Made by a program: the position numbers and the translations under genes. The notes beneath the pieces were generated by a model. The model made no database searches, was not told the origin of the DNA, and was given only the letters and a program-made list of their open reading frames with translations. Below are positions 1 to 64,000 of a DNA stretch of 64,000 bases, one piece after another. The DNA comes from an uncultured Actinomycetota bacterium. Its GTDB lineage: Bacteria > Actinomycetota > Actinomycetes > JAHEKZ01. Numbering within the stretch: the first letter of the stretch is position 1; every line of letters begins with the position of its first letter. Location: positions 768,001-832,000 of the forward strand of contig CAWHIJ010000003.1 of NCBI GenBank assembly GCA_963829525.1. Direction: 5' to 3'.

Positions 1-1018
1 GCCGTCGGTGCTGCTGCCGGAATGGCCGCCGAACGCGTGGTGGTCGGACGGCCGCTGCGTCGGGGTGAGACTCCAGGCGGCAGGCTGGGCCTCGGCCAGC
101 TGCGGGGCACACCACAAATCGTCCTGCTCGACGACGGCGTCGAACTGCACGTCGAGGTCGAAGAACCGCATCCCACCGGCGCCGTGGCGCGAGTTGACGG
201 TGGTCTTCGTTCACGGATACGCACTGAATCAGGACTGCTTCCACTACCAACGCCAGGCACTCCGCGGCATGGTGCGCATGGTCTTCTACGACCAGCGGTC
301 ACATGGCCGCTCGGGGCGTGGAACGGCTGAGACGTCTACGATGGCGCAGCTCGCTGTTGACCTGGAGATGGTGCTGTCTGCGGTTGTCCCAACCGGCCCC
401 GTCGTTCTGGTCGGGCACTCGATGGGCGGAATGACAATCCTTGAGCTGGCGGGCCGATCTCCGGAGCTCTTCGGGGAGCGCGTGCAGGGCGTTGCGCTGA
501 TCTCCACATCCGCCGGACGGATGTCAGACGTCACACTGGGGTTGCCTTCCTTCGCCGCTCGCAGTTTGCGGATGCTCGCACCGTCGGTAATCCAGCTCGG
601 GCGACGCACCACACAGCTGTTGGAGCGCAGCCGTCACCTCAGCAGCGACCTCGCCGTCCTGGTGACGAAGGTCTACGCCTTCGCCGATGACGTCCCAGTC
701 GAGTTGGTGGACTTCAGCCTGGAGATGATCAACGCTACCCCGATCGACGTCTTGGCTGACTTTCTTCCGGCCCTCGGGGACCACGATGTGCTCGACGCAC
801 TGGACGTACTCAATGGCACCGAGACGCTGGTGCTCGTTGGCGCCCAGGACCTGCTAACACCTCCAGCTCACAGCCAGGTACTCGTCAAGGGAATCCCGGG
901 GGCCGAGCTAGAGGTGCTCGACCCCGGTGGTCACTTGGTCATGCTGGAGAGGCCCGACGACGTCAACGGGCACCTGATCGACCTGCTTGAGCGAGTGGCT
1001 CGCGGCCTGGCGGATTGA
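1..1018 (+). CDS. Alpha/beta-fold hydrolase, 5'-partial, one frameshift near 180
   Basis: Frame 1 from base 1 (AVGAAAGMAAERVV...DDGVELHVEVEE) switches to ORF 8..1018 (VVFVHGY, YDQRSHGRS, GHSMGG nucleophile elbow, GHLVMLERP); usual position upstream of tsaE. Confidence 0.85.
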   Translation, partial: PSVLLPEWPPNAWWSDGRCVGVRLQAAGWASASCGAHHKSSCSTTASNCTSRSKNRIPPAPWRELTVVFVHGYALNQDCFHYQRQALRGMVRMVFYDQRSHGRSGRGTAETSTMAQLAVDLEMVLSAVVPTGPVVLVGHSMGGMTILELAGRSPELFGERVQGVALISTSAGRMSDVTLGLPSFAARSLRMLAPSVIQLGRRTTQLLERSRHLSSDLAVLVTKVYAFADDVPVELVDFSLEMINATPIDVLADFLPALGDHDVLDALDVLNGTETLVLVGAQDLLTPPAHSQVLVKGIPGAELEVLDPGGHLVMLERPDDVNGHLIDLLERVARGLAD

Positions 1019-1494
1019 CTGTGGCGATTCCGGACTGTTCGGTCGTACCCAATGCGGAAGCGATGCGCCTACTGGGCGCCCAGGTCGCGCTTGGGTGTCG
1101 CGCCGGCGATGTCGTCGTCCTTAGTGGCCCGCTGGGGGCGGGGAAGACGACGTTCACCCAGGGCTTTGCGACCGGGCTCAAGGTGACGGGTCCGGTGACG
1201 TCGCCGACCTTCGTCATCGCCCGCCTTCATCGATCGACCTCTGGCGGGCCAGACCTGGTCCATGTCGATGCGTACCGGCTAGGTGGTCTGGCCGAGCTCG
1301 ACGATCTCGACCTCGGGGTCTCACTCACCGAGTCCGTCACCGTCGTGGAGTGGGGAGAGGGACTGGCCGAGAGTTTGTCTACGGAGGTCGTGACGGTTCG
1401 GATTGAACGAGACACCCACGACCTTGGCCTCGTCGACCCGACGTCCGATCAACGCCAGGTCACCGTGACCTGGCCATCTGATCGCAGTGGGTAG
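1015..1494 (+). CDS. tsaE: tRNA t6A biosynthesis ATPase TsaE
   Basis: GPLGAGKTT Walker A, VTSPTF, HVDAYRL, VVEWG motifs. Confidence 0.96.
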   Translation: MTVAIPDCSVVPNAEAMRLLGAQVALGCRAGDVVVLSGPLGAGKTTFTQGFATGLKVTGPVTSPTFVIARLHRSTSGGPDLVHVDAYRLGGLAELDDLDLGVSLTESVTVVEWGEGLAESLSTEVVTVRIERDTHDLGLVDPTSDQRQVTVTWPSDRSG

Positions 1495-1503
1495 GGTCGC
1501 CGC

Positions 1504-2166
1504 GTGCTGTTGTTGGGGCTGGACACCGCCACCGCGGTCACCACTGTTGCCTTGGTGCGGTCGGTGCCTGGTGCAGACACACAAGTTCTCGGTGAGCGCA
1601 GTCACGTCGACGCACGCCGGCATGGCCAGGTTCTCCCGGTGCAGATCGACGAGGTGCTCCGTGGCGCTGGCGTCAACCCAGCAGACCTGGACGCGGTCGC
1701 AGTGGGTATCGGACCCGGAGCCTTCACCGGGCTCCGCGTTGGCTTGGCGACGGCCCAAACCTTGGGTCAGGCCCTGCAGATCCCGGTCCATGGAGTGAGC
1801 ACCCTCGACGTCCTGGCCTTTGCGACACAGTGCGAGGAGCCGTTCGCCGTTGTGACCGATGCGCGACGCCGAGAGTTCTTCTGGGCGACTTACCGCCGAC
1901 ACGATGTTCGCTTGAGTGCGCCAACGGTGGGCACTCCTGCTGCAGCTCGCGAGGCGCTAGGGGGGATGACTGTGTTCTGTCCGCCCCGGACGCCTGCAAT
2001 CGATGGTCAAGAGGTTGTCGAGGGAGGCGAACCAAACGGGGAGGTGCTCTGCCGACTGGTGCTGTCTCGACTTGCGAAGGGTCGATCCACTGAGGACCCG
2101 GTGCCGCTCTACCTGAGACGGCCCGACGTGACGCCGTCTGCAAGCCCCAAGTCGGTGCTTGCATGA
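1504..2166 (+). CDS. tsaB: tRNA t6A biosynthesis protein TsaB
   Basis: LGLDTAT, GPGAFTGLRVG, DARRRE, PLYLRRPD motifs; operon context. Confidence 0.95.
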   Translation: MLLLGLDTATAVTTVALVRSVPGADTQVLGERSHVDARRHGQVLPVQIDEVLRGAGVNPADLDAVAVGIGPGAFTGLRVGLATAQTLGQALQIPVHGVSTLDVLAFATQCEEPFAVVTDARRREFFWATYRRHDVRLSAPTVGTPAAAREALGGMTVFCPPRTPAIDGQEVVEGGEPNGEVLCRLVLSRLAKGRSTEDPVPLYLRRPDVTPSASPKSVLA

Positions 2167-2675
2167 CCATGGCAGCGATCGACAAGGCAATGACGGCAGA
2201 TCTCGTCATCCGCCAGATGCGATGGTGGGACATCGAACAGGTGCACCGACTGGAGGCGAACGCGTTTCCGCAAACTCCTTGGCCGGTTGAGACGTTCTGG
2301 TCTGAGCTCGCCGGCGTCCCCGCCACGCGCCACTACCTGGTGGCGGAGAGTTACGGCCAGGTCGTGGGGTACGCCGGACTCATGGTCATCGGGGGCGAGG
2401 CTGACGTCCAGACGCTCGCTGTCGCTGCTGAGAGCCAGCGCCATGGAGTGGGTGCCCGGCTGCTGAGCGCCCTGTTGGCTGAGGCCGAGCGCAGAGGCTG
2501 CTCGCACGTCACATTGGAGGTCGGCGCCGACGGGGAGTCCGCACAACGGCTGTATTCGAGCTGTGGTTTTGAAGTTATCGCACGCCGAACCTCCTACTAC
2601 GGTCCTGGAGCTGACGCATTGATCATGCGACTCAGGCTCGGATCTTCAGGTCACGTGGAAATGCCGGCGCCGTGA
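2163..2675 (+). CDS. rimI: Ribosomal protein S18 alanine N-acetyltransferase RimI
   Basis: GNAT acetyl-CoA motif (QRHGVG), [16 protein letters not shown]; between tsaB and tsaD. Confidence 0.9.
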
Positions 2676-3722
2676 GCAGCCAGGCCCTCGTCCTCGGAAT
2701 CGAGACCTCGTGTGACGAGACGGGCGTTGGACTGGTTCGAGGAACGACGCTCCTGGCCGACGAGGTCGCGAGCAGCATCGACGAGCACGCCAGGTTCGGC
2801 GGAGTCGTCCCGGAGGTCGCGAGCCGCGCGCACCTCGAGGCCATGCCTGCCACGCTCTCCCGTGCCGTCGACCAGGCAGGGGTGTCTCTCTCGGACATCG
2901 ACGCAGTCGCCGTGACAGCCGGTCCCGGTCTGGTTGGCGCGCTTCTCGTCGGAACCGCGACCGCCCAGACGCTGGCGCTGGCGCTGGGCAAGCCGCTCTA
3001 CGGAGTGAATCACCTTGCCGCGCACGTGGCCGTCGACCGGCTCGAGCACGGGCCGCTGCCGCAGCCGGCCATCGCGCTGCTGGTCAGCGGGGGACACTCG
3101 TCGCTGCTACGTGTTGACGACGTCACCGCTGACGTGACCGCAATGGGCGCGACAATCGACGACGCGGCAGGGGAGGCCTTCGACAAGGTGGGGCGCCTGC
3201 TTGGCCTTCCCTTTCCGGGCGGCCCCGCATATCGACCGACTCGCAAATGACGGAGATGCGACAGCGATCGCCTTTCCGCGAGGACTGACGGGGCAGCGAG
3301 ACCTCGACCGGCACCGGTTCGACTTCTCGTTCTCGGGCCTGAAGACCGCGGTGGCGCGCTGGGTCGAGCTGCGACAGCGAGAGGGGGAACCGGTGAACGT
3401 GGCTGATGTCGCAGCGTCCTTCCAAGAGGCGGTGGTCGACGTGCTCAGCAAGAAGGCGCTGGATGCCTGTCGTCAGCAGGGGATAGAGCACCTGCTACTT
3501 AGCGGAGGGGTCGCAGCCAACTCGCGGCTGCGGACACTGCTTGAACAGCGGTGCGCTGCAGCCGGCGTGAGTCTTCGAGTCCCGCGTGCTGGGCTCTGCA
3601 CCGACAACGGCGCCATGGTGGCTGCTCTGGGCGCCGCCCTGGTCGAGTCCGGGCGATCACCTTCGGCACTGGGACTTCCGGTGGACTCAGCTCTGCCGGT
3701 TGACCAAGTCAGGGTCTCGTAA
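2672..3722 (+). CDS. tsaD: tRNA t6A biosynthesis protein TsaD, one apparent frameshift near 3225
   Basis: [44 protein letters not shown] in ORF 2672..3250; [26 protein letters not shown] in ORF 3201..3722. Essential gene, so the shift is most likely a sequencing error. Confidence 0.95.
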
Positions 3723-3826
3723 GACTTGCCAACAGCGCTCGCTGCGTCGCGCCGTCTCCGCCACCCAACCAACGCCACACCTGACCCGGCGTTTGGCCTC
3801 CTTCTCGGATCGGGGATGATGCTCAG

Positions 3827-4147
3827 GTGATTGTGCGTATGTGGGAAACCCCCGTGAAGTCAGGGCAGATCGATGCCCTCATCGAGTACGTCAAGGCCGA
3901 GGTGTGGCCAGGCGTGACCGCCGCCAAGGGATTCGTGGGCGGCGAGGTGCTGCGCTCGTTCGGTGAAGGCGGCGACCGCCTCCTGCTCATCACCCGTTGG
4001 GACGGCACCGATGCGCTCTCCGGATTTCTTGGACCGGACTGGCAGGCACACCAGATGACACCGGTGCCGGCCGAAGAGCCGTTGCTCGCCGGTTCTCCTT
4101 TCGTCGACCACTGGGACCTCGTCACCACGTTCGAGGCCGGAGACTAG
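3827..4147 (+). CDS. Antibiotic biosynthesis monooxygenase (ABM)-like small protein
   Basis: MIVRMWE...AAKGFVGGEVLR...LLITRW pattern of dimeric alpha/beta barrel proteins. Confidence 0.65.
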   Translation: MIVRMWETPVKSGQIDALIEYVKAEVWPGVTAAKGFVGGEVLRSFGEGGDRLLLITRWDGTDALSGFLGPDWQAHQMTPVPAEEPLLAGSPFVDHWDLVTTFEAGD

Positions 4148-5361
4148 GAACTCACTTCCTTGGCTCGGCAGACGACCACGGTCGGGTCGTCACCGATCCG
4201 CGTGAGCACGATGGTGCGTCTTTTGGGGGCGGATCCATCCAGTCGCAGTGACCCCCGCAGCGTGTCCACGTCGATCGCCGACCCCCTTTTCTTGATCACT
4301 ACGTGACCGACCTCGTGCTCGCGAAGGTAGTTGCGGAGCCGCTTGAGCGAGAAGCGCATGACGTCCAAGACCTGGTAGCTGGACAGGAAGGGCGACGAAA
4401 CCGGTAAGTCGGTGCTGATGTATGCAATGCGCGGATCGAGCAACCAGCCTCCGACCTGCGCGACAACAGCTGCGACGAGGCCAGCACGGATCACGGCCCC
4501 ATCGGGCTCGTGCAAGTGGCTCCCAACTGCACGAATGGGCGGCGGCGCGGTTGGCAAGTCGGCGTCGGTGACGCGGGCACCTGTGGGAAGCAGCGTCGCG
4601 CTCCGGGTGATCCCTACGGCCCGGAGACTCCCACGGTAGAGCGCAGCCTCGACAACCGCGCCGCCGTCCGATACGACGCAGAACTCGGTACCGGCCGGCA
4701 CAAGATCGTGGTCGAGCCCCGGAGCGACCTTCACGCCAAGACTCTTCACGGGAAGGTCGAGCACCCACGACAGCGGCGGAGACCAGCTCTGCGGCAGGGT
4801 CAAGCGTCGCCCTTCACGCCGCCGGGCGGGGTCAGCAAACACCGCGTCGTACTTCGACCACGTCTCGTCCGGGAGTGTGGTCACGTCCGCCGCAGTCACG
4901 CTAATCCGTCCGCCGTGCCCCCTGGCTTGAGCATTGGCCGCGGCTACCTCGGCGGTCAGGGGATCTTTGTCGTAGGCGCCCACCCGCAGTCCTGCGTCGG
5001 CGAAGGCCAGCGCATCGAGTCCGACGCCGCAACCGATGTCGGCGATGAATCTACCGGCGCCCCCGTCAGCGAAGCGGGCCGCGCGAAGCCCGGCGACTGT
5101 CGGTCTGGTCGCCTGCTCAGCGCCGTCGGGCGTCAGCAGGATGTGGGGGAGCAGTTCGGCCCCGGCTGGTCCCCAGCGAAGGGCAGCATTGGTGCGGAGC
5201 CTGCTCTGGGTCAGGGCTGCGGACACGAGAGCTGCGGAGTGGCCAGCGCGGCGGAGTCGCTCGCCGGTTGCCAGGGCGGTGCGCTCGTCGTAGCCGGGGA
5301 GGTCGGCAAGCAGGTGGCGTCCCTCGGGGCTGGTCAGTAACGCAACGTCAGCGAGCTCCAC
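4144..5361 (-). CDS. Class I SAM-dependent methyltransferase with THUMP-like C-terminal domain
   Basis: EQAT, DIGCGVGLD, FADPARR, KVAPG, HEPDGAVIRAG, IKKRG; conserved divergent position next to groES in actinobacteria. Confidence 0.88.
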   Translation of the reverse strand: MELADVALLTSPEGRHLLADLPGYDERTALATGERLRRAGHSAALVSAALTQSRLRTNAALRWGPAGAELLPHILLTPDGAEQATRPTVAGLRAARFADGGAGRFIADIGCGVGLDALAFADAGLRVGAYDKDPLTAEVAAANAQARGHGGRISVTAADVTTLPDETWSKYDAVFADPARRREGRRLTLPQSWSPPLSWVLDLPVKSLGVKVAPGLDHDLVPAGTEFCVVSDGGAVVEAALYRGSLRAVGITRSATLLPTGARVTDADLPTAPPPIRAVGSHLHEPDGAVIRAGLVAAVVAQVGGWLLDPRIAYISTDLPVSSPFLSSYQVLDVMRFSLKRLRNYLREHEVGHVVIKKRGSAIDVDTLRGSLRLDGSAPKRRTIVLTRIGDDPTVVVCRAKEVSS

Positions 5362-5401
5362 GGACCCATCCTCCCCGCCGAGAGCGGCGTGGGGGCTCCA
5401 G

Positions 5402-5428
5402 CTGGCACTCGGGTTGACGGAGTGCTAA
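5402..5428 (+). promoter_or_regulatory. CIRCE element 1 (HrcA operator)
   Basis: CTGGCACTC-N9-GAGTGCTAA; overlaps a TTGACG-N17-TAAGTT housekeeping-sigma promoter at 5414-5442. Confidence 0.92.
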
Positions 5429-5447
5429 CCGCTGGCTAAGTTAGGCG

Positions 5448-5474
5448 TTGGCACTCTCACCCTGAGTGTGCCAG
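5448..5474 (+). promoter_or_regulatory. CIRCE element 2 (HrcA operator)
   Basis: TTGGCACTC-N9-GTGTGCCAG; tandem CIRCEs are typical of actinobacterial groES. Confidence 0.85.
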
Positions 5475-5579
5475 CCCGTCCCTTGTGGACGAGCAGGCGC
5501 CGCCCGTCCGACCCCGCGACGGCGGAAGGTCGGCGCAGTCCCTTTTGTTTCGTTTAGCCGCAAGGCGGAGGTCATCTCA

Positions 5580-5879
5580 GTGTCGGTTTCCATCAAGCCG
5601 CTCGAGGACCGCATTCTCGTCCAGGCCCTCGATGCCGAGCAGACCACGGCGTCAGGTCTCGTCATCCCGGACACCGCCAAGGAGAAGCCCCAAGAGGGCA
5701 AGGTCCTTGCCGTTGGTCCGGGTCGTTTCGATGAGGACGGCGAGAAGCGCATCCCCCTCGACATCAGCGTCAATGATGTTGTCGTCTACAGCAAGTACGG
5801 CGGCACCGAGGTCAAGTATGACGGCCAGGAGTACCTCATTCTCTCTGCGCGCGACGTGCTCGCGATCGTGGAGAAGTGA
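5580..5879 (+). CDS. groES: Co-chaperonin GroES
   Basis: [38 protein letters not shown]; GTG start after GGAGG. Confidence 0.98.
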
Positions 5880-5905
5880 GTCAGCTCCTCCGTTAGTCCA
5901 ATCGT

Positions 5906-5950
5906 CGTGACGCCCCGCGCCCCCGCATCGTCGGGTGCCGGGGCGTCACG
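5906..5950 (+). terminator. Stem-loop between groES and groEL1 (attenuator or mRNA-stability hairpin)
   Basis: CGTGACGCCCCG (5906-5917) pairs perfectly with CGGGGCGTCACG (5939-5950). Confidence 0.7.
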
Positions 5951-5966
5951 CATGTACCGCTCTTGA

Positions 5967-7646
<1,680 letters not shown>

Positions 7647-7663
7647 GCCGTTCGAACGCCCAC

Positions 7664-7694
7664 CCATTGCCGCCCGAAGTCTTTGCGGTGGTGG
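7664..7694. terminator. Probable bidirectional terminator between groEL1 and whiB3
   Basis: CCATTGCCGC...GCGGTGGTGG imperfect stem between convergent genes. Confidence 0.5.
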
Positions 7695-7721
7695 CCGGGG
7701 CGCCGAAGTCGCTCTGTCGGG

Positions 7722-8017
7722 TCAGCCGACGAGTTTGAGGTTCTTGCGGCGGTAGATCAGCCTCGCGCTCTTCCTCGGTCATGCCGCCCCAGACGCCGTA
7801 GGGCTCACGGACGGCAAGGGCATGAGCCGCGCACTGCGCGATCACCGGGCAGCTGGCGCACACCGCCTTTGCGGTTCTGTCGCGAGCCTCGCGTGAGGGG
7901 CCTCGCTCGCCTTCAGGGTGAAAGAAGGTCGCCGGGATCGACGGACCGGCAGGCGCCGTCGAACTGCCATTCCCAGACGTCGGCCACCGGCCCGGGAAGT
8001 CGGGAGATGTCGGCCAT
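7722..8017 (-). CDS. whiB3: WhiB3/WhiD-family Fe-S transcription factor, two apparent single-base insertions
   Basis: MADISRLPGPVADVWEWQFDGAC / FFHPEGERG...CASCPVIAQCAAHAL..REPYGVWGGMTEEER / IYRRKNLKLVG*; four Cys and the GVWGG turn; RBS GGAGG. Confidence 0.92.
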
Positions 8018-8053
8018 GGGGTCCTCCAAGATTTCGGGCGGTTGTGAACGATC

Positions 8054-8082
8054 ACGCTACAACCGCTTCATAAGTTGGTCAA
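8054..8082 (-). promoter_or_regulatory. Housekeeping-sigma promoter for whiB3
   Basis: Minus strand TTGACC-N17-TAGCGT. Confidence 0.55.
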
Positions 8083-8167
8083 GCCTTTGCGCTGACCAAG
8101 GTGCGAGTCGTTTAGCACTCCAGGGGTCGAGGTGCGCCGTCGGCCGGTCGGGCCCACAATCACCTCC

Positions 8168-9090
8168 ATGGAACAAGCGGTGGACGGCCCGCATGCCCAG
8201 CGCCGTCGCTCACGGTGGCGGCTCTGGCGCGGCGGTTAGGGGTGGCCCCCGCAACCCTGCGCACCTGGGACCGGCGCTATGGCGTTGGCCCGAGTGGCCA
8301 CTCAGCCGGAGCCCACCGCCGCTACACGCCCACGGATGTGCAGCGGCTCGAGCAAATGCGACGGCTGACCCTGGAGGGCGTCGCCCCAGGTGAAGCAGCG
8401 CGCGTTGCGTTGGCAGGATCTGCCTCTCTCGTGCCGGCACCTCCGGAGGACAGCACTCCGACGCCGGTGGTCCCGCCGACCAGTACCGATGCCGCCGTCC
8501 GTGGCCTCACAAGGGCGGCGCTGGCTCTGGACGCCCGCTCCATCGACAAAGTCTTGGTCGATGCCTTCGGAGGCATGGTGTGCTCTGGACGTGGGATGCG
8601 CTTATTCTCCCCGTTTTGGCCGCAATCGGTGAGCGATGGGCAGACACCGGGAACGGCATCGATGTCGAGCACCTCATGGCAGAGACCGTGCTGGGCGCGC
8701 TTCGCTCGGTCATGGTCTGCGGCGCCGGAACCGCGACAATGCTCGTCCCGTCATTGCTGGCTTCCGCGCCTGAAGAGCTGCACACCTTGCCACTCCACGC
8801 GCTTGCTGCCGCCCTGCGCCGAACGGGGCATCGACTCCAGGGTGCTGGGGGCCAGCGTCCCTGGACCCGCGCTGGCCGCGGCGGTTCGGCGTGGCGGAGC
8901 CAGCGGCGTGTTCATCTGGGCTCATCGTCGTGAGATCGCTGATCTGGCTCAGGTCGAGGCCGTGCCGGCCATGCGCCCTCCGGTCCGCATCGTGGTGGGC
9001 GGCCCCGGCTGGCAGGATCAGGTACCGCCAGGGGCAGTCCACGTCAGCACCCTGAGTGAGGCCGTCACTGTGCTGCAGCGCGGCCGCTGA
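8168..9090 (+). CDS. MerR-family regulator with cobalamin-binding domain (CarH/LitR-like), frameshifted, start uncertain
   Basis: HTH ARRLGVAPATLRTWDRRYG...HRRYT; W-x9-EH (WADTGNGIDVEH) and E-x-H (EELH) in ORF 8580..8933; C-terminal VVGGPGW in ORF 8215..9090. Confidence 0.82.
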
Positions 9091-9211
9091 CGGCCGCACT
9101 GTCCCGAACCCACCAGGCGGCAGCGGTTAACACCGCGGTGTCGTGTGCCGAGACTTCAGGGCAAGGGGCGTCGCGTGGCGCCCGCCATCGCCGATGTCTT
9201 GAGGTTCTTCA

Positions 9212-10120
9212 GTGTCCGACGACCTTGCCGAGCTGCTCGCCACCGGCGAGCGGGCTGCTTTCCACGGTCGCCCGGCGAGTGGTGTTGTCGCACTCGAGTC
9301 GGCGTTCGAGCTTGCCAGGACCGACGGGAAGGGCGCCGAGGCCACGGCCGCTGCATGGCTACTCGGCGTGTGCCTGGCCGCGGCAGGCAAGTTTGGCGGA
9401 TCCCTCGCGGTTCTTGAGCCACTCGTTGCTGCTGGCACCTCTGAGGTGCCAGAGCGGCGCCTGTTCGCCGCGCTGGCAGCGTCCACCTCGGCATCGGTCC
9501 GTCGCCAGCTCGGCCAGTTGGCCGAGGCCAAACGTCTCGACGATGCCGCGTTCGCCTGCAGTAATGGCGCACCAGAAGCGGCATTCGACGCCACGATCGG
9601 GCTTGCCGCAGATGCTGTGATCGGCGACGATGCGGCGTCCGCACAACACCTGGTGGAGCAAGCGCGGCTGCTGACCGACGGCCACCTCGACTGGTGGCGT
9701 CAACGAGTGCGGCTCGCCTGGGTGGAGGCCGAGGTGGCTCTGCTCCTCGGAGACTTTGGTCGTGCCGCAGGAGTCCTGCTGGAGGCCGTTCAGCTGGCCG
9801 AGGTGTCCGGTGCGCCACGCCATGTGGCCAAGACCCTGCTTCTTCTCGGTGTTGCTCAGGTGCAGAGTGGCGAACTTACTGCGGCGGAGAACACCCTGCG
9901 GCGATCAGCGACCCTGGCCGAGAGTCTTGGGGCCCTCCCTACCCTCTGGCCGTCCAGAGCACTGCTCGGGGCACTCCTGGAGGAGAGCTCGCCTGCCGAG
10001 TCGGCTAAGTCGCTGGCTGCTGCCCGCAGCGGGGTGATCGCCATTGCCGACGACCTCCCCGACGACCTCCGCAACGTATGGCTGGATCGGCCAGACGTTG
10101 CTGCCCTCCTAGGAGGGTGA
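9212..10120 (+). CDS. All-helical TPR-like hypothetical protein
   Basis: Repeated Ala/Leu helix pairs (LLGVCLAAAGKFGGS, LLGDFGRAA, LLGVAQVQSGELTAAE); no catalytic motif seen. Confidence 0.65.
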   Translation: MSDDLAELLATGERAAFHGRPASGVVALESAFELARTDGKGAEATAAAWLLGVCLAAAGKFGGSLAVLEPLVAAGTSEVPERRLFAALAASTSASVRRQLGQLAEAKRLDDAAFACSNGAPEAAFDATIGLAADAVIGDDAASAQHLVEQARLLTDGHLDWWRQRVRLAWVEAEVALLLGDFGRAAGVLLEAVQLAEVSGAPRHVAKTLLLLGVAQVQSGELTAAENTLRRSATLAESLGALPTLWPSRALLGALLEESSPAESAKSLAAARSGVIAIADDLPDDLRNVWLDRPDVAALLGG

Positions 10121-10162
10121 CGAGATCTTGGCCCAAACCCAGGGGCTTTGTGAAACTCACCC

Positions 10163-10189
10163 CTCACGCTTCGTAGTAAATGTGCCGAA
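10163..10189 (+). promoter_or_regulatory. Putative sigma28/FliA/WhiG-type promoter upstream of bldM
   Basis: CTCA-N17-GCCGAA. Confidence 0.6.
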
Positions 10190-10267
10190 AGAGATCCAGA
10201 GACAGTCGGGCTCCCCTCACCCGAAAACCGCGATGCGCTCGATCGACGAGCGCTGCAAGGAGGCGCC

Positions 10268-10879
10268 GTGACCACGGTTCTGGTGTGCGACGATTCACCG
10301 CTCGCACGCGAGACGTTGCGTCGCGCCGTCGCCGCTGTCCCCGGTGTGGACCGGGTGACCGTGGCGGGGAGTGGCGAAGAGGTGCTCAGCAGGTGGGCGG
10401 GAGAGCGACCCGAGCTTGTGCTGATGGACGTCCGGATGCCAGGGCTCGGCGGGGTGGAGTCGGCGCGCCGGCTCGTTGCCACCTACCCCGATGCCGCGGT
10501 CGTGATGCTCACCATGGCAGAGGACCAAGACGGCGTAGCTCGTGCGGTCGCGGGTGGCTCCCGTGGCTACCTGGTCAAGGACGCAACTCGCGAGGAGCTG
10601 ACGGCAACGGTCTCGTACGCCTTGGCGGAAGCGACCTGGCGTCGCGTCCCCCGACGCTCGCAGCCGGTCGAGATGGGTGCTCCACCAGCGCTGACTGAGC
10701 GCGAGTTGCAGGTGCTCGGTGGAATGTCCCGTGGCCGAAGCAATGCGGAGATCGGCCGAGAGCTCTACCTGTCCGAGGACACGGTCAAGACGCATGCCCG
10801 CAGACTCTTCCGAAAGGTCGGAGCGGCCGACCGGGCGCAGGCGGTAGCGATGGGTTTCCGCTGGGGCCTGGTGCGTTAA
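10268..10879 (+). CDS. bldM: NarL/LuxR-type orphan response regulator, BldM orthologue
   Basis: 203 aa, [15 protein letters not shown]...[14 protein letters not shown]...GFRWGLVR closely matches Streptomyces BldM as recalled; syntenic whiD...bldM-shbA-guaB. Confidence 0.88.
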
Positions 10880-10928
10880 CCGTCTCGAAGGGGGTGAACG
10901 TCGACCACGCAGTGGTCTGCGATGCGGC

Positions 10929-11540
10929 ATGGGCAGCGATGTAACGGACGGGCCCGGCGAAGCGATCCTTCATCGAACGGAGGACGGTGATCTGCGGACC
11001 CTTGTGGGGCGCGCCACCGAAGGCGATGGCGCCGCTGCCGAGGCGCTGCTCACCCACCTCCGTCCACTGGTAGTCCGCTACTGCCGAGGACGCCTTGGAC
11101 GCGTCCCGGCAGCCGATTTTGCCGCAGATGACGCGGCGCAGGAGGTCTTGCTCGCCGTGCTGAGCGCGCTGCCCCGCTACCGAGACGAGGGACGCCCCTT
11201 CGAGGCATTCGTTTTTGGTATCGCGGCGCACAAGGTGGCTGACTTGCAGCGCGCCGCCTTCCGGACCGCTATTCCCACCGACGTGGTGCCCGACGCCACC
11301 GACCTGGGCATGACCCCGGAGGAGCGGGTCCTCCAGGCCGGCGACACCGAGTTGGCCAACGCGCTGTTGGACCGTCTTCCGAGCAACCTCCGCGAGCTTC
11401 TCCTACTGCGGGTAGCGGTTGGTTTGTCAGCTGAAGAGACGGGGCGCGCTCTCGGCATGACTCCAGGGGCCGTTCGAGTGGCCCAGCATCGCGCACTGGC
11501 CCGACTGCGTACCTATGCCGCCGAAGAGGTGGCGGTGTGA
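10929..11540 (+). CDS. shbA: ECF sigma factor, ShbA/SigD family
   Basis: [47 protein letters not shown]; upstream of guaB. Confidence 0.85.
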
Positions 11541-12481
11541 TGTCCACCAACGAGTTCGACGCCGTTGCGGTGCAGCAGGACGCTGCATCGGTCCATGCTC
11601 TTGCCACCCGGGCCTTCGGCGAAGTGGACATGAACGACCCGGCCGTGGCTCTTCTCGCAGCCTGGGTCGCCCAGATCGATGACGGCGTCGATGAGGTGGC
11701 GCAGTTCGTGATGCCCCAGAACGGCTCATCTGGGCCGTCACCGGTTGCCATCTCGGCACCCCGGGGGCGACGCGCGGCCTTGATCGCAGGCTCCGCCGCC
11801 TTTGCCCTTGTCGTGTCCGGAGGCGCAGCGGCAGCGGTGACCGGAGATCCATTGGCGGCAGTCCGGGCACCACTCCACGCCTTGGGGGAGCTAAACCCCT
11901 TCGCCGACGCCGTTACGAACGCGCGGGAGCGCCTTCCGCTGAGCGCTCCGACCACGGCCAACGCCAACAAGCTGTTGGCCGGTGCCCAGCGAGCGATGGC
12001 CCAGGGGCGAACCTCAGAGGCACAAAAGCTCATCGCGGAGGCGGAGGCGCTGCTGGGGGGCACAGCCAATCCAGGCCAGCTGAACCGGCTGGAAAAGCTC
12101 AAGGACAAGGTTGCGGGGCACAGCGACCCGAAGGGCAAGGGCCTGGCCAATGCGCCGGGCAAGGGGCAGAGCGACCCGAAGGGCAAGGGCCTGGCCAATG
12201 CGCCGGGCAAGGGGCAGAGCGACCCGAAGGGCAAGGGCCTGGCCAATGCGCCGGGCAAGGGGCAGAGCGACCCGTTGGGCAAGGGCCCGGTTGACAAGGC
12301 CGGCAGCCAGCAGTCAGGTGGGTCATCGGGTGGTGGATCAACCCAACCGCCCAAGGACGAAACCTCGAGCCAAGGCCAGGGTCCTGGCTCGGAGAAGAGC
12401 ATGGACACCGGCGGTGCCAAGGAATCAGTGCCTGGATCGACCCATTCTGAGAAGGCGTCGGAATCAAAGGCCGGAGGCTGA
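11537..12481 (+). CDS. Putative membrane anti-sigma factor (RsdA-like) with repeat-containing extracytoplasmic tail
   Basis: Overlaps the sigma stop (GTGA); N-terminal [10 protein letters not shown], one TM helix, low-complexity G/K/P/S tail. Confidence 0.65.
12122..12288 (+). repeat. 48-bp tandem repeat, three perfect copies plus a partial ([16 protein letters not shown])
   Basis: AGCGACCCGAAGGGCAAGGGCCTGGCCAATGCGCCGGGCAAGGGGCAG at 12122, 12170, 12218; partial at 12266. Confidence 0.97.
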
Positions 12482-12529
12482 CCGGCGCCCCTCCGTAGCA
12501 CCGGGATCGGTCCGAGCGGGGCTCGGTAG

Positions 12530-14116
<1,587 letters not shown>

Positions 14117-14130
14117 GGGAGAGTCTCAGC

Positions 14131-15240
14131 ATGAGTGAGCTGGAGATCGGACGCGGTAAGCGCGGTCGCTCGGCATGGCGATTCGACGACATCGCCATCG
14201 TCCCGCATCGGCGTACCCGCGACCCGCAGGAGATCTCGATCGCCTGGCAGATCGATGCCTACCGTTTCGAGCTGCCGCTGATGGCCGCACCTATGGACTC
14301 CGTTGTCTCGCCGGCCACCGCCATCACAATCGGCAAGCTTGGCGGGGTGGGCGTCCTCAATCTCGAAGGACTCTGGACGCGGTACGACGACCCCGCTCCG
14401 CTGTTGGCTGAGATCGCTGAGCTACATGACCACGAAGTGACCCGGCGGATGCAGAATCTCTATGACGAGCCGATCCGAGAGGATCTGATCGTTCAGCGAA
14501 TTGCCGAGGTCCGTGACGCAGGCGTCATCACCGCTGCGGCCCTCTCGCCCCAGCGCACCAAACAGCTCTGGAAGACGGTGGTCGACGCCGGTATCGACCT
14601 CTTCGTCATTCGCGGAACGACCGTCTCGGCTGAGCACGTGTCGAGCCAATCCGAGCCACTCAACCTCAAGCAGTTCATCTACGAGCTCGATGTTCCCGTT
14701 GTGGTCGGCGGCGTGGCTACCTACACGGCCGCTTTGCATCTCATGCGGACTGGAGCAGCTGGCGTCCTTGTCGGCTTTGGCGGTGGCGCGGCGCACACCA
14801 CCCGCGATGTGCTTGGCGTGGCAGTTCCGATGGCTACTGCAGTGGCGGATGTGGCGGCGGCGCGGCGTGACTACATGGATGAGTCCGGCGGACGCTACGT
14901 GCACGTCATTGCTGACGGTGGGGTCGGCAAGAGTGGCGACATTGCCAAGGCCATCGCCTGTGGGGCTGACGCCGTCATGATGGGGTCCCCGCTGGCAAGG
15001 GCCACCGATGCGCCAGGTTCGGGCTGGCACTGGGGCACCGAGGCGCATCACCACCTGCTGCCTCGGGGGGAGCGCGTTCGAGTGGGGGCCGTCGGCACGC
15101 TCGAGGAGGTACTTGTGGGTCCGTCGCGTACCTCTGATGGGTCGATGAACCTGTTCGGCGCTTTGCGACGCGCAATGGCCACGACTGGGTACTCCGACTT
15201 GAAGGAGTTTCAGCGCGTCGAGGTCACTGTCCTTCCCTAA
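14131..15240 (+). CDS. guaB3: GuaB3-family IMP dehydrogenase-related protein
   Basis: EIGRGKRGR, RRTRDP, IRGTTVSAEHVS, TTGYSDLKEFQRVE. Confidence 0.93.
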   Translation: MSELEIGRGKRGRSAWRFDDIAIVPHRRTRDPQEISIAWQIDAYRFELPLMAAPMDSVVSPATAITIGKLGGVGVLNLEGLWTRYDDPAPLLAEIAELHDHEVTRRMQNLYDEPIREDLIVQRIAEVRDAGVITAAALSPQRTKQLWKTVVDAGIDLFVIRGTTVSAEHVSSQSEPLNLKQFIYELDVPVVVGGVATYTAALHLMRTGAAGVLVGFGGGAAHTTRDVLGVAVPMATAVADVAAARRDYMDESGGRYVHVIADGGVGKSGDIAKAIACGADAVMMGSPLARATDAPGSGWHWGTEAHHHLLPRGERVRVGAVGTLEEVLVGPSRTSDGSMNLFGALRRAMATTGYSDLKEFQRVEVTVLP

Positions 15241-15252
15241 CCGCGGTAGGGC

Positions 15253-17034
15253 TCAGTCCTCATCGCGCCAGGAGCGCCACAGAGCCGCGTAGGCGCCATC
15301 TGCGGCAACGAGCTCGTCGTGGCTTCCTGACTCGGTGATGTTTCCCTCCTCGACGACGACAACGCGCTTCGCGTCGTGCGCCGTCATCAGGCGGTGCGCG
15401 ATCGCGATGACGGTGCGGCCCTCAAGGACGGCAGCCAGTGACTGCTCGAGGTGACGCGCAGCCCGCGGGTCGAGGAGTGAGGTGGCCTCGTCGAGCACGA
15501 GGGTGTGCGGGTCGGCCAGCACGAGGCGGGCCAGTGCCAGCTGTTGTGCCTGTGCTGGGGTCAGCTTGTGGCGGCCGGTCCCCACTTCGGTGAGCAGTCC
15601 CCGTTCCAGCGCGTGAGCCCAATCAGCGGCGTCGACCGAGCCGAGCGCTTCCCAGAGCTGGGTGTCAGACGCGTCAGGTCGCGCGAGCAGTAGGTTGTCA
15701 CGAAGTGTTCCGATGAAGACGTGGTGCTCTTGCGTGACCAGAGCAACGTGGCGCCGCACCTTCTCGGTGGGCAGCGAGGCCAGCGCGACACCGCCCATGT
15801 CGATGGTTCCCGTGCGCGGAGCGTGCAGACCGGCCAGCAGGCGCCCCAGAGTCGACTTTCCGGCGCCCGAGGGCCCGACGATCGCGACACGATCACCTGG
15901 CTCGATGTCCATGCTGACTCCGTGAAGCACGTCACGGCCCTCGCGATACCCGTATCGGACGTCGTGCGCGTGCAGGTCGGCAGCTTGCGGCTCATGAGTA
16001 CCGTCGGTCACGGGGTCAGGAACATCGTGCACTCCGATCAGTCGCGCCATCGAGGCTTGACCGACCTGCAGCTCGTCGTACCACATCAAGACGATGTCAA
16101 CCGGCTCGATGAGCATCTGCGTGTACAGCACAGCTGCGGTGACCTGGGCGAGACTCACCTGCCCGTCGATGTAGAGCCACCCACCGAGCGCGAGCACCGC
16201 CGCAAGCGGGAGAACGTAGGAGATCTCGATCGACGGGAAGAAGACCGTGCGCAGGTAGAGGGTGTAGCGCTCCCAACTGATCCAGCGCTTGATGGCCTTG
16301 TCGGTGCGACGGACCCGCGCGTCACCGAGCCGGTAGGCCTCGACCGTTCGACCGGCGTCGACCGTCTCGGCGATTCCTGCGTTGACGGCTGCGTACGAGG
16401 ACATCTCATGCCGGTAGGCGTATGGCGCTCGTTTGAAGTACCAACGTGTCACCACCACGATCACGGGCACGGCGAACAGCCATGACACTGCGAGGATGGG
16501 AGCGGTTAGAACCAGAGCTGCAAAGACCAGTGTGGCGGTGACCAACGCGATGGCGATCTCGGGAACCGCCAGTCGAACCGCCCACGAGAGCCGGTCGACG
16601 TCGGTGGTTGTCCGAGTGACGAGGTCACCAGTCCCGGCCCTCTCGACGACGCCGGGAGGGAGGGCTACGACGCGGGTGAGGAAATCTTCGCGCAGGTCGG
16701 CGAGGATCGATTCCCCGAGCACCGCGCCCCGGATGCGAGCCCATCGGGTGAACGCAGTCTGCACCAGGAGTGCGAAGAGGAAGATGAGAGCAGCCTTGTT
16801 GACGTAGGCGTTGTCGACTCCCGTACCGATCTTCTCGACCAGACCACCTAATACCTGCGGTCCGACGATCGAGGCGGCGGCGGCGACGGCGTTGAGGCCG
16901 ACGAGGGCGAAGAAGAGTCCCCGGTTGCGCCGCAGCAGCGTGAGGACGTACTTGCGGACCGACTCGGGGCTGGAGACGGGCAGTTTGCCCTCAGTGCTCT
17001 TCTCGGTCTGAGCCAGTGACTCGGGGGGCTTCAC
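15253..17034 (-). CDS. ABC exporter, fused TMD-NBD (heterodimer partner 2)
   Basis: TM domain, GPSGAGKST, degenerate signature LTPAQ, LVLDEATS, AHRL. Confidence 0.93.
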   Translation of the reverse strand: MKPPESLAQTEKSTEGKLPVSSPESVRKYVLTLLRRNRGLFFALVGLNAVAAAASIVGPQVLGGLVEKIGTGVDNAYVNKAALIFLFALLVQTAFTRWARIRGAVLGESILADLREDFLTRVVALPPGVVERAGTGDLVTRTTTDVDRLSWAVRLAVPEIAIALVTATLVFAALVLTAPILAVSWLFAVPVIVVVTRWYFKRAPYAYRHEMSSYAAVNAGIAETVDAGRTVEAYRLGDARVRRTDKAIKRWISWERYTLYLRTVFFPSIEISYVLPLAAVLALGGWLYIDGQVSLAQVTAAVLYTQMLIEPVDIVLMWYDELQVGQASMARLIGVHDVPDPVTDGTHEPQAADLHAHDVRYGYREGRDVLHGVSMDIEPGDRVAIVGPSGAGKSTLGRLLAGLHAPRTGTIDMGGVALASLPTEKVRRHVALVTQEHHVFIGTLRDNLLLARPDASDTQLWEALGSVDAADWAHALERGLLTEVGTGRHKLTPAQAQQLALARLVLADPHTLVLDEATSLLDPRAARHLEQSLAAVLEGRTVIAIAHRLMTAHDAKRVVVVEEGNITESGSHDELVAADGAYAALWRSWRDED

Positions 17035-18743
17035 GCGTCCTCCCCCCGTGTAACCGTCCAGCGGTAGTCAGCGTTCTCGCGCAGCAGTTGGCGGTGATGC
17101 CCAGTGGCTTGGATGCGGCCGTCCTTGAGGAAGGCGACGATATCGACGTGCTCAAGGAGCAGCGGGCTGGTGGTGAAGACCACGGTGGTCCGCCCAGCTC
17201 TGGCATCGCGCAGCCCGAGCCCAATGCGCGCCTCTGTGTGGGCGTCGACGGCGCTGGTCGGCTCATCGAGGATCAGTACCTCGGGGTCGGCAACGAGTGA
17301 CCGGGCCAGCGCCAGCCGCTGCCGCTGGCCCCCGGAAAGTGAACGGCCACGCTCGGGCAGGTCGGTGGCCAGGCCGTCGGGCAGTGCATCGACGACGTCG
17401 AGCGCTGACGCCGATGCCAGCGCGTCCGCCACCTCCACGCGACCGGTGCGGGGGATGTCGAAGAGGTCTTCGGCTGCTCCGGACAAGATCATGGGGTCCT
17501 TGTCCTGCACCAGGACGCGTTCACGAACGGTCAGAAGCGGCAGGTCCTCGACCGGTGTCCCATCGAGCGAGACGTTCGACTCGCGGTAGCGTCCCAGCCG
17601 GTCGATCAGTACCTCGGAGGCGTCAGGGTCGTCGGTCACGATCGCGGTCAGCTGACCCGGTGCGATAACGAGGCCGGTCAGAGGGTCAGTGATCTCACCG
17701 GCATTCGAAATGGGGGCTGGCGCCGTCGCCTCGTCCCCCTCGTCGAACATGCGCTCAAGGGTCATCACGGTGATCACGCGGGCTGAAGCCACGCGCGCGG
17801 CGGTGAACTTGTGCGCCGCCTCGGTGACTGTGCGCAGCGGCAACACGAGGAACGCGGTGTACCCGTAGAACGCGACGAGCTGTCCGACGGTCAGTTCACC
17901 TTGCAGGGCCAAACGCGCACCCAGCCAGGTGACGATGACCACGAACAGACCAGGAAGAAAGACCTGCATCGCGTCGAGAAGAGCACGGATGCGGGCGGTC
18001 CGAACAGCTGCGGCCTGCACCTTCTTCGACTCCGCCTGAAAGCGGGCCAGGAACAGATCCTCGCCGCCGATGCCGCGAAGCACGCGCAGACCGGCGACCG
18101 TATCGGCGGCAAGCTCTTGAGTCAGGCCGAGGTGCACGCGCTGCTCGCGTTCGCGCCTCTCGAGTGGGCGCACCAGTGGCGCCACTGCCAGGGAAAGCAA
18201 GGGAACACCGACCAGCACGATGATCCCGAGGGTGGCGTTGCTGGCGATCAAGATGGCGGCGACCACGAAGAACGCGATGATGGCCCCGACCATGCGGGGC
18301 AAGATGTCGAGCGCATTGCCGATCCGCTCGACGTCGTTGGCCGAAGCGGCCACGACCTCACCGGTGGCGACCTGCTTCGGCAGATCGGCCCCGAGGTGGG
18401 TGGCACGCCTGATGAGCAGCTGTTGAACGCGTGTTCCGGCAGTGACCCAGTTGGCCACGGCGTATCGGTGACGGACGAGCCCGGCGCCGGCTTGGACCAC
18501 TCCAAGGACCAGGACAACGCCGGCCCACTGGAGCGCTTTGGCCTCGTCCTTGTCGGAAATTGCCTGGATCCCGGCACCGAGAGCACCGGGGATCAGCGCC
18601 TGGCCCACCATCCAGATCACGCCCCAGACCACGCCCAGCGCCAGGAGTTTCTTCTGCTGGCGTCCGATCCACAGCAGAAAGCGCCCAGGCGTCGTGAGGA
18701 CAGGGTCGCCGGGGTCGGAGTGAGGGAGGTTGTCGAGCAGCAT
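17031..18743 (-). CDS. ABC exporter, fused TMD-NBD (heterodimer partner 1, degenerate Walker A)
   Basis: TM domain, LSGGQRQR, ILDEPTSAVD; Walker A not conserved. Confidence 0.92.
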   Translation of the reverse strand: MLLDNLPHSDPGDPVLTTPGRFLLWIGRQQKKLLALGVVWGVIWMVGQALIPGALGAGIQAISDKDEAKALQWAGVVLVLGVVQAGAGLVRHRYAVANWVTAGTRVQQLLIRRATHLGADLPKQVATGEVVAASANDVERIGNALDILPRMVGAIIAFFVVAAILIASNATLGIIVLVGVPLLSLAVAPLVRPLERREREQRVHLGLTQELAADTVAGLRVLRGIGGEDLFLARFQAESKKVQAAAVRTARIRALLDAMQVFLPGLFVVIVTWLGARLALQGELTVGQLVAFYGYTAFLVLPLRTVTEAAHKFTAARVASARVITVMTLERMFDEGDEATAPAPISNAGEITDPLTGLVIAPGQLTAIVTDDPDASEVLIDRLGRYRESNVSLDGTPVEDLPLLTVRERVLVQDKDPMILSGAAEDLFDIPRTGRVEVADALASASALDVVDALPDGLATDLPERGRSLSGGQRQRLALARSLVADPEVLILDEPTSAVDAHTEARIGLGLRDARAGRTTVVFTTSPLLLEHVDIVAFLKDGRIQATGHHRQLLRENADYRWTVTRGEDA

Positions 18744-18834
18744 GTCGACCCCACGCTAGGGGAGAGGACCGTCACGGGGCCATCCACTTTCCCGGCCGCA
18801 AGGGGTGACATTCGCGCGTCGGTAGGATCGGCGG

Positions 18835-20411
18835 GTGACAGCGGAGAGTTTTGACACCGTCCTCGTCGTCGACTTCGGCGCCCAGTACGCCCAGTTGATC
18901 GCACGCCGAGTGCGCGAGGCCAGGGTCTACAGCGAGATCGTTCCGCACACCATGTCGGTGACCGAGATGCTCGCCAAGCGTCCGGCGGCGATCATCCTCT
19001 CCGGGGGGCCCGAGCAGCGTCTACGCCGATGGCGCGCCGCAGGTCGACGCCGCTCTCTTCCGTTCGGGCGTTCCGACGTTCGGGATCTGCTACGGCTTTC
19101 AGGCCATGGCTCAGGCACTTGGTGGCGAGGTCGCGAGGACTGGTACCTCGGAGTTCGGTGGAACTCCGCTCAACGTCGTCGATCGCGAGTCGGCTCTGTT
19201 CGCGGACCTGCCGAATGAGCTCTCGGTATGGATGTCCCACGGGGACTCAGTGACAGTTGCGCCGGCAGGCTTCGCGGTCTCGGCCATGAGCGAGGGCGCT
19301 CCTGTCGCAGCCTTCGAGAGCGTCGATCAGCGTATGGCCGGCGTGCAGTTCCACCCAGAGGTGATGCACTCCCAGCACGGCCAGCAGGTGCTCGAGCACT
19401 TCCTGTTCGAGATCGCCGGGTGTCGTCCCACCTGGACGATGAGCAACGTGATCGACGAGCAGGTCGAGCTGATCCGCGCACAGGTGGGCAACAAGCTCGT
19501 CATCTGCGGTCTCTCCGGCGGCGTCGACTCAGCAGTGGCCGCTGCCTTGGTGCAGCGAGCCATCGGCGACCAGCTCACCTGCGTCTTCGTCAACCACGGC
19601 CTCTTGCGAGCCGGCGAGGCCGAGCAGGTCGAGAAGGACTTCGTGTCCGCGACGGGCGTTCGGCTCGAAGGTGGTCGACGCCGAACGTCGCTTCCTGGAC
19701 GCACTCGCTGGAGTTGTCGATCCCGAGCAGAAGCGCAAGGTGATCGGACGCGAGTTCATCCGCGTCTTCGAGGATGCGGCGGCTGAGGTCGTCGCTGAGG
19801 CTGGCGCTCACGGGCAGCAGGTGGAGTTCCTCGTGCAGGGGACTCTCTACCCAGACGTCGTCGAGAGCGGTGGAGGCACCGGCACGGCGAACATCAAGAG
19901 CCACCACAACGTGGGCGGGCTGCCCGAGGATCTGCAGTTCCAGCTCGTCGAGCCGCTTCGGGCACTCTTCAAGGACGAGGTGCGGGCCGTTGGCGAGCAG
20001 CTGGACCTTCCGGCCGAGATCGTCTGGCGTCATCCGTTCCCGGGGCCGGGGCTCGGGATCCGGATCATCGGCGAGGTCACCCATGACCGCCTAGAAACGC
20101 TGCGCGCAGCCGATGCGATCGCACGCGAAGAGCTCACACGCGCCGGGCTCGACGGCGACGTCTGGCAGTTCCCCGTTGTTTTACTGGGCGACGTTCGTTC
20201 GGTCGGCGTCCAGGGAGACGGCCGCACCTACGGCCACCCGGTGGTGCTGCGACCGGTTTCGAGTGAGGACGCTATGACGGCGGACTGGTCGCGACTTCCG
20301 TATGAAGTGATCGCCAAGATCTCCACGCGGATCACCAATGAGGTTCGCGAGATCAACCGGGTCGTCCTGGACGTGACGAGCAAACCACCCGGCACCATCG
20401 AGTGGGAGTAG
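18835..20411 (+). CDS. guaA: GMP synthase (glutamine-hydrolysing), two apparent frameshifts near 19010 and 19668
   Basis: [48 protein letters not shown] across three ORFs. Confidence 0.97.
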
Positions 20412-20502
20412 TCCAGCAAGGCTCCCTGCGGCTGGGCGGCGTCGCGCTCTAACCAGAGCCCCGTCCTCCCGCCGTGGAGGGTTGTTCAGCCTCACAGGCT
20501 CC

Positions 20503-21000
20503 TCAGTGGTAAGGCGGAAGTGACCTGTGCCCGCGCCAGGGCATCGACTCAGGCTTGTGACTTCCTGTGAAGACGTAGCGGGCGCGGTGGAATATCCGGT
20601 AGCCGTCGGTTCTCCAGACTCCCCTCAAGGTGACTCGTACCCGGTACGAGTGGAACGTCCCCGAAACGCAACTCGGGTCGCAGTCATTGACCAACTCTCG
20701 ACCGACTGCCCGTGCCGTGAAGGGTCCCCAAGAACGCCACCGCAGTCGGCGATACTGGTCGCCGCCGTCTGCACAGGTGAGCATTATGCGCCTCGGACGC
20801 ACTGTCGGTGGCCACATGCAGTCGGCTTGCACTCGGGTGACCTTCGCCATCGCCGCTATCGGCAAACCCGCAGTCATCGCACTGCCCTTCCCCGGCCCAG
20901 CTGAAGAGGAATACGAAGGGGCGGCCAGGTTGAGTGACAACATCAGCACCGCAAGTACCGCAAGCACCGTGGCCCGAGCAACAAGGGCGATGCGTGACAT
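20503..21000 (-). CDS. Secreted hypothetical protein with Cys pairs
   Basis: Signal peptide MSRIALVARATVLAVLAVL; VRPRRIMLTCADG...LRWRSWG...VNDCDPSCVSG pattern of small actinobacterial secreted proteins; RBS GGAGG. Confidence 0.7.
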   Translation of the reverse strand: MSRIALVARATVLAVLAVLMLSLNLAAPSYSSSAGPGKGSAMTAGLPIAAMAKVTRVQADCMWPPTVRPRRIMLTCADGGDQYRRLRWRSWGPFTARAVGRELVNDCDPSCVSGTFHSYRVRVTLRGVWRTDGYRIFHRARYVFTGSHKPESMPWRGHRSLPPYH

Positions 21001-21097
21001 GGTGACGCCTCCTTCCGCTGCGGTAGCCCGCCGCAGACTCCATTCAACTGGCGGGAAGAGCCACTTAGTAGAGAACCAGGTCCCTTCCATAGTGGGG

Positions 21098-21124
21098 CTC
21101 AAGGTGTTCACCCGAATGGCCGAT
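21098..21124 (+). promoter_or_regulatory. Putative sigma28/FliA/WhiG-type promoter upstream of chemoreceptor 1
   Basis: CTCA-N17-GCCGAT. Confidence 0.65.
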
Positions 21125-21182
21125 CCCTGTCCTGATCAAGCGTCAGATAGCGCCGTTTCGGGGACGGCACAGGGGAGTGGGC

Positions 21183-23264
21183 ATGACTCGTCGTTCGTTG
21201 CGCGTGGTTGCGCTGACCCTTGGGCTGTCCCTAACAGCCCTAGGCACCGGCCTCCTCTTCCTCGGGGTCCGTGAGTCAGCCCAGACCGCGACCGACCTCG
21301 ACCAGCAGCTAACGAGAGCCTCCGAAGGCTCGGCCGTCCTGCTGTCGGAGTTCTTCGACCGCGCGGTCGGCTCGGATCTGCAGCTTGCTGCCGAACCCTC
21401 GTTCCAGAACGTCTACGAGGCACCCGGGTCGCTGGCGTCGAAGGTCAGCAAGTCCATCCCCGCCCTTGCGGACTCGCACAAGAGTCTGGCCGCCATCGAG
21501 GATACTTATCCCGGCGCGGTGAGCGAAGCATGCCTCATCGACTTGGACACCGGTCGTGAGTTGGCGCGAGTGGTGAAGGGCAAGACGGCATCAGCGTCGG
21601 ACCTGTCGCTGGACGAGACTGGGGCCCAGTTCTTCAAGCCCACCTCACAGCAGCCTGTTGGCGTGCCCTACCAATCACTTCCTTACATTTCAGAGGACAC
21701 CAACCTCTGGGTGATCGCGACCGCGACTCTCGTTGAGGTGGACGGCAGGGCTGAGGCGCTTGCCCACTTCGAGGTGAGCATCGAGAGCCTTCGCCAAGCA
21801 TTAGTGGCAGCCGACGCTGGCGCTCACATCCGGGTGGTCGATGCGGCTACCGGCCAGGTGGTCATCGATGGAGATCAGGAGCAATTTCCGAAGGGTGACC
21901 TCGGCAACCCAACAGACGACACCTTCAGCGACCAGGACCTCTCGAACAGTGAGGTCGTGACTCTCGGCGGCGAGCGGGCGAGCCTGGTCCCGATGCCCGA
22001 CGGCCGGACGTTGGACGCGACCAATGCCAACCGATGGGTCGTCACGGCATCGGCCCCCAGCGTCGCGACCGGGCTCGTTGCCAACCTCACCCCTTTGATC
22101 ATTGCGCTCCTTGCGATTGGCATCCCGCTCACCATCGCCGGACTCGTCGGTGCATTTCGTGCTCGCCGTCGACGCCAGGCTGACGAGGAGCTCATTCGCG
22201 TCGAGCGTGACTCCCTCGACGCCCGCATGGAGGACCTGTCCCATGCGCTGGCCCTGGCCGCCGCCGGTGACCTGTCGGTGACGGTTGACGTCGATCTCGG
22301 CGACGAGAGGATGACTGCTCTTGCCCAGGCCTTCGACGCCACACTCACCCACCTGCGTGACCTCGTCGCCCAGGCGCAGGCCAGTGGTGAACGTCTGGCC
22401 CGATCAGCGACCGAGCTGCAGGCAACCGCCGTGCAGCAGGCTGGCGCCGCTTCCGAGCAGTCTGCGGCGGTCACCGAAACGACGGCCACCGTCGAGGAGC
22501 TTGCGGCGACCGCAGCTCAGATCGCCGACACCGCGTCGCTGGTTGCCGACTCGGCAGAGGAGACCTTGACGTTGACCAGTGAGGGTCTAAGCGCCGTGCA
22601 GGACTCGGTCTCGGCAATCGGCCGCATTACCGACACGGTCGACACGATCTCCACCAGCTCGAGCGCGCTCGGCGAAAAGGTCGGCGAGATCGGCCGAATC
22701 TTGGCCCTGATCGATGAGCTCAGTGAGCAGACCAACTTGTTGGCGCTGAACGCAGCGATCGAGGCGGCCCGCGCCGGTGAGCACGGTCGGGGGTTCGCTG
22801 TCGTCGCGGCAGAGGTACGCAAACTTGCCGAGCGAGCGCAGGAATCGACGGCGCAGATCCAGGGGCTTGTCACTGAGATCCAGGCCTACACGCAGACGAC
22901 CGTCCTGGCATCTGAGGCAGGTACTCGCGAGGCCAATCGTGGCGTCGAGGTGGCAGGAGCCGCGTCGACAGCCCTCGACCGGATCGCACAGATGGTCGAC
23001 TCGACGACTACAGCTGTTGCCGAGATCTCGGTCGCCACGCAGCAGCAGCGATCGGCGTCCGACCAGGTGGTCCAGGCGATGTCTCAGGTCGCCGACATGG
23101 CGCAGGCTTTCGCGGCTGGGTCGCAGCAGACCTCCGGCTCCGCGGCAGAGATCACCGCCCTCGCAGGTGAGTTCTCGGCGGCGATCGACCGGTTCGAGGT
23201 CACGGCAAAGCCGGACCCCGCTCGTCGGCCGGAGGTTTACCCCGTTTCGGCAGAATCTTCCTGA
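21183..23264 (+). CDS. Methyl-accepting chemotaxis protein (TM, Cache-like sensor, TM, HAMP-like, signalling domain)
   Basis: [42 protein letters not shown] hairpin tip; two TM segments flanking an extracytoplasmic domain. Confidence 0.95.
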
Positions 23265-23390
23265 ACTAGTTCCATCTAGTCCTAAAGAACTAGTCCGGGA
23301 TGTCCGATTCAATGGTTACCCCCCTTCCCAAGGGATCCCTTCCAAGCAGTTCCCACAGTTCGACAGACAGCCCCACGAAAGTCAGGTGTC

Positions 23391-23558
23391 ATGGACTGGC
23401 AGCGATTCGATTGGCCGACAATGTCCGGCGAACCGGATTCAGACTGGTTTGAGTACCTGGAGCATCATGGGTGGACCGTGAGTCCGGTGCCGACCGTGGC
23501 CCGGATTGGCTCGCGGAGCTACCTGCGATTTCTCGGCTGGCGGGCCCGCGCGGCATAA
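23391..23558 (+). CDS. Small Trp-rich hypothetical protein (55 aa), below the ORF-track cut-off
   Basis: MDWQRFDWPTMSGEPDSDWFEYLEHHGWTVSPVPTVARIGSRSYLRFLGWRARAA*; purine-rich GAAAGTCAGGTG upstream; hairpin over the stop codon. Confidence 0.45.
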   Translation: MDWQRFDWPTMSGEPDSDWFEYLEHHGWTVSPVPTVARIGSRSYLRFLGWRARAA

Positions 23559-23571
23559 GTCGTGCGGGCCC
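23542..23571 (+). terminator. 13-bp hairpin at the end of the small ORF
   Basis: GGGCCCGCGCGGC-ATAA-GTCGTGCGGGCCC with two G-U pairs. Confidence 0.55.
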
Positions 23572-23609
23572 CGCCGGGCTGAAGGGAACGGCGTGGCAGG
23601 ATCGCCGCT

Positions 23610-24068
23610 GTGGTTCAAGCAGTGCAGGACATCCAGCGCGTGGCGGCCTACGGCTTGGTGCAGCGCGAGGGCCGGCTGCTCTTGGTCCAGCTGACGAAAC
23701 GAACCCCAGCGGCTGGAGCCTGGTCGCTTCCCGGCGGAGGCATCGACCACGGAGAACACCCTGCGGACGCTGTCGTCCGTGAGCTCTACGAAGAGACGGG
23801 GCTTCGTGGACGAGTCGTCGAACTGCTCGACGTCGACTCGCACTTCCGTGAGTACTACCTCGACCAGGAGGTGCTGGAGCGGTACCACGCGGTGCGAATC
23901 CTTTACCGCGTCACGGTCGACAGTGACGGCCCGCTGGCGGTGATCGACGCGGACGGCAGCTCGGACTGTCCCACCTGGTACCCACTTGACGAGGTGCGCT
24001 CGCTGCGCTTGACGCCGATCGCCTCTCGTGGACTGCAGTTCGCCGCGGCGTCCGGCTCACTCAGCTGA
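23610..24068 (+). CDS. NUDIX hydrolase
   Basis: Nudix box GGGIDHGEHPADAVVRELYEETGL. Confidence 0.9.
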   Translation: MVQAVQDIQRVAAYGLVQREGRLLLVQLTKRTPAAGAWSLPGGGIDHGEHPADAVVRELYEETGLRGRVVELLDVDSHFREYYLDQEVLERYHAVRILYRVTVDSDGPLAVIDADGSSDCPTWYPLDEVRSLRLTPIASRGLQFAAASGSLS

Positions 24069-24327
24069 TTGAGATGCGCTCCGGCTCTGCTGCTTCGCCC
24101 TCATCCCGTCCTGCGGCATCTGGGGAGTTGTCGCTATCCGAGCTTGACCTCAGACCGCTGACCGCGCCTGCGATACCAGCCACGCCCAAGGTGATGAGGG
24201 CGAGTGGAAGGATCCACCGACCGTCGATGTCCCACGAGAGCTGATCAGCGAGTAGGTAGACGGTGGCCGCGCCGCCGAACACAGCGCCGAAGATGAAGGA
24301 CGTCAGGTCGAACGGGTGGCGCTTCAT
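24061..24327 (-). CDS. Small membrane protein of the PspC locus
   Basis: MKRHPFDLTSFIFG, two TM helices; coupled to the upstream PspC gene. Confidence 0.75.
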   Translation of the reverse strand: MKRHPFDLTSFIFGAVFGGAATVYLLADQLSWDIDGRWILPLALITLGVAGIAGAVSGLRSSSDSDNSPDAAGRDEGEAAEPERISIS

Positions 24328-25520
24328 CGCACTACCTCCAGAGTGTCTTCGATCACGGTGATCTGGCCGAGCCCGGCGCTCAGCGTCAGGTCGAGGGATC
24401 CAGCCGAGAGGCCGGTCGTCGCGGTGCTTTCCCAGGTGCGGGTGACGTCGGCCCCGTCAATGGGTCTCTCGCCAGGCATGTCGATCGTCCCTACCGCGAC
24501 ATCCGAGGTGGCGCTGACGGTTGTGTCTTCTGGAAGGAGGACCCGCAACTCTCCGATCCCGACAGATGCGTCGATCTGCAGGGGCTCAACCGGATTGAGC
24601 TTGCGCAGGTCGAGAGTGAGCTGGCCAACTCCTAGTTTGTAGGTCGGTTGCAGGTCTGCAGGTGAGGTCACGCGGTACACACGCTCGCCGGCGCCAGAAC
24701 CGGCGTTCCAGCTCACGTCACTGGGGATGGCAGCCATCGGGATGAGGACAAGCACCAGGGCGACGCCCAGGGCGATGAGTCCGCGCGACCGTCCGACGAA
24801 CGCTCCAACCAGCAGGCCAACCGCTACTACAGCCAGCGCGGTCGCAACAACAATCACCCCAGTGACGTCAAGGATGTCGGCGACGTCGAGGGCGATCAGC
24901 GACCCGGTGACGAGGAGCAGGACGCCGATGGTGAGACGCCCAAGGACGGACTTTTCCCGTGGCGGCTTGGGAACTGCAAGGGGGGGAGGCGGCGGCGGGT
25001 TCGCCGGCAACGTCGACGGTGCGGCTTGAGCGGCGGGAATCGACTCCAGCGGGGCGGCTGTGCCATCAGAGCGTCGAGTGAGTGCAACGACCGCGGCGAC
25101 CACGAGGAAGAGCAGTACGACGCCGCCAAAGCCAGGCCCATCGCCCCAAACGCCCCACGCCAGCATTGGACCGATGAGGAGGACGCCGATGACAACTGCC
25201 GCGGCGATTCCGAGCGCGCCGTTGTTCCGGAAAAAGCGCTCGCCCATCGAGTCAGCGCGGCCATCCTCGGGGATGAAGAGCCAGCCAGCGAGGTAGAGCA
25301 GCAAGCCGCTGCCGCCGAAAATGGCCAACACGACAAAGGCCACTCGAACCAAGATCGGGTCGATGCCGAGGCTGCGGGCGATCCCAGCCGCGACGCCGCC
25401 GAGGACATTCTCGCTGCCGGTCGTGCGTCGCAGTGCTGGCCGCGGTGGGGCTGGTGGAACCGGGGGTGGGGGCGTGAAGCCAGGGGGCGGGGGGGCGTAT
25501 CAGGTCTCGTTCTCGGTCAT
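24324..25520 (-). CDS. PspC-domain membrane protein with LiaF/DUF2154-like C-terminus, in-frame TGA at codon 7
   Basis: ATG at 25520 reads MTENET*YAPPPPG...LRRTTGSENVLGGVAAGIARSLGIDPILVRVAF...LYLAGWLFIP, in frame with ORF 24324..25352; C-terminal GQLTLDLR, GELRVLLP. Confidence 0.82.
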
Positions 25521-25566
25521 GGCCCCATGCAACTCTCTTGTGCGCCTCGGCGCATCGGGCGGAGGA

Positions 25567-25628
25567 CCTGAGGTATCCCTGAAACCCGACCCTGAGTGAT
25601 CGAACCGATCGCTACGGTGGCTCCCTGA
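25567..25628. promoter_or_regulatory. (C)CCTGA repeats in the divergent PspC/kinase intergenic region, probable response-regulator operator
   Basis: CCTGA 25567; CCCTGA 25577, 25590 and 25623. Confidence 0.55.
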
Positions 25629-25663
25629 GGACTAACCCGCAGCGAACCCGCCACCATAGGGGG

Positions 25664-26902
25664 GTGACCACCCCTTCCGCGCAGAGCGCGCCAGTGCTGG
25701 CGGCTCCGCGCCTCACCCGTGCCTCCTCGGGCCGCATGGTCGGTGGGGTGGCACGGGGCATCGCCGAGCACCTTCGTGTCGACGTCTGGTGGGTGCGCGC
25801 TGGATTTGTCATCCTCGTGTTCATCGGTGGCTCCGGCTTCTTGGCCTACGCCATCTTGTGGGCACTCGTTCCGATCGACGCAGGAGCTGAGCAGGACCAG
25901 GACCAGGACACCTCCGCGACCACCGTTGACGGGCGAGGCACTGAGACCTCGCTCCTTCTGGTTCTTGGAGCGACGGGCGTGGTTGTCGGTACCCTCCTGC
26001 TTGCCTCGATGGCCGGACTCAGCGTTCGGGGTGTGGTGCCGCTGGGCGTCGCTGGCCTTGGGGCTGCGCTGATCTGGCTACGGGCCGATGAGGGACAACG
26101 GGACCGCCTTCGTACTGGCGTGGGCCGCGTGACCCCAGGGAGTCGCACGGGCCTGCTGCAGTTCGGACTCGGCGTCGTCCTTGTCCTGGTGGGGCTCATC
26201 TCATTCGGGGTTGGCGGCGTGGGTCTCGGACAAGCAGGCACCCTGCTCGCGGCTGTCGTCGTTGTTGTCGTCGGCATCGCCTTGGTGGCGAGTCCTTTCG
26301 CCCTACGCCTGTGGCGCGAGCGCGACGCCGAACGCCGGGCACGAATCCGCAGCGAGGAGCGCGCGGAGATAGCCGCGCAGGTGCACGACTCGGTGCTGCA
26401 GTCGCTGACCCTCATTCAGCGTAACTCTTCTGACCCGGTGGAGGTGACGCGGATAGCGAGGGCCCAGGAGCGCGACTTGCGGCGCTGGCTCTACCCAAAG
26501 CCTTCACCGCTGACGTCGTCGTTCCGTGCGGCGCTTGAAGAACTGGCCGCTGACGTTGAGGACACCTATGGCGTGCGCGTCGAAGTCGTGTGCGTCGGCG
26601 ACGTGGTGCTGAACGAACCCTTGACGGCGGTGCTTCAGGCCACGCGGGAGGCGGTGTCGAATGCGGGACGCCACTCGGGGGACGACACTGTGTCGGTGTA
26701 CGCGGAGATGACACCGACAGTGGTCATGGTCCATGTGCGTGACAGAGGGGTGGGCTTCTCGCTCGACGACGTCCCCGATGACCGCATGGGCGTCCGCGAG
26801 TCGATACTCAGACGCATCGAGCGTTATGGGGGACGTGCCTCGGTCACCACAGAACCGGGCGTCGGCACCCGAGTAGAACTGCTGATGGAGACGCGATCAT
26901 GA
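25664..26902 (+). CDS. Sensor histidine kinase with N-terminal PspC domain
   Basis: GRMVGGVARGIAEHL PspC; HDSVLQSL H-box; REAVSNA, VRDRGVGF, GTRVEL. Confidence 0.93.
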   Translation: MTTPSAQSAPVLAAPRLTRASSGRMVGGVARGIAEHLRVDVWWVRAGFVILVFIGGSGFLAYAILWALVPIDAGAEQDQDQDTSATTVDGRGTETSLLLVLGATGVVVGTLLLASMAGLSVRGVVPLGVAGLGAALIWLRADEGQRDRLRTGVGRVTPGSRTGLLQFGLGVVLVLVGLISFGVGGVGLGQAGTLLAAVVVVVVGIALVASPFALRLWRERDAERRARIRSEERAEIAAQVHDSVLQSLTLIQRNSSDPVEVTRIARAQERDLRRWLYPKPSPLTSSFRAALEELAADVEDTYGVRVEVVCVGDVVLNEPLTAVLQATREAVSNAGRHSGDDTVSVYAEMTPTVVMVHVRDRGVGFSLDDVPDDRMGVRESILRRIERYGGRASVTTEPGVGTRVELLMETRS

Positions 26903-27552
26903 GTCCTGTGACGAATCCACCTTCTGTCGTGCTTGTTGACGACCACCGCATGTTCCGCACTGGGGTGCGTACCGAGCTCGGCGACCAGGTGCGCATCCTT
27001 GGCGAGGCAGAAGACGTCGAGTCTGCTGTTGCCGTGGTTCTTGCGACTCAGCCGGAGGTGGTACTTCTCGACGTTCACCTTCCGGGGGGCAACGGGCCCG
27101 AGGTGATCAAGAGGGTTGGGGAGGGTGCTCCTGACACTCGGTTCCTGGCCCTGTCGGTGTCGGACGATGCTGACGATGTCATCGCCACCATTCGCGCAGG
27201 GGCGCGCGGATACGTCACCAAGTCCATTGACGGGGCCGAACTTGCAGATGCGGTGCGGCAGGTGGCAGCAGGCGATGCCGTTTTCTCGCCCCGGCTGGCC
27301 GGTTTCGTGTTGGACGCTTTTGCCGGGTCGGTGGAAGTGGCTGAGGTCGATGAGGAACTCGACCGACTCACACCTCGCGAGCGCGACGTCATGCGCTTGA
27401 TCGCCAGGGGCTACACCTATCGCGAGGCGGCGTCCGAGCTGTTCTTGTCGATCAAGACGATTGAGACGCACGTGTCCAGCGTGCTGCGCAAGCTTCAGTT
27501 GTCGAACCGCAACGAGCTCGCTCGATGGGCGTCTGATCGTCGGCTCACCTGA
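26899..27552 (+). CDS. NarL/LuxR-family response regulator
   Basis: VDDH, LLDVHLP, GYVTK, LTPRE...TIETHVSSVLRKL. Confidence 0.95.
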   Translation: MSPVTNPPSVVLVDDHRMFRTGVRTELGDQVRILGEAEDVESAVAVVLATQPEVVLLDVHLPGGNGPEVIKRVGEGAPDTRFLALSVSDDADDVIATIRAGARGYVTKSIDGAELADAVRQVAAGDAVFSPRLAGFVLDAFAGSVEVAEVDEELDRLTPRERDVMRLIARGYTYREAASELFLSIKTIETHVSSVLRKLQLSNRNELARWASDRRLT

Positions 27553-27569
27553 CGCCCTAAAGTGACGAC

Positions 27570-27914
27570 ATGGATTTCCTCGAACACACCCTTGTCGTTC
27601 TGCACTTCATCGGGCTGGCCAGCCTCTTGGGCGGCTTCCTCGTGCAGATGAAGGCGAGCCCGCGCGTCGTCAACAACGCCATGGTGCACGGAATCATCAC
27701 CCAGCTGGTCACCGGCGTCCTGCTTGTGGGGATCGCCGAGTCCGACGACGCGCCCGTCGATCACGCCAAGATCGGCGTGAAGTTGACCGTGGCCGTAATC
27801 GTGGCCGTGCTGGTCTTCGCCAACCGCAAGCGCGATGTGCTCAGCACCGGCGCGTGGGGGCTGATCGGCGGACTCACGATCGCCAACATCGTGGTCGCTG
27901 TCTTCTGGACCTAG
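27570..27914 (+). CDS. Conserved actinobacterial integral membrane protein
   Basis: Four hydrophobic segments; LHFIGLA, QLVTG, KIGVKL, NIVVAVFW. Confidence 0.75.
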   Translation: MDFLEHTLVVLHFIGLASLLGGFLVQMKASPRVVNNAMVHGIITQLVTGVLLVGIAESDDAPVDHAKIGVKLTVAVIVAVLVFANRKRDVLSTGAWGLIGGLTIANIVVAVFWT

Positions 27915-28714
27915 GCCGTACGAACGATTTGGAATGCCTCGGCGAGCCGACCCTCAGGCAGTCCGAAACGCTCAGCCACCATCTCGCCCCAGCCCCGGAT
28001 GAACTTCTCCAAGTCCTCCATGTGCGCCGTCTGCGACTCGTGTGCCTGCAGGGCGGCTATCTTCGTGGCGAACGTGTCGGTGATGTCCACGGCGTGGCCA
28101 GCCTGAGGACCTGCCATGACCCAGACCTCTTCGACGGTCCAGGCCTCGAGCTCTTCGTCGCCGAGCAATGAGACGTGAGCGAAGGGGTTTCGGGCGTCGG
28201 GATAGATCGCCTGGATCGCGGCCTCGCCGGCGGCAAGGTGATCCGGGTGCGAGGCCTGGATCCGCTCCCAGTTGCGTTCGGGGGACTGGATGAGCATTCG
28301 GCGCGGCTTCACCTGCCGGATCACCCGACTGATGTCGCGCCGGAGGTCGTGCGAGACGGTGAGCTCACCATCGCGGTAGCCGAGGTAGACGACGTCCGAC
28401 GCCCCCCACAGCGCAGCAGCGGCGCGTTGCTCAGCGCGGCGGATATCCGGAATGTCTGATCTCAGGACGTCTGGGTCGAAGCCCCCGGCGTCGCCGTCGG
28501 TGATCACGCAGAGGGTGACGGCGATCCCCTGGGCCGTCCACTGGGCCAAAGTGCCTGAGGCACCGAAGTCGACGTCGTCGGGGTGGGCGGTGACCACCAG
28601 AACACGCTCAACCTCGGAGTCGGGGAGATGCTCAGCCACTGGGGCTCCTTCTGCTGGATCACGGCTTGGTAGGCGGTTGTGGGTGCGCTGATCGGGTGAA
28701 CTGCTCCGCGCCAT
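27911..28714 (-). CDS. PIG-L/LmbE-family deacetylase (start may be about 28640)
   Basis: AHPDDVD and HPDH metal motifs, AHESQ. Confidence 0.9.
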   Translation of the reverse strand: MARSSSPDQRTHNRLPSRDPAEGAPVAEHLPDSEVERVLVVTAHPDDVDFGASGTLAQWTAQGIAVTLCVITDGDAGGFDPDVLRSDIPDIRRAEQRAAAALWGASDVVYLGYRDGELTVSHDLRRDISRVIRQVKPRRMLIQSPERNWERIQASHPDHLAAGEAAIQAIYPDARNPFAHVSLLGDEELEAWTVEEVWVMAGPQAGHAVDITDTFATKIAALQAHESQTAHMEDLEKFIRGWGEMVAERFGLPEGRLAEAFQIVRTA

Positions 28715-28764
28715 GGTAGGCAGGGGGCTTCAGCGCGGCATCCTCGCCGCCGAACGTACACGTG

Positions 28765-30552
28765 ATGCCTACCTCAGACAAGAGCCCTCCGCCTGCCGGT
28801 GCACCTGCTGCTTCTGGCCGTTGTGGCGACCCTCGTCCCGCTGGTTCTGAGCGCGCCGGCCGAGGCTGCCCCGCCACAGCCGAATACCCCCAGGTTCGGC
28901 AAGGCGATCGAAGGATACGCCCCCTATGAGGGCAACACCGATCTGCGATCCGGTCGACCGGCCGGGAGCGGAGAAGATCGCCGCCTTGATCCGGGCCACC
29001 TACGGTTCCGACGAGTCGATCGGCATCGCCCGCAACTCGTGCTACTCGCCCTCCGAGCACAACGACGGTCGAGCGCTCGACTGGATGGTCGACGCGACGA
29101 CCAGAGCAGGCAGAGCCAAGGCGGATTCGTTCTTGTCGTGGCTGCTGGCCACGGATGAAGACGGCCACACGAACGCGATGGCTCGTCGGCTGGGAATCAT
29201 GTACATCATCTTCAACAAGCGGATCTGGCGGGCGTACGGCGATCCCGGGTGGGGCTCCTACAGCGGCACCAACCCGCATACCGACCACATCCACATCAGT
29301 TTGAGCTACGACGGCTCGACTGGCCGTACCTCCTTCTGGGGCGGAAAGCCGCTCGAGAAGCCTTGCACCACCGCATCCTTGACTGAGCTCGGCGCCGCGG
29401 GTCCAGACCGACCCGATGCGTTACGTCGCGGTTCCTCCGACTCGTCTGGCGTCCACCGAGTCCGGGGCCGGGATGCTCAGCGGGCCTTGTCGGCTCTTCC
29501 AAGGCTCGGGTCGCCGCGTTGATGTGCAGGTGACAGGCACCGGCCCGGTACCCAGCAAGGGGGTTTCCGCAGTTGCCTTGAACGTTGCGATGCAGCGTCC
29601 AAACTGGAGTTCTGGTCTAACGGCCGGCCCGGCTGGTGGAGACATTCCGACGATTCGCCGGGTCTCGGCAGCCCAGAACCAGATCGGCTCGTCTTCCATG
29701 GTGCTTCCGGTGGGAGCTGATGGGAAAGTCAGCTTCTTCGCCGACTTCGGCGCCACTGATCTCGCAGTGAGTGTGGTCGGCTATTACGTCAACCCGGATG
29801 CGCGTCTGGCGCTTCGCCGGGTGATCGCAGCCGATGGCGGCGACCAGTTCGATGCTGTTCGCCCTCAGCGCCTGGCCACTCTCTCGCTCGGTCCCAGCGG
29901 GGCAAACAAGCTGCCGGTCGCGGGCCAGGCCGGAACTGACCCGGCGTCATCGTCGGCCGTTCTGAGCCTGACCGTCGCCCCGGGGGACGGGCACGGTTCG
30001 CTCTACGCCTACCCGGCCGGAGGCAACCGCCCGAAGATCCCGGTACTGACCTACCGTCGTGGAGCCACCACGGTGCAGACCTCAGTGCCTTTGGGTCGTG
30101 CTGGAGCGGTCGTGATCGAGAACGACGGGTCCGACGGCCGAAGCGTCGCCGTTGACGTTGCCGGTGCCTATGAGCCAGTCGCCCTCAACGGCGGCGGAAG
30201 CCTCGCCCTGCGAGCCAATCCGAAAACCGTTGTTGACACCGGGTCTGATCTGCAGGTGTCGAACCTCGGTGACGGGTCGATCAAGGACTTCTCGGTGAGC
30301 GCCGCGGTCCCTCGTGACGCCGACAGTGTGCTTCTGCAGGTTACGGCGCGGCGCGCCGTAACCTCGGGCACGCTGACCTTCTGGCGCCCCGGCGGATCAC
30401 GTCCGGATACGACAGACCTGTCAGTCGCCCCGGGGCAAACCGTCACTGGAACCGTTGTCGCAGGGGTTGGTGACCAGGGGATGGTCAGGGTGAGAAACAC
30501 CGGTGCCAAGGGCGTTGACGTGCGCGTCACGGTGCTCGGTTCGTTCCGCTGA
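28765..30552 (+). CDS. Secreted cell-wall metallopeptidase-like protein (M15/Hedgehog-fold-like) with two C-terminal surface modules, frameshifted
   Basis: Signal peptide; SEHNDGRALDW...YIIFNKRIW...NPHTDHIHIS; repeated PTRL...VDVQVTG...VSAVALNV...VSVVGYY modules; shifts near 28945 and 29390. Confidence 0.7.
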
Positions 30553-30588
30553 TCTGTCGTCTAGACGCTGTCTCGGGCTGCCACGTGG

Positions 30589-32898
30589 GTGTCTGCCTCG
30601 CCGCCTAGACTTCGGTCGGTGACCTCCCTTTTCGACGATCTCCCAGGCTTCGCGCCCGTCGCGCAGCCGACGTCGTCGCGCGGGCCGGCGATCGATACCC
30701 GGGCCCTGCTCGAGGGGCTGAATGATCAGCAGCAAGCTGCCGTCAAGCACGAGGGCAGCCCCCTCTTGATCGTCGCTGGCGCGGGATCGGGAAAGACTCG
30801 AGTGCTCACCCACCGGATCGCCTACCTCTTGGCAGCTCGGGGGGTCCAGCCGGGCCAGATACTTGCCATCACGTTCACGAACAAGGCCGCTGGTGAGATG
30901 AAGGAGCGCGTGCGCGCTCTCGTGGGTCCCCGGGCGAAAGCCATGTGGGTGTCCACCTTCCACTCCGCTTGTGTGCGCATCCTGCGTGCTGAGAGCAAGC
31001 GGTTAGGCATGTCGTCGTCGTTCTCGATCTACGATGCGGCCGACTCACAGCGACTGATGACCATGGTCTGCCGCGATCTCGATCTCGACCCCAAGAGGTA
31101 CCCGCCCCGCTCGCTCACTGCGCAGGTGAGCAATCTCAAGAACGAACTAGTCGACTGGGAGTCGTACGCAAGTCGCACGGCGACGCCGACTGAAGAGATG
31201 CTGGCCGAGGTCTACCGCACCTATCAGCGGCGTTTACTCGAGGCCAATGCCGTCGACTTCGACGACCTGATCATGACGACGGTCAACCTGCTGCAGGCCT
31301 TCCCCGAGGCTGCCGAGCACTACCGACGACGCTTTCGACACGTTTTGGTTGACGAGTACCAGGACACCAACCATGCCCAGTACGTCTTGGTGAAGGAGCT
31401 TGTCGGACCTGCCGACGAAGAACTGCCACCGGCCGAGCTTGCAGTGGTCGGGGACGCAGACCAGAGCATCTACGCCTTCCGTGGCGCGACCATCCGCAAC
31501 ATCCTGCAGTTCGAAGAGGACTACCCGAACGCGCAGACGATTTTGCTGGAACAGAACTACCGGTCGACGCAGACCATCTTGTCGGCGGCGAACTCAGTCA
31601 TTGCGCGCAACCTCAACCGGAAGCCAAAGAACCTGTGGAGCGACTCCGGCTCGGGATGGCCGATTGTCGGTTACGTCGCCGACAACGAGCACGACGAGGC
31701 ATCGTTCGTCGCACAGACCGTTGACGAGCTCGGTGACAACGGACATGCGAAGCCTCGTGACGTTGCGGTGTTCTACCGCACCAATGCTCAGTCACGCGTT
31801 TTCGAAGAGGTCTTCATTCGCGTGGGACTGCCCTACAAAGTCGTCGGTGGCGTCCGCTTCTACGAGCGTCGCGAGGTGCGCGACGCACTTGCGTATCTTC
31901 GGGTGCTAGCCAACCCCGATGACGTCGTATCGATGCGTCGCATCGTCAACACCCCCAAGCGCGGGATCGGGGACCGCGCTGTCGCTGCAGTCGAGGTCTT
32001 TGCACAGCGCGAAGGCATCGGGTTCGCCCAGGGACTGGCACAGGCGGGTGTGGTGCCCGGCCTTCCCACGCGTTCGGTCAACGCCATCAACGGCTTCGTC
32101 CGCCTGATGGACATGCTGCGCACGCTCGTTGAGGCAGGAACTGGCCCGGCAACAGTTCTGGAGGCAGTCCTCGAGCAGACCGGCTACCTGGCCGAGCTGC
32201 AGGCGTCCCATGACCCGCAGGACGAGTCACGAATCGAGAACCTTCGCGAGCTCGAGGCGGTTGCGCACGAGTTCGAGGAGGCTGCTCCGGACGGCACGCT
32301 GGCTGACTTCATGGAGCAGGTGGCGCTTGTCGCCGATAGCGACCAGATCCCCGATGCCGGTGAGGACGGCGGGGTCGTCACGCTCATGACCTTGCACACC
32401 GCCAAGGGCCTCGAGTTCCCCGTCATCTTCTTGACCGGCATGGAAGACGGTGTCTTCCCGCACATGCGGTCGCTCGGCAACAGCCAAGAGCTCGAGGAAG
32501 AGCGCCGGCTCGCCTACGTCGGCATCACTCGCGCTCGCGAGCGGCTCTACCTGAGCCGAGCGGTGATGAGGTCGGCCTGGGGTTCGCCGCAGTGGAACCC
32601 GCCGTCGCGTTTCCTTGAGGAGATTCCGGAAGAGCTGGTCGACTGGCAGCGCGAGGACACCGGTCAGTCGGCGCCTCCGCCATCGATTGCCCGCGCAACG
32701 CCTGTTCCTGGACGCTCTCCCGGTACCCGTGAGGTGATCGCGCTTGCTGCAGGAGATCGAGTGACGCACGACACCTTTGGACTGGGCAGCGTGGTGTCGA
32801 CGGCCGGTGCCGCCGACAAGGCTGAGGCGACGATCGACTTCGGTGACCTAGGGATCAAGCGCCTCCTGCTGCGCTACGCACCGGTGGAGAAGCTGTGA
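30589..32898 (+). CDS. pcrA: ATP-dependent DNA helicase PcrA/UvrD1
   Basis: AGAGSGKT, VDEYQDTN, GDADQSIY, QNYRS, TLHTAKGLEF, LAYVGITRAR, C-terminal Tudor-like LLRYAPVEKL. Confidence 0.97.
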   Translation: MSASPPRLRSVTSLFDDLPGFAPVAQPTSSRGPAIDTRALLEGLNDQQQAAVKHEGSPLLIVAGAGSGKTRVLTHRIAYLLAARGVQPGQILAITFTNKAAGEMKERVRALVGPRAKAMWVSTFHSACVRILRAESKRLGMSSSFSIYDAADSQRLMTMVCRDLDLDPKRYPPRSLTAQVSNLKNELVDWESYASRTATPTEEMLAEVYRTYQRRLLEANAVDFDDLIMTTVNLLQAFPEAAEHYRRRFRHVLVDEYQDTNHAQYVLVKELVGPADEELPPAELAVVGDADQSIYAFRGATIRNILQFEEDYPNAQTILLEQNYRSTQTILSAANSVIARNLNRKPKNLWSDSGSGWPIVGYVADNEHDEASFVAQTVDELGDNGHAKPRDVAVFYRTNAQSRVFEEVFIRVGLPYKVVGGVRFYERREVRDALAYLRVLANPDDVVSMRRIVNTPKRGIGDRAVAAVEVFAQREGIGFAQGLAQAGVVPGLPTRSVNAINGFVRLMDMLRTLVEAGTGPATVLEAVLEQTGYLAELQASHDPQDESRIENLRELEAVAHEFEEAAPDGTLADFMEQVALVADSDQIPDAGEDGGVVTLMTLHTAKGLEFPVIFLTGMEDGVFPHMRSLGNSQELEEERRLAYVGITRARERLYLSRAVMRSAWGSPQWNPPSRFLEEIPEELVDWQREDTGQSAPPPSIARATPVPGRSPGTREVIALAAGDRVTHDTFGLGSVVSTAGAADKAEATIDFGDLGIKRLLLRYAPVEKL

Positions 32899-32922
32899 CG
32901 GGTGGGCACTCGACGTGCACAT

Positions 32923-33417
32923 CTACTGAGAGATGGTGCCGGTAAACGTCTCGTGGCCTTCCATCAGTGCCGGGTCGGCCGGGAACTTGGTGACCATTTG
33001 GCCGGATCCTTGCATGCCCTGGTAAGCGCCCGTGCCGCTGAGGACCGTCCACGGTCCGCTCGCGCTCCGCTTCTTCATGTTGCGCGGGTCGAAGGCGATC
33101 GTCAAAGTCCCGTCCGAGCACTCGAAGGTGTGATCAAGCCACCCGTTAGTGGTGTTGCCGTGCCCTCCGCTGAATGTCCCCTTCGGACAGAAGGGCATAT
33201 TGCCGAGGGAGGATCCGTCAAGGACCTTCCCAGCGTCTACGACGTCTTGAAGGTTGGCGTAGGTCTTGATCAGAACCTCCTCTTGACCGTCGATGAGGCT
33301 TGTGGCGGATTGACTTTCAAGTGAGGGAGACGGCGATGCGGTCTCGGCGGCATCGTCTTCGCCGCATCCGCCTAGGACTAAGGCACTAGCGCAGACAGCG
33401 AGCAGAACATTCCGCAT
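32923..33417 (-). CDS. Hypothetical lipoprotein
   Basis: Lipobox LGGC; C-terminal GPWTVLSGTGAYQGMQGSG beta-barrel motif (dirigent/allene-oxide-cyclase-like). Confidence 0.7.
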   Translation of the reverse strand: MRNVLLAVCASALVLGGCGEDDAAETASPSPSLESQSATSLIDGQEEVLIKTYANLQDVVDAGKVLDGSSLGNMPFCPKGTFSGGHGNTTNGWLDHTFECSDGTLTIAFDPRNMKKRSASGPWTVLSGTGAYQGMQGSGQMVTKFPADPALMEGHETFTGTISQ

Positions 33418-33753
33418 GAGGGCAGATAACTCGCCTCTTCAGGGACCTGTCAAGCATTGCTGGCGACTCGTCGGCCGGTGTGCAATGCATAGCTGGCTGC
33501 TTAGAACTGCAGCAACGAAACGTCTTGTGCCTTCAGCCACTTACGAAACTCCTGAGCCTCATCGGAGGAGATCGGCCGTGGGGTCTTCTCGTGCAGTGCT
33601 ACGCGGCAGTAAGAGTCCTGAGGCTCCGGCCAGGAAGACGTTTCCCCTCCGGAGTCGACAAAGCCGTGCCGCCGTCGAACCGCACGCGAGCGCATGTCCA
33701 GCGTCGGTTACTCTTCGAGCGACCGAGCCTGGACCCTGCGCAAGGAGGCGGTA

Positions 33754-34170
33754 GTGAGCGAATCGTCAGCGCCTTCGACGCCGATCCGTGTCGTAGTGGC
33801 CAAGCCTGGTCTCGATGGGCATGACCGCGGGGCCAAGGTGGTGGCGCGTGCGCTTCGCGATGCCGGCGTCGAGGTCGTCTACACCGGACTGCACCAGACG
33901 CCAGAGCAGATCGTCGACGCGGCAATCCAAGAGGACGCCGACGCGGTCGGTCTCTCGGTGCTTTCGGGCGCGCACCTGACGCTGTTCCCCAAGGTCGTCC
34001 AGCTGCTCGCCGAACGCGGCGCGTCCGACATCGTTGTTTTCGGGGGCGGGATCATCCCCGACGCCGACATCCCCGTCCTTGAGGCGGCCGGCGTCGCCAA
34101 GGTCTTCACCCCCGGCGCGTCCACGCACGACATCGTCGCCTGGGTGACGACGACGCTGCGCAGCACTTAG
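33754..34170 (+). CDS. Stand-alone cobalamin-binding subunit of an acyl-CoA mutase (methylmalonyl/isobutyryl-CoA mutase small subunit)
   Basis: [18 protein letters not shown] (DxHxxG), [19 protein letters not shown]; RBS AAGGAGG. Confidence 0.92.
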
Positions 34171-36241
34171 AGGGCGATGCGCTCCCTTAGGTAGGGAAGC
34201 GGTCGCATGGGGTCGTCGCTGTCGATCTCACGCGCCAGCCGATGGCCGTCGAAGACCGACTCGCTGATCGGACGTGGGGCGAGCGCGTCTCCGATCGCGT
34301 AGACGGCCTCGATTCCGGCTGCTTGCAGAGCGGCTGGGTCGGCGAGCAGCTCTCGATAGAGCTCGTCGTCGGAGCGCTGCTGCGTCACCAGGACGATGCC
34401 AGTCGCACGTCAGCGACCACGGCCGCATCGAACTCGTCGGTACCGCGAACACCTGACTCGTCGACCGCCGTGACGACCGACGTCACGGTGCGGCGGTGAT
34501 TCCTTGCGCGTGAAGGTGCTGACGCAGCATGTCGCCCTCGAGCGACTGCGTCCGACAAGGGCGACACGATGCCGAACGGCGTCACCAGGTGGACGTCGTA
34601 GCCCTCTCCGGCCAGCTGCTCGGCGATTCCCGGCCCCGACGAAGTAGCCGTCAGTGTCGTACACGACGACGGTGCCAGAAGCAGGGTCGCTTGCTTTCGA
34701 GCATCACCTGCTCGGGAGTGAGCACGTGGGCGAGGGAAGCATCCGCGCCTTCGATGTCAGCGTGATCAGGCTGTACGCCGTCACCGCGCCAGGTAGATCC
34801 CGTCGCGACGATGACGATCTGGGCGCCGTAGTCGAGGACATCTGCCGCCGAGAGGCGATGCCCGGTGATGACCTCGACGTTGTCGAGCTTGGCGAGCTGG
34901 ATCGACCGGTAGTCGGTGATGCGCCCCCAGTCGCCAAGCGTCGGCAGCTGACGCGTCCACCGCATCCGGCCGCCGATCTCAGGTGCAGCGTCGACGAGGT
35001 GGACCGCCTCGAACCCACGCTTGCCGAGGACGATGGCGCACTCCATTCCGGCCGGCCCTGCGCCGACGACGAGCACGGCGCGGTCGGCGTTGCCCGCCCT
35101 CGTGAACAGCTCTGGGTGCCAGCCGCGTCTGTACTCCTCGCCGGCCGTCGCGTTCTGAATGCAGCGCGACGTGGTTGTAGACCTCCTCGCGCGCGATGCA
35201 CACGTTCGAGCCGGTGCACTCGCGTACCTCGTCGAGCCGACCCTCGCGGATCTTGCGTCGGCAGGAACGGGTCGGCAATGGCGGGACGGGCGGCGCCGAT
35301 GATGTCGAGTGCACGGGTGCGGACGATCTCGGCCATCAGGTCCGGCCGACGTGTAGCGGCCGACACCGACCACGGGCTTCTCGGTGGCTTCGCGGACCCG
35401 GTCCGTCCACGGACGTTCGTGGCCCTCGGGGTAGTAGCGCGACGTGCCGGAGTCCTCCGGCCAGACGCCGACGTTCACATCGAAGAGGTCGACCAAGCGG
35501 CGAAGCCATGCGAGATCAGCTCGAGCATGTCGTCGGTCTCGATGCCGGGCAGGCCCTCGCGCCCGTTGACCGGGATCCGAGTGGCGACCGCGCAGTCGGC
35601 GCCGACGGCGTCGCGGACGGCCTCCAGCGTCTCGAGCCAGAAGCGTCCGCGGTTCTCCAGCGTTCCGCCGTAGCGCGTCGGTGCGCTGGTTGAGATAGGT
35701 CGAGAAGAACTCCTGACAGCAGGTATCCGTGCGCGCCGTAGAGATAGACGATGTCGAACCCCACGTCTCTGGCCCGCCGGGCGGCATCCACCCACTCGCG
35801 CTGGATCCTGGCGATGTCGTCGGCATCCATCTCTTTGGGAAGGCCGCCCCAGATCAGCTGCGAACGGTGCTGGGTGGGGGCGACGCGGACGGCTCGCGAC
35901 TGCCCGTTCTCGCTGTGCGCTCCGCCGTGGAAGAGCTCGATGCCAGCAAGTCCGCCGTGCGCGTGAATGGCCTCGGCGGAGAGGCCGAGCGCCTTGGCGT
36001 CAGCGTCGTCCCAGAAGAGCGCCGAGACCGCGGGGGACTCTTCGCTCTCCAGTGAGAAGGACGTGTAGTCGACGCAGACGCCACCCCAGCCGCCTTCGGC
36101 CTTGATTCCCCGGAAAGCGGCGTGCGTACGCGGTCGCTCGACACCGAAGCCGGAGGCGTGCGGCACCTGGTAGAAGCGGTTGGGGAGAGTCTTGGGGCCG
36201 ATGTCGATGGGCTCGAACAGGACGGCGTGGCGGGGGTCCAC
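34167..36241 (-). pseudogene. Trimethylamine/histamine dehydrogenase-like iron-sulfur flavoprotein, heavily frameshifted (pseudogene or poor consensus)
   Basis: NRFYQVPH, KAEGGWG, YGAHGYL, YGGTLENRGRF, ARPAIADPFLP, CIQNATAGEEYRRGWHPE, GAGPAG, IGDALAPR spread over many frames. Confidence 0.8.
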
Positions 36242-36366
36242 GGTGCTCCTCGTCGTAGTGCCCGGTCGGCGACGCAGGCGCTTACTGATCCGCCAGTCAG
36301 TCTAGTGACAGAGCGTTCACCGCGCAGGGGTGTTGTTCGGAGCCGCTGCGGGCTAGCGTCGAAGCC

Positions 36367-37155
36367 ATGCACCTGACTGATGGAACCTTCGGATGGGTTG
36401 ACCTGCAGACGTCCGACGTGGCGGCGGCCAAGGCCTTCTACTCCAGCTTCTTCGGCTGGACCTACGACGACATGCCAACGCCGATGGGCGTCGACTACAC
36501 GATGTGCCATCTCGATGGCCAGATGGTCGCGGGAATGAGTCCCCAGCCACCGCACCTGGCGGCAGCCGGGGTGCCACCGATGTGGAACTCGTACGTGTTC
36601 GTCGAAGATGTCGACGCCATTGTGGCTGCTACTACGGCTGCTGGTGGCTCGGTGGTCGTGCCGCCGATGGACGTCATGGATTCCGGTCGCATGGCGATGA
36701 TCGCGAGCCCGGACGGCGCGGTGGTTGGTGCCTGGCAGCCGATCGAGCACGAGGGGGCAGAGCTTTTCAATGCCCCCGGTGCGCTGGCTTGGAACGAGCT
36801 GCAGTCACGCGACCTTGGCCCCGCGAGAGAGTTCCTGTCGACGGTCTTTGGCTGGCGCTGGGAAGCGCAGAATCCCGGAGGCATGGAGTACTACGTGGGC
36901 CACGTGGACGGCAAGTCCGACGACACCTCCAACTGTGGCGCCATGAACATGCCAGAGAGCGTCCCGCTAGAGGCGCCCAGTATGTGGATCGTCTACTTCG
37001 GCGTCGCGGACTGCGATGCCAGCGCCGACGCAGTGGCCGGCCTCGGTGGACAGCTCTTCATGCGTCCGATGGAGATGGGTCCTGGGAAGTTCGCTGGAGC
37101 CACCGATCCGACAGGGGCGATGTTCTTCTTCGGGTCGTTCCCCGACTCGGCCTGA
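36367..37155 (+). CDS. VOC/glyoxalase-family protein (Cfp32/TB27.3-like, two domains)
   Basis: WVDLQTSD..AAKAFY..FGW, GRMA...PDGA, WNEL, WIVYF, DPTGA. Confidence 0.9.
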   Translation: MHLTDGTFGWVDLQTSDVAAAKAFYSSFFGWTYDDMPTPMGVDYTMCHLDGQMVAGMSPQPPHLAAAGVPPMWNSYVFVEDVDAIVAATTAAGGSVVVPPMDVMDSGRMAMIASPDGAVVGAWQPIEHEGAELFNAPGALAWNELQSRDLGPAREFLSTVFGWRWEAQNPGGMEYYVGHVDGKSDDTSNCGAMNMPESVPLEAPSMWIVYFGVADCDASADAVAGLGGQLFMRPMEMGPGKFAGATDPTGAMFFFGSFPDSA

Positions 37156-37172
37156 CCGCTCCGTTTGCCGAC

Positions 37173-37206
37173 AGCCCCCGGGCGAGACCGCCGGTCTCTC
37201 GGGGCT
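37173..37206 (+). terminator. GC-rich hairpin after the VOC gene
   Basis: AGCCCC..GAGACC-GCC-GGTCTC..GGGGCT. Confidence 0.5.
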
Positions 37207-37291
37207 AGGCTCCGATCATCGGTAGGCGGTCGCCGGGACCAGCTCAATGTGGGGCGGCCTGGACGTGCCAGAGTTGAAGGTGAGGCCCCGC

Positions 37292-38467
37292 GTGGACCTG
37301 TTCGAGTATCAAGCCAAAGAGCTCTTCGCCAGGCACGATGTTCCAGTTACCCCAGGGACGGTCGCGCTCACGACGGCCGAGGCCAGAAGCGCCGCTGAGA
37401 GGTACGGCGGGCTCGTCGTCGTCAAGGCCCAGGTCAAGACCGGCGGACGCGGAAAGGCCGGCGGCGTCAAGCTCGCCGACTCGCCAGACGACGCAGAGAC
37501 CAAAGCTGGCGACATCCTCGGTCTCGACATCAAAGGGCACGTCGTGCGTCGGCTGCTCATCACCCCGGCTGCCGACATCGAGACCGAGTACTACGTCTCG
37601 TTCCTGCTTGACCGCGCCAACCGCACCTACTTGGCCATGGCCAGCGTCGAGGGGGGCATGGACATCGAAGAGGTAGCCAGAACCAAGCCCGAGGCTCTGG
37701 CCATGGTGCCGATCGATGCTCTGACCGGCGTCGACGCAGCCAAAGCGCGCGAGATCGTTGCCAAGGCTAACTTCCCCGTGGACGTCGCCGACCAAGTCGC
37801 AGAGGTCCTGCAGAAGCTCTGGCGCGTGATCGTCGAGGAGGACGCCACTTTGGTCGAGGTCAACCCCCTCGTGAAGACGCCAGATGGTCAGATCCTCGCG
37901 CTCGATGGCAAGGTCACCCTCGACGAGAACGCAGACTTTCGCCATCCGGACAACGCCCAGTACGTCGTTCACGATGAGACCGACCCGCTCGAGGTCGCCG
38001 CCAAGGCCAAGGACCTCAACTACGTCAAGCTCGACGGATCTGTCGGCATCATCGGCAACGGCGCCGGTCTTGTGATGAGCACTCTCGACGTTGTTGCGTA
38101 CGCCGGTGAGGAGTTCGGCGGCGTCAAGCCGGCCAACTTCCTGGACATCGGTGGTGGCGCATCCGCCGAGGTGATGGCCAATGGGCTGGAGATCATCCTC
38201 AGCGACGCGCAGGTGAAGGCCGTATTCGTCAACGTATTCGGCGGAATCACGTCCTGCGACGCCGTGGCCGAGGGCATCGTGCAGGCATTCACGATGCTCG
38301 CCGAGCGCGGCGATGCGGTAGACCGACCGATTGTCTGCCGCCTCGACGGCAACAACGCGGCAGAGGGTCGCCGAATCCTTGACGAGGCTGAACACGACGT
38401 TGTCGAACTCGTGGACACGATGGATGCTGCGGCCCGTCGGGTCGCTGAACTCGCGGCTGCGAAGTAG
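37292..38467 (+). CDS. sucC: Succinyl-CoA synthetase beta subunit
   Basis: [47 protein letters not shown]. Confidence 0.97.
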
Positions 38468-38477
38468 GGGGGCTCAC

Positions 38478-39359
38478 ATGTCGGTCTGGCTCAACTCTGA
38501 CAGTCGCATCCTCGTCCAGGGGATCACTGGCTCCGAAGGCACCAAACACACCCGCCGCATGGTGGCGTCCGGATCAACGGTTGTTGCGGGTGTCACCCCT
38601 GGCAAAGGTGGCCAGACCGTTGACGGAGGTAAGGGCGACATCCCCGTCTTCGGTTCGGTCTCTGACGGTGTCCAGGCAACAGGTGCTGACGTCGCGGTGG
38701 TGTTCGTCCCTCCGCGCTTTGCCAAGGCGGCAGTCATGGAGACTGTCGACGCCGGCGTCCCCCTGTGCGTGGTCATCACCGAAGGGATCCCCGTCGGTGA
38801 CACCGCGCAGTTTTTCCAGTATTCGCAGAACGCAGGGGGCACGCGGATCATCGGGCCGAACTGCCCAGGCATCATCAGCCCAGGGCAGTCGAATGCCGGC
38901 ATCATCCCTGCGACGATTGCTGGGCGTGGGCCGATCGGGCTGGTCAGCAAAAGCGGAACGTTGACTTACCAGATGATGTACGAGCTCCGCGAAATCGGCT
39001 TCTCGACTGGCATCGGGATCGGGGGAGACCCCGTGGTGGGGACCACGCACATCGACGCATTGGCGGCGTTCGAAGCGGACCCCGAGACCGAAGCCATTGT
39101 GATGATTGGCGAAATCGGTGGGGACGCCGAGGAGCGAGCAGCCGCTTACATCGCCGACAACGTCACCAAGCCGGTGGTCGGCTACGTCGCTGGTTTCACC
39201 GCCCCCGAGGGCAAGACCATGGGCCACGCCGGTGCCATCGTGTCCGGTTCGTCGGGAACAGCCGCGGCCAAGGCCGACGCTCTCGAGGCAGCCGGCGTTC
39301 GGGTCGGCAAGACACCGAGCGCGACAGCAGCACTCATGCGCGACCTCGTCGGCGGCTGA
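38478..39359 (+). CDS. sucD: Succinyl-CoA synthetase alpha subunit
   Basis: [30 protein letters not shown] phospho-His. Confidence 0.97.
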
Positions 39360-39416
39360 CACTCGGCCGGCTGTTGAGGGCGCGCCTCCATCGTCTGAGG
39401 CAGTCGTCTTGCGACG

Positions 39417-40716
39417 ATGGCGGGGATGACGACCAGCTCACGGCCCGCGCGCCCCGCTACGCGCACATCGCGAGCGAAGGCCCACAGCCACGACTCTGTC
39501 AGTATCGCGTTTGCTGCAGCTGTTTCGGCGGCGCTGGTGGTGCTCATCGGCGTTGCACTGGCTTTCATCGTCACGCTGGGATCCTGGGCACTGGCACCCC
39601 ATGCGGCTGAAACCGGCCCTGACGTTGCAGCCCGAGTCGCAGTCGGCCTTTGGCTCTATATCCACCATGTGCCGCTCGACATTGGCACTGTGTCCTTAGG
39701 CCTGGTCCCCCTTGGACTGCTCGTCATCCCTGGGCTACTCACCTACGCCGGAGGCCGTCAGGTGGCGCGAATGGTGCGCCCGCAGAGCCTCACCGATGTG
39801 ACCAGGGCGGTCATCCCCTTCGCCCTGGTCTACGGACTCCTGGCCGCAGTCGTGGCCGGAGTGGTGCGCTCGGAGGTCGTGCAGCCAGCACCGCGCACTG
39901 CTTTCGTCGCGGCAACGCTCATTGCTGCTATCGGAGGAGGGCTGGGGCTTCTGCGGGCGTCCGGTCTGCTGCGTGAGGCCATCGAGGTGGTTCCCGGTCC
40001 GGCTCGCGGACGTCGCGGCGTCCGCGGTGGCTGGGGTGGCGACCGTCGTCATGGTCGGCGCAGCGCTCACCACCATCGCCCTTGCCATCGGCTTCCCCGA
40101 TGCCGCCGAGATGTTCCGGGCGTTAGACGCCGGATGGTCGGGGGTTCCTGTGCTCGTACTGCTCACGGTGGCCTTTGTGCCGAATCTCGTCTTGTGGACG
40201 GTCTCCTTCACCACCGGTCTGGGCTTCCCACTGGGCACCGGCGGTGTTGTCTCCCCCAGGAGCGTGGACTACGGCGCGCTGCCGGTGTTCCCACCCCTTG
40301 CCGCCCTGCCGCCGCAGGGTGACCCGGGAATCTGGGCCTACGTTGCTCTGGCTGCGCCATTGCTGGGCGGGTACGCGGTGGCGGCTGTTCAGCATCGTCG
40401 ACAGGGTCACATCCCGGTCGAGCATCTGGCAGCCCGTGCCGCGGCCGGCGGAGCCCTTGGTGGGCTCGGGATCGGCGTGCTCTGCTGGCTGAGTGCCGGT
40501 TCGGTGGGGAACCAGGCATTGAGCTCGCTGGGGCCGGTCGGTTGGCGGGTAGGTCTCGTTGCCGGGCTGGAGATGGCTCTGGTGAGTGCTGTCGTGGCCT
40601 GGGAGCTGCATCGTCGCGCCGGCTCAGCTGGAGGGCGACTCATCGATCTGAGGGATCGGGTGTCGCTGCCGCCAAACCTTGCCCAGCAGGTGAAGACGGC
40701 ACTCCGCCGCAAGTAG
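39417..40716 (+). CDS. PerM/DUF6350-family membrane protein, frameshift near 40000
   Basis: Many TM helices, WLYIHHVP, FVPNLVLW, LPVFPPLAALP; canonical sucD-perM-purN position. Confidence 0.82.
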
Positions 40717-40732
40717 CCCCCCAGTAGGGTTC

Positions 40733-41347
40733 GTGACCGTGGCTCGTTCCCGCTTGGTCGTCCTGGTCTCCGGAGGCGGCACCAACCTGCAGGCGTTGAT
40801 CGACGCCTCCGACGCTGCTGAGTACCCGGCAAATGTCGTGGCAGTTGGGGCCGATCGCCCGGAAAGTGCAGCCCTGGAACGGGCGACGGCTGCCGACATC
40901 CCCACCTTTGTTGCTGCGCCGAGCCAGTACAACGACCGAGCGTCATGGGATGTCGCGCTGACGGAGGCTACCGCCGTCTACCGACCAGACCTCGTCGTGC
41001 TGGCCGGCTTCATGCGGTTGGTCGGCCCGATATTCCTTGAACGGTTCCCTGGCCGAGTCATCAACACTCATCCCGCACTGTCGCCCGCATTTCCCGGGAT
41101 GCATGGCCCCCGCGATGCTCTGGCGTACGGAGTCAAGGTCACGGGCTGCACCATCTTTGTCGTCGATTCCGGAGTCGACACGGGGCCGATCGTTGCACAG
41201 GTGGCGATCCCGGTCCTCGATGACGACGACGAGGAGAGCTTGCACGAGCGGATCAAAGAGCACGAGCGAGATCTGCTCGTCAAGACCGTGGCCGACCTGG
41301 TCACCGACCGTTATCGCATCGAGGGAAGAAAGGTCGTGCGCCCGTGA
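40733..41347 (+). CDS. purN: Phosphoribosylglycinamide formyltransferase
   Basis: [27 protein letters not shown]. Confidence 0.97.
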
Positions 41348-42909
41348 CGCAGCGCCCCGTTCGTCGAGCTCTGGTGAGCGTCTACGACAAGACCGGTCTG
41401 ACCGAGCTGGCTCAGGGATTAGCTGCCGCGGGCGTGAGCCTGGTATCCACCGGGTCGACAGCCGCGCGGATCGCCGAGGCCGGCGTCCCGGTCACGAAGG
41501 TGGAAGACCTCACGGGATTTCCTGAGTGTCTCGACGGGCGGGTCAAAACGCTTCACCCGCGGGTGCACGCTGGAATCCTGGCTGACAGGCGCAAGCCCGA
41601 CCACGAGCAACAGCTGGTCGACCTCGGAATCGAGGCGTTTGATCTAGTCGTCGTCAATCTCTACCCCTTCAGGCAGACCGTCGACTCGGGAGCATCCTCG
41701 GACGAGTGCATCGAGCAGATCGATATCGGCGGCCCGTCGATGGTGCGTGCCGCTGCCAAGAACCATCCCAGCGTCGCTGTTGTCGTGTCGCCGGAGCGGT
41801 ATGCCGAGGTGTTGGATGCGGTGCGTGCGGGTGGCTTCACACTCGAGCAGCGTCAGCGGCTCGCGGCGGACGCCTTTGTGCACACGGGCACTTACGATGT
41901 CGCCGTAGCCTCGTGGATGAACAGCGTCGTTGCGCCTGAAACGGACGGGAACGGCTTCCCATCCTGGATCGGCGGCACCTGGGATCGGGAAAGCGTTCTT
42001 CGCTACGGAGAGAATCCGCACCAGCGGGCGGCGCTCTACACGAGTGGTTATGGTCCTGACGGACTCGCTCAGGCTCAGCAGCTGCACGGCAAAGAGATGT
42101 CTTACAACAACTACATCGACGCAGACGCCGCTCGTCGCGCGGCCTACGACCACGGCGCAGCATGCGTTGCGATCATCAAGCACGCGAACCCATGTGGCAT
42201 TGCAGTCGACTCCGCGAGCGTTGCGGTGGCTTATCGCAAGGCGTTCGAGTGCGACCCCGTGTCGGCGTTCGGTGGCGTTGTCGCGAGCAACCGGCCCATC
42301 ACGTTGGCGATGGCCGAGGCAATGGGCGATGTCTTCACAGAGGTGGTGGTGGCCCCCGACTTCGAGGCGGATGCGCTCGAACTTCTGCGCGAGAAGAAGA
42401 ATGTGAGGCTGCTGCGGTGCGCCCCTGTTCCGGATGGCGAGGCGATCGAGACCCGGCCGATCAGTGGCGGTCTGCTGATGCAGATTCGCGACGCGCTGCA
42501 AGCCGATGGCGACGACCCCGCGAGGTGGACCCTTGCGGCCGGTGCAGCCTCAGATAATGCCACGCTGCGGGATCTTGCCTTCGCCTGGCGCTCCTGCCGG
42601 TCGGTGAAGTCGAATGCCATTCTGCTGGCCAGCGACGAGGCAAGCGTCGGTGTGGGCATGGGACAAGTGAGCCGGGTCGACAGCGCCAAGCTGGCGGTGA
42701 TGCGGGCGGGAGCCGAGCGGGCCTCCGGATCGGTAGCGGCGTCGGATGCCTTCTTCCCGTTCCCCGATGGGCTGAACGTTCTCATCGATGCGGGGGTGCG
42801 CGCGGTCGTTCAGCCAGGCGGCTCGGTGCGCGACGACGAGATCATTGCCGTCGCTGAGGCAGCCGGCGTGACGATGTACTTCACTGGGACCCGACACTTC
42901 TTCCATTAA
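41344..42909 (+). CDS. purH: Bifunctional AICAR transformylase/IMP cyclohydrolase
   Basis: [49 protein letters not shown]. Confidence 0.98.
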
Positions 42910-42920
42910 CAGGAGAGACC

Positions 42921-43238
42921 ATGAGCGGATCGCATCAAGTCCCTGCCACGAGCTCCGCGCCGGGCGGTCAGCTACGTCGGCTGTCGCTGTCTCTGCTCGT
43001 GGGAGGGCTGATCGCGCTCGGCATCTCAGTGATAGTCCAATGGGCGCAGTTCGGGGGAAGGTTCTCGATGCGTGGTGACTTCGGAGGCGGGTATGGAACG
43101 GCGCTGCTTGTCCAACTTCTCAGCGTCCTCGGAACCGTCTCATTGACGGGTGCCGTCTTCGGTTTCCTGCTGCTCGCGATGCGCGCTGATCGCGAGGGCC
43201 ATGGTGCTCCTAGCGTAGGTGCCGAGGATCTCGAATGA
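42921..43238 (+). CDS. Hypothetical membrane protein (2 TM)
   Basis: RBS AGGAGAG, ATG, two hydrophobic helices. Confidence 0.6.
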   Translation: MSGSHQVPATSSAPGGQLRRLSLSLLVGGLIALGISVIVQWAQFGGRFSMRGDFGGGYGTALLVQLLSVLGTVSLTGAVFGFLLLAMRADREGHGAPSVGAEDLE

Positions 43239-43306
43239 GGCGAACCTGCGAACAGACAACATTCGGTGATCTGTCCTTCGCCTAGCGTGCCCTGTCGGTA
43301 CCGGCT

Positions 43307-43687
43307 TCAGTCGACGATTACGCGGTGCTCACCTTCGGCAACCCAGGACAAGACCTCGGTTCGTGACAGTGTGCGGTGGCCGCAGTCGCACCAAGCCGGG
43401 AGTGCGTCATCGGCAGTGGGCTGTGCGACGCTCAGTAAGTCGAGCCATCGGGTCGGCTCGTGATCGCCATGGGGTACGTCGGGCAGGTCGAAGGATCCGT
43501 GGCTCCTGGCCCGGACCGGGGCGGCGTAGATCAGTCCGAGATCGGTGGCGTAGACGGTAGCGACATGGTGACTCTTCGCGCACTGCACGCGAAGGATGAT
43601 GGCGTCTCGTCCGCTGTGGGGGAGTGCGGCCAAGACTTGGTCTGCCTGCTGGCTGCGTAACTCATGTGATCCTGTTGTTGTCCGCAT
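43307..43687 (-). CDS. Hypothetical protein with Cys/His motifs
   Basis: VQCAKSHHVA and AWCDCGH; fills the gap between plus-strand genes. Confidence 0.6.
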   Translation of the reverse strand: MRTTTGSHELRSQQADQVLAALPHSGRDAIILRVQCAKSHHVATVYATDLGLIYAAPVRARSHGSFDLPDVPHGDHEPTRWLDLLSVAQPTADDALPAWCDCGHRTLSRTEVLSWVAEGEHRVIVD

Positions 43688-43767
43688 ATCTCAAGGATCC
43701 GCGGTCCTGGGCGCTGCTGCCAGGGTCCAACGGTCCACAGGATCCGGCCCCGCCCTAGGCTCGTCAC

Positions 43768-44826
43768 GTGACTTACCGGATGCCCGCTGAGTGGGAGCGC
43801 CACACCCGGACCTGGATGGCGCTGCCCCCTCCTGGTGGATACGTGGCCACCGAGGACCCGCCCGCGCTGGACGCGTGGATCGCGACGGCTAACGCCGTGA
43901 CGGTGTTCGAGCCGGTGTCGCTTCTTGTAGATGCCTCAGAGGTGGAGCGAGTCAGCGCCCTGATCGCACCAACGGTCGAGCTTGTGACGGCCGACTTCGA
44001 CGACGGCTGGCTGCGCGACAGTGGACCGACTTTCGTGATCGATGACTTCGATGGAACGCTCGCCGCTGTCCACTGGGTATTCAACGCGTGGGGTGGAATC
44101 CAAGAGCACGCGCGTGACGCACGCATCGGCGGTTTCGTTGCCGGCCGCGCGGGTGCATCGGTGGCTTCCAGCCAGATGGTGAACGAGGGTGGCGGCATCA
44201 GTGTCGACGGTGAGGGCACGGTGATCGTGACTGAGTCGGTGCAGTTGCACCAGCGCCGCAACCCAGGCTGGACTAAGCAACAGGTCGAGGAAGAGCTCGC
44301 CAGGACGATCGGTGCGACCACCGTTATCTGGCTGGAGCGTGGGCTGATGGGCGATATGCAGCAGTACCGTCCGGAAGTCGGCACGAACGGCCACGTGGAT
44401 GTGTTGGCAGCCTTTGTCCGGCCGGGAGTGGTCGTCGTCCACGGGCAGCCGGACCCGGCACATCACGACCACGCAGTGATGACCGAGAATGTCCACCGTC
44501 TGCAGGAAGCCCGCGACGCCCAGGGCAGAGCGCTTGAGATCATTACCATCGACGCGCCGAGGGATACCGTCGTCGATGGGGTCTCGATCGACCACAGTTA
44601 CATCAACTTTTCGTACGTCAACGACGGCTTGGTCATGTCGACGTTCGGCGATGCGAAAGCCGACGCGAACGCAGCCCGGATCTTGCAGGACCTCCACCCG
44701 GAGCGTCAGTTGGCCCAGGTGAACGCTGTGCCGATCTTCCGCAATGGGGGCGGTGTCCACTGCATCACCCAACAGGAGCCGGACGTCAGCGCCAAGCCGC
44801 TCGCGAGGAGTGACCTATCAGACTGA
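43768..44826 (+). CDS. aguA: Agmatine deiminase family protein
   Basis: YRMPAEWERH, WLRDSGP, NEGGG, NGHVD, SYINF, GGGVHCITQQ catalytic Cys. Confidence 0.92.
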   Translation: MTYRMPAEWERHTRTWMALPPPGGYVATEDPPALDAWIATANAVTVFEPVSLLVDASEVERVSALIAPTVELVTADFDDGWLRDSGPTFVIDDFDGTLAAVHWVFNAWGGIQEHARDARIGGFVAGRAGASVASSQMVNEGGGISVDGEGTVIVTESVQLHQRRNPGWTKQQVEEELARTIGATTVIWLERGLMGDMQQYRPEVGTNGHVDVLAAFVRPGVVVVHGQPDPAHHDHAVMTENVHRLQEARDAQGRALEIITIDAPRDTVVDGVSIDHSYINFSYVNDGLVMSTFGDAKADANAARILQDLHPERQLAQVNAVPIFRNGGGVHCITQQEPDVSAKPLARSDLSD

Positions 44827-44852
44827 GCGAGAACCGACGCGCCTCGGCGGTC

Positions 44853-45775
44853 GTGGCGTTTGGAGCGGGTCTCATCGTCGCCGTTCAAGGTCGGATCAAC
44901 GGTGAAGTCGGTGATCTCACGGGCAACGGCGTCCTTGGCGCCCTTCTCAACTTCACTGTGGGGTTGCTGCTGCTCATCGTGCTGGTTGGCGCGCGCAAGG
45001 TGACCCGAAGACGCTTTGCGGACACTCCCGTCGCTGGTCGGCCCGATCGGCCTGCCGTGGTGGACGCTCTTGGGTGGAGTCGGTGGAGCGATCTACGTCA
45101 CCGGACAATCCACCACGGTGGCGGTACTCGGCGTTGCACTCTTCACCGTGGCCACCGTGGCCGGATCGACCGGTGCCGGCCTGCTGGTGGACAAGGTCGG
45201 CCTGGGGCCCGGAGGGCGTGTTCCGGTGACGGCCTGGCGGGTCGTGGCGGCGCTTGTGGCGGTCGTCGCCGTCTGGGTGGGCTCTGGCGGCAGAGACGCC
45301 GAGGGTGCCGTCTCCATTCCGTTCCTGCTCCTGGCCCTGGTCGCAGGGGCGGCTGGTGCCGTTCAAGTGGGGCTCAACGGTCGGGTCTCCACAGCGACTG
45401 GTCAGCCCCTCGTCGCCACGCTCGTGAACTTCGTCGTCGGAATGCTGACACTGCTCGGCATTGTGGCCATGCAGTCGATAGTGGACCCGGCTGGTGTCGG
45501 GTCCCTGAAACCGGTAGCGGAGAAGCCGTGGCTGCTTGTCGGGCGGTGCCATGGGCGTTCTCTTTGTGGCGGGAGCTGCCTGGTCGGTGCGGGCTCTCGG
45601 GGTGCTCCTGCTTTCGTTGATCGTCTTGGCCGGGACGCTCGTGGGTGCGGTGGCTGTCGATCTCGTGCTACCGACCGAGGGGGCGACCGTCAACGGTTAC
45701 CTGGTGGTCGGCATCGCGCTCACGTTTGCATCGGTGGGGTTGGCGGTCATACGGCGGCGCGGTGGCCAGGCGTGA
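44853..45775 (+). CDS. DMT-superfamily transporter (YdcZ-like, two repeats), frameshifted
   Basis: [41 protein letters not shown] across three frames. Confidence 0.8.
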
Positions 45776-45779
45776 CAGG

Positions 45780-46652
45780 ATGACCCTCGTGGCAGCGACA
45801 ATTCTCGATGGCAAAGCAACAGCGGCAGCAATCAAGTCCGAGCTCGCGACCCGTGTGGCGGCGCTCAAGGCCCAGGGAATCCATCCCGGGCTCGGGACGA
45901 TCCTGGTGGGGGACGATCCCGGCAGCCACTCCTACGTAGGTGGCAAGCACCGTGACTGCGCCGAGGTGGGGATCGCCAGCATTAGACGCGACCTGCCAGA
46001 CGACGCCTCACAGGCCGAGGTTGAGCGGGCCGTTGTCGAGCTCAACGCTGATCCAGCGTGTACGGGTTACATCGTCCAGCTGCCACTGCCCAAAGCGCTT
46101 GACCCGCACCGGGTGCTGGCTCTGATGCATCCGGAGAAGGACGCCGACGGGCTGCATCCGATGAACCTTGGCCGTCTCGTGCTCGGGGAAGCGGCTCCCC
46201 TGCCCTGCACTCCGCGCGGGATCGTTGAGTTGCTGCGTCGCTACGACGTGCCGATTGCGGGCGCGGAAGTTGTGGTGGTCGGCCGAGGCGTGACAGTGGG
46301 GCGCCCGCTGGGTCTGTTGCTCACCAGGCGCAGCGAGAACGCCACCGTGACGCTTTGTCACACCGGTACCCGCGACCTGCGCGCCCACCTGGCCAGGGCC
46401 GACATCATCGTGGCTGCGGCGGGGGTGCCCGGCCTTGTCACCGCAGACTCAATCCGTCCCGGTGCTGCAGTCCTGGACGTCGGGATCACCCGGACCGATC
46501 TCGGCTTGGTGGGGGATGTGTCCCCCGAGGTCTCCGAGGTGGCCGGGCACCTTGCACCGATGCCCGGCGGCACTGGCCCCATGACGAGGGCGATGCTCCT
46601 GGCCAACGTCGTCGAACGCGCCGAAGCACAGGCCGGGGCAGTGACGGTCTGA
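45780..46652 (+). CDS. folD: Methylenetetrahydrofolate dehydrogenase/cyclohydrolase
   Basis: [41 protein letters not shown]. Confidence 0.96.
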
Positions 46653-46654
46653 CC

Positions 46655-46990
46655 GTGGTCGCCGACGAGCCCCCCATGGTGCGCCTCGACGGCGAGGGCA
46701 ACCCGGTCGACGACCAGCCACTCATTGAGCGCACGATCGATCAGTGGCCGCTGGCCCTGGTACTGCTTGGTCTGACGTCTGGATTGGTCGTCTTGTCCTT
46801 CTACGACTTCCGGATTGGATCGGCCATGCTCGGCGCCGCGGTCGTCTTCGGAGCTGCGCTGCGTACCGTCCTGCCGCACGACCGAGCGGGGCTGCTGGCG
46901 ATCCGGAGCAGACCGATCGATCTCATCACGATGTACGGGTTGGGCATCGCGCTGACCACCGTTGCAGTGCTCGTTCCGGCGGCCCGCTAA
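46655..46990 (+). CDS. DUF3017-like membrane protein
   Basis: QWPLALV...FRIG...AGLLAIRSR..D; usual position after folD. Confidence 0.8.
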   Translation: MVADEPPMVRLDGEGNPVDDQPLIERTIDQWPLALVLLGLTSGLVVLSFYDFRIGSAMLGAAVVFGAALRTVLPHDRAGLLAIRSRPIDLITMYGLGIALTTVAVLVPAAR

Positions 46991-47036
46991 TCTCGGAGGC
47001 GTCCCGAACCCAATGCAAGGACCGGTGAGTACTTAC

Positions 47037-48005
47037 ATGACGTCAGTTACCCGCAGCCGCAAGGCCACCGTTGTCGGAGCGGGCTTTTACGGCTCGACCA
47101 CGGCCCAGCGACTCGCCGAGTACGACATCTTCGACTCGGTCGTCCTCACCGACATCGTCGAGGGCAAGCCTGAGGGTTTAGCCCTCGACATGAACCAGTC
47201 GCGTCCCATCGAAGGCTTCGAGACCAAGGTCGTCGGTGTCACGACCGACCCTGCCACGGGTGCCGGGTATGAGAAGACCGCTGACAGCGACATCGTGGTC
47301 ATTACCGCTGGACTGCCACGCAAGCCGGGCATGAGCCGCATGGACCTCATCGAGACGAATGCCAAGATCGTGCGCGGTGTGGCCGAGAACGTGGCCAAGC
47401 ACTCACCCAACGCCGTCATCATTGTTGTGTCCAATCCACTGGACGAGATGACGGCCCTGGCTCAGCTGGCCAGCGGATTCCCGAAGGAGAGGGTGATCGG
47501 CCAGGCTGGAATGCTCGACACCGCCCGCTTCACCCACTTCGTCGCCGAGACGCTGGCCGTTCCGGTGGCGTCGGTTCGGACACTCACCCTCGGGTCGCAC
47601 GGCGACACGATGGTGCCCGTTCCCAGCCGCTGCACTGTCGACGGCAAGCCTCTGGCTGACCTCTTGCCGGCCGACAAGATCGAAGAGCTCGTGGTACGTA
47701 CTCGCAACGGTGGCGCCGAGGTCGTTGCTCTGCTCAAGACCGGGTCCGCCTACTACGCCCCCTCCGCCGCCGCTGCTCGCATGGCCAGGGCCGTTGCCGA
47801 AGACTCCGGTGCCGTCATGCCGGTGTGTGCGTGGGTCGACGGTGAGTACGGGATCGCCGGTGTCTACCTCGGCGTCGAGGCGGAAATCGGTGCTGCTGGG
47901 ATCCGCAAGGTGGTTGAGGCCGATCTGACCGAGTCCGAGCTCGCTGGGCTGAAGGAAGCCGCTGAGGCGGTCCGCGCCAAGCAGGCCGACGTCGTCGAGC
48001 TCTAG
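47037..48005 (+). CDS. mdh: Malate dehydrogenase, LDH-like type
   Basis: [38 protein letters not shown]. Confidence 0.94.
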
Positions 48006-48054
48006 AGCTCTCCGACCCTCCAACGAAGTACCGACGCCGAAAGGGCTCCGCTTG

Positions 48055-49272
48055 ATGGCCAAGATCAAGGTCGACAACCCGGTCGTCGAGCTCGACGGCG
48101 ATGAGATGACGCGCATCATCTGGGCATTCATCAAAGAACAGCTGATCTTGCCTTACCTCGACATCGACCTGAAGTACTACGACCTCGGGATCGAGAGCCG
48201 GGATGCGACCGACGATCAGGTCACGGTCGATGCGGCAAACGCGATCAAGCGGTACGGCGTCGGAGTCAAGTGCGCCACCATCACTCCCGACGAAGCCCGC
48301 GTGGAGGAGTTCGGGCTCAAGAAGATGTGGCGGTCGCCGAATGGAACCATCCGTAACATCTTGGACGGCGTCATATTCCGAGAGCCGATCATCATCAGCA
48401 ACATCCCGAGGCTGGTACCTGGCTGGACCAAGCCGATCGTGATCGGGCGTCACGCGCACGGCGACCAGTACAAGGCAACGGATTTCGTCGTTCCCGGCCC
48501 TGGCAAGGTCACCATCACCTATCAGCCGGCCGACGGCAGCGAACCTATGGAGTTCGACATCGCTGACTTCCCCGGCGGCGGTGTCGCGATGGGGATGTAC
48601 AACTTCGACGCCTCGATCCGCGACTTCGCGCGGGCATCGATGCGCTATGGGCTGGCGCGCAACTTCCCGGTGTATCTGTCGACGAAGAACACCATCCTCA
48701 AGGCGTATGACGGCCGGTTCAAGGACCTCTTCGCCGAGGTGTTCGAGTCGGAGTTCAAAGCCGAGTTCGAGTCGGCCGGGATTACCTACGAGCACCGCCT
48801 CATCGACGACATGGTGGCCGCTGCCATGAAGTGGGAGGGCGGATACGTATGGGCCTGCAAGAACTACGACGGCGACGTGCAGTCCGACACGGTGGCGCAG
48901 GGGTTTGGCTCGCTGGGGCTGATGACCTCAGTGCTGATGACGCCAGACGGAAAGACCGTCGAGGCTGAGGCAGCGCACGGCACCGTCACCCGCCACTATC
49001 GGCAGCATCAACAGGGCAAGCCCACATCGACCAACCCGATCGCCTCTATCTTCGCTTGGACCCGTGGCTTGCATCACCGCGGAACAGTTGACGGCAACCC
49101 TGCACTGCAGCAGTTCGCCACCGATCTGGAATTGGTCTGCGTGGAGACAGTCGAGAGCGGCAAGATGACCAAAGACCTCGCGCTCCTGGTCGGTCCCGGG
49201 CAAGACTGGCTCAACACCCAGGACTTCCTGGCCGCGCTCGATGAGAACTTGCAGGCCAAGCGCGCCGGCTAG
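48055..49272 (+). CDS. icd: NADP-dependent isocitrate dehydrogenase (homodimeric, eukaryote-like)
   Basis: [50 protein letters not shown]. Confidence 0.97.
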
Positions 49273-49351
49273 CACTCCCGCCGAGTGCACACCTCGTTGA
49301 AGTTATCCGGTGCCGAGTGCACCGTCAGGCGATAGCGTCGTGTCCACTCGG
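49272..49351. repeat. Short direct/inverted repeat cluster after icd (REP-like or terminator)
   Basis: GCCGAGTGCAC at 49280 and 49312; complements GCACTC at 49272 and GTCCACTCGG at 49342. Confidence 0.55.
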
Positions 49352-49401
49352 TTTGCAGTGGGACAGGATGTGCGCGGGGTTACACCACAGGCGGAGGGCC
49401 A

Positions 49402-50091
49402 ATGGCTGAGCACGTGACATTTGCAAGCAACGGTGGATCGTGTGGCGGGCTCTTCGCCGTACCAGCGTCTGGACGCGGTCCTGGCGTTGTGATCATCCAG
49501 GAGTGGTGGGGGTTAGTCCCCCATGTCGAGAGCCTGGTCGACCGGTTCGCCGAGGCTGGCTTTGTCGCTCTGGCGCCAGACCTCTACCACGGTGCCAGCA
49601 CCGATGAGCCCGACGAGGCGATGCGGATGATGATGGCTCTAGCCATGGATCCGGCCGCTCGAGACATCGCAGGCGCCGCACGGTTTCTCTTCGAGAGCGA
49701 CCCGACGAGCGGCAACGGAATCGGGGCCGTCGGTTTCTGTATGGGCGGATCGTTGGCCCTGTGGTCGGCGACCCTTGCGCCGCAGCTGACGACAGCAGTG
49801 GGCTTCTACCCAGCGTTGCCGTGGGACAGAATGAGTCCTGAGTGGCCGAACTACTCCGGCAAGGCAGCGATGATCCACTGCTCGGAGCAGGACGGAACGT
49901 CGACGGCCGAAGGGATCCAACAGGCAAAGACGGCTATTGAGAAAGCCGGCGGCAGCATCGAGCTCTTCGACTACCCCGGCACCCAGCATGCGTTCTTCAA
50001 CGATGAGCGCCCCGAGGTCTACGACTCTGCAGCCTCTGCCACGGCGTGGGAGCGCACCATCAAGTTCTTGCACGACCGGCTCTCGGGTTGA
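49402..50091 (+). CDS. Dienelactone hydrolase family protein
   Basis: [27 protein letters not shown]. Confidence 0.92.
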
Positions 50092-50834
50092 GTCCAAAGG
50101 TTGACGCGGTCCGCGACGCAGCCGCGGTGGTCGTTGCTGCCGCAGGGGCGACGAGTCTGGCCCAGCTCGATGGATGCGTCGGTGCGTGCAGGGCGTGTGA
50201 GCGTCTGGTCGATTGGCGCGAACGCGTCGCTGTCGAGAAGCGACGCGCCTTCGCCGACGAGGTCTACTGGGGTCGTGCGGTGCCAGGGTTCGGTGACCCG
50301 GACGCAAAGATCGTGATCGTCGGATTGGCTCCAGCGGCGCACGGTGCCAACCGGACTGGGCGGATGTTCACCGGTGACCGCAGCGGCGACTGGCTCTACG
50401 CCGCACTGCACCGAGCCGGCTTCGCCAACCAGCCGACATCGGTCTCCGCCGACGACGGATTGCGACTCACTGGCGTCCGGATCACCGCTGCCGTGCGATG
50501 TGCCCCGCCGAACAACCATCCGACGCCGGGGGAGCGCGACACCTGCGCCCCATGGTTGGACGCCGAGTTGCGGCTGCTGCCCGAAGCCCGGGTCGTGGTT
50601 GCCCTGGGAGGGTTTGCCTGGATCGCTGCCTTAGCCGCGCTGGGCAGGGCTGGGGCGCAGGTGCCGCGCCCGCGTCCTCGGTTTGGCCACGGTGCGGAGG
50701 CCGCGATGGGCAGGTGGACGCTGGTGGGGTCATTCCACCCGAGCCAGCAGAACACCTTCACCGGGCGGCTGACCGAACCCATGCTCGACGACGTGTTCAG
50801 CCGAGCTCGCGTTTTGGTTGGACTCAACGCATAA
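50088..50834 (+). CDS. udgB: Family 5 uracil-DNA glycosylase (Fe-S)
   Basis: [40 protein letters not shown]; start inferred at the overlapping TTG. Confidence 0.92.
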
Positions 50835-50899
50835 CTTGATGTCAAGTTTTTGCCTCTCCGTCCACCCTGGGGGTTGCGCCGGGTTCCTACATTGGTCTC

Positions 50900-52252
50900 A
50901 TGAGTGCTGCACCAGACACCCGGACCCCGCTCCCCCGCATCTTGATCGTCGGGGGTGGATACGTCGGGCTCTACTCGGCCATGCGACTCCTGAAGAAGCT
51001 GCGCAACGACGAAGCCGTCGTAACGGTCGTCAACCCCCGGTCATACATGACGTACCAGCCGTTCCTTCCGGAAGCTGCTGCTGGTGCGGTCTCACCGCGG
51101 CACGTCGTCGTGCCACTGCGCAGGGTGCTGCGCGGGGCAGAGATCATTGCGGCCAAGGTCACCGAGATCAACCACGCCAATCGAACGGCGACCATCCAGC
51201 CGCTGGAAGGTGACGCGTATCCGCTCCAGTACGACCACCTGGTGATGGCGGTCGGCTCAGTCTCGCGGACCCTGCCCATCCCGGGCTTGGCCGAGTGGGC
51301 GACCGGCTTCAAGACCGTCGAGGAAGCGATTCAGCTGCGCAACCGCGTATTGGAGTGCCTCGACATCGCTGAGTCGACGCACTCACCGGAGATCCGCGAG
51401 CGCAACCTCAACTTCGTCGTGGTCGGCGGTGGGTACGCCGGGGTCGAAGCTCTCGCCGAGCTGGAGGACATGGCTCGGTATGCCACGCGGTACTACCCCG
51501 GCATCGATTCCGACGAAGTGAGATTCCACCTCGTCGAGGCTACTGGGCAGGTCCTGCCCGAAGTCGGCCCCGAGATGGGAGTCTGGACGCTTGAGCAACT
51601 GCGCAAGCGGGGGATCGACGTCAAGCTCGAGACGCGACTCGAGTCCTGCGTGAGCGGTCATATCGTGCTGTCGGACGGCACCGAGTTCGACGCTGAGACA
51701 CTCGTGTGGACTGCCGGCGTCAAGGCGAGCCCGGTCTTGCAGAACACCGACCTCCCGCTCAACGAGCGCGGACGGCTGCTCGCCGACGTCCACCTTCAGG
51801 TGGTCGGTACCACCAACGCGTGGGGTGCTGGTGACGGAGCGGCAGTTCCCGACCTCACCACCGATGACAACCGTGAGTGCGCACCGAACGCTCAACATGC
51901 TGTCCGCCAGTCGAAGGTGTTGGCCGACAACGTGGTCGCGGCGCTTCGCGGGTTCCCCCTGCACGAGTACAAGCACAAGTACGTGGGCTCCGTTGCCGGC
52001 CTTGGTCTCTACAAGGGCGTCGCAAATGTGTACGGCGTCAAGGTCAAGGGGCTGCCGGCATGGTTCATGCACCGGACCTACCACATGAGCAGGGTGCCGA
52101 CCCTGAACCGCAAGATCCGAGTGATCGTCGACTGGACGATGGCCCTCTTCTTCAAGCGCGAGATCGTCTCACTCTGGTCCATGCACGAGCCATTCACCGA
52201 GTTCCAGGCGGCCGCTACCCCACCGTCTCGCCGCCTGCCACCGGCTGCCTGA
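50900..52252 (+). CDS. ndh: Type II NADH dehydrogenase-like FAD oxidoreductase
   Basis: GGGYVG, YQPFLPE, second GGGYAGVE, VWTAGV, AGDGAAVPD. Confidence 0.88.
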   Translation: MSAAPDTRTPLPRILIVGGGYVGLYSAMRLLKKLRNDEAVVTVVNPRSYMTYQPFLPEAAAGAVSPRHVVVPLRRVLRGAEIIAAKVTEINHANRTATIQPLEGDAYPLQYDHLVMAVGSVSRTLPIPGLAEWATGFKTVEEAIQLRNRVLECLDIAESTHSPEIRERNLNFVVVGGGYAGVEALAELEDMARYATRYYPGIDSDEVRFHLVEATGQVLPEVGPEMGVWTLEQLRKRGIDVKLETRLESCVSGHIVLSDGTEFDAETLVWTAGVKASPVLQNTDLPLNERGRLLADVHLQVVGTTNAWGAGDGAAVPDLTTDDNRECAPNAQHAVRQSKVLADNVVAALRGFPLHEYKHKYVGSVAGLGLYKGVANVYGVKVKGLPAWFMHRTYHMSRVPTLNRKIRVIVDWTMALFFKREIVSLWSMHEPFTEFQAAATPPSRRLPPAA

Positions 52253-52304
52253 CTCGCGCCTCCAGGGCTGGGCCTGAGCGTTCAACGCACTAATCTGAAG
52301 GCTG

Positions 52305-52386
52305 GCCCGGATGGCGTAACTGGCAGCCGCTGACCACTTAAAATGGTTTGCCGAAAGGCGTGTGGGTTCGAGTCCCACTCCGGGCA
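52305..52386 (+). tRNA. tRNA-Leu(UAA), bldA/leuX-type; CCA not encoded
   Basis: Acceptor GCCCGGA/TCCGGGC+A, anticodon loop CTTAAAA in a GACCA/TGGTT stem, long variable arm GCC-GAAA-GGC, T-arm GTGGGTTCGAGTCCCAC. Confidence 0.95.
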
Positions 52387-52535
52387 CGTTGCAGAGCCGA
52401 TTTGTCGTTTTCTTGGCCCCGATCGGACATCCGGGCTGTGCTTACACCCGAAATGAGTTACCGTTGTTCTACCGGCCACCGGCCGGAGTACCTGTTGGAC
52501 GACGTCTCGTCTCACGAAAGGGCCGATCAGTCCGG

Positions 52536-53381
52536 ATGGAAACGCGCAACCCCGTCATCGCTCGTATGGAGAAGGAAGCCAAGGCCAACGGCGGCTACGC
52601 CGGAATCGGAACGGCGACCGCCACTCAGACCGCACCAGCTGGCTACGACGTCCCACCAACGATGCCGGTCGAGATGACCCCCGCTGGTACGCCGATGACT
52701 GTCAACGACGTCGTGGTGCGTACGGCAACATTGTTCGTCCCGCTGCTCATCACCGCCTATCTGGCCTGGACGCTGGAGGTCGGCACCGGCATCGTCCTGA
52801 TCGCCATGTTGGTCGCGCTCGGGCTCGGCTTCTGGGGGGCGTTGTCGAAGAAGGTGCGGCCTGTCGTCTTCCTCGCCTATGCCACTGTCGAAGGCGTTGT
52901 TGTCGGTGGCTTCAGCTTCTGGATGCAGGAGTACGTCAACCAAAGCCAGTGGGCAGCTGGGAACCCAGACCCGCCCAATATCGTTCTCCAAGCCGTTATC
53001 GGCACGCTCGCGGCCTTCACCGCGATGCTCGTCCTCTACGGCACCCGGATCATCAAGGTCACTGGCCGCTTCAAGAAGATGATGGCCGTCGCATTCTTGG
53101 CCTACTTCGGGATCGCCATCATCAGCCTGTTCGCCTCGTTCTTCGGAGTCGGTGGCGGCTGGGGCTTCTACGGAGTTGACGGCTTGGGTCTGCTGCTCTG
53201 CGCGGCGGGAGTGGCGCTGGCGTCGTTCTCGCTGGTGCTCGACTTCGATGCGATCGAGACGGGCGTTGCAGCTGGCCTGCCCGAGAAGGAGTCGTGGCGC
53301 GCGGCCTTCGGTCTGACCGTCACCTTGGTCTGGCTCTACCTTGAGATCTTGCGCTTGCTCGCGATCCTCAACCGCAGTTAG
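52536..53381 (+). CDS. Bax inhibitor-1/YccA-family membrane protein
   Basis: MTVNDVV.RT, YATVEG, QAVIGT, LVLDFD, AAFGLTVTLVWLYLEILRLL. Confidence 0.92.
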   Translation: METRNPVIARMEKEAKANGGYAGIGTATATQTAPAGYDVPPTMPVEMTPAGTPMTVNDVVVRTATLFVPLLITAYLAWTLEVGTGIVLIAMLVALGLGFWGALSKKVRPVVFLAYATVEGVVVGGFSFWMQEYVNQSQWAAGNPDPPNIVLQAVIGTLAAFTAMLVLYGTRIIKVTGRFKKMMAVAFLAYFGIAIISLFASFFGVGGGWGFYGVDGLGLLLCAAGVALASFSLVLDFDAIETGVAAGLPEKESWRAAFGLTVTLVWLYLEILRLLAILNRS

Positions 53382-53400
53382 CCGCGCCACCGTCTCACAG

Positions 53401-53443
53401 CGAAGGGGCCGCCGGACCGTTCACACGGTCGGCGGCCCCTTCG
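53401..53443. terminator. Strong bidirectional hairpin terminator
   Basis: CGAAGGGGCCGCC(G)GACCGT-TCAC-ACGGTCGGCGGCCCCTTCG between convergent genes. Confidence 0.85.
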
Positions 53444-53458
53444 TCTGTGGGCCCGGCG

Positions 53459-53692
53459 CTACTGCACGCGCCGGGCGGCTCGCACCTTGTCGTACTCGTG
53501 CACGACGGCGGTGGCGTAGCTATGCGGGATTTCGTGCTCGTCCTGCAGCCAATGGACTCGCTCTTCGAAGCGGGTCAGCGCTGGGCCGTCCTGCACCACC
53601 TGAAACCACTCGTCGATCGGCTTTCCCGTTGCCTCAGGCAGACGGGCGACCAGATTGGCGTGGGTCTCTTCGGAGTGGTGCAGAGAAGACAT
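53459..53692 (-). CDS. DUF4287-family protein
   Basis: HSEETH...ATGK...W...RFEERVHWLQDEH...HSYATAVVHE. Confidence 0.8.
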   Translation of the reverse strand: MSSLHHSEETHANLVARLPEATGKPIDEWFQVVQDGPALTRFEERVHWLQDEHEIPHSYATAVVHEYDKVRAARRVQ

Positions 53693-53784
53693 GGCAACTC
53701 CCGATGCTGAAGGAACGTGGCTCTACCGTGCCTCAGTGTGCCCCGGGCCGCAAGACCCGAAAGGTCCCGAGATAACGTGCGTCC

Positions 53785-54111
53785 GTGCCCGATCTGCAGG
53801 AAGACCGAAAGGCGTTGAATCGGCTCTGCGACCGGCTCCGTTCTGCGCCGGAGACGCGCTTGGTGCGGGTCGAAGACCGGCTTTGCGGTGCCTCGGTGGC
53901 CGACGCCGTGCACGGGGCAGCGGCGTGGGCAGCGTCGGTGCAAGGGATCAGTGACCAGGTCCCACGGCTGCATCCGCTGGCCAGTGGTGACCAGCTGCGT
54001 GTGGTGGGCGGCGACTTGCTCGACTGGGTTGCCGGCACCCCAACCGACGGCACCGAGGACGTGCTGGCGGAGTGGCGGGCGCTGGTCGAACGCCTGCGAG
54101 TGGTGGTCTGA
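53785..54111 (+). CDS. Conserved actinobacterial hypothetical protein
   Basis: RLCDRLRSAPETRL...ASGDQLRVVGGDL pattern. Confidence 0.55.
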   Translation: MPDLQEDRKALNRLCDRLRSAPETRLVRVEDRLCGASVADAVHGAAAWAASVQGISDQVPRLHPLASGDQLRVVGGDLLDWVAGTPTDGTEDVLAEWRALVERLRVVV

Positions 54112-54122
54112 CCCCGTAAGGG

Positions 54123-55064
54123 CTAGCGGTCGCTCGTGGCGGGTGTCTGTTGGCGCTGCAGCCGCAACAAGGCCCTGACCCGGGACCCTCGGTCGGCGCT
54201 GACTTCTGCTCCACCGACCTCTGCGGCCCGGGCAGCAGCATGAGCGAGGTCGAGCGGCATCGAGCCCCTGGCCGACTCCTGCGAGGGCGCGAGGGCATCG
54301 GCCAGGCTCGGCACGATTGCCTCGGCGAAATGGCGATATCCGGTAGCGGACGGGTGGAACTGGTCGGGCCCGAACATAGTGTCGGGGTGGGCGTCGAACT
54401 CTGGCCCGAGGAGGTCAGCGAGAGCCACACTCCGGGCTCCGGCCGAGACAGCTGCCACGGTCTGGGCGGCTGCCAGTGAGCGGCTCCAGCGGCGGGCCAC
54501 CCACCGCAGCGGGTGCGGGATCGGTCGGATGGTTCCGAGGTCTGGGCAGGTGGCGACGACGACCTCGACGCCGTTGGCGCGTAGCCGGTCGATCGCGGAG
54601 GTGAGCAGTGCGACCGAACGACCAGGGGGCACTCGGTGCGTGACGTCGTTGGCGCCAATGCCGATGACTGCGGCGTCGGGCCAGTCGGGCTCGATCTGGT
54701 CGATCTGTGTCTGGAGGTCACCGCTCTGTGCGCCGACGACAGCGAAGCATCGCAACTGCACTTCCCGACCCAGCTCGACCGCGAGCCCAGCGGCTATTAC
54801 AGCGGCTGTGGTCTCCTCCGGGTGCTCGACGCCGAAGCCGGCGGCTCCAGAGTCCCCGAAGACGGCGAGCGCCACGGGAACCCCTCCGGTGCCGTACGTC
54901 CCGTCGGCGACCGGTGGTTTCGTCACCGGCTCGCCGATGCGGTGCCTGGCCAGGCGTGACTGGCCGAGCATGACGCCGTAGATGACGCCACCGGCTCCGA
55001 CCAGGCCCGCGCCACCGACGGCTGCGGCGGAGGCGATCCCTCGCGCTCGACTGGCTCGACTCAT
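54123..55064 (-). CDS. SGNH/GDSL hydrolase
   Basis: FGDSGAAG, IGANDVTH, DQFHPSA; divergent from cbs as usual in actinobacteria. Confidence 0.92.
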   Translation of the reverse strand: MSRASRARGIASAAAVGGAGLVGAGGVIYGVMLGQSRLARHRIGEPVTKPPVADGTYGTGGVPVALAVFGDSGAAGFGVEHPEETTAAVIAAGLAVELGREVQLRCFAVVGAQSGDLQTQIDQIEPDWPDAAVIGIGANDVTHRVPPGRSVALLTSAIDRLRANGVEVVVATCPDLGTIRPIPHPLRWVARRWSRSLAAAQTVAAVSAGARSVALADLLGPEFDAHPDTMFGPDQFHPSATGYRHFAEAIVPSLADALAPSQESARGSMPLDLAHAAARAAEVGGAEVSADRGSRVRALLRLQRQQTPATSDR

Positions 55065-55211
55065 GGGTGTGCCTCCTCTCGCTCGCGCATCAGGCCTACT
55101 GACGTGGACCCTCTACGGTAGTCGACCGGCTGGTGGCGCGGGTTTACGCCCGGGAGCGAGATGACCTGAGCCAGAACTGGTACCAGCGGGGCCCGGTCGT
55201 AGGCTGCAGCC

Positions 55212-56579
55212 GTGGAAACTTACGACTCAGTGATCGAGCTCATCGGAAACACCCCGCTCGTGCGCCTGAACAGAGTCACGGAGGGCGCTGGCGCTCCGGT
55301 CTACGCCAAGGTCGAGTACTTCAACCCCGGCGGGTCGGTCAAGGACCGGATCGCGCTTCGGATGGTTGACGCCGCCGAGCGTGAAGGCCTCCTCAAGCCA
55401 GGCGGCACGATCGTCGAACCGACGTCAGGAAACACCGGAGTTGGCTTGGCCCTCGTGGCGCAGCAACGTGGCTACTCCTGTGTCTTTGTTGTCCCCGACA
55501 AGGTGAGTCAGGACAAGATCAATGTGCTCAAGGCGTACGGCGCCGACGTAGTCGTCTGCCCGACGGCAGTGCCACCTGAGCACCCCGACTCGTACTACAA
55601 CGTCAGTGACCGCTTGGCGGGCGAGATCCCTGGTGCATGGAAGCCAGACCAGTACGCGAACCAGAACAACCCCATGTCGCACTACGAGCAGACCGGCCCT
55701 GAGCTGTGGCGGCAGACCGATGGCCGTCTCACCCACTTCGTGGCCGGCGTCGGGACCGGCGGGACGATCACCGGCACTGGGCGCTATCTCAAGGAGGTCT
55801 CCGACGGGCGGGTGCAGATCGTGGGAGCCGACCCCGAGGGGTCGGTCTACTCCGGTGGCACCGGGCGCCCGTACCTCGTCGAAGGCGTTGGTGAGGACTT
55901 CTGGCCGACGACGTATGACCCCGCGCTCGTCGACGAGGTGATTGCGGTGAGCGACGCTGACTCGTTCGCCATGACGCGGCGCCTGGCTCGCGAGGAGGGC
56001 CTGTTGGTTGGCGGCTCGTGCGGCATGGCGGTGGTTGCTGCCGTCGAAGTCGCGCAGCGGCTCACTCCGGACGACATGGTCGTCGTGTTGTTGCCCGACT
56101 CCGGCCGCGGCTACCTGTCGAAAGTCTTCAACGACGAGTGGCTGGCGCAGTACGGGTTCCTGCCCGAGCGGGGCGAGAGCCAGTCGGTCGGCGACGTGCT
56201 CCGCACCAAGGGTGGGGACCTGCCAACCTTCGTGCACACCCACCCGAACGAGACACTGGCCGAGGCGATCGAAATCTTGCGCGAGTTCGGCGTTTCGCAG
56301 ATGCCGGTGGTCCGCGCCGAGCCACCCGTCATGGCAGCAGAGGTCGCCGGTTCGGTGATCGAGCGCGACCTGCTCGATGCCCTCTTCACCGGACGCGCCA
56401 AGCTCTCCGACCGTGTCGAGGACCAGATGTCGCCGGCGCTGCCAAGCGTTGGCGCCGGCGAGCCGGCATCAGCAGCAGTTTCTGCTCTGGAGAAGGCCGA
56501 TGCCGTGGTCGTCCTCGAGGACGGCAAGCCCATCGGCGTGCTCACCCGCCAAGACCTGCTGGGTTTCCTCGCCGCCTGA
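55212..56579 (+). CDS. cbs: Cystathionine beta-synthase (PLP domain plus CBS pair)
   Basis: NPGGSVKDR, EPTSGNTG, GTGGTITG, GVSQMPV, TRQDLL. Confidence 0.96.
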   Translation: METYDSVIELIGNTPLVRLNRVTEGAGAPVYAKVEYFNPGGSVKDRIALRMVDAAEREGLLKPGGTIVEPTSGNTGVGLALVAQQRGYSCVFVVPDKVSQDKINVLKAYGADVVVCPTAVPPEHPDSYYNVSDRLAGEIPGAWKPDQYANQNNPMSHYEQTGPELWRQTDGRLTHFVAGVGTGGTITGTGRYLKEVSDGRVQIVGADPEGSVYSGGTGRPYLVEGVGEDFWPTTYDPALVDEVIAVSDADSFAMTRRLAREEGLLVGGSCGMAVVAAVEVAQRLTPDDMVVVLLPDSGRGYLSKVFNDEWLAQYGFLPERGESQSVGDVLRTKGGDLPTFVHTHPNETLAEAIEILREFGVSQMPVVRAEPPVMAAEVAGSVIERDLLDALFTGRAKLSDRVEDQMSPALPSVGAGEPASAAVSALEKADAVVVLEDGKPIGVLTRQDLLGFLAA

Positions 56580-56598
56580 ACAGGACGAGTCACCAGGT

Positions 56599-57603
56599 TC
56601 AGTCGCTGGTGTCCGAAGGGCTGGCGTCCGGAATGCGGATCCAGCTGGCCGGCGTCCAGCCGCCCCCGCAGTCGTTCTGGTCCACGGTTCCGCGCAGCAA
56701 GGTTGTTCCGGGATTGGAGTACTCAAGGTTGCCAAGGACGAGGAAGTCTCCCTCTTCGCATTGAGGCGACTCCGTCCTGCTGAAGAGCTCCAGCCCTGAC
56801 CCGCGGAACCTCCAGCGGCCGTTGTCGACCACCTCGGCTGAGTCGTCCGCGACGTAGTAGGTCCCGTCCTTGGCGATCTCCAGAAGGTAGCCGCCTCCTG
56901 CTTCGGCCATCCAGTCTCCCAGGAGGACCTTCTTGTCGGCCACCGGCCGCCAGCCACGTATGTCAGAGCTCGTGAAATCTGCGTAGCGCCCCTTGTCTGG
57001 CAGCACGTGCTCAAGCGTCATCGTTGTCGCCGCCGGGTCGCAGGTGCCGAACAGGGGATCGGAAAGGACAACGTTGACAAGTGAGCTTTCTGGGAGAGCC
57101 GCACGCATGCTGAACTCTGAGCTGACGCAGCGGGGCGCGTCCGTCGTCGTCACCGCGATCGTGTTGCCGTCGATCGAGTAGGTGCCGATCGTGACCGGGT
57201 CGGAGATGACAGTGCCTTGGTCGGAGAACTGCACCGTACCGTTGGGTTGGAACCGCACCATGACCTTTCCGTTGTCGACCCGCCAGAACCCGTTGAGGAG
57301 TTCCGGGGTGGGCGCAGCGCCCTTGAGAAAGTCCTCAAAGACGTCGACGGTCGGACCGGACCCAGCCGGCGTGACTTCCTGGTCCGTTCCGCCGAGCGAC
57401 TGATACGCCCCGATGCCCACGCCCGCGACCACCACGGCTGCGGCGGCCACCAGCGCGACGGTACGACGTCGGTCGCGTCGACGGTTGCTGTCGATGCGAC
57501 CTTTCACTGAGTTGCTGGCATCCAGCAGTTCTGTCTCGGTCACGACGATCCCTTTCGTTACGGCCGCGATGTCCTCTCGCAGCCGTTCTTCGATGCTGCT
57601 CAT
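56599..57603 (-). CDS. Putative anti-sigma membrane protein with two lipocalin-like extracellular repeats
   Basis: MSSIEERLR, RRRDRRR followed by a TM helix; repeats LNGFW...F.PNGT...GTYSIDG...C and LGDW...I.KDGT...GRWRFRG...C; ATGA overlap with the sigma gene. Confidence 0.7.
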   Translation of the reverse strand: MSSIEERLREDIAAVTKGIVVTETELLDASNSVKGRIDSNRRRDRRRTVALVAAAAVVVAGVGIGAYQSLGGTDQEVTPAGSGPTVDVFEDFLKGAAPTPELLNGFWRVDNGKVMVRFQPNGTVQFSDQGTVISDPVTIGTYSIDGNTIAVTTTDAPRCVSSEFSMRAALPESSLVNVVLSDPLFGTCDPAATTMTLEHVLPDKGRYADFTSSDIRGWRPVADKKVLLGDWMAEAGGGYLLEIAKDGTYYVADDSAEVVDNGRWRFRGSGLELFSRTESPQCEEGDFLVLGNLEYSNPGTTLLRGTVDQNDCGGGWTPASWIRIPDASPSDTSD

Positions 57604-58172
57604 CGGGCCTCCTCGATTCGTTCGTGCAGGGTCTGCAGTCCGCGATGGGCATGGGTCTTGACTGACCCCTCGCTGATCCCCAGCAGCTGGGCGGTCTCCG
57701 CGATTGACATCTCCAGGACCAACCGACACGCAAGCACCTCGCGTTGTCGCCGGGGCAAGGTCCGCATCACTGCGACCAGCGATCCGACCCCGTCACGGCT
57801 CACGATCGTGTCTTCGGGGCTTTCGTGCTGCTCTCGAACGAGCATGAGCGGCCGAGAGGCCTTTTGTGTGGCCTGGCGGCGCACCCAGGACCGACAGCGG
57901 TTGAGCACAGCCGAACGGAGATACCTCTCAGCGTCCTCGGCGTCTCGCAGTGATCGCCAGTTGCGGTAGAGGGCAGCGAAGGCCTCCTGCACGGCGTCCT
58001 CAGCGGCTTCGCGACTGCCCACCATGACCACGCCGAGGCGAAGCATCGCGAGGTAGTGCCGACGAAACAGGGCGTCCACCACTTCGCGGCTGTTATCCGC
58101 AGACGCATCGCTGTGTGGACCGGCAGACCAGTCGCCTGCCGAGAGAATGTCCCTCGATGCCTGGTTCGTCAT
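57600..58172 (-). CDS. ECF sigma factor, SigE-like
   Basis: AAEDAVQEAF, YLRSAVLNRCRS, LPRRQREV, GISEGSVKTHAHRGL. Confidence 0.92.
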   Translation of the reverse strand: MTNQASRDILSAGDWSAGPHSDASADNSREVVDALFRRHYLAMLRLGVVMVGSREAAEDAVQEAFAALYRNWRSLRDAEDAERYLRSAVLNRCRSWVRRQATQKASRPLMLVREQHESPEDTIVSRDGVGSLVAVMRTLPRRQREVLACRLVLEMSIAETAQLLGISEGSVKTHAHRGLQTLHERIEEAR

Positions 58173-58178
58173 GCCTGA

Positions 58179-58206
58179 GAGTCGCCCGACCACCCGATGA
58201 GGTTGA
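58179..58206 (-). promoter_or_regulatory. Putative autoregulatory ECF promoter
   Basis: Minus strand TCAACC-N16-CGACTC, 6 nt upstream of the sigma ATG (leaderless-type). Confidence 0.5.
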
Positions 58207-58292
58207 CACATCCGCGTCGAAAGTGTGGTTGTGGGCAGGTCGATCGATACTGTTCAGTCGGCCGCAGCCCTCGACAAGAACTCAGGGGGTCG

Positions 58293-58637
58293 CTACTGCG
58301 GGCCGATCTGGGTTTCGCGGCTCAAGGGCGACGCGCCTTCTGCGCCCTTCAGCTCGACGAAGATGACGTGCGTCGGTGTGTCACCGATGTTCTCTCCGTA
58401 GTGCGTCTGGGAGGGCAGCCAGCCCACCGTGCCCGCTTCGATGTCAACCTCGCGCTGTGTATCTCCCGACGCAAGGCGACGTCTGAACGATGAGAGCGTG
58501 TACATGACGCTGTCCGGATGCCCGTGTGGGGTCGTGCGGTCGCCTGGCTGATCGCGGTACTCGAGCACTCGCACCCGGTCGTTTTCGAAGATCACCGAGT
58601 AGTGGTCCGGATTCGTGGTCGCGGGATCAAGGTCCAT
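58293..58637 (-). CDS. Cupin-domain protein
   Basis: FENDRVRVLEY.D.PG..T.PH.HPD...QTHYGENIG.TPTHVIFVELK. Confidence 0.88.
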   Translation of the reverse strand: MDLDPATTNPDHYSVIFENDRVRVLEYRDQPGDRTTPHGHPDSVMYTLSSFRRRLASGDTQREVDIEAGTVGWLPSQTHYGENIGDTPTHVIFVELKGAEGASPLSRETQIGPQ

Positions 58638-58719
58638 TCGCACAGCGTCTCACTCAGAATCCGATTTGGTAGGCGTTCTTCAAACCACGCCCCATCGGCG
58701 CTGACTCGATGGGCTGAGC

Positions 58720-58776
58720 TCAGGCCACAGGGTATGCCACTCCGGTGTTGGCGTGGTGGTCGTCGCCGTTGAAGAC
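58720..58776 (-). pseudogene. Diverged msrA 3'-end copy 2 (VFNGDDHHANTGVAYPVA*)
   Basis: 58730-58771 matches msrA 61080-61121 at 35/42 nt by manual alignment; same strand, own TGA, followed by a CCCATCG/CGATGGG hairpin. Confidence 0.85.
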
Positions 58777-58793
58777 GCACTAACACCGCCCGA

Positions 58794-59150
58794 TCACGAG
58801 ACTTCCGGCATCGACCCGAAGCGGCGAACCTCCTGGGGCCAGCCGCACGCTCCCGCTAACTTACCGGCCCACATCTTGGCGGCATTGTTGTCGGCAACGT
58901 CCACGATCGTGAGTCCGCCTAGAACCTCTTTGGTCTCGGCGAAAGGTCCATCGGTGACGATCAACGAGCCGCTCGTCGCGTCAGCGCTGAAGACCTCGGC
59001 TTCCTCCTCCAGCCCACCGGCGAACACGTAGACGCCAGCAGCCTTCATCTCGTCCACGACCGCCATAGCGAGCGGCGCGCGCCCACGGAACCACTCCTCG
59101 GTGTGTTCGCCGACCCACTGTTGGTTGAAGTAGATGAGGTACTCGGTCAT
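58794..59150 (-). CDS. YciI/DGPF-family protein
   Basis: AGVYVFAGGL, VTDGPFAETKEVLGG, EVRRF. Confidence 0.9.
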   Translation of the reverse strand: MTEYLIYFNQQWVGEHTEEWFRGRAPLAMAVVDEMKAAGVYVFAGGLEEEAEVFSADATSGSLIVTDGPFAETKEVLGGLTIVDVADNNAAKMWAGKLAGACGWPQEVRRFGSMPEVS

Positions 59151-59199
59151 GAAACTCCTCCTGCCATGGCGAGGCAGGGGAGTCCGCCTCCACCTCCTC

Positions 59200-59226
59200 G
59201 ACGAACGGCGAGTGGCGAATCCGCCA
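59200..59226 (-). promoter_or_regulatory. Putative ECF42-type promoter of the DGPF gene
   Basis: Minus strand TGGCGG-N17-CGTC resembles the TGTCGA...CG(A/T)C promoters known for DGPF genes. Confidence 0.45.
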
Positions 59227-59229
59227 CCA

Positions 59230-59304
59230 TTATGCCGGGAAGTCTACGCCGGTATGGGCGTAGCAGACGTAGCCGTTCGGCACCTTCGCCAAGTGCTGCT
59301 GGTG
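59230..59304 (-). pseudogene. Diverged msrA 3'-end copy 1 ([24 protein letters not shown])
   Basis: 59249-59305 matches msrA 61092-61148 at 46/57 nt by manual alignment; same strand, own TAA. Confidence 0.92.
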
Positions 59305-59349
59305 GCAGAACTCACTGGCGTCTACAAGAAGGGAAGCGACAAGCGGGGC

Positions 59350-59430
59350 CGCGATGAAGACGGATTCGATGATCCTGGCGCCGACGTATGCGATGGCGAG
59401 GTCCTCGTTTTGCCGTCTGACGACCGGGTG
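59350..59430 (-). pseudogene. Internal fragment of a DUF4386-like membrane protein
   Basis: HPVVRRQNEDLAIAYVGARIIESVFIA resembles the PVLRR.NE..A..YV..R..E segment of DUF4386 proteins (recalled, not searched). Confidence 0.55.
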
Positions 59431-59432
59431 GC

Positions 59433-59525
59433 TTGACGCTGGTTCAGGCTTCCGACGAAACCGGCATATCCAAGAGCACGCTGTCGCGATTGGAGAACGG
59501 TCAGCGGCGGCCAACCCTTGAATTA
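59433..59525 (+). pseudogene. Fragment of an XRE-family HTH regulator
   Basis: LTLVQASDETGISKSTLSRLENGQRRPTLEL, classic HTH_3 helices; truncated at both ends. Confidence 0.8.
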
Positions 59526-59750
59526 GGCCGCACTGGTTCGGGCGCACTGGTGCCGGCTCGGTCGAACTGATCAGCATCTTCAGCCGTCCGGGCGAGCAGT
59601 TGAATGTCCAGCGAACCGCGGCAGTTGCCCCCCAAGCCGACTGAGGAGGCGTCGCTTGAACGTGAACGTCGTAGGGTGAGCACGTAGCGCCGACGGAGGT
59701 AGGGCGACCACATGCACCGTCGCGCGACTTCTGAGTCTGGAGACGACTAG

Positions 59751-60740
59751 ATGAAAGCCTGGGTGTACCGCGAGTATGGACCGCCGGAGAACCTCAGCTT
59801 CGAGGATATCGAGAGGTCACCACTAGCCAGCAATGAGATAGCGATCCGGGTGCGAGCCAGCTCCCTGAATGCGGCCGACTGGCACATCATGCTCGCAGAT
59901 CCATTCCTCGCACGCATCGCCGTCGGACTGCGCAAGCCACGGAACCCGATGATCATCGGCTCCGATGTTGCAGGGATCGTCGAGTCCGTCGGCAAAGACA
60001 TCGTGAGATTCGCACCAGGCGACTCGGTCTACGCCGAGACGATGATGATTGGCGGATGCGCAGAAGTCATTGCGGTGCCAGAAGACCGGGTCGGCCATAT
60101 GCCGAGCGGCACTTCGTTCGAGCAGGCCGCGGCCGTCCCGATGGCGGGGGTGACAGCACTCGTTGGAGTTCGTGCAGGAGGCCCGATTTCACCAGGACAA
60201 ACAGTTCTCGTCAATGGTGCATCGGGAGGTGTGGGCACGTTCGCCGTTCAAATCGCACATGCCCTCGGGGGCGAGGTAACAGCGGTCTGTCGTACTGACG
60301 CCGTGGAAATGGTTCGATCGCTCGGAGCCAAGGAGGTCATCGACTACACCGTGGAGGAAGCTGTCGACGCCGGTCGGACCTACGACCTTGTTGTCAACAT
60401 CGGAGGTACACATTCCCTGAAGGCACTGCGAAGGACACTCAACCCCCGCGGCGCCCTGGCCGCCGTCGGTGGTTCTCAGCGTGGTGGTTTGCTCGGACCG
60501 GGCTCGGTCGCGGTGCGCGGCGCGATGCTCTCACCGTTTACTTCGCAACGCCTTGTCAAAGTCGAGGGGAAGGTAACCAGCGCTGACTTGGCGACGCTTG
60601 CCTACATGATCGAGTCGGGTGACGTAACGCCGGTGATCGATCGCATTTTCGCCTGGTCGGAGACCCCCGACGCCATGCGCTACCTGGAGACGGGTCATCC
60701 GAAGGGCAAGATTGTGATCATCGTCGGCACAGGCACCTAG
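59751..60740 (+). CDS. NAD(P)-dependent MDR oxidoreductase (zinc-independent, quinone reductase/alcohol dehydrogenase-like)
   Basis: YGPPE, SLNAADWH, GSDVAG, NGASGGVG, VIDY, GHPKGKIVI. Confidence 0.92.
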   Translation: MKAWVYREYGPPENLSFEDIERSPLASNEIAIRVRASSLNAADWHIMLADPFLARIAVGLRKPRNPMIIGSDVAGIVESVGKDIVRFAPGDSVYAETMMIGGCAEVIAVPEDRVGHMPSGTSFEQAAAVPMAGVTALVGVRAGGPISPGQTVLVNGASGGVGTFAVQIAHALGGEVTAVCRTDAVEMVRSLGAKEVIDYTVEEAVDAGRTYDLVVNIGGTHSLKALRRTLNPRGALAAVGGSQRGGLLGPGSVAVRGAMLSPFTSQRLVKVEGKVTSADLATLAYMIESGDVTPVIDRIFAWSETPDAMRYLETGHPKGKIVIIVGTGT

Positions 60741-61066
60741 TCGCCCAGCCGGCGCGCCACATGGTTGTTCGGGTCGGCGCCGAGAGTCGCCGACGGCAAT
60801 GGCGTCGATGGGCTCGTTAAAGCCGAGACAGTTGGGCTTAGCGCTGAGCATGCTGTTGGAGAGTGGGTGGGTCCACGTCTCGCCAACCGCTAGTTCCAAT
60901 AGGCAGACGACAGGCGCAGCGAGCTGTCATTGCTCGGCTCTTCTCGAAACCAGTCGGGAAGGTATTCGCTGACTTTCTGGGGTACCAAAGAATCGCGTAT
61001 CTGGGCCCTGCGCGAAGGCGGTTGGGAGGGCAGCGAGGCTGCCCTGCGGTTGATCGGTTGGGGCGT

Positions 61067-61711
61067 CTAGTCCCCGGTGGGGTAGGGAACCCCGGTGTTG
61101 GCGTGGCAGTCGTAGCCGTTGGGTACTTTTGCAAGGTACTGCTGGTGGTGTTCTTCGGCGTAGTAGAAGGCGGGGGCCGGCAGCATCTCGGTGGTGATCG
61201 CACCGAGACCGACCTTGGCCAGTGCCTGTTGGTAGACGTCGCGAGAGGCCTCGGCGGCTGCCCGCTGGTCCTCATTCGTCCAGTACAGCGTTGAGCGGTA
61301 CTGAGATCCGAGATCATTGCCCTGACGGAAGCCCTGGGTCGGGTCGTGGGTCTCCCAGAACACCTTGAGGAGCTCTGCGTAGGAGACGACTGCGGGGTCG
61401 TAGACGACGCGGACGGCCTCGGTGTGGCCTGTCATCCCGGTGCAGGTCTCGTCGTAGGTGGGGTTCGGGGTAATGCCGCCTTGGTAGCCGACAGCGGTGG
61501 TGTAGACCCCAGGCATCTGCCAGAAGCGTCGCTCGGCGCCCCAGAAGCACCCCATGCCGAAGAAGGCCTCAGCCATGCCGTCGGGGACCTTGCCGGCGAT
61601 CGGGGTGCCCAGCACCGCGTGCCGCTCTGGCACTGAGAAACCCCTCTCGGATCGGCCCGGGAGGGCCTGCTGGGGGGTGGGTAACGTCGCCGCTGTACGT
61701 CCGAAGATCAC
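61067..61711 (-). CDS. msrA: Peptide-methionine (S)-S-oxide reductase
   Basis: [54 protein letters not shown]. Confidence 0.97.
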
Positions 61712-61739
61712 CTGGTGCTCCTGTCGTTGACCTGTTTGG

Positions 61740-61766
61740 CTCAACCAACACCCCCCGCCTGCCGAT
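61740..61766 (+). promoter_or_regulatory. Putative sigma28/FliA/WhiG-type promoter upstream of chemoreceptor 2
   Basis: CTCA-N17-GCCGAT. Confidence 0.65.
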
Positions 61767-61807
61767 TCCCTCCGAGACAAATCTCTTGGGCGTCACGGAG
61801 GGTAACG

Positions 61808-63961
61808 ATGCGGAGCATGCGCGTGCCTGCGCTGGTGCTCGGCGTCCTCATGCTCTCGTCCGCGGCTGGTCTGGCCTACCAAGCGACGCGGACGGCTAGC
61901 GACTCTGCCAGCGCCCAGAACACCGAGCTGCAGACAGCTGCTGCCAACACCGAGGTGCTCCTCACCGCTCAGTTCGAGCAGGCCGGCGCCATCGGCCTGC
62001 TGACGGCCCAAGATGAGGTGTTCGTCGACTTCTTCAAGGCACCGGGCAGCACGGCAACCAAGGTCGCGACGGACGATCAGTCCCGACAAGGCATCGTCGA
62101 CCTTCTGGCGTACCAGCAGACGCTGTTTCCCGGATCGATCGCGCGCTCCGGCTACGTTGACACGAAGAGCGGCCAAGAGATCGCCGAGGTCGTCAACGGT
62201 TTCCCGTCGCCGCCGATCACCCTGGAGAGTGGCGCCGACAAGAACCTGCCCTTCTTTGCTGACGTTATGTCGTTGCCGACCGGCTGGCTCTACCAGTCGA
62301 GCCCCTACTTCTCGAAGGAAACCAACGAGTGGGTGGTAGCCAACGGCACGACGGTGATGTTCGACCGTGACAAGCGCGGCTTGATGTATTTCGAGATCCG
62401 GCTGGATGCCCTGCGAGGAGAAGTTCTTGCCAGGGACGGAAACGCCACGATGCGTGCGGTCACCGAGCGCACCGGACTTGTCGTGATCGACAGCCGTTCG
62501 ACGCAGGTGTCAGCTACCGACTTCGGTCAGACCGAGGACCAGACCTTCACAGGTGAGATCCGCAGTTTTGGTGCCTCGGGTCTGACGACGATCGGTGACG
62601 AGCGCGTTGCCTACGTGCGCATGGAGCCGTCGGAGACCCTGCAAATCGTCAACGACAACGACTGGTTCATCACGGCGTCGGAGCCTGTGGTCGTGACCGG
62701 GCTGGCCGCAGCTGTATCGCCACTGCTCATCGCCTTGGTCGCCCTTGGGGTCCCCTTGGTCATCTACGCCTTCGTGTCCTACGTGAGGCTCTCAAAGAGA
62801 AAGCGACGGGACGCCCTCGAGACGAGCGCAGAGCGCGACCACCTGAATGCTCGACTCACCGATTTGTCTGAAGCCCTTGACCAAGCGGCCGCGGGCAACC
62901 TCGCGGTCAGCCTGCCGATCGACTTCGACGACGAGCGGCTCGCCGTACTGGCGCATTCGTTCGAGAACACGCTGGGACGCCTGCGGGAGTTGGTCGCTCA
63001 GGCCCAGGGACACGGCGTTCAGCTCGCCCAGGCTGCTAGCCAGATGCGCGCGACCGCACAAGAGCAGGCCGGGTCCGCGGGTGAGCAGTCTGCGGTCGTG
63101 ACGGAGACGACGGCGACGATTGAGGAGTTGGCGGCGACGGCGGCTCAGATTGCTGAGACGGCTGGGTCGGTGGCTCGGGTTGCGGCTGAGACGTTGGCGT
63201 TGACTGATGAGGGTCGGGGTGCGGTGGCTGAGTCGGTTGAGGCGATGGATCAGATTCGGTCGGTGGTGGATCAGATTGGGGTGTCGTCTGCGGGGTTGGG
63301 GGACAAGATCACGCAGGTGGGTCAGATTTTGTCGTTGATTGATGAGTTGTCTGAGCAGACGAATTTGTTGGCGTTGAATGCGGCGATTGAGGCGGCTCGT
63401 GCGGGTGAGCATGGGCGTGGGTTTGCGGTGGTGGCTGCTGAGGTGCGGAAGTTGGCGGAGCGGGCTCAGGAGTCGACGAGCCAGATTCAGGGGATTGTGA
63501 CTGAGATTCAGGCGCATACGCGGTCGACGGTGTTGGCGTCTGAGGAGGGTGCTCGGGCTGCTGAGCGTGGGTCGGGTAAGGCTGCTGGTGCGGTGGTGGC
63601 GTTGGATCGGATTGCGGCGATGGTTGATGAGGCGACCGGTGCTGCTGAGGAGATCAGTATTGCGACGCAGCAGCAGCGGTCGGCGTCTGATCAGGTGGTG
63701 GTCGCGATGACCCAGGTCTCCGAAGTCTCCCGGCAGTACGCGACGGGCTCCAAGCAGACAGCCGCAGCGTCGTCGCAGATCGCGACCCTTGCGGCGGCCA
63801 TGCAGGACTCGATCTCCACATTCCAGGTGGAGGGTTCGGGCGACGTTGTCGGAAACGGGCCCTTCATCGACCAGTACGCCGATGTCGATGCGGGCTCGGA
63901 CCCGGACTACCAAGGTGAAGAAGTGCCCGCTGCCCAGGACGAGGGTGTCTATCGGCTCTAG
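61808..63961 (+). CDS. Methyl-accepting chemotaxis protein, paralogue of 21183..23264
   Basis: Same architecture and identical tip peptide; sensor-domain similarity (YQS.PY.S..TN.WV.A..T; N.N.W..TAS.P.V.TGL). Confidence 0.95.
63077..63700 (+). other. G/T-skewed codon block inside chemoreceptor 2
   Basis: Of 208 codons, about six end in C and none in A by manual count; flanking codons have normal C-rich third positions. Confidence 0.9.
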
Positions 63962-64000
63962 GCGGGGGTTAGGGTCACCTGTGTGACTCAATTCGAGACG

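Follow-up and report, generated by a model that had tools for sequence, protein, structure and literature searches.

A probable large serine recombinase attachment site within msrA, marked by displaced msrA gene ends in Actinomycetes

The window analyzed here (a 64,000-nucleotide stretch of an uncultured Actinomycetota genome, referred to hereafter as G000) carries an intact msrA gene followed, on the minus strand, by two displaced copies of its own 3′ end. Displaced msrA ends recur across Actinomycetes with a fixed breakpoint, conserved adjoining arms, large serine recombinase (LSR) genes beside the scars and same-size integrase-less units in different order. These features are probably best explained by an LSR attB at the His-Gln-Gln (HQQ) codons of msrA, behind which integrase-less units would be stacked by a process of “ferry and drop”; G000 would then hold a two-unit stack from which the recombinase has left. 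The features of the locus are as follows.

61067..61711, minus strand: intact msrA (PF01625, PMSR, E 7.5e-60; PDB MsrA matches), with a probable GTG start at 61711 placed from family members; its last 26 codons, including the GYDC cysteine, form the replaceable tail
61139..61147, minus strand: predicted crossover core of an attB-like site, His-Gln-Gln codons, where intact displaced tails begin
59305..61147, minus strand: unit 1, 1843 bp, without a recombinase; it comprises the present msrA tail, scraps, the ADH gene, remnants of genes and the arm
59751..60740, plus strand: zinc-ADH family oxidoreductase, unit 1 cargo (Pfam ADH_N/ADH_zinc_N)
59433..59528, plus strand: probable helix-turn-helix remnant (six-frame translation), tentatively assigned by eye to the XRE family
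59329..59430, minus strand: DUF4386 fragment reaching into the arm (Pfam E 0.0035, below cut-off)
59305..59330, minus strand: putative element-side (P) arm of attR 1, with motif spacing as in genomes G006 and G007
59230..59304, minus strand: displaced msrA tail 1, the host-side half of attR 1 (genome-wide blastn, shuffle test)
58794..59150, minus strand: yciI gene (YCII domain, Pfam), cargo of unit 2, a unit also first behind msrA in G005
58720..58771, minus strand: displaced msrA tail 2, decayed by loss of the arm, the HQQYLAK codons and the cysteine
58293..58643, minus strand: cupin gene (weak Pfam match, below cut-off)
57600-58211, minus strand: ECF sigma factor gene (Pfam)
56599-57603, minus strand: presumed anti-sigma gene (no informative Pfam match)
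55212..56579, plus strand: cystathionine beta-synthase-type gene (cbs; PALP + CBS), a conserved anchor at the distal side of the variable region

The cargo identities given in an earlier note on this DNA (oxidoreductase, YciI, cupin, ECF sigma/anti-sigma) hold, the cupin match being weak and the anti-sigma gene presumed. That note had also counted the cupin and ECF/anti-sigma genes as members of the array; they are variable in relatives, and no further tail bounds them, so they are at most candidate cassettes. DNA homologous to the ADH cargo sits at other loci in G012 and G018.

Both tail copies are confirmed by blastn and shuffling. Tail 1 matches the msrA end at 45 of 57 nucleotides from the His codon (recounted from an initial 46/57) and at 52/69 over a longer span, for which the best of 100 shuffles reached 36/69, while tail 2 (58771-58720) matches at 35/42, as first counted (shuffle best, 24). 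A blastn search of the complete 2.96-Mb genome gave, apart from msrA, just these two matches under E 0.2 (6e-9 and 1e-5; the next best is 0.26). Tail 1 differs from msrA over 23 codons by eight synonymous and six non-synonymous changes, and it retains the cysteine that is absent from tail 2. A hairpin described 3′ of tail 2 folds no better than shuffled sequence (z -0.27); the unit borders are the msrA tails.

Intact displaced tails (in 5/14 congeners and 14 further genomes) all begin at the same HQQ codons, behind an arm of ~30 bp, which points to site-specific insertion and hence to a site-specific recombinase. The crossover thus lies about eight codons further upstream than the NGY.CHA.TGV codons first suggested as the att site; tail 2 looks shorter only because ~40 nt (arm and HQQYLAK) have been deleted. 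For the G006-type LSR, mirror symmetry places the crossover centre most likely at the CA of the His codon (61147-61146). Repeated insertion inside msrA, each event supplying a replacement 3′ end and swapping the segment that bears the C-terminal cysteine, is supported. Divergence of the G000 msrA from its congeners after the crossover is not above that before it.

The arm in the window comprises TTCTTGT, which lies 29 nt ahead of the first Gln codon, followed by TTCTGC ahead of the His codon; G007 and the LSR-adjacent G006 site have identical spacing, and the two-part motif occurs once in the G000 genome. TT(A/C)TTGT stands at one offset in G006, window tail 1 and G007 (per-position frequency 3.4e-5), the arms of G005 and G011 are without this outer motif, and the window motif overlaps the reading frame of the DUF4386 remnant. 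In one genus (g7), a two-part arm is common to 12 unrelated unit ends (10-12/12 at key positions) and ends near -30, an extent in line with the 38-48 bp described for Bxb1 LSR sites (PMC3642061). The combination of a fixed crossover and short (<50 bp) sites is that of an LSR attachment site. Rebuilt attP sequences are partially mirror-symmetric about the central dinucleotide, the outer part being symmetric in 5/5 LSR elements versus 3/20 integrase-less units, as scored in a window picked post hoc with the data already seen and among related genomes that are not independent; the low count in integrase-less units suggests that their borders are attB/attR.

Each of the 12 recombinase genes located next to a displaced tail encodes an LSR, and no tyrosine recombinase match was found beside any displaced tail. 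These LSR genes lie at the element end beside the site at 12 loci elsewhere and not in G000. The LSR of the congener G006 (PF00239 + PF07508), whose gene is truncated at a contig end, begins about 30 bp from its displaced tail, and the tail 1 arm motif is that of this element. G000 has no PF07508 match, and its PF00589 matches (tyrosine recombinases) are >300 kb from the msrA locus, bearing out the observation that no integrase lies in the region. At E 1e-40 the remaining 19 genomes of the order yielded no close LSR, a single-protein LSR scan detected nothing in viral contigs, and annotated phages held no close LSR (the best matches are actinophage serine integrases, about 33%). A quick tree with long branches groups the LSRs beside tails more closely than shuffling does (3 changes versus 5.9), though they may not form a single clade. 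An LSR catalogue includes the msrA site among its predicted attB sequences (PMC10083194, supplement file 3, row 1030); for its LSR cluster943, the predicted attB is the msrA YHQQYL site and the attP bears a replacement tail, the target gene is entered as NA, and the words msrA and “tandem” are absent from the main text (PMC10083194). The cluster943 N-terminus resembles, by eye, that of the LSR in genome G021.

Of 385 Actinomycetes genomes with msrA that were sampled, at least 19, from 10 genera, have displaced tails, the longest run being eight. Among 39 multi-match genomes outside the family, 24 were excluded because their matches were only second msrA genes, split genes or copies at contig edges, and G062 was omitted as a possible case of mis-binning. 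The strain-variable content anticipated downstream of msrA is evident in relatives, where the msrA-cbs interval ranges from about 45 bp to 4.5 kb, and G005 provides the expected arrangement of an intact msrA directly before yciI, with a tail after it. Contigs from sediment runs fuse the msrA end directly to yciI or to the ECF region. The interval in G001, G002, G008, G010, G012 and G013 holds cargo and no tail, and the cargo of these genomes, like that of G018 and G019, yielded no degenerate tails. Pattern scans yielded a sole viral-contig match, to AT-rich phage sequence rather than an msrA tail, and three metagenome matches, two of which are native msrA genes with Phe before Tyr-His; annotated phages held no convincing msrA tail. 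As for the proposed newest-first order, identity to the resident tail falls with rank (rho -0.64, p 0.001, n 23), while the trend against consensus is unclear (rho -0.31, p 0.15).

The integrase-less units behave as cassettes of fixed extent in variable order, both in g7 and for the yciI unit of G000 and G005. Cassettes of equal size (798 and 938 bp) occupy different array positions in g7, the units are ordered B<A<D in G021 and D<A<B in G380, and deletions alone cannot give both. Integrase-less units stand first behind msrA in G000, G005, G007, G011, G162, G248, G278 and G380; the cargo gene of minimal units ends about 35-45 bp before the crossover (B, G005, G007). The element-type tail motif is absent on the left from 17/20 integrase-less units, such that the cassettes keep host-type tails and the msrA site stays attB-like. 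Cargo in G021 includes Shedu and type I R-M domains.

Taking these features together, we propose that the HQQ codons are attB for several LSR clades, whose carriers would include small integrative elements, capsid-encoding satellites and prophages, and that each displaced tail is an attR scar, in which an element arm of about 30 bp adjoins the former end of the gene. The small units would be moved by cis-mobilization: an LSR element may excise with the next unit attached (attL x distal attR), integrate as a composite at the msrA of a new host and later excise alone (attL x first attR), leaving the dropped unit first in line behind a host-type tail, which would renew attB and allow further growth of the stack. 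That LSR elements bring units in and then leave is the most likely reading of the sequences, and homologous exchange between the 75-95-bp tails probably works on the arrays as well.

Several observations count against the proposal: the G005 and G011 arms are without the outer motif, the window motif overlaps the DUF4386 frame, six congeners have cargo and no tail, the G000 msrA shows no rise in divergence past the crossover, and no circle junction appears in contigs of four runs. Ferry and drop in its pure form would, moreover, hold tail and cargo together, and yet between genomes the preceding tail of unit B differs at 9/95 positions and its cargo at 13/843, and for unit A the values are 15/95 and 40/703. 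This uncoupling would suit an account in which LSRs seeded only the scars and later homologous recombination between tails looped units out and in, keeping the arm-tail junction without an LSR; tails of 75-95 bp at about 80-95% identity and the presence of a PF07508 match in only 4/20 genomes of the order (none in G000) also favor it. We nevertheless regard this as unlikely, since the position-specific arm conservation over the 12 unrelated unit ends implies selection for a binding protein, and homologous recombination would not maintain arms.

Minimal units of 0.25-3 kb first behind msrA could also suggest a true integron analogue, in which free cassette circles with an attR-type site are inserted by an LSR in trans (attB x attR) and both sites are regenerated; Ccr LSRs are described as excising tandem recombinase-less cassettes in all combinations (PMC11470126). 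The LSRs here, however, look like single phage-type integrases, Bxb1-type LSRs are described as selective for attP x attB and attL x attR (PMC3642061), and neither circle junctions nor the circular excised cassettes envisaged earlier appear in contigs of four runs (contigs drop rare forms). With tails of host rather than attP type, this trans-acting scheme, one of the two routes put forward in the earlier note, is quite unlikely; the interpretation as a whole is partly supported.

It is decidedly improbable that every unit descends by decay from a large element that integrated once and has been immobile since: the gene scraps in unit 1, an integrase-less unit behind an element-type tail in G192 and tandem element-type tails in G211 are as this would predict, but units of identical length occur at different ranks, including first, in 3-4 genomes (contradicting it for g7 units A, B and D), and left tails are mostly host-type. 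We give almost no credence to homology-facilitated illegitimate recombination (the other route put forward earlier), chance repeats or mis-assembly, which are refuted as a general explanation by the fixed breakpoints, repeats far above shuffles and a layout recurring in 10 genera; no contig among the pieces listed bridges tail 1, but contigs of runs X2 and X6, from two studies, bridge tail 2.

Returning to LSR-driven stacking, the msrA stack is an instance of the tandem accretion already described for SCC at rlmH and for CIMEs. Insertions into protein genes that supply a new C-terminus and push the old tail aside are familiar from e14/phage 21 in icd and Bxb1 in groEL1, which, unlike msrA, are single prophages without a cassette stack. 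Integrons likewise carry small cassettes, often single-gene or toxin-antitoxin, in variable order and probably newest first; msrA arrays, however, have no adjacent IntI tyrosine recombinase, in G000 or beside other tails, and their borders would be LSR att scars rather than attC sites.

SCC/SCCmec and tandem SCC-like cassettes share with msrA arrays LSRs, a housekeeping-gene 3′ end, recombinase-less tandem cassettes and defence cargo (PMC11470126). The target here is msrA rather than rlmH, units are single-gene or toxin-antitoxin modules of 0.25-5 kb versus the 17-48 kb described for SCC (PMC11470126), the recombinases look like single phage-type LSRs of several clades, and about 25-30 codons, including a cysteine, are replaced. 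Streptococcal CIMEs/microCIMEs are tandem integrase-less units at protein-gene 3′ ends, movable only with a functional element, and are described as always farthest from the target gene in arrays of 2-3 elements (PMC7563491). Units at msrA similarly lack recombinase or transfer genes and keep att sites, but they are often first, form arrays of up to eight tails and have an attB-like left border; 17/20 are not bounded by an element's own attL and attR, and a position distal to a functional element fits G021 and not eight other genomes. Dehalococcoides ssrA islands resemble the msrA arrays in their serine recombinase, tandem arrangement and lack of an integration module in about half of cases, and differ in their tmRNA target, 20-bp repeats, size of about 12 kb and CcrB-like enzyme (PMC3146451). 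Our literature search, outside whose scope lie subscription papers and preprint supplements that may describe the site, found no relevant paper on msrA as a serine-integrase/prophage attachment site, nor, within the same scope, on LSR-run integron-like cassette arrays or actinobacterial toxin-antitoxin cassettes; a search on MsrA Cys154 as resolving cysteine found no paper.

A widespread accessory-gene hotspot of Actinomycetes is hereby named, along with the enzymes serving its msrA site, for which one published supplement holds an attB entry that does not name msrA (PMC10083194). Since host-type and element-type tails are distinguishable in sequence, msrA arrays allow one to test in nature how serine integrases of such strong directionality can nevertheless build long tandem arrays. 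The several LSR clades whose predicted att sites share one conserved codon run could be of use for actinomycete integration tools. Far more tentatively, and with some doubt, msrA might anchor a self-renewing integron-like capture system run by visiting serine recombinases, in which single-gene and toxin-antitoxin cassettes would be actively gathered and rearranged, attB would be regenerated each round, and LSR binding motifs would rewrite residues beside the C-terminal cysteine, such that mobile DNA would tune a redox-repair enzyme. DNA-binding constraints appear to be written into the MsrA C-terminal segment, where SPTK, RNI, KNV or KHV replaces KVP/KNP, with possible effects on catalysis.

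On the minus strand of the window, intact msrA is followed by a 1843-bp unit (a zinc-ADH gene plus remnants), a displaced tail (a leftover copy of the msrA 3′ end), a YCII gene (yciI), a second displaced tail, a cupin gene, and an ECF sigma gene with its presumed anti-sigma partner, beyond which lies a convergent cbs-type gene. Features of the window are as follows.

61715–63961, plus strand: methyl-accepting chemotaxis protein gene (Pfam domains MCPsignal and HAMP), divergent from msrA
59305–61147: unit 1
59304–59230, minus strand: tail 1
58771–58720, minus strand: tail 2
52305–52387, plus strand: tRNA-Leu(TAA) gene

The two tail copies proposed in the earlier note are borne out: tail 1 matches the msrA end at 52/69 positions (shuffle maximum 36) and tail 2 at 35/42 (shuffle maximum 24), and across the whole 2.96-Mb genome (97% complete) they are the sole significant extra matches to it. 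As to mis-assembly, which the note named as a possible refutation, contigs of run X2 bridge yciI–tail 2–cupin with zero differences and a contig of X6 (a separate study) also crosses tail 2; among the contig pieces listed, none bridges tail 1. One X1 contig tracks msrA and diverges 64 bp past its stop; two X5 contigs run from the end of msrA into either the start of yciI or the sequence upstream of the ECF gene; at the 88% likeness applied, they may derive from relatives.

Every one of the 14 genomes in the genus carries msrA, and the msrA–cbs interval, where measurable, ranges from ~45 bp (G003) to 4.5 kb (the window genome, G000), agreeing with the strain-variable downstream content that had been predicted; in G014, from a different genus of the same family, the two genes abut. 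Displaced tails occur in 5/14 congeners (G000, G005, G006, G007 and G011), the intact ones starting at the His codon of HQQY in every case (5/5), while six congeners have cargo without tails and cargo genes are also present at other loci within the family. A relative with intact msrA followed by yciI, likewise anticipated, exists in G005 (order: intact msrA, yciI, tail), whose alignment identifies window tail 2 as the same site after a ~40-nt deletion. Genes for yciI also lie behind msrA tails in loci L103 and L104 and in G158, making yciI a frequent msrA neighbor. The stretch upstream of window yciI (59190–59228, minus strand) resembles that in L103 and L104, with a GTTCGT motif in common, in line with the putative promoter suggested there earlier; it also folds strongly (z −3.3). 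Separately, a 45–50 bp palindrome centered on CTATAG lies directly after the msrA stop or before cbs in six congeners (L024:2667–2716 and equivalents in G001, G002, G004, G010 and G013); G000 has three similar copies elsewhere and none at msrA. In L035 (G010 C12 29600–30250) and L104, msrA, ECF or LSR (large serine recombinase) genes carry several frameshifts, which are probably long-read errors and were not read as pseudogenes.

No LSR Recombinase domain (PF07508) was found in G000; the recombinase genes it does have, a single one with a Resolvase domain and a small number of the tyrosine type, are all distant from the locus. In the congener G006, an LSR begins ~30 bp from the displaced tail, and the tail of the resident msrA is unusual in having two residues inserted. 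The arm there (the ~30-bp element-side sequence before the tail) carries a TT(A/C)TTGT motif 29 nt ahead of the first Gln codon, and this motif is found again at that offset in window tail 1 and G007; the two-part arm motif occurs once in the G000 genome. Among the 83 LSR loci with a recovered LSR N-terminus (out of 94 given), seven have an msrA tail directly upstream, including the G006 contig itself; L104 is an eighth, frameshifted, and four further tail-adjacent LSRs lie in G021, G211, G365 and G055. The LSRs of G021 and G211 are only 24–27% identical to the G006 type, and several LSR clades therefore use the msrA site. One supplement row of an LSR catalogue predicts an msrA attB, the gene unnamed (PMC10083194). 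At the left edge of the G006 LSR element (L012:1–251, G006 C284), the element-type msrA tail is followed by the end of a gene on the opposite strand, and the contig stops there.

Autonomous elements at the msrA site include the following.
L043: 2.4-kb LSR-plus-cargo unit
G021: 5.9 kb, pSAM2-type RepSA and GntR
L112:1–9983: 9.5 kb, LSR with terminase, portal and capsid genes, no tail genes seen
L116: prophage
G365: 22-kb island

Judged by its gene content, the L112 element is a candidate capsid-forming phage satellite of actinobacteria.

The crossover falls within the conserved HQQYL run, downstream of which the Cys of GYDC is the sole Cys. In MsrA proteins of known structure, the same GY-Cys segment also contains a Cys, and this residue is probably the resolving one, like Cys198 of E. 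coli and Cys154 of M. tuberculosis; a literature search on the MsrA resolving Cys returned no supporting paper. The Cys is kept in 14/14 resident msrA tails of the genus, whereas displaced tails decay.

Joining the right arm of each unit to the tail on its left rebuilt the site that the unit would have in circular form. This was mirror-symmetric 17–26 nt from the center (5–7 of 10) in all five LSR elements with both ends available, centered on the CA of the His codon (G006, G021) or of the first Gln codon (L043, L112, G365), and the mirrored motif alters MsrA residues. By contrast, a score of at least 5 of 10 was attained by only 3/20 integrase-less units, window unit 1 having 3 (Fisher p 0.001 for the contrast, with the span scored picked post hoc and kin non-independent). 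The weak symmetry indicates that the small units are bounded by an attB-like site (host-type tail) and an attR scar (arm plus old msrA end), rather than by attL and attR with the attP-derived, element-type tail typical of LSR elements. A Bxb1-type LSR permits attP × attB, and also attL × attR if a directionality factor is present (PMC3642061). The simplest route within these rules would be for an LSR element to mobilize a neighboring integrase-less unit in cis and afterwards excise alone, leaving the unit first in line and attB renewed. Counting against a pure version of this cis-mobilization, the tail in front of a given cargo is less well conserved than that cargo, which argues that homologous exchange or conversion among tails also acts. 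More speculatively, units could originate by over-excision at a downstream pseudo-site, which would explain capture of msrA neighbors such as yciI.

Of 401 genomes sampled from the class Actinomycetes, 385 were matched by a profile of the MsrA C-terminus. Outside the window's family, 39 genomes had more than one match, and all were checked (14 with displaced tails, G062 set aside, 24 dropped). With the five congeners, at least 19/385 msrA-bearing genomes (10 genera, 7 families) have displaced tails; this is a lower bound, as decayed tails under the first cut-off escape, and unpublished genomes G025, G048, G050, G054 and G060 count in the denominator only. Arrays in genus g7 hold 4–8 tails in ~25 kb, and their 22 arms group as 12 unrelated unit ends with a common TTATTGC...GAA...CTACCAC, similarity fading beyond about −30; the LSR element of G021 bears this arm too. 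The integrase-less cassettes recur in different positions: a PIN unit of 938 bp occupies the third place in G021 and the first in G278 (98.4% over the body), another of 798 bp leads the array in G162 and comes second in both G380 and G278 (its own left tail is lost in G021), and the order B<A<D of recurring units in G021 is opposite in G380. Phd/ParE, Shedu and type I R-M domains are also found among the cargo, and integrase-less units elsewhere span 248 bp to 8.2 kb. In the complete genome G380, an arm, tail and cargo unit (L145, C1 about 7,948,100) sits ~7.2 Mb from msrA, its cargo matching a unit of the G162 array at 94.6%.

A different type of tail (YCGIGGCGVPF), with the same His-codon start, occurs three times on a 59% GC metagenome contig whose genes are probably proteobacterial (L038:415–3300). 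The cargo is integrase-less (1.2–1.6 kb), no recombinase was found on the contig stretch tested, and the arms are longer and have, to either side, GAAGTCTACCG-like direct repeats reminiscent of tyrosine-integrase arm sites. A similar tail and arm lie at L143:11700–11900 (G062 C213), between flanks resembling a split ABC-permease gene; the msrA type of this contig is unlike that of G062, and the contig is possibly mis-binned.

Identity with an integron failed, no IntI adjoining the msrA stack, and strict identity with a CIME failed on position and left border. SCC tandem cassettes (PMC11470126), CIME accretion (PMC7563491) and the Dehalococcoides ssrA islands (PMC3146451) work in a manner like the msrA stack. 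No description of msrA arrays was found in the open-access literature searched. The present analysis contributes the family to which the enzyme belongs, the position of the crossover, how widely the arrays occur, the minimal cassettes in changed order and the distinction between host-type and element-type tails.
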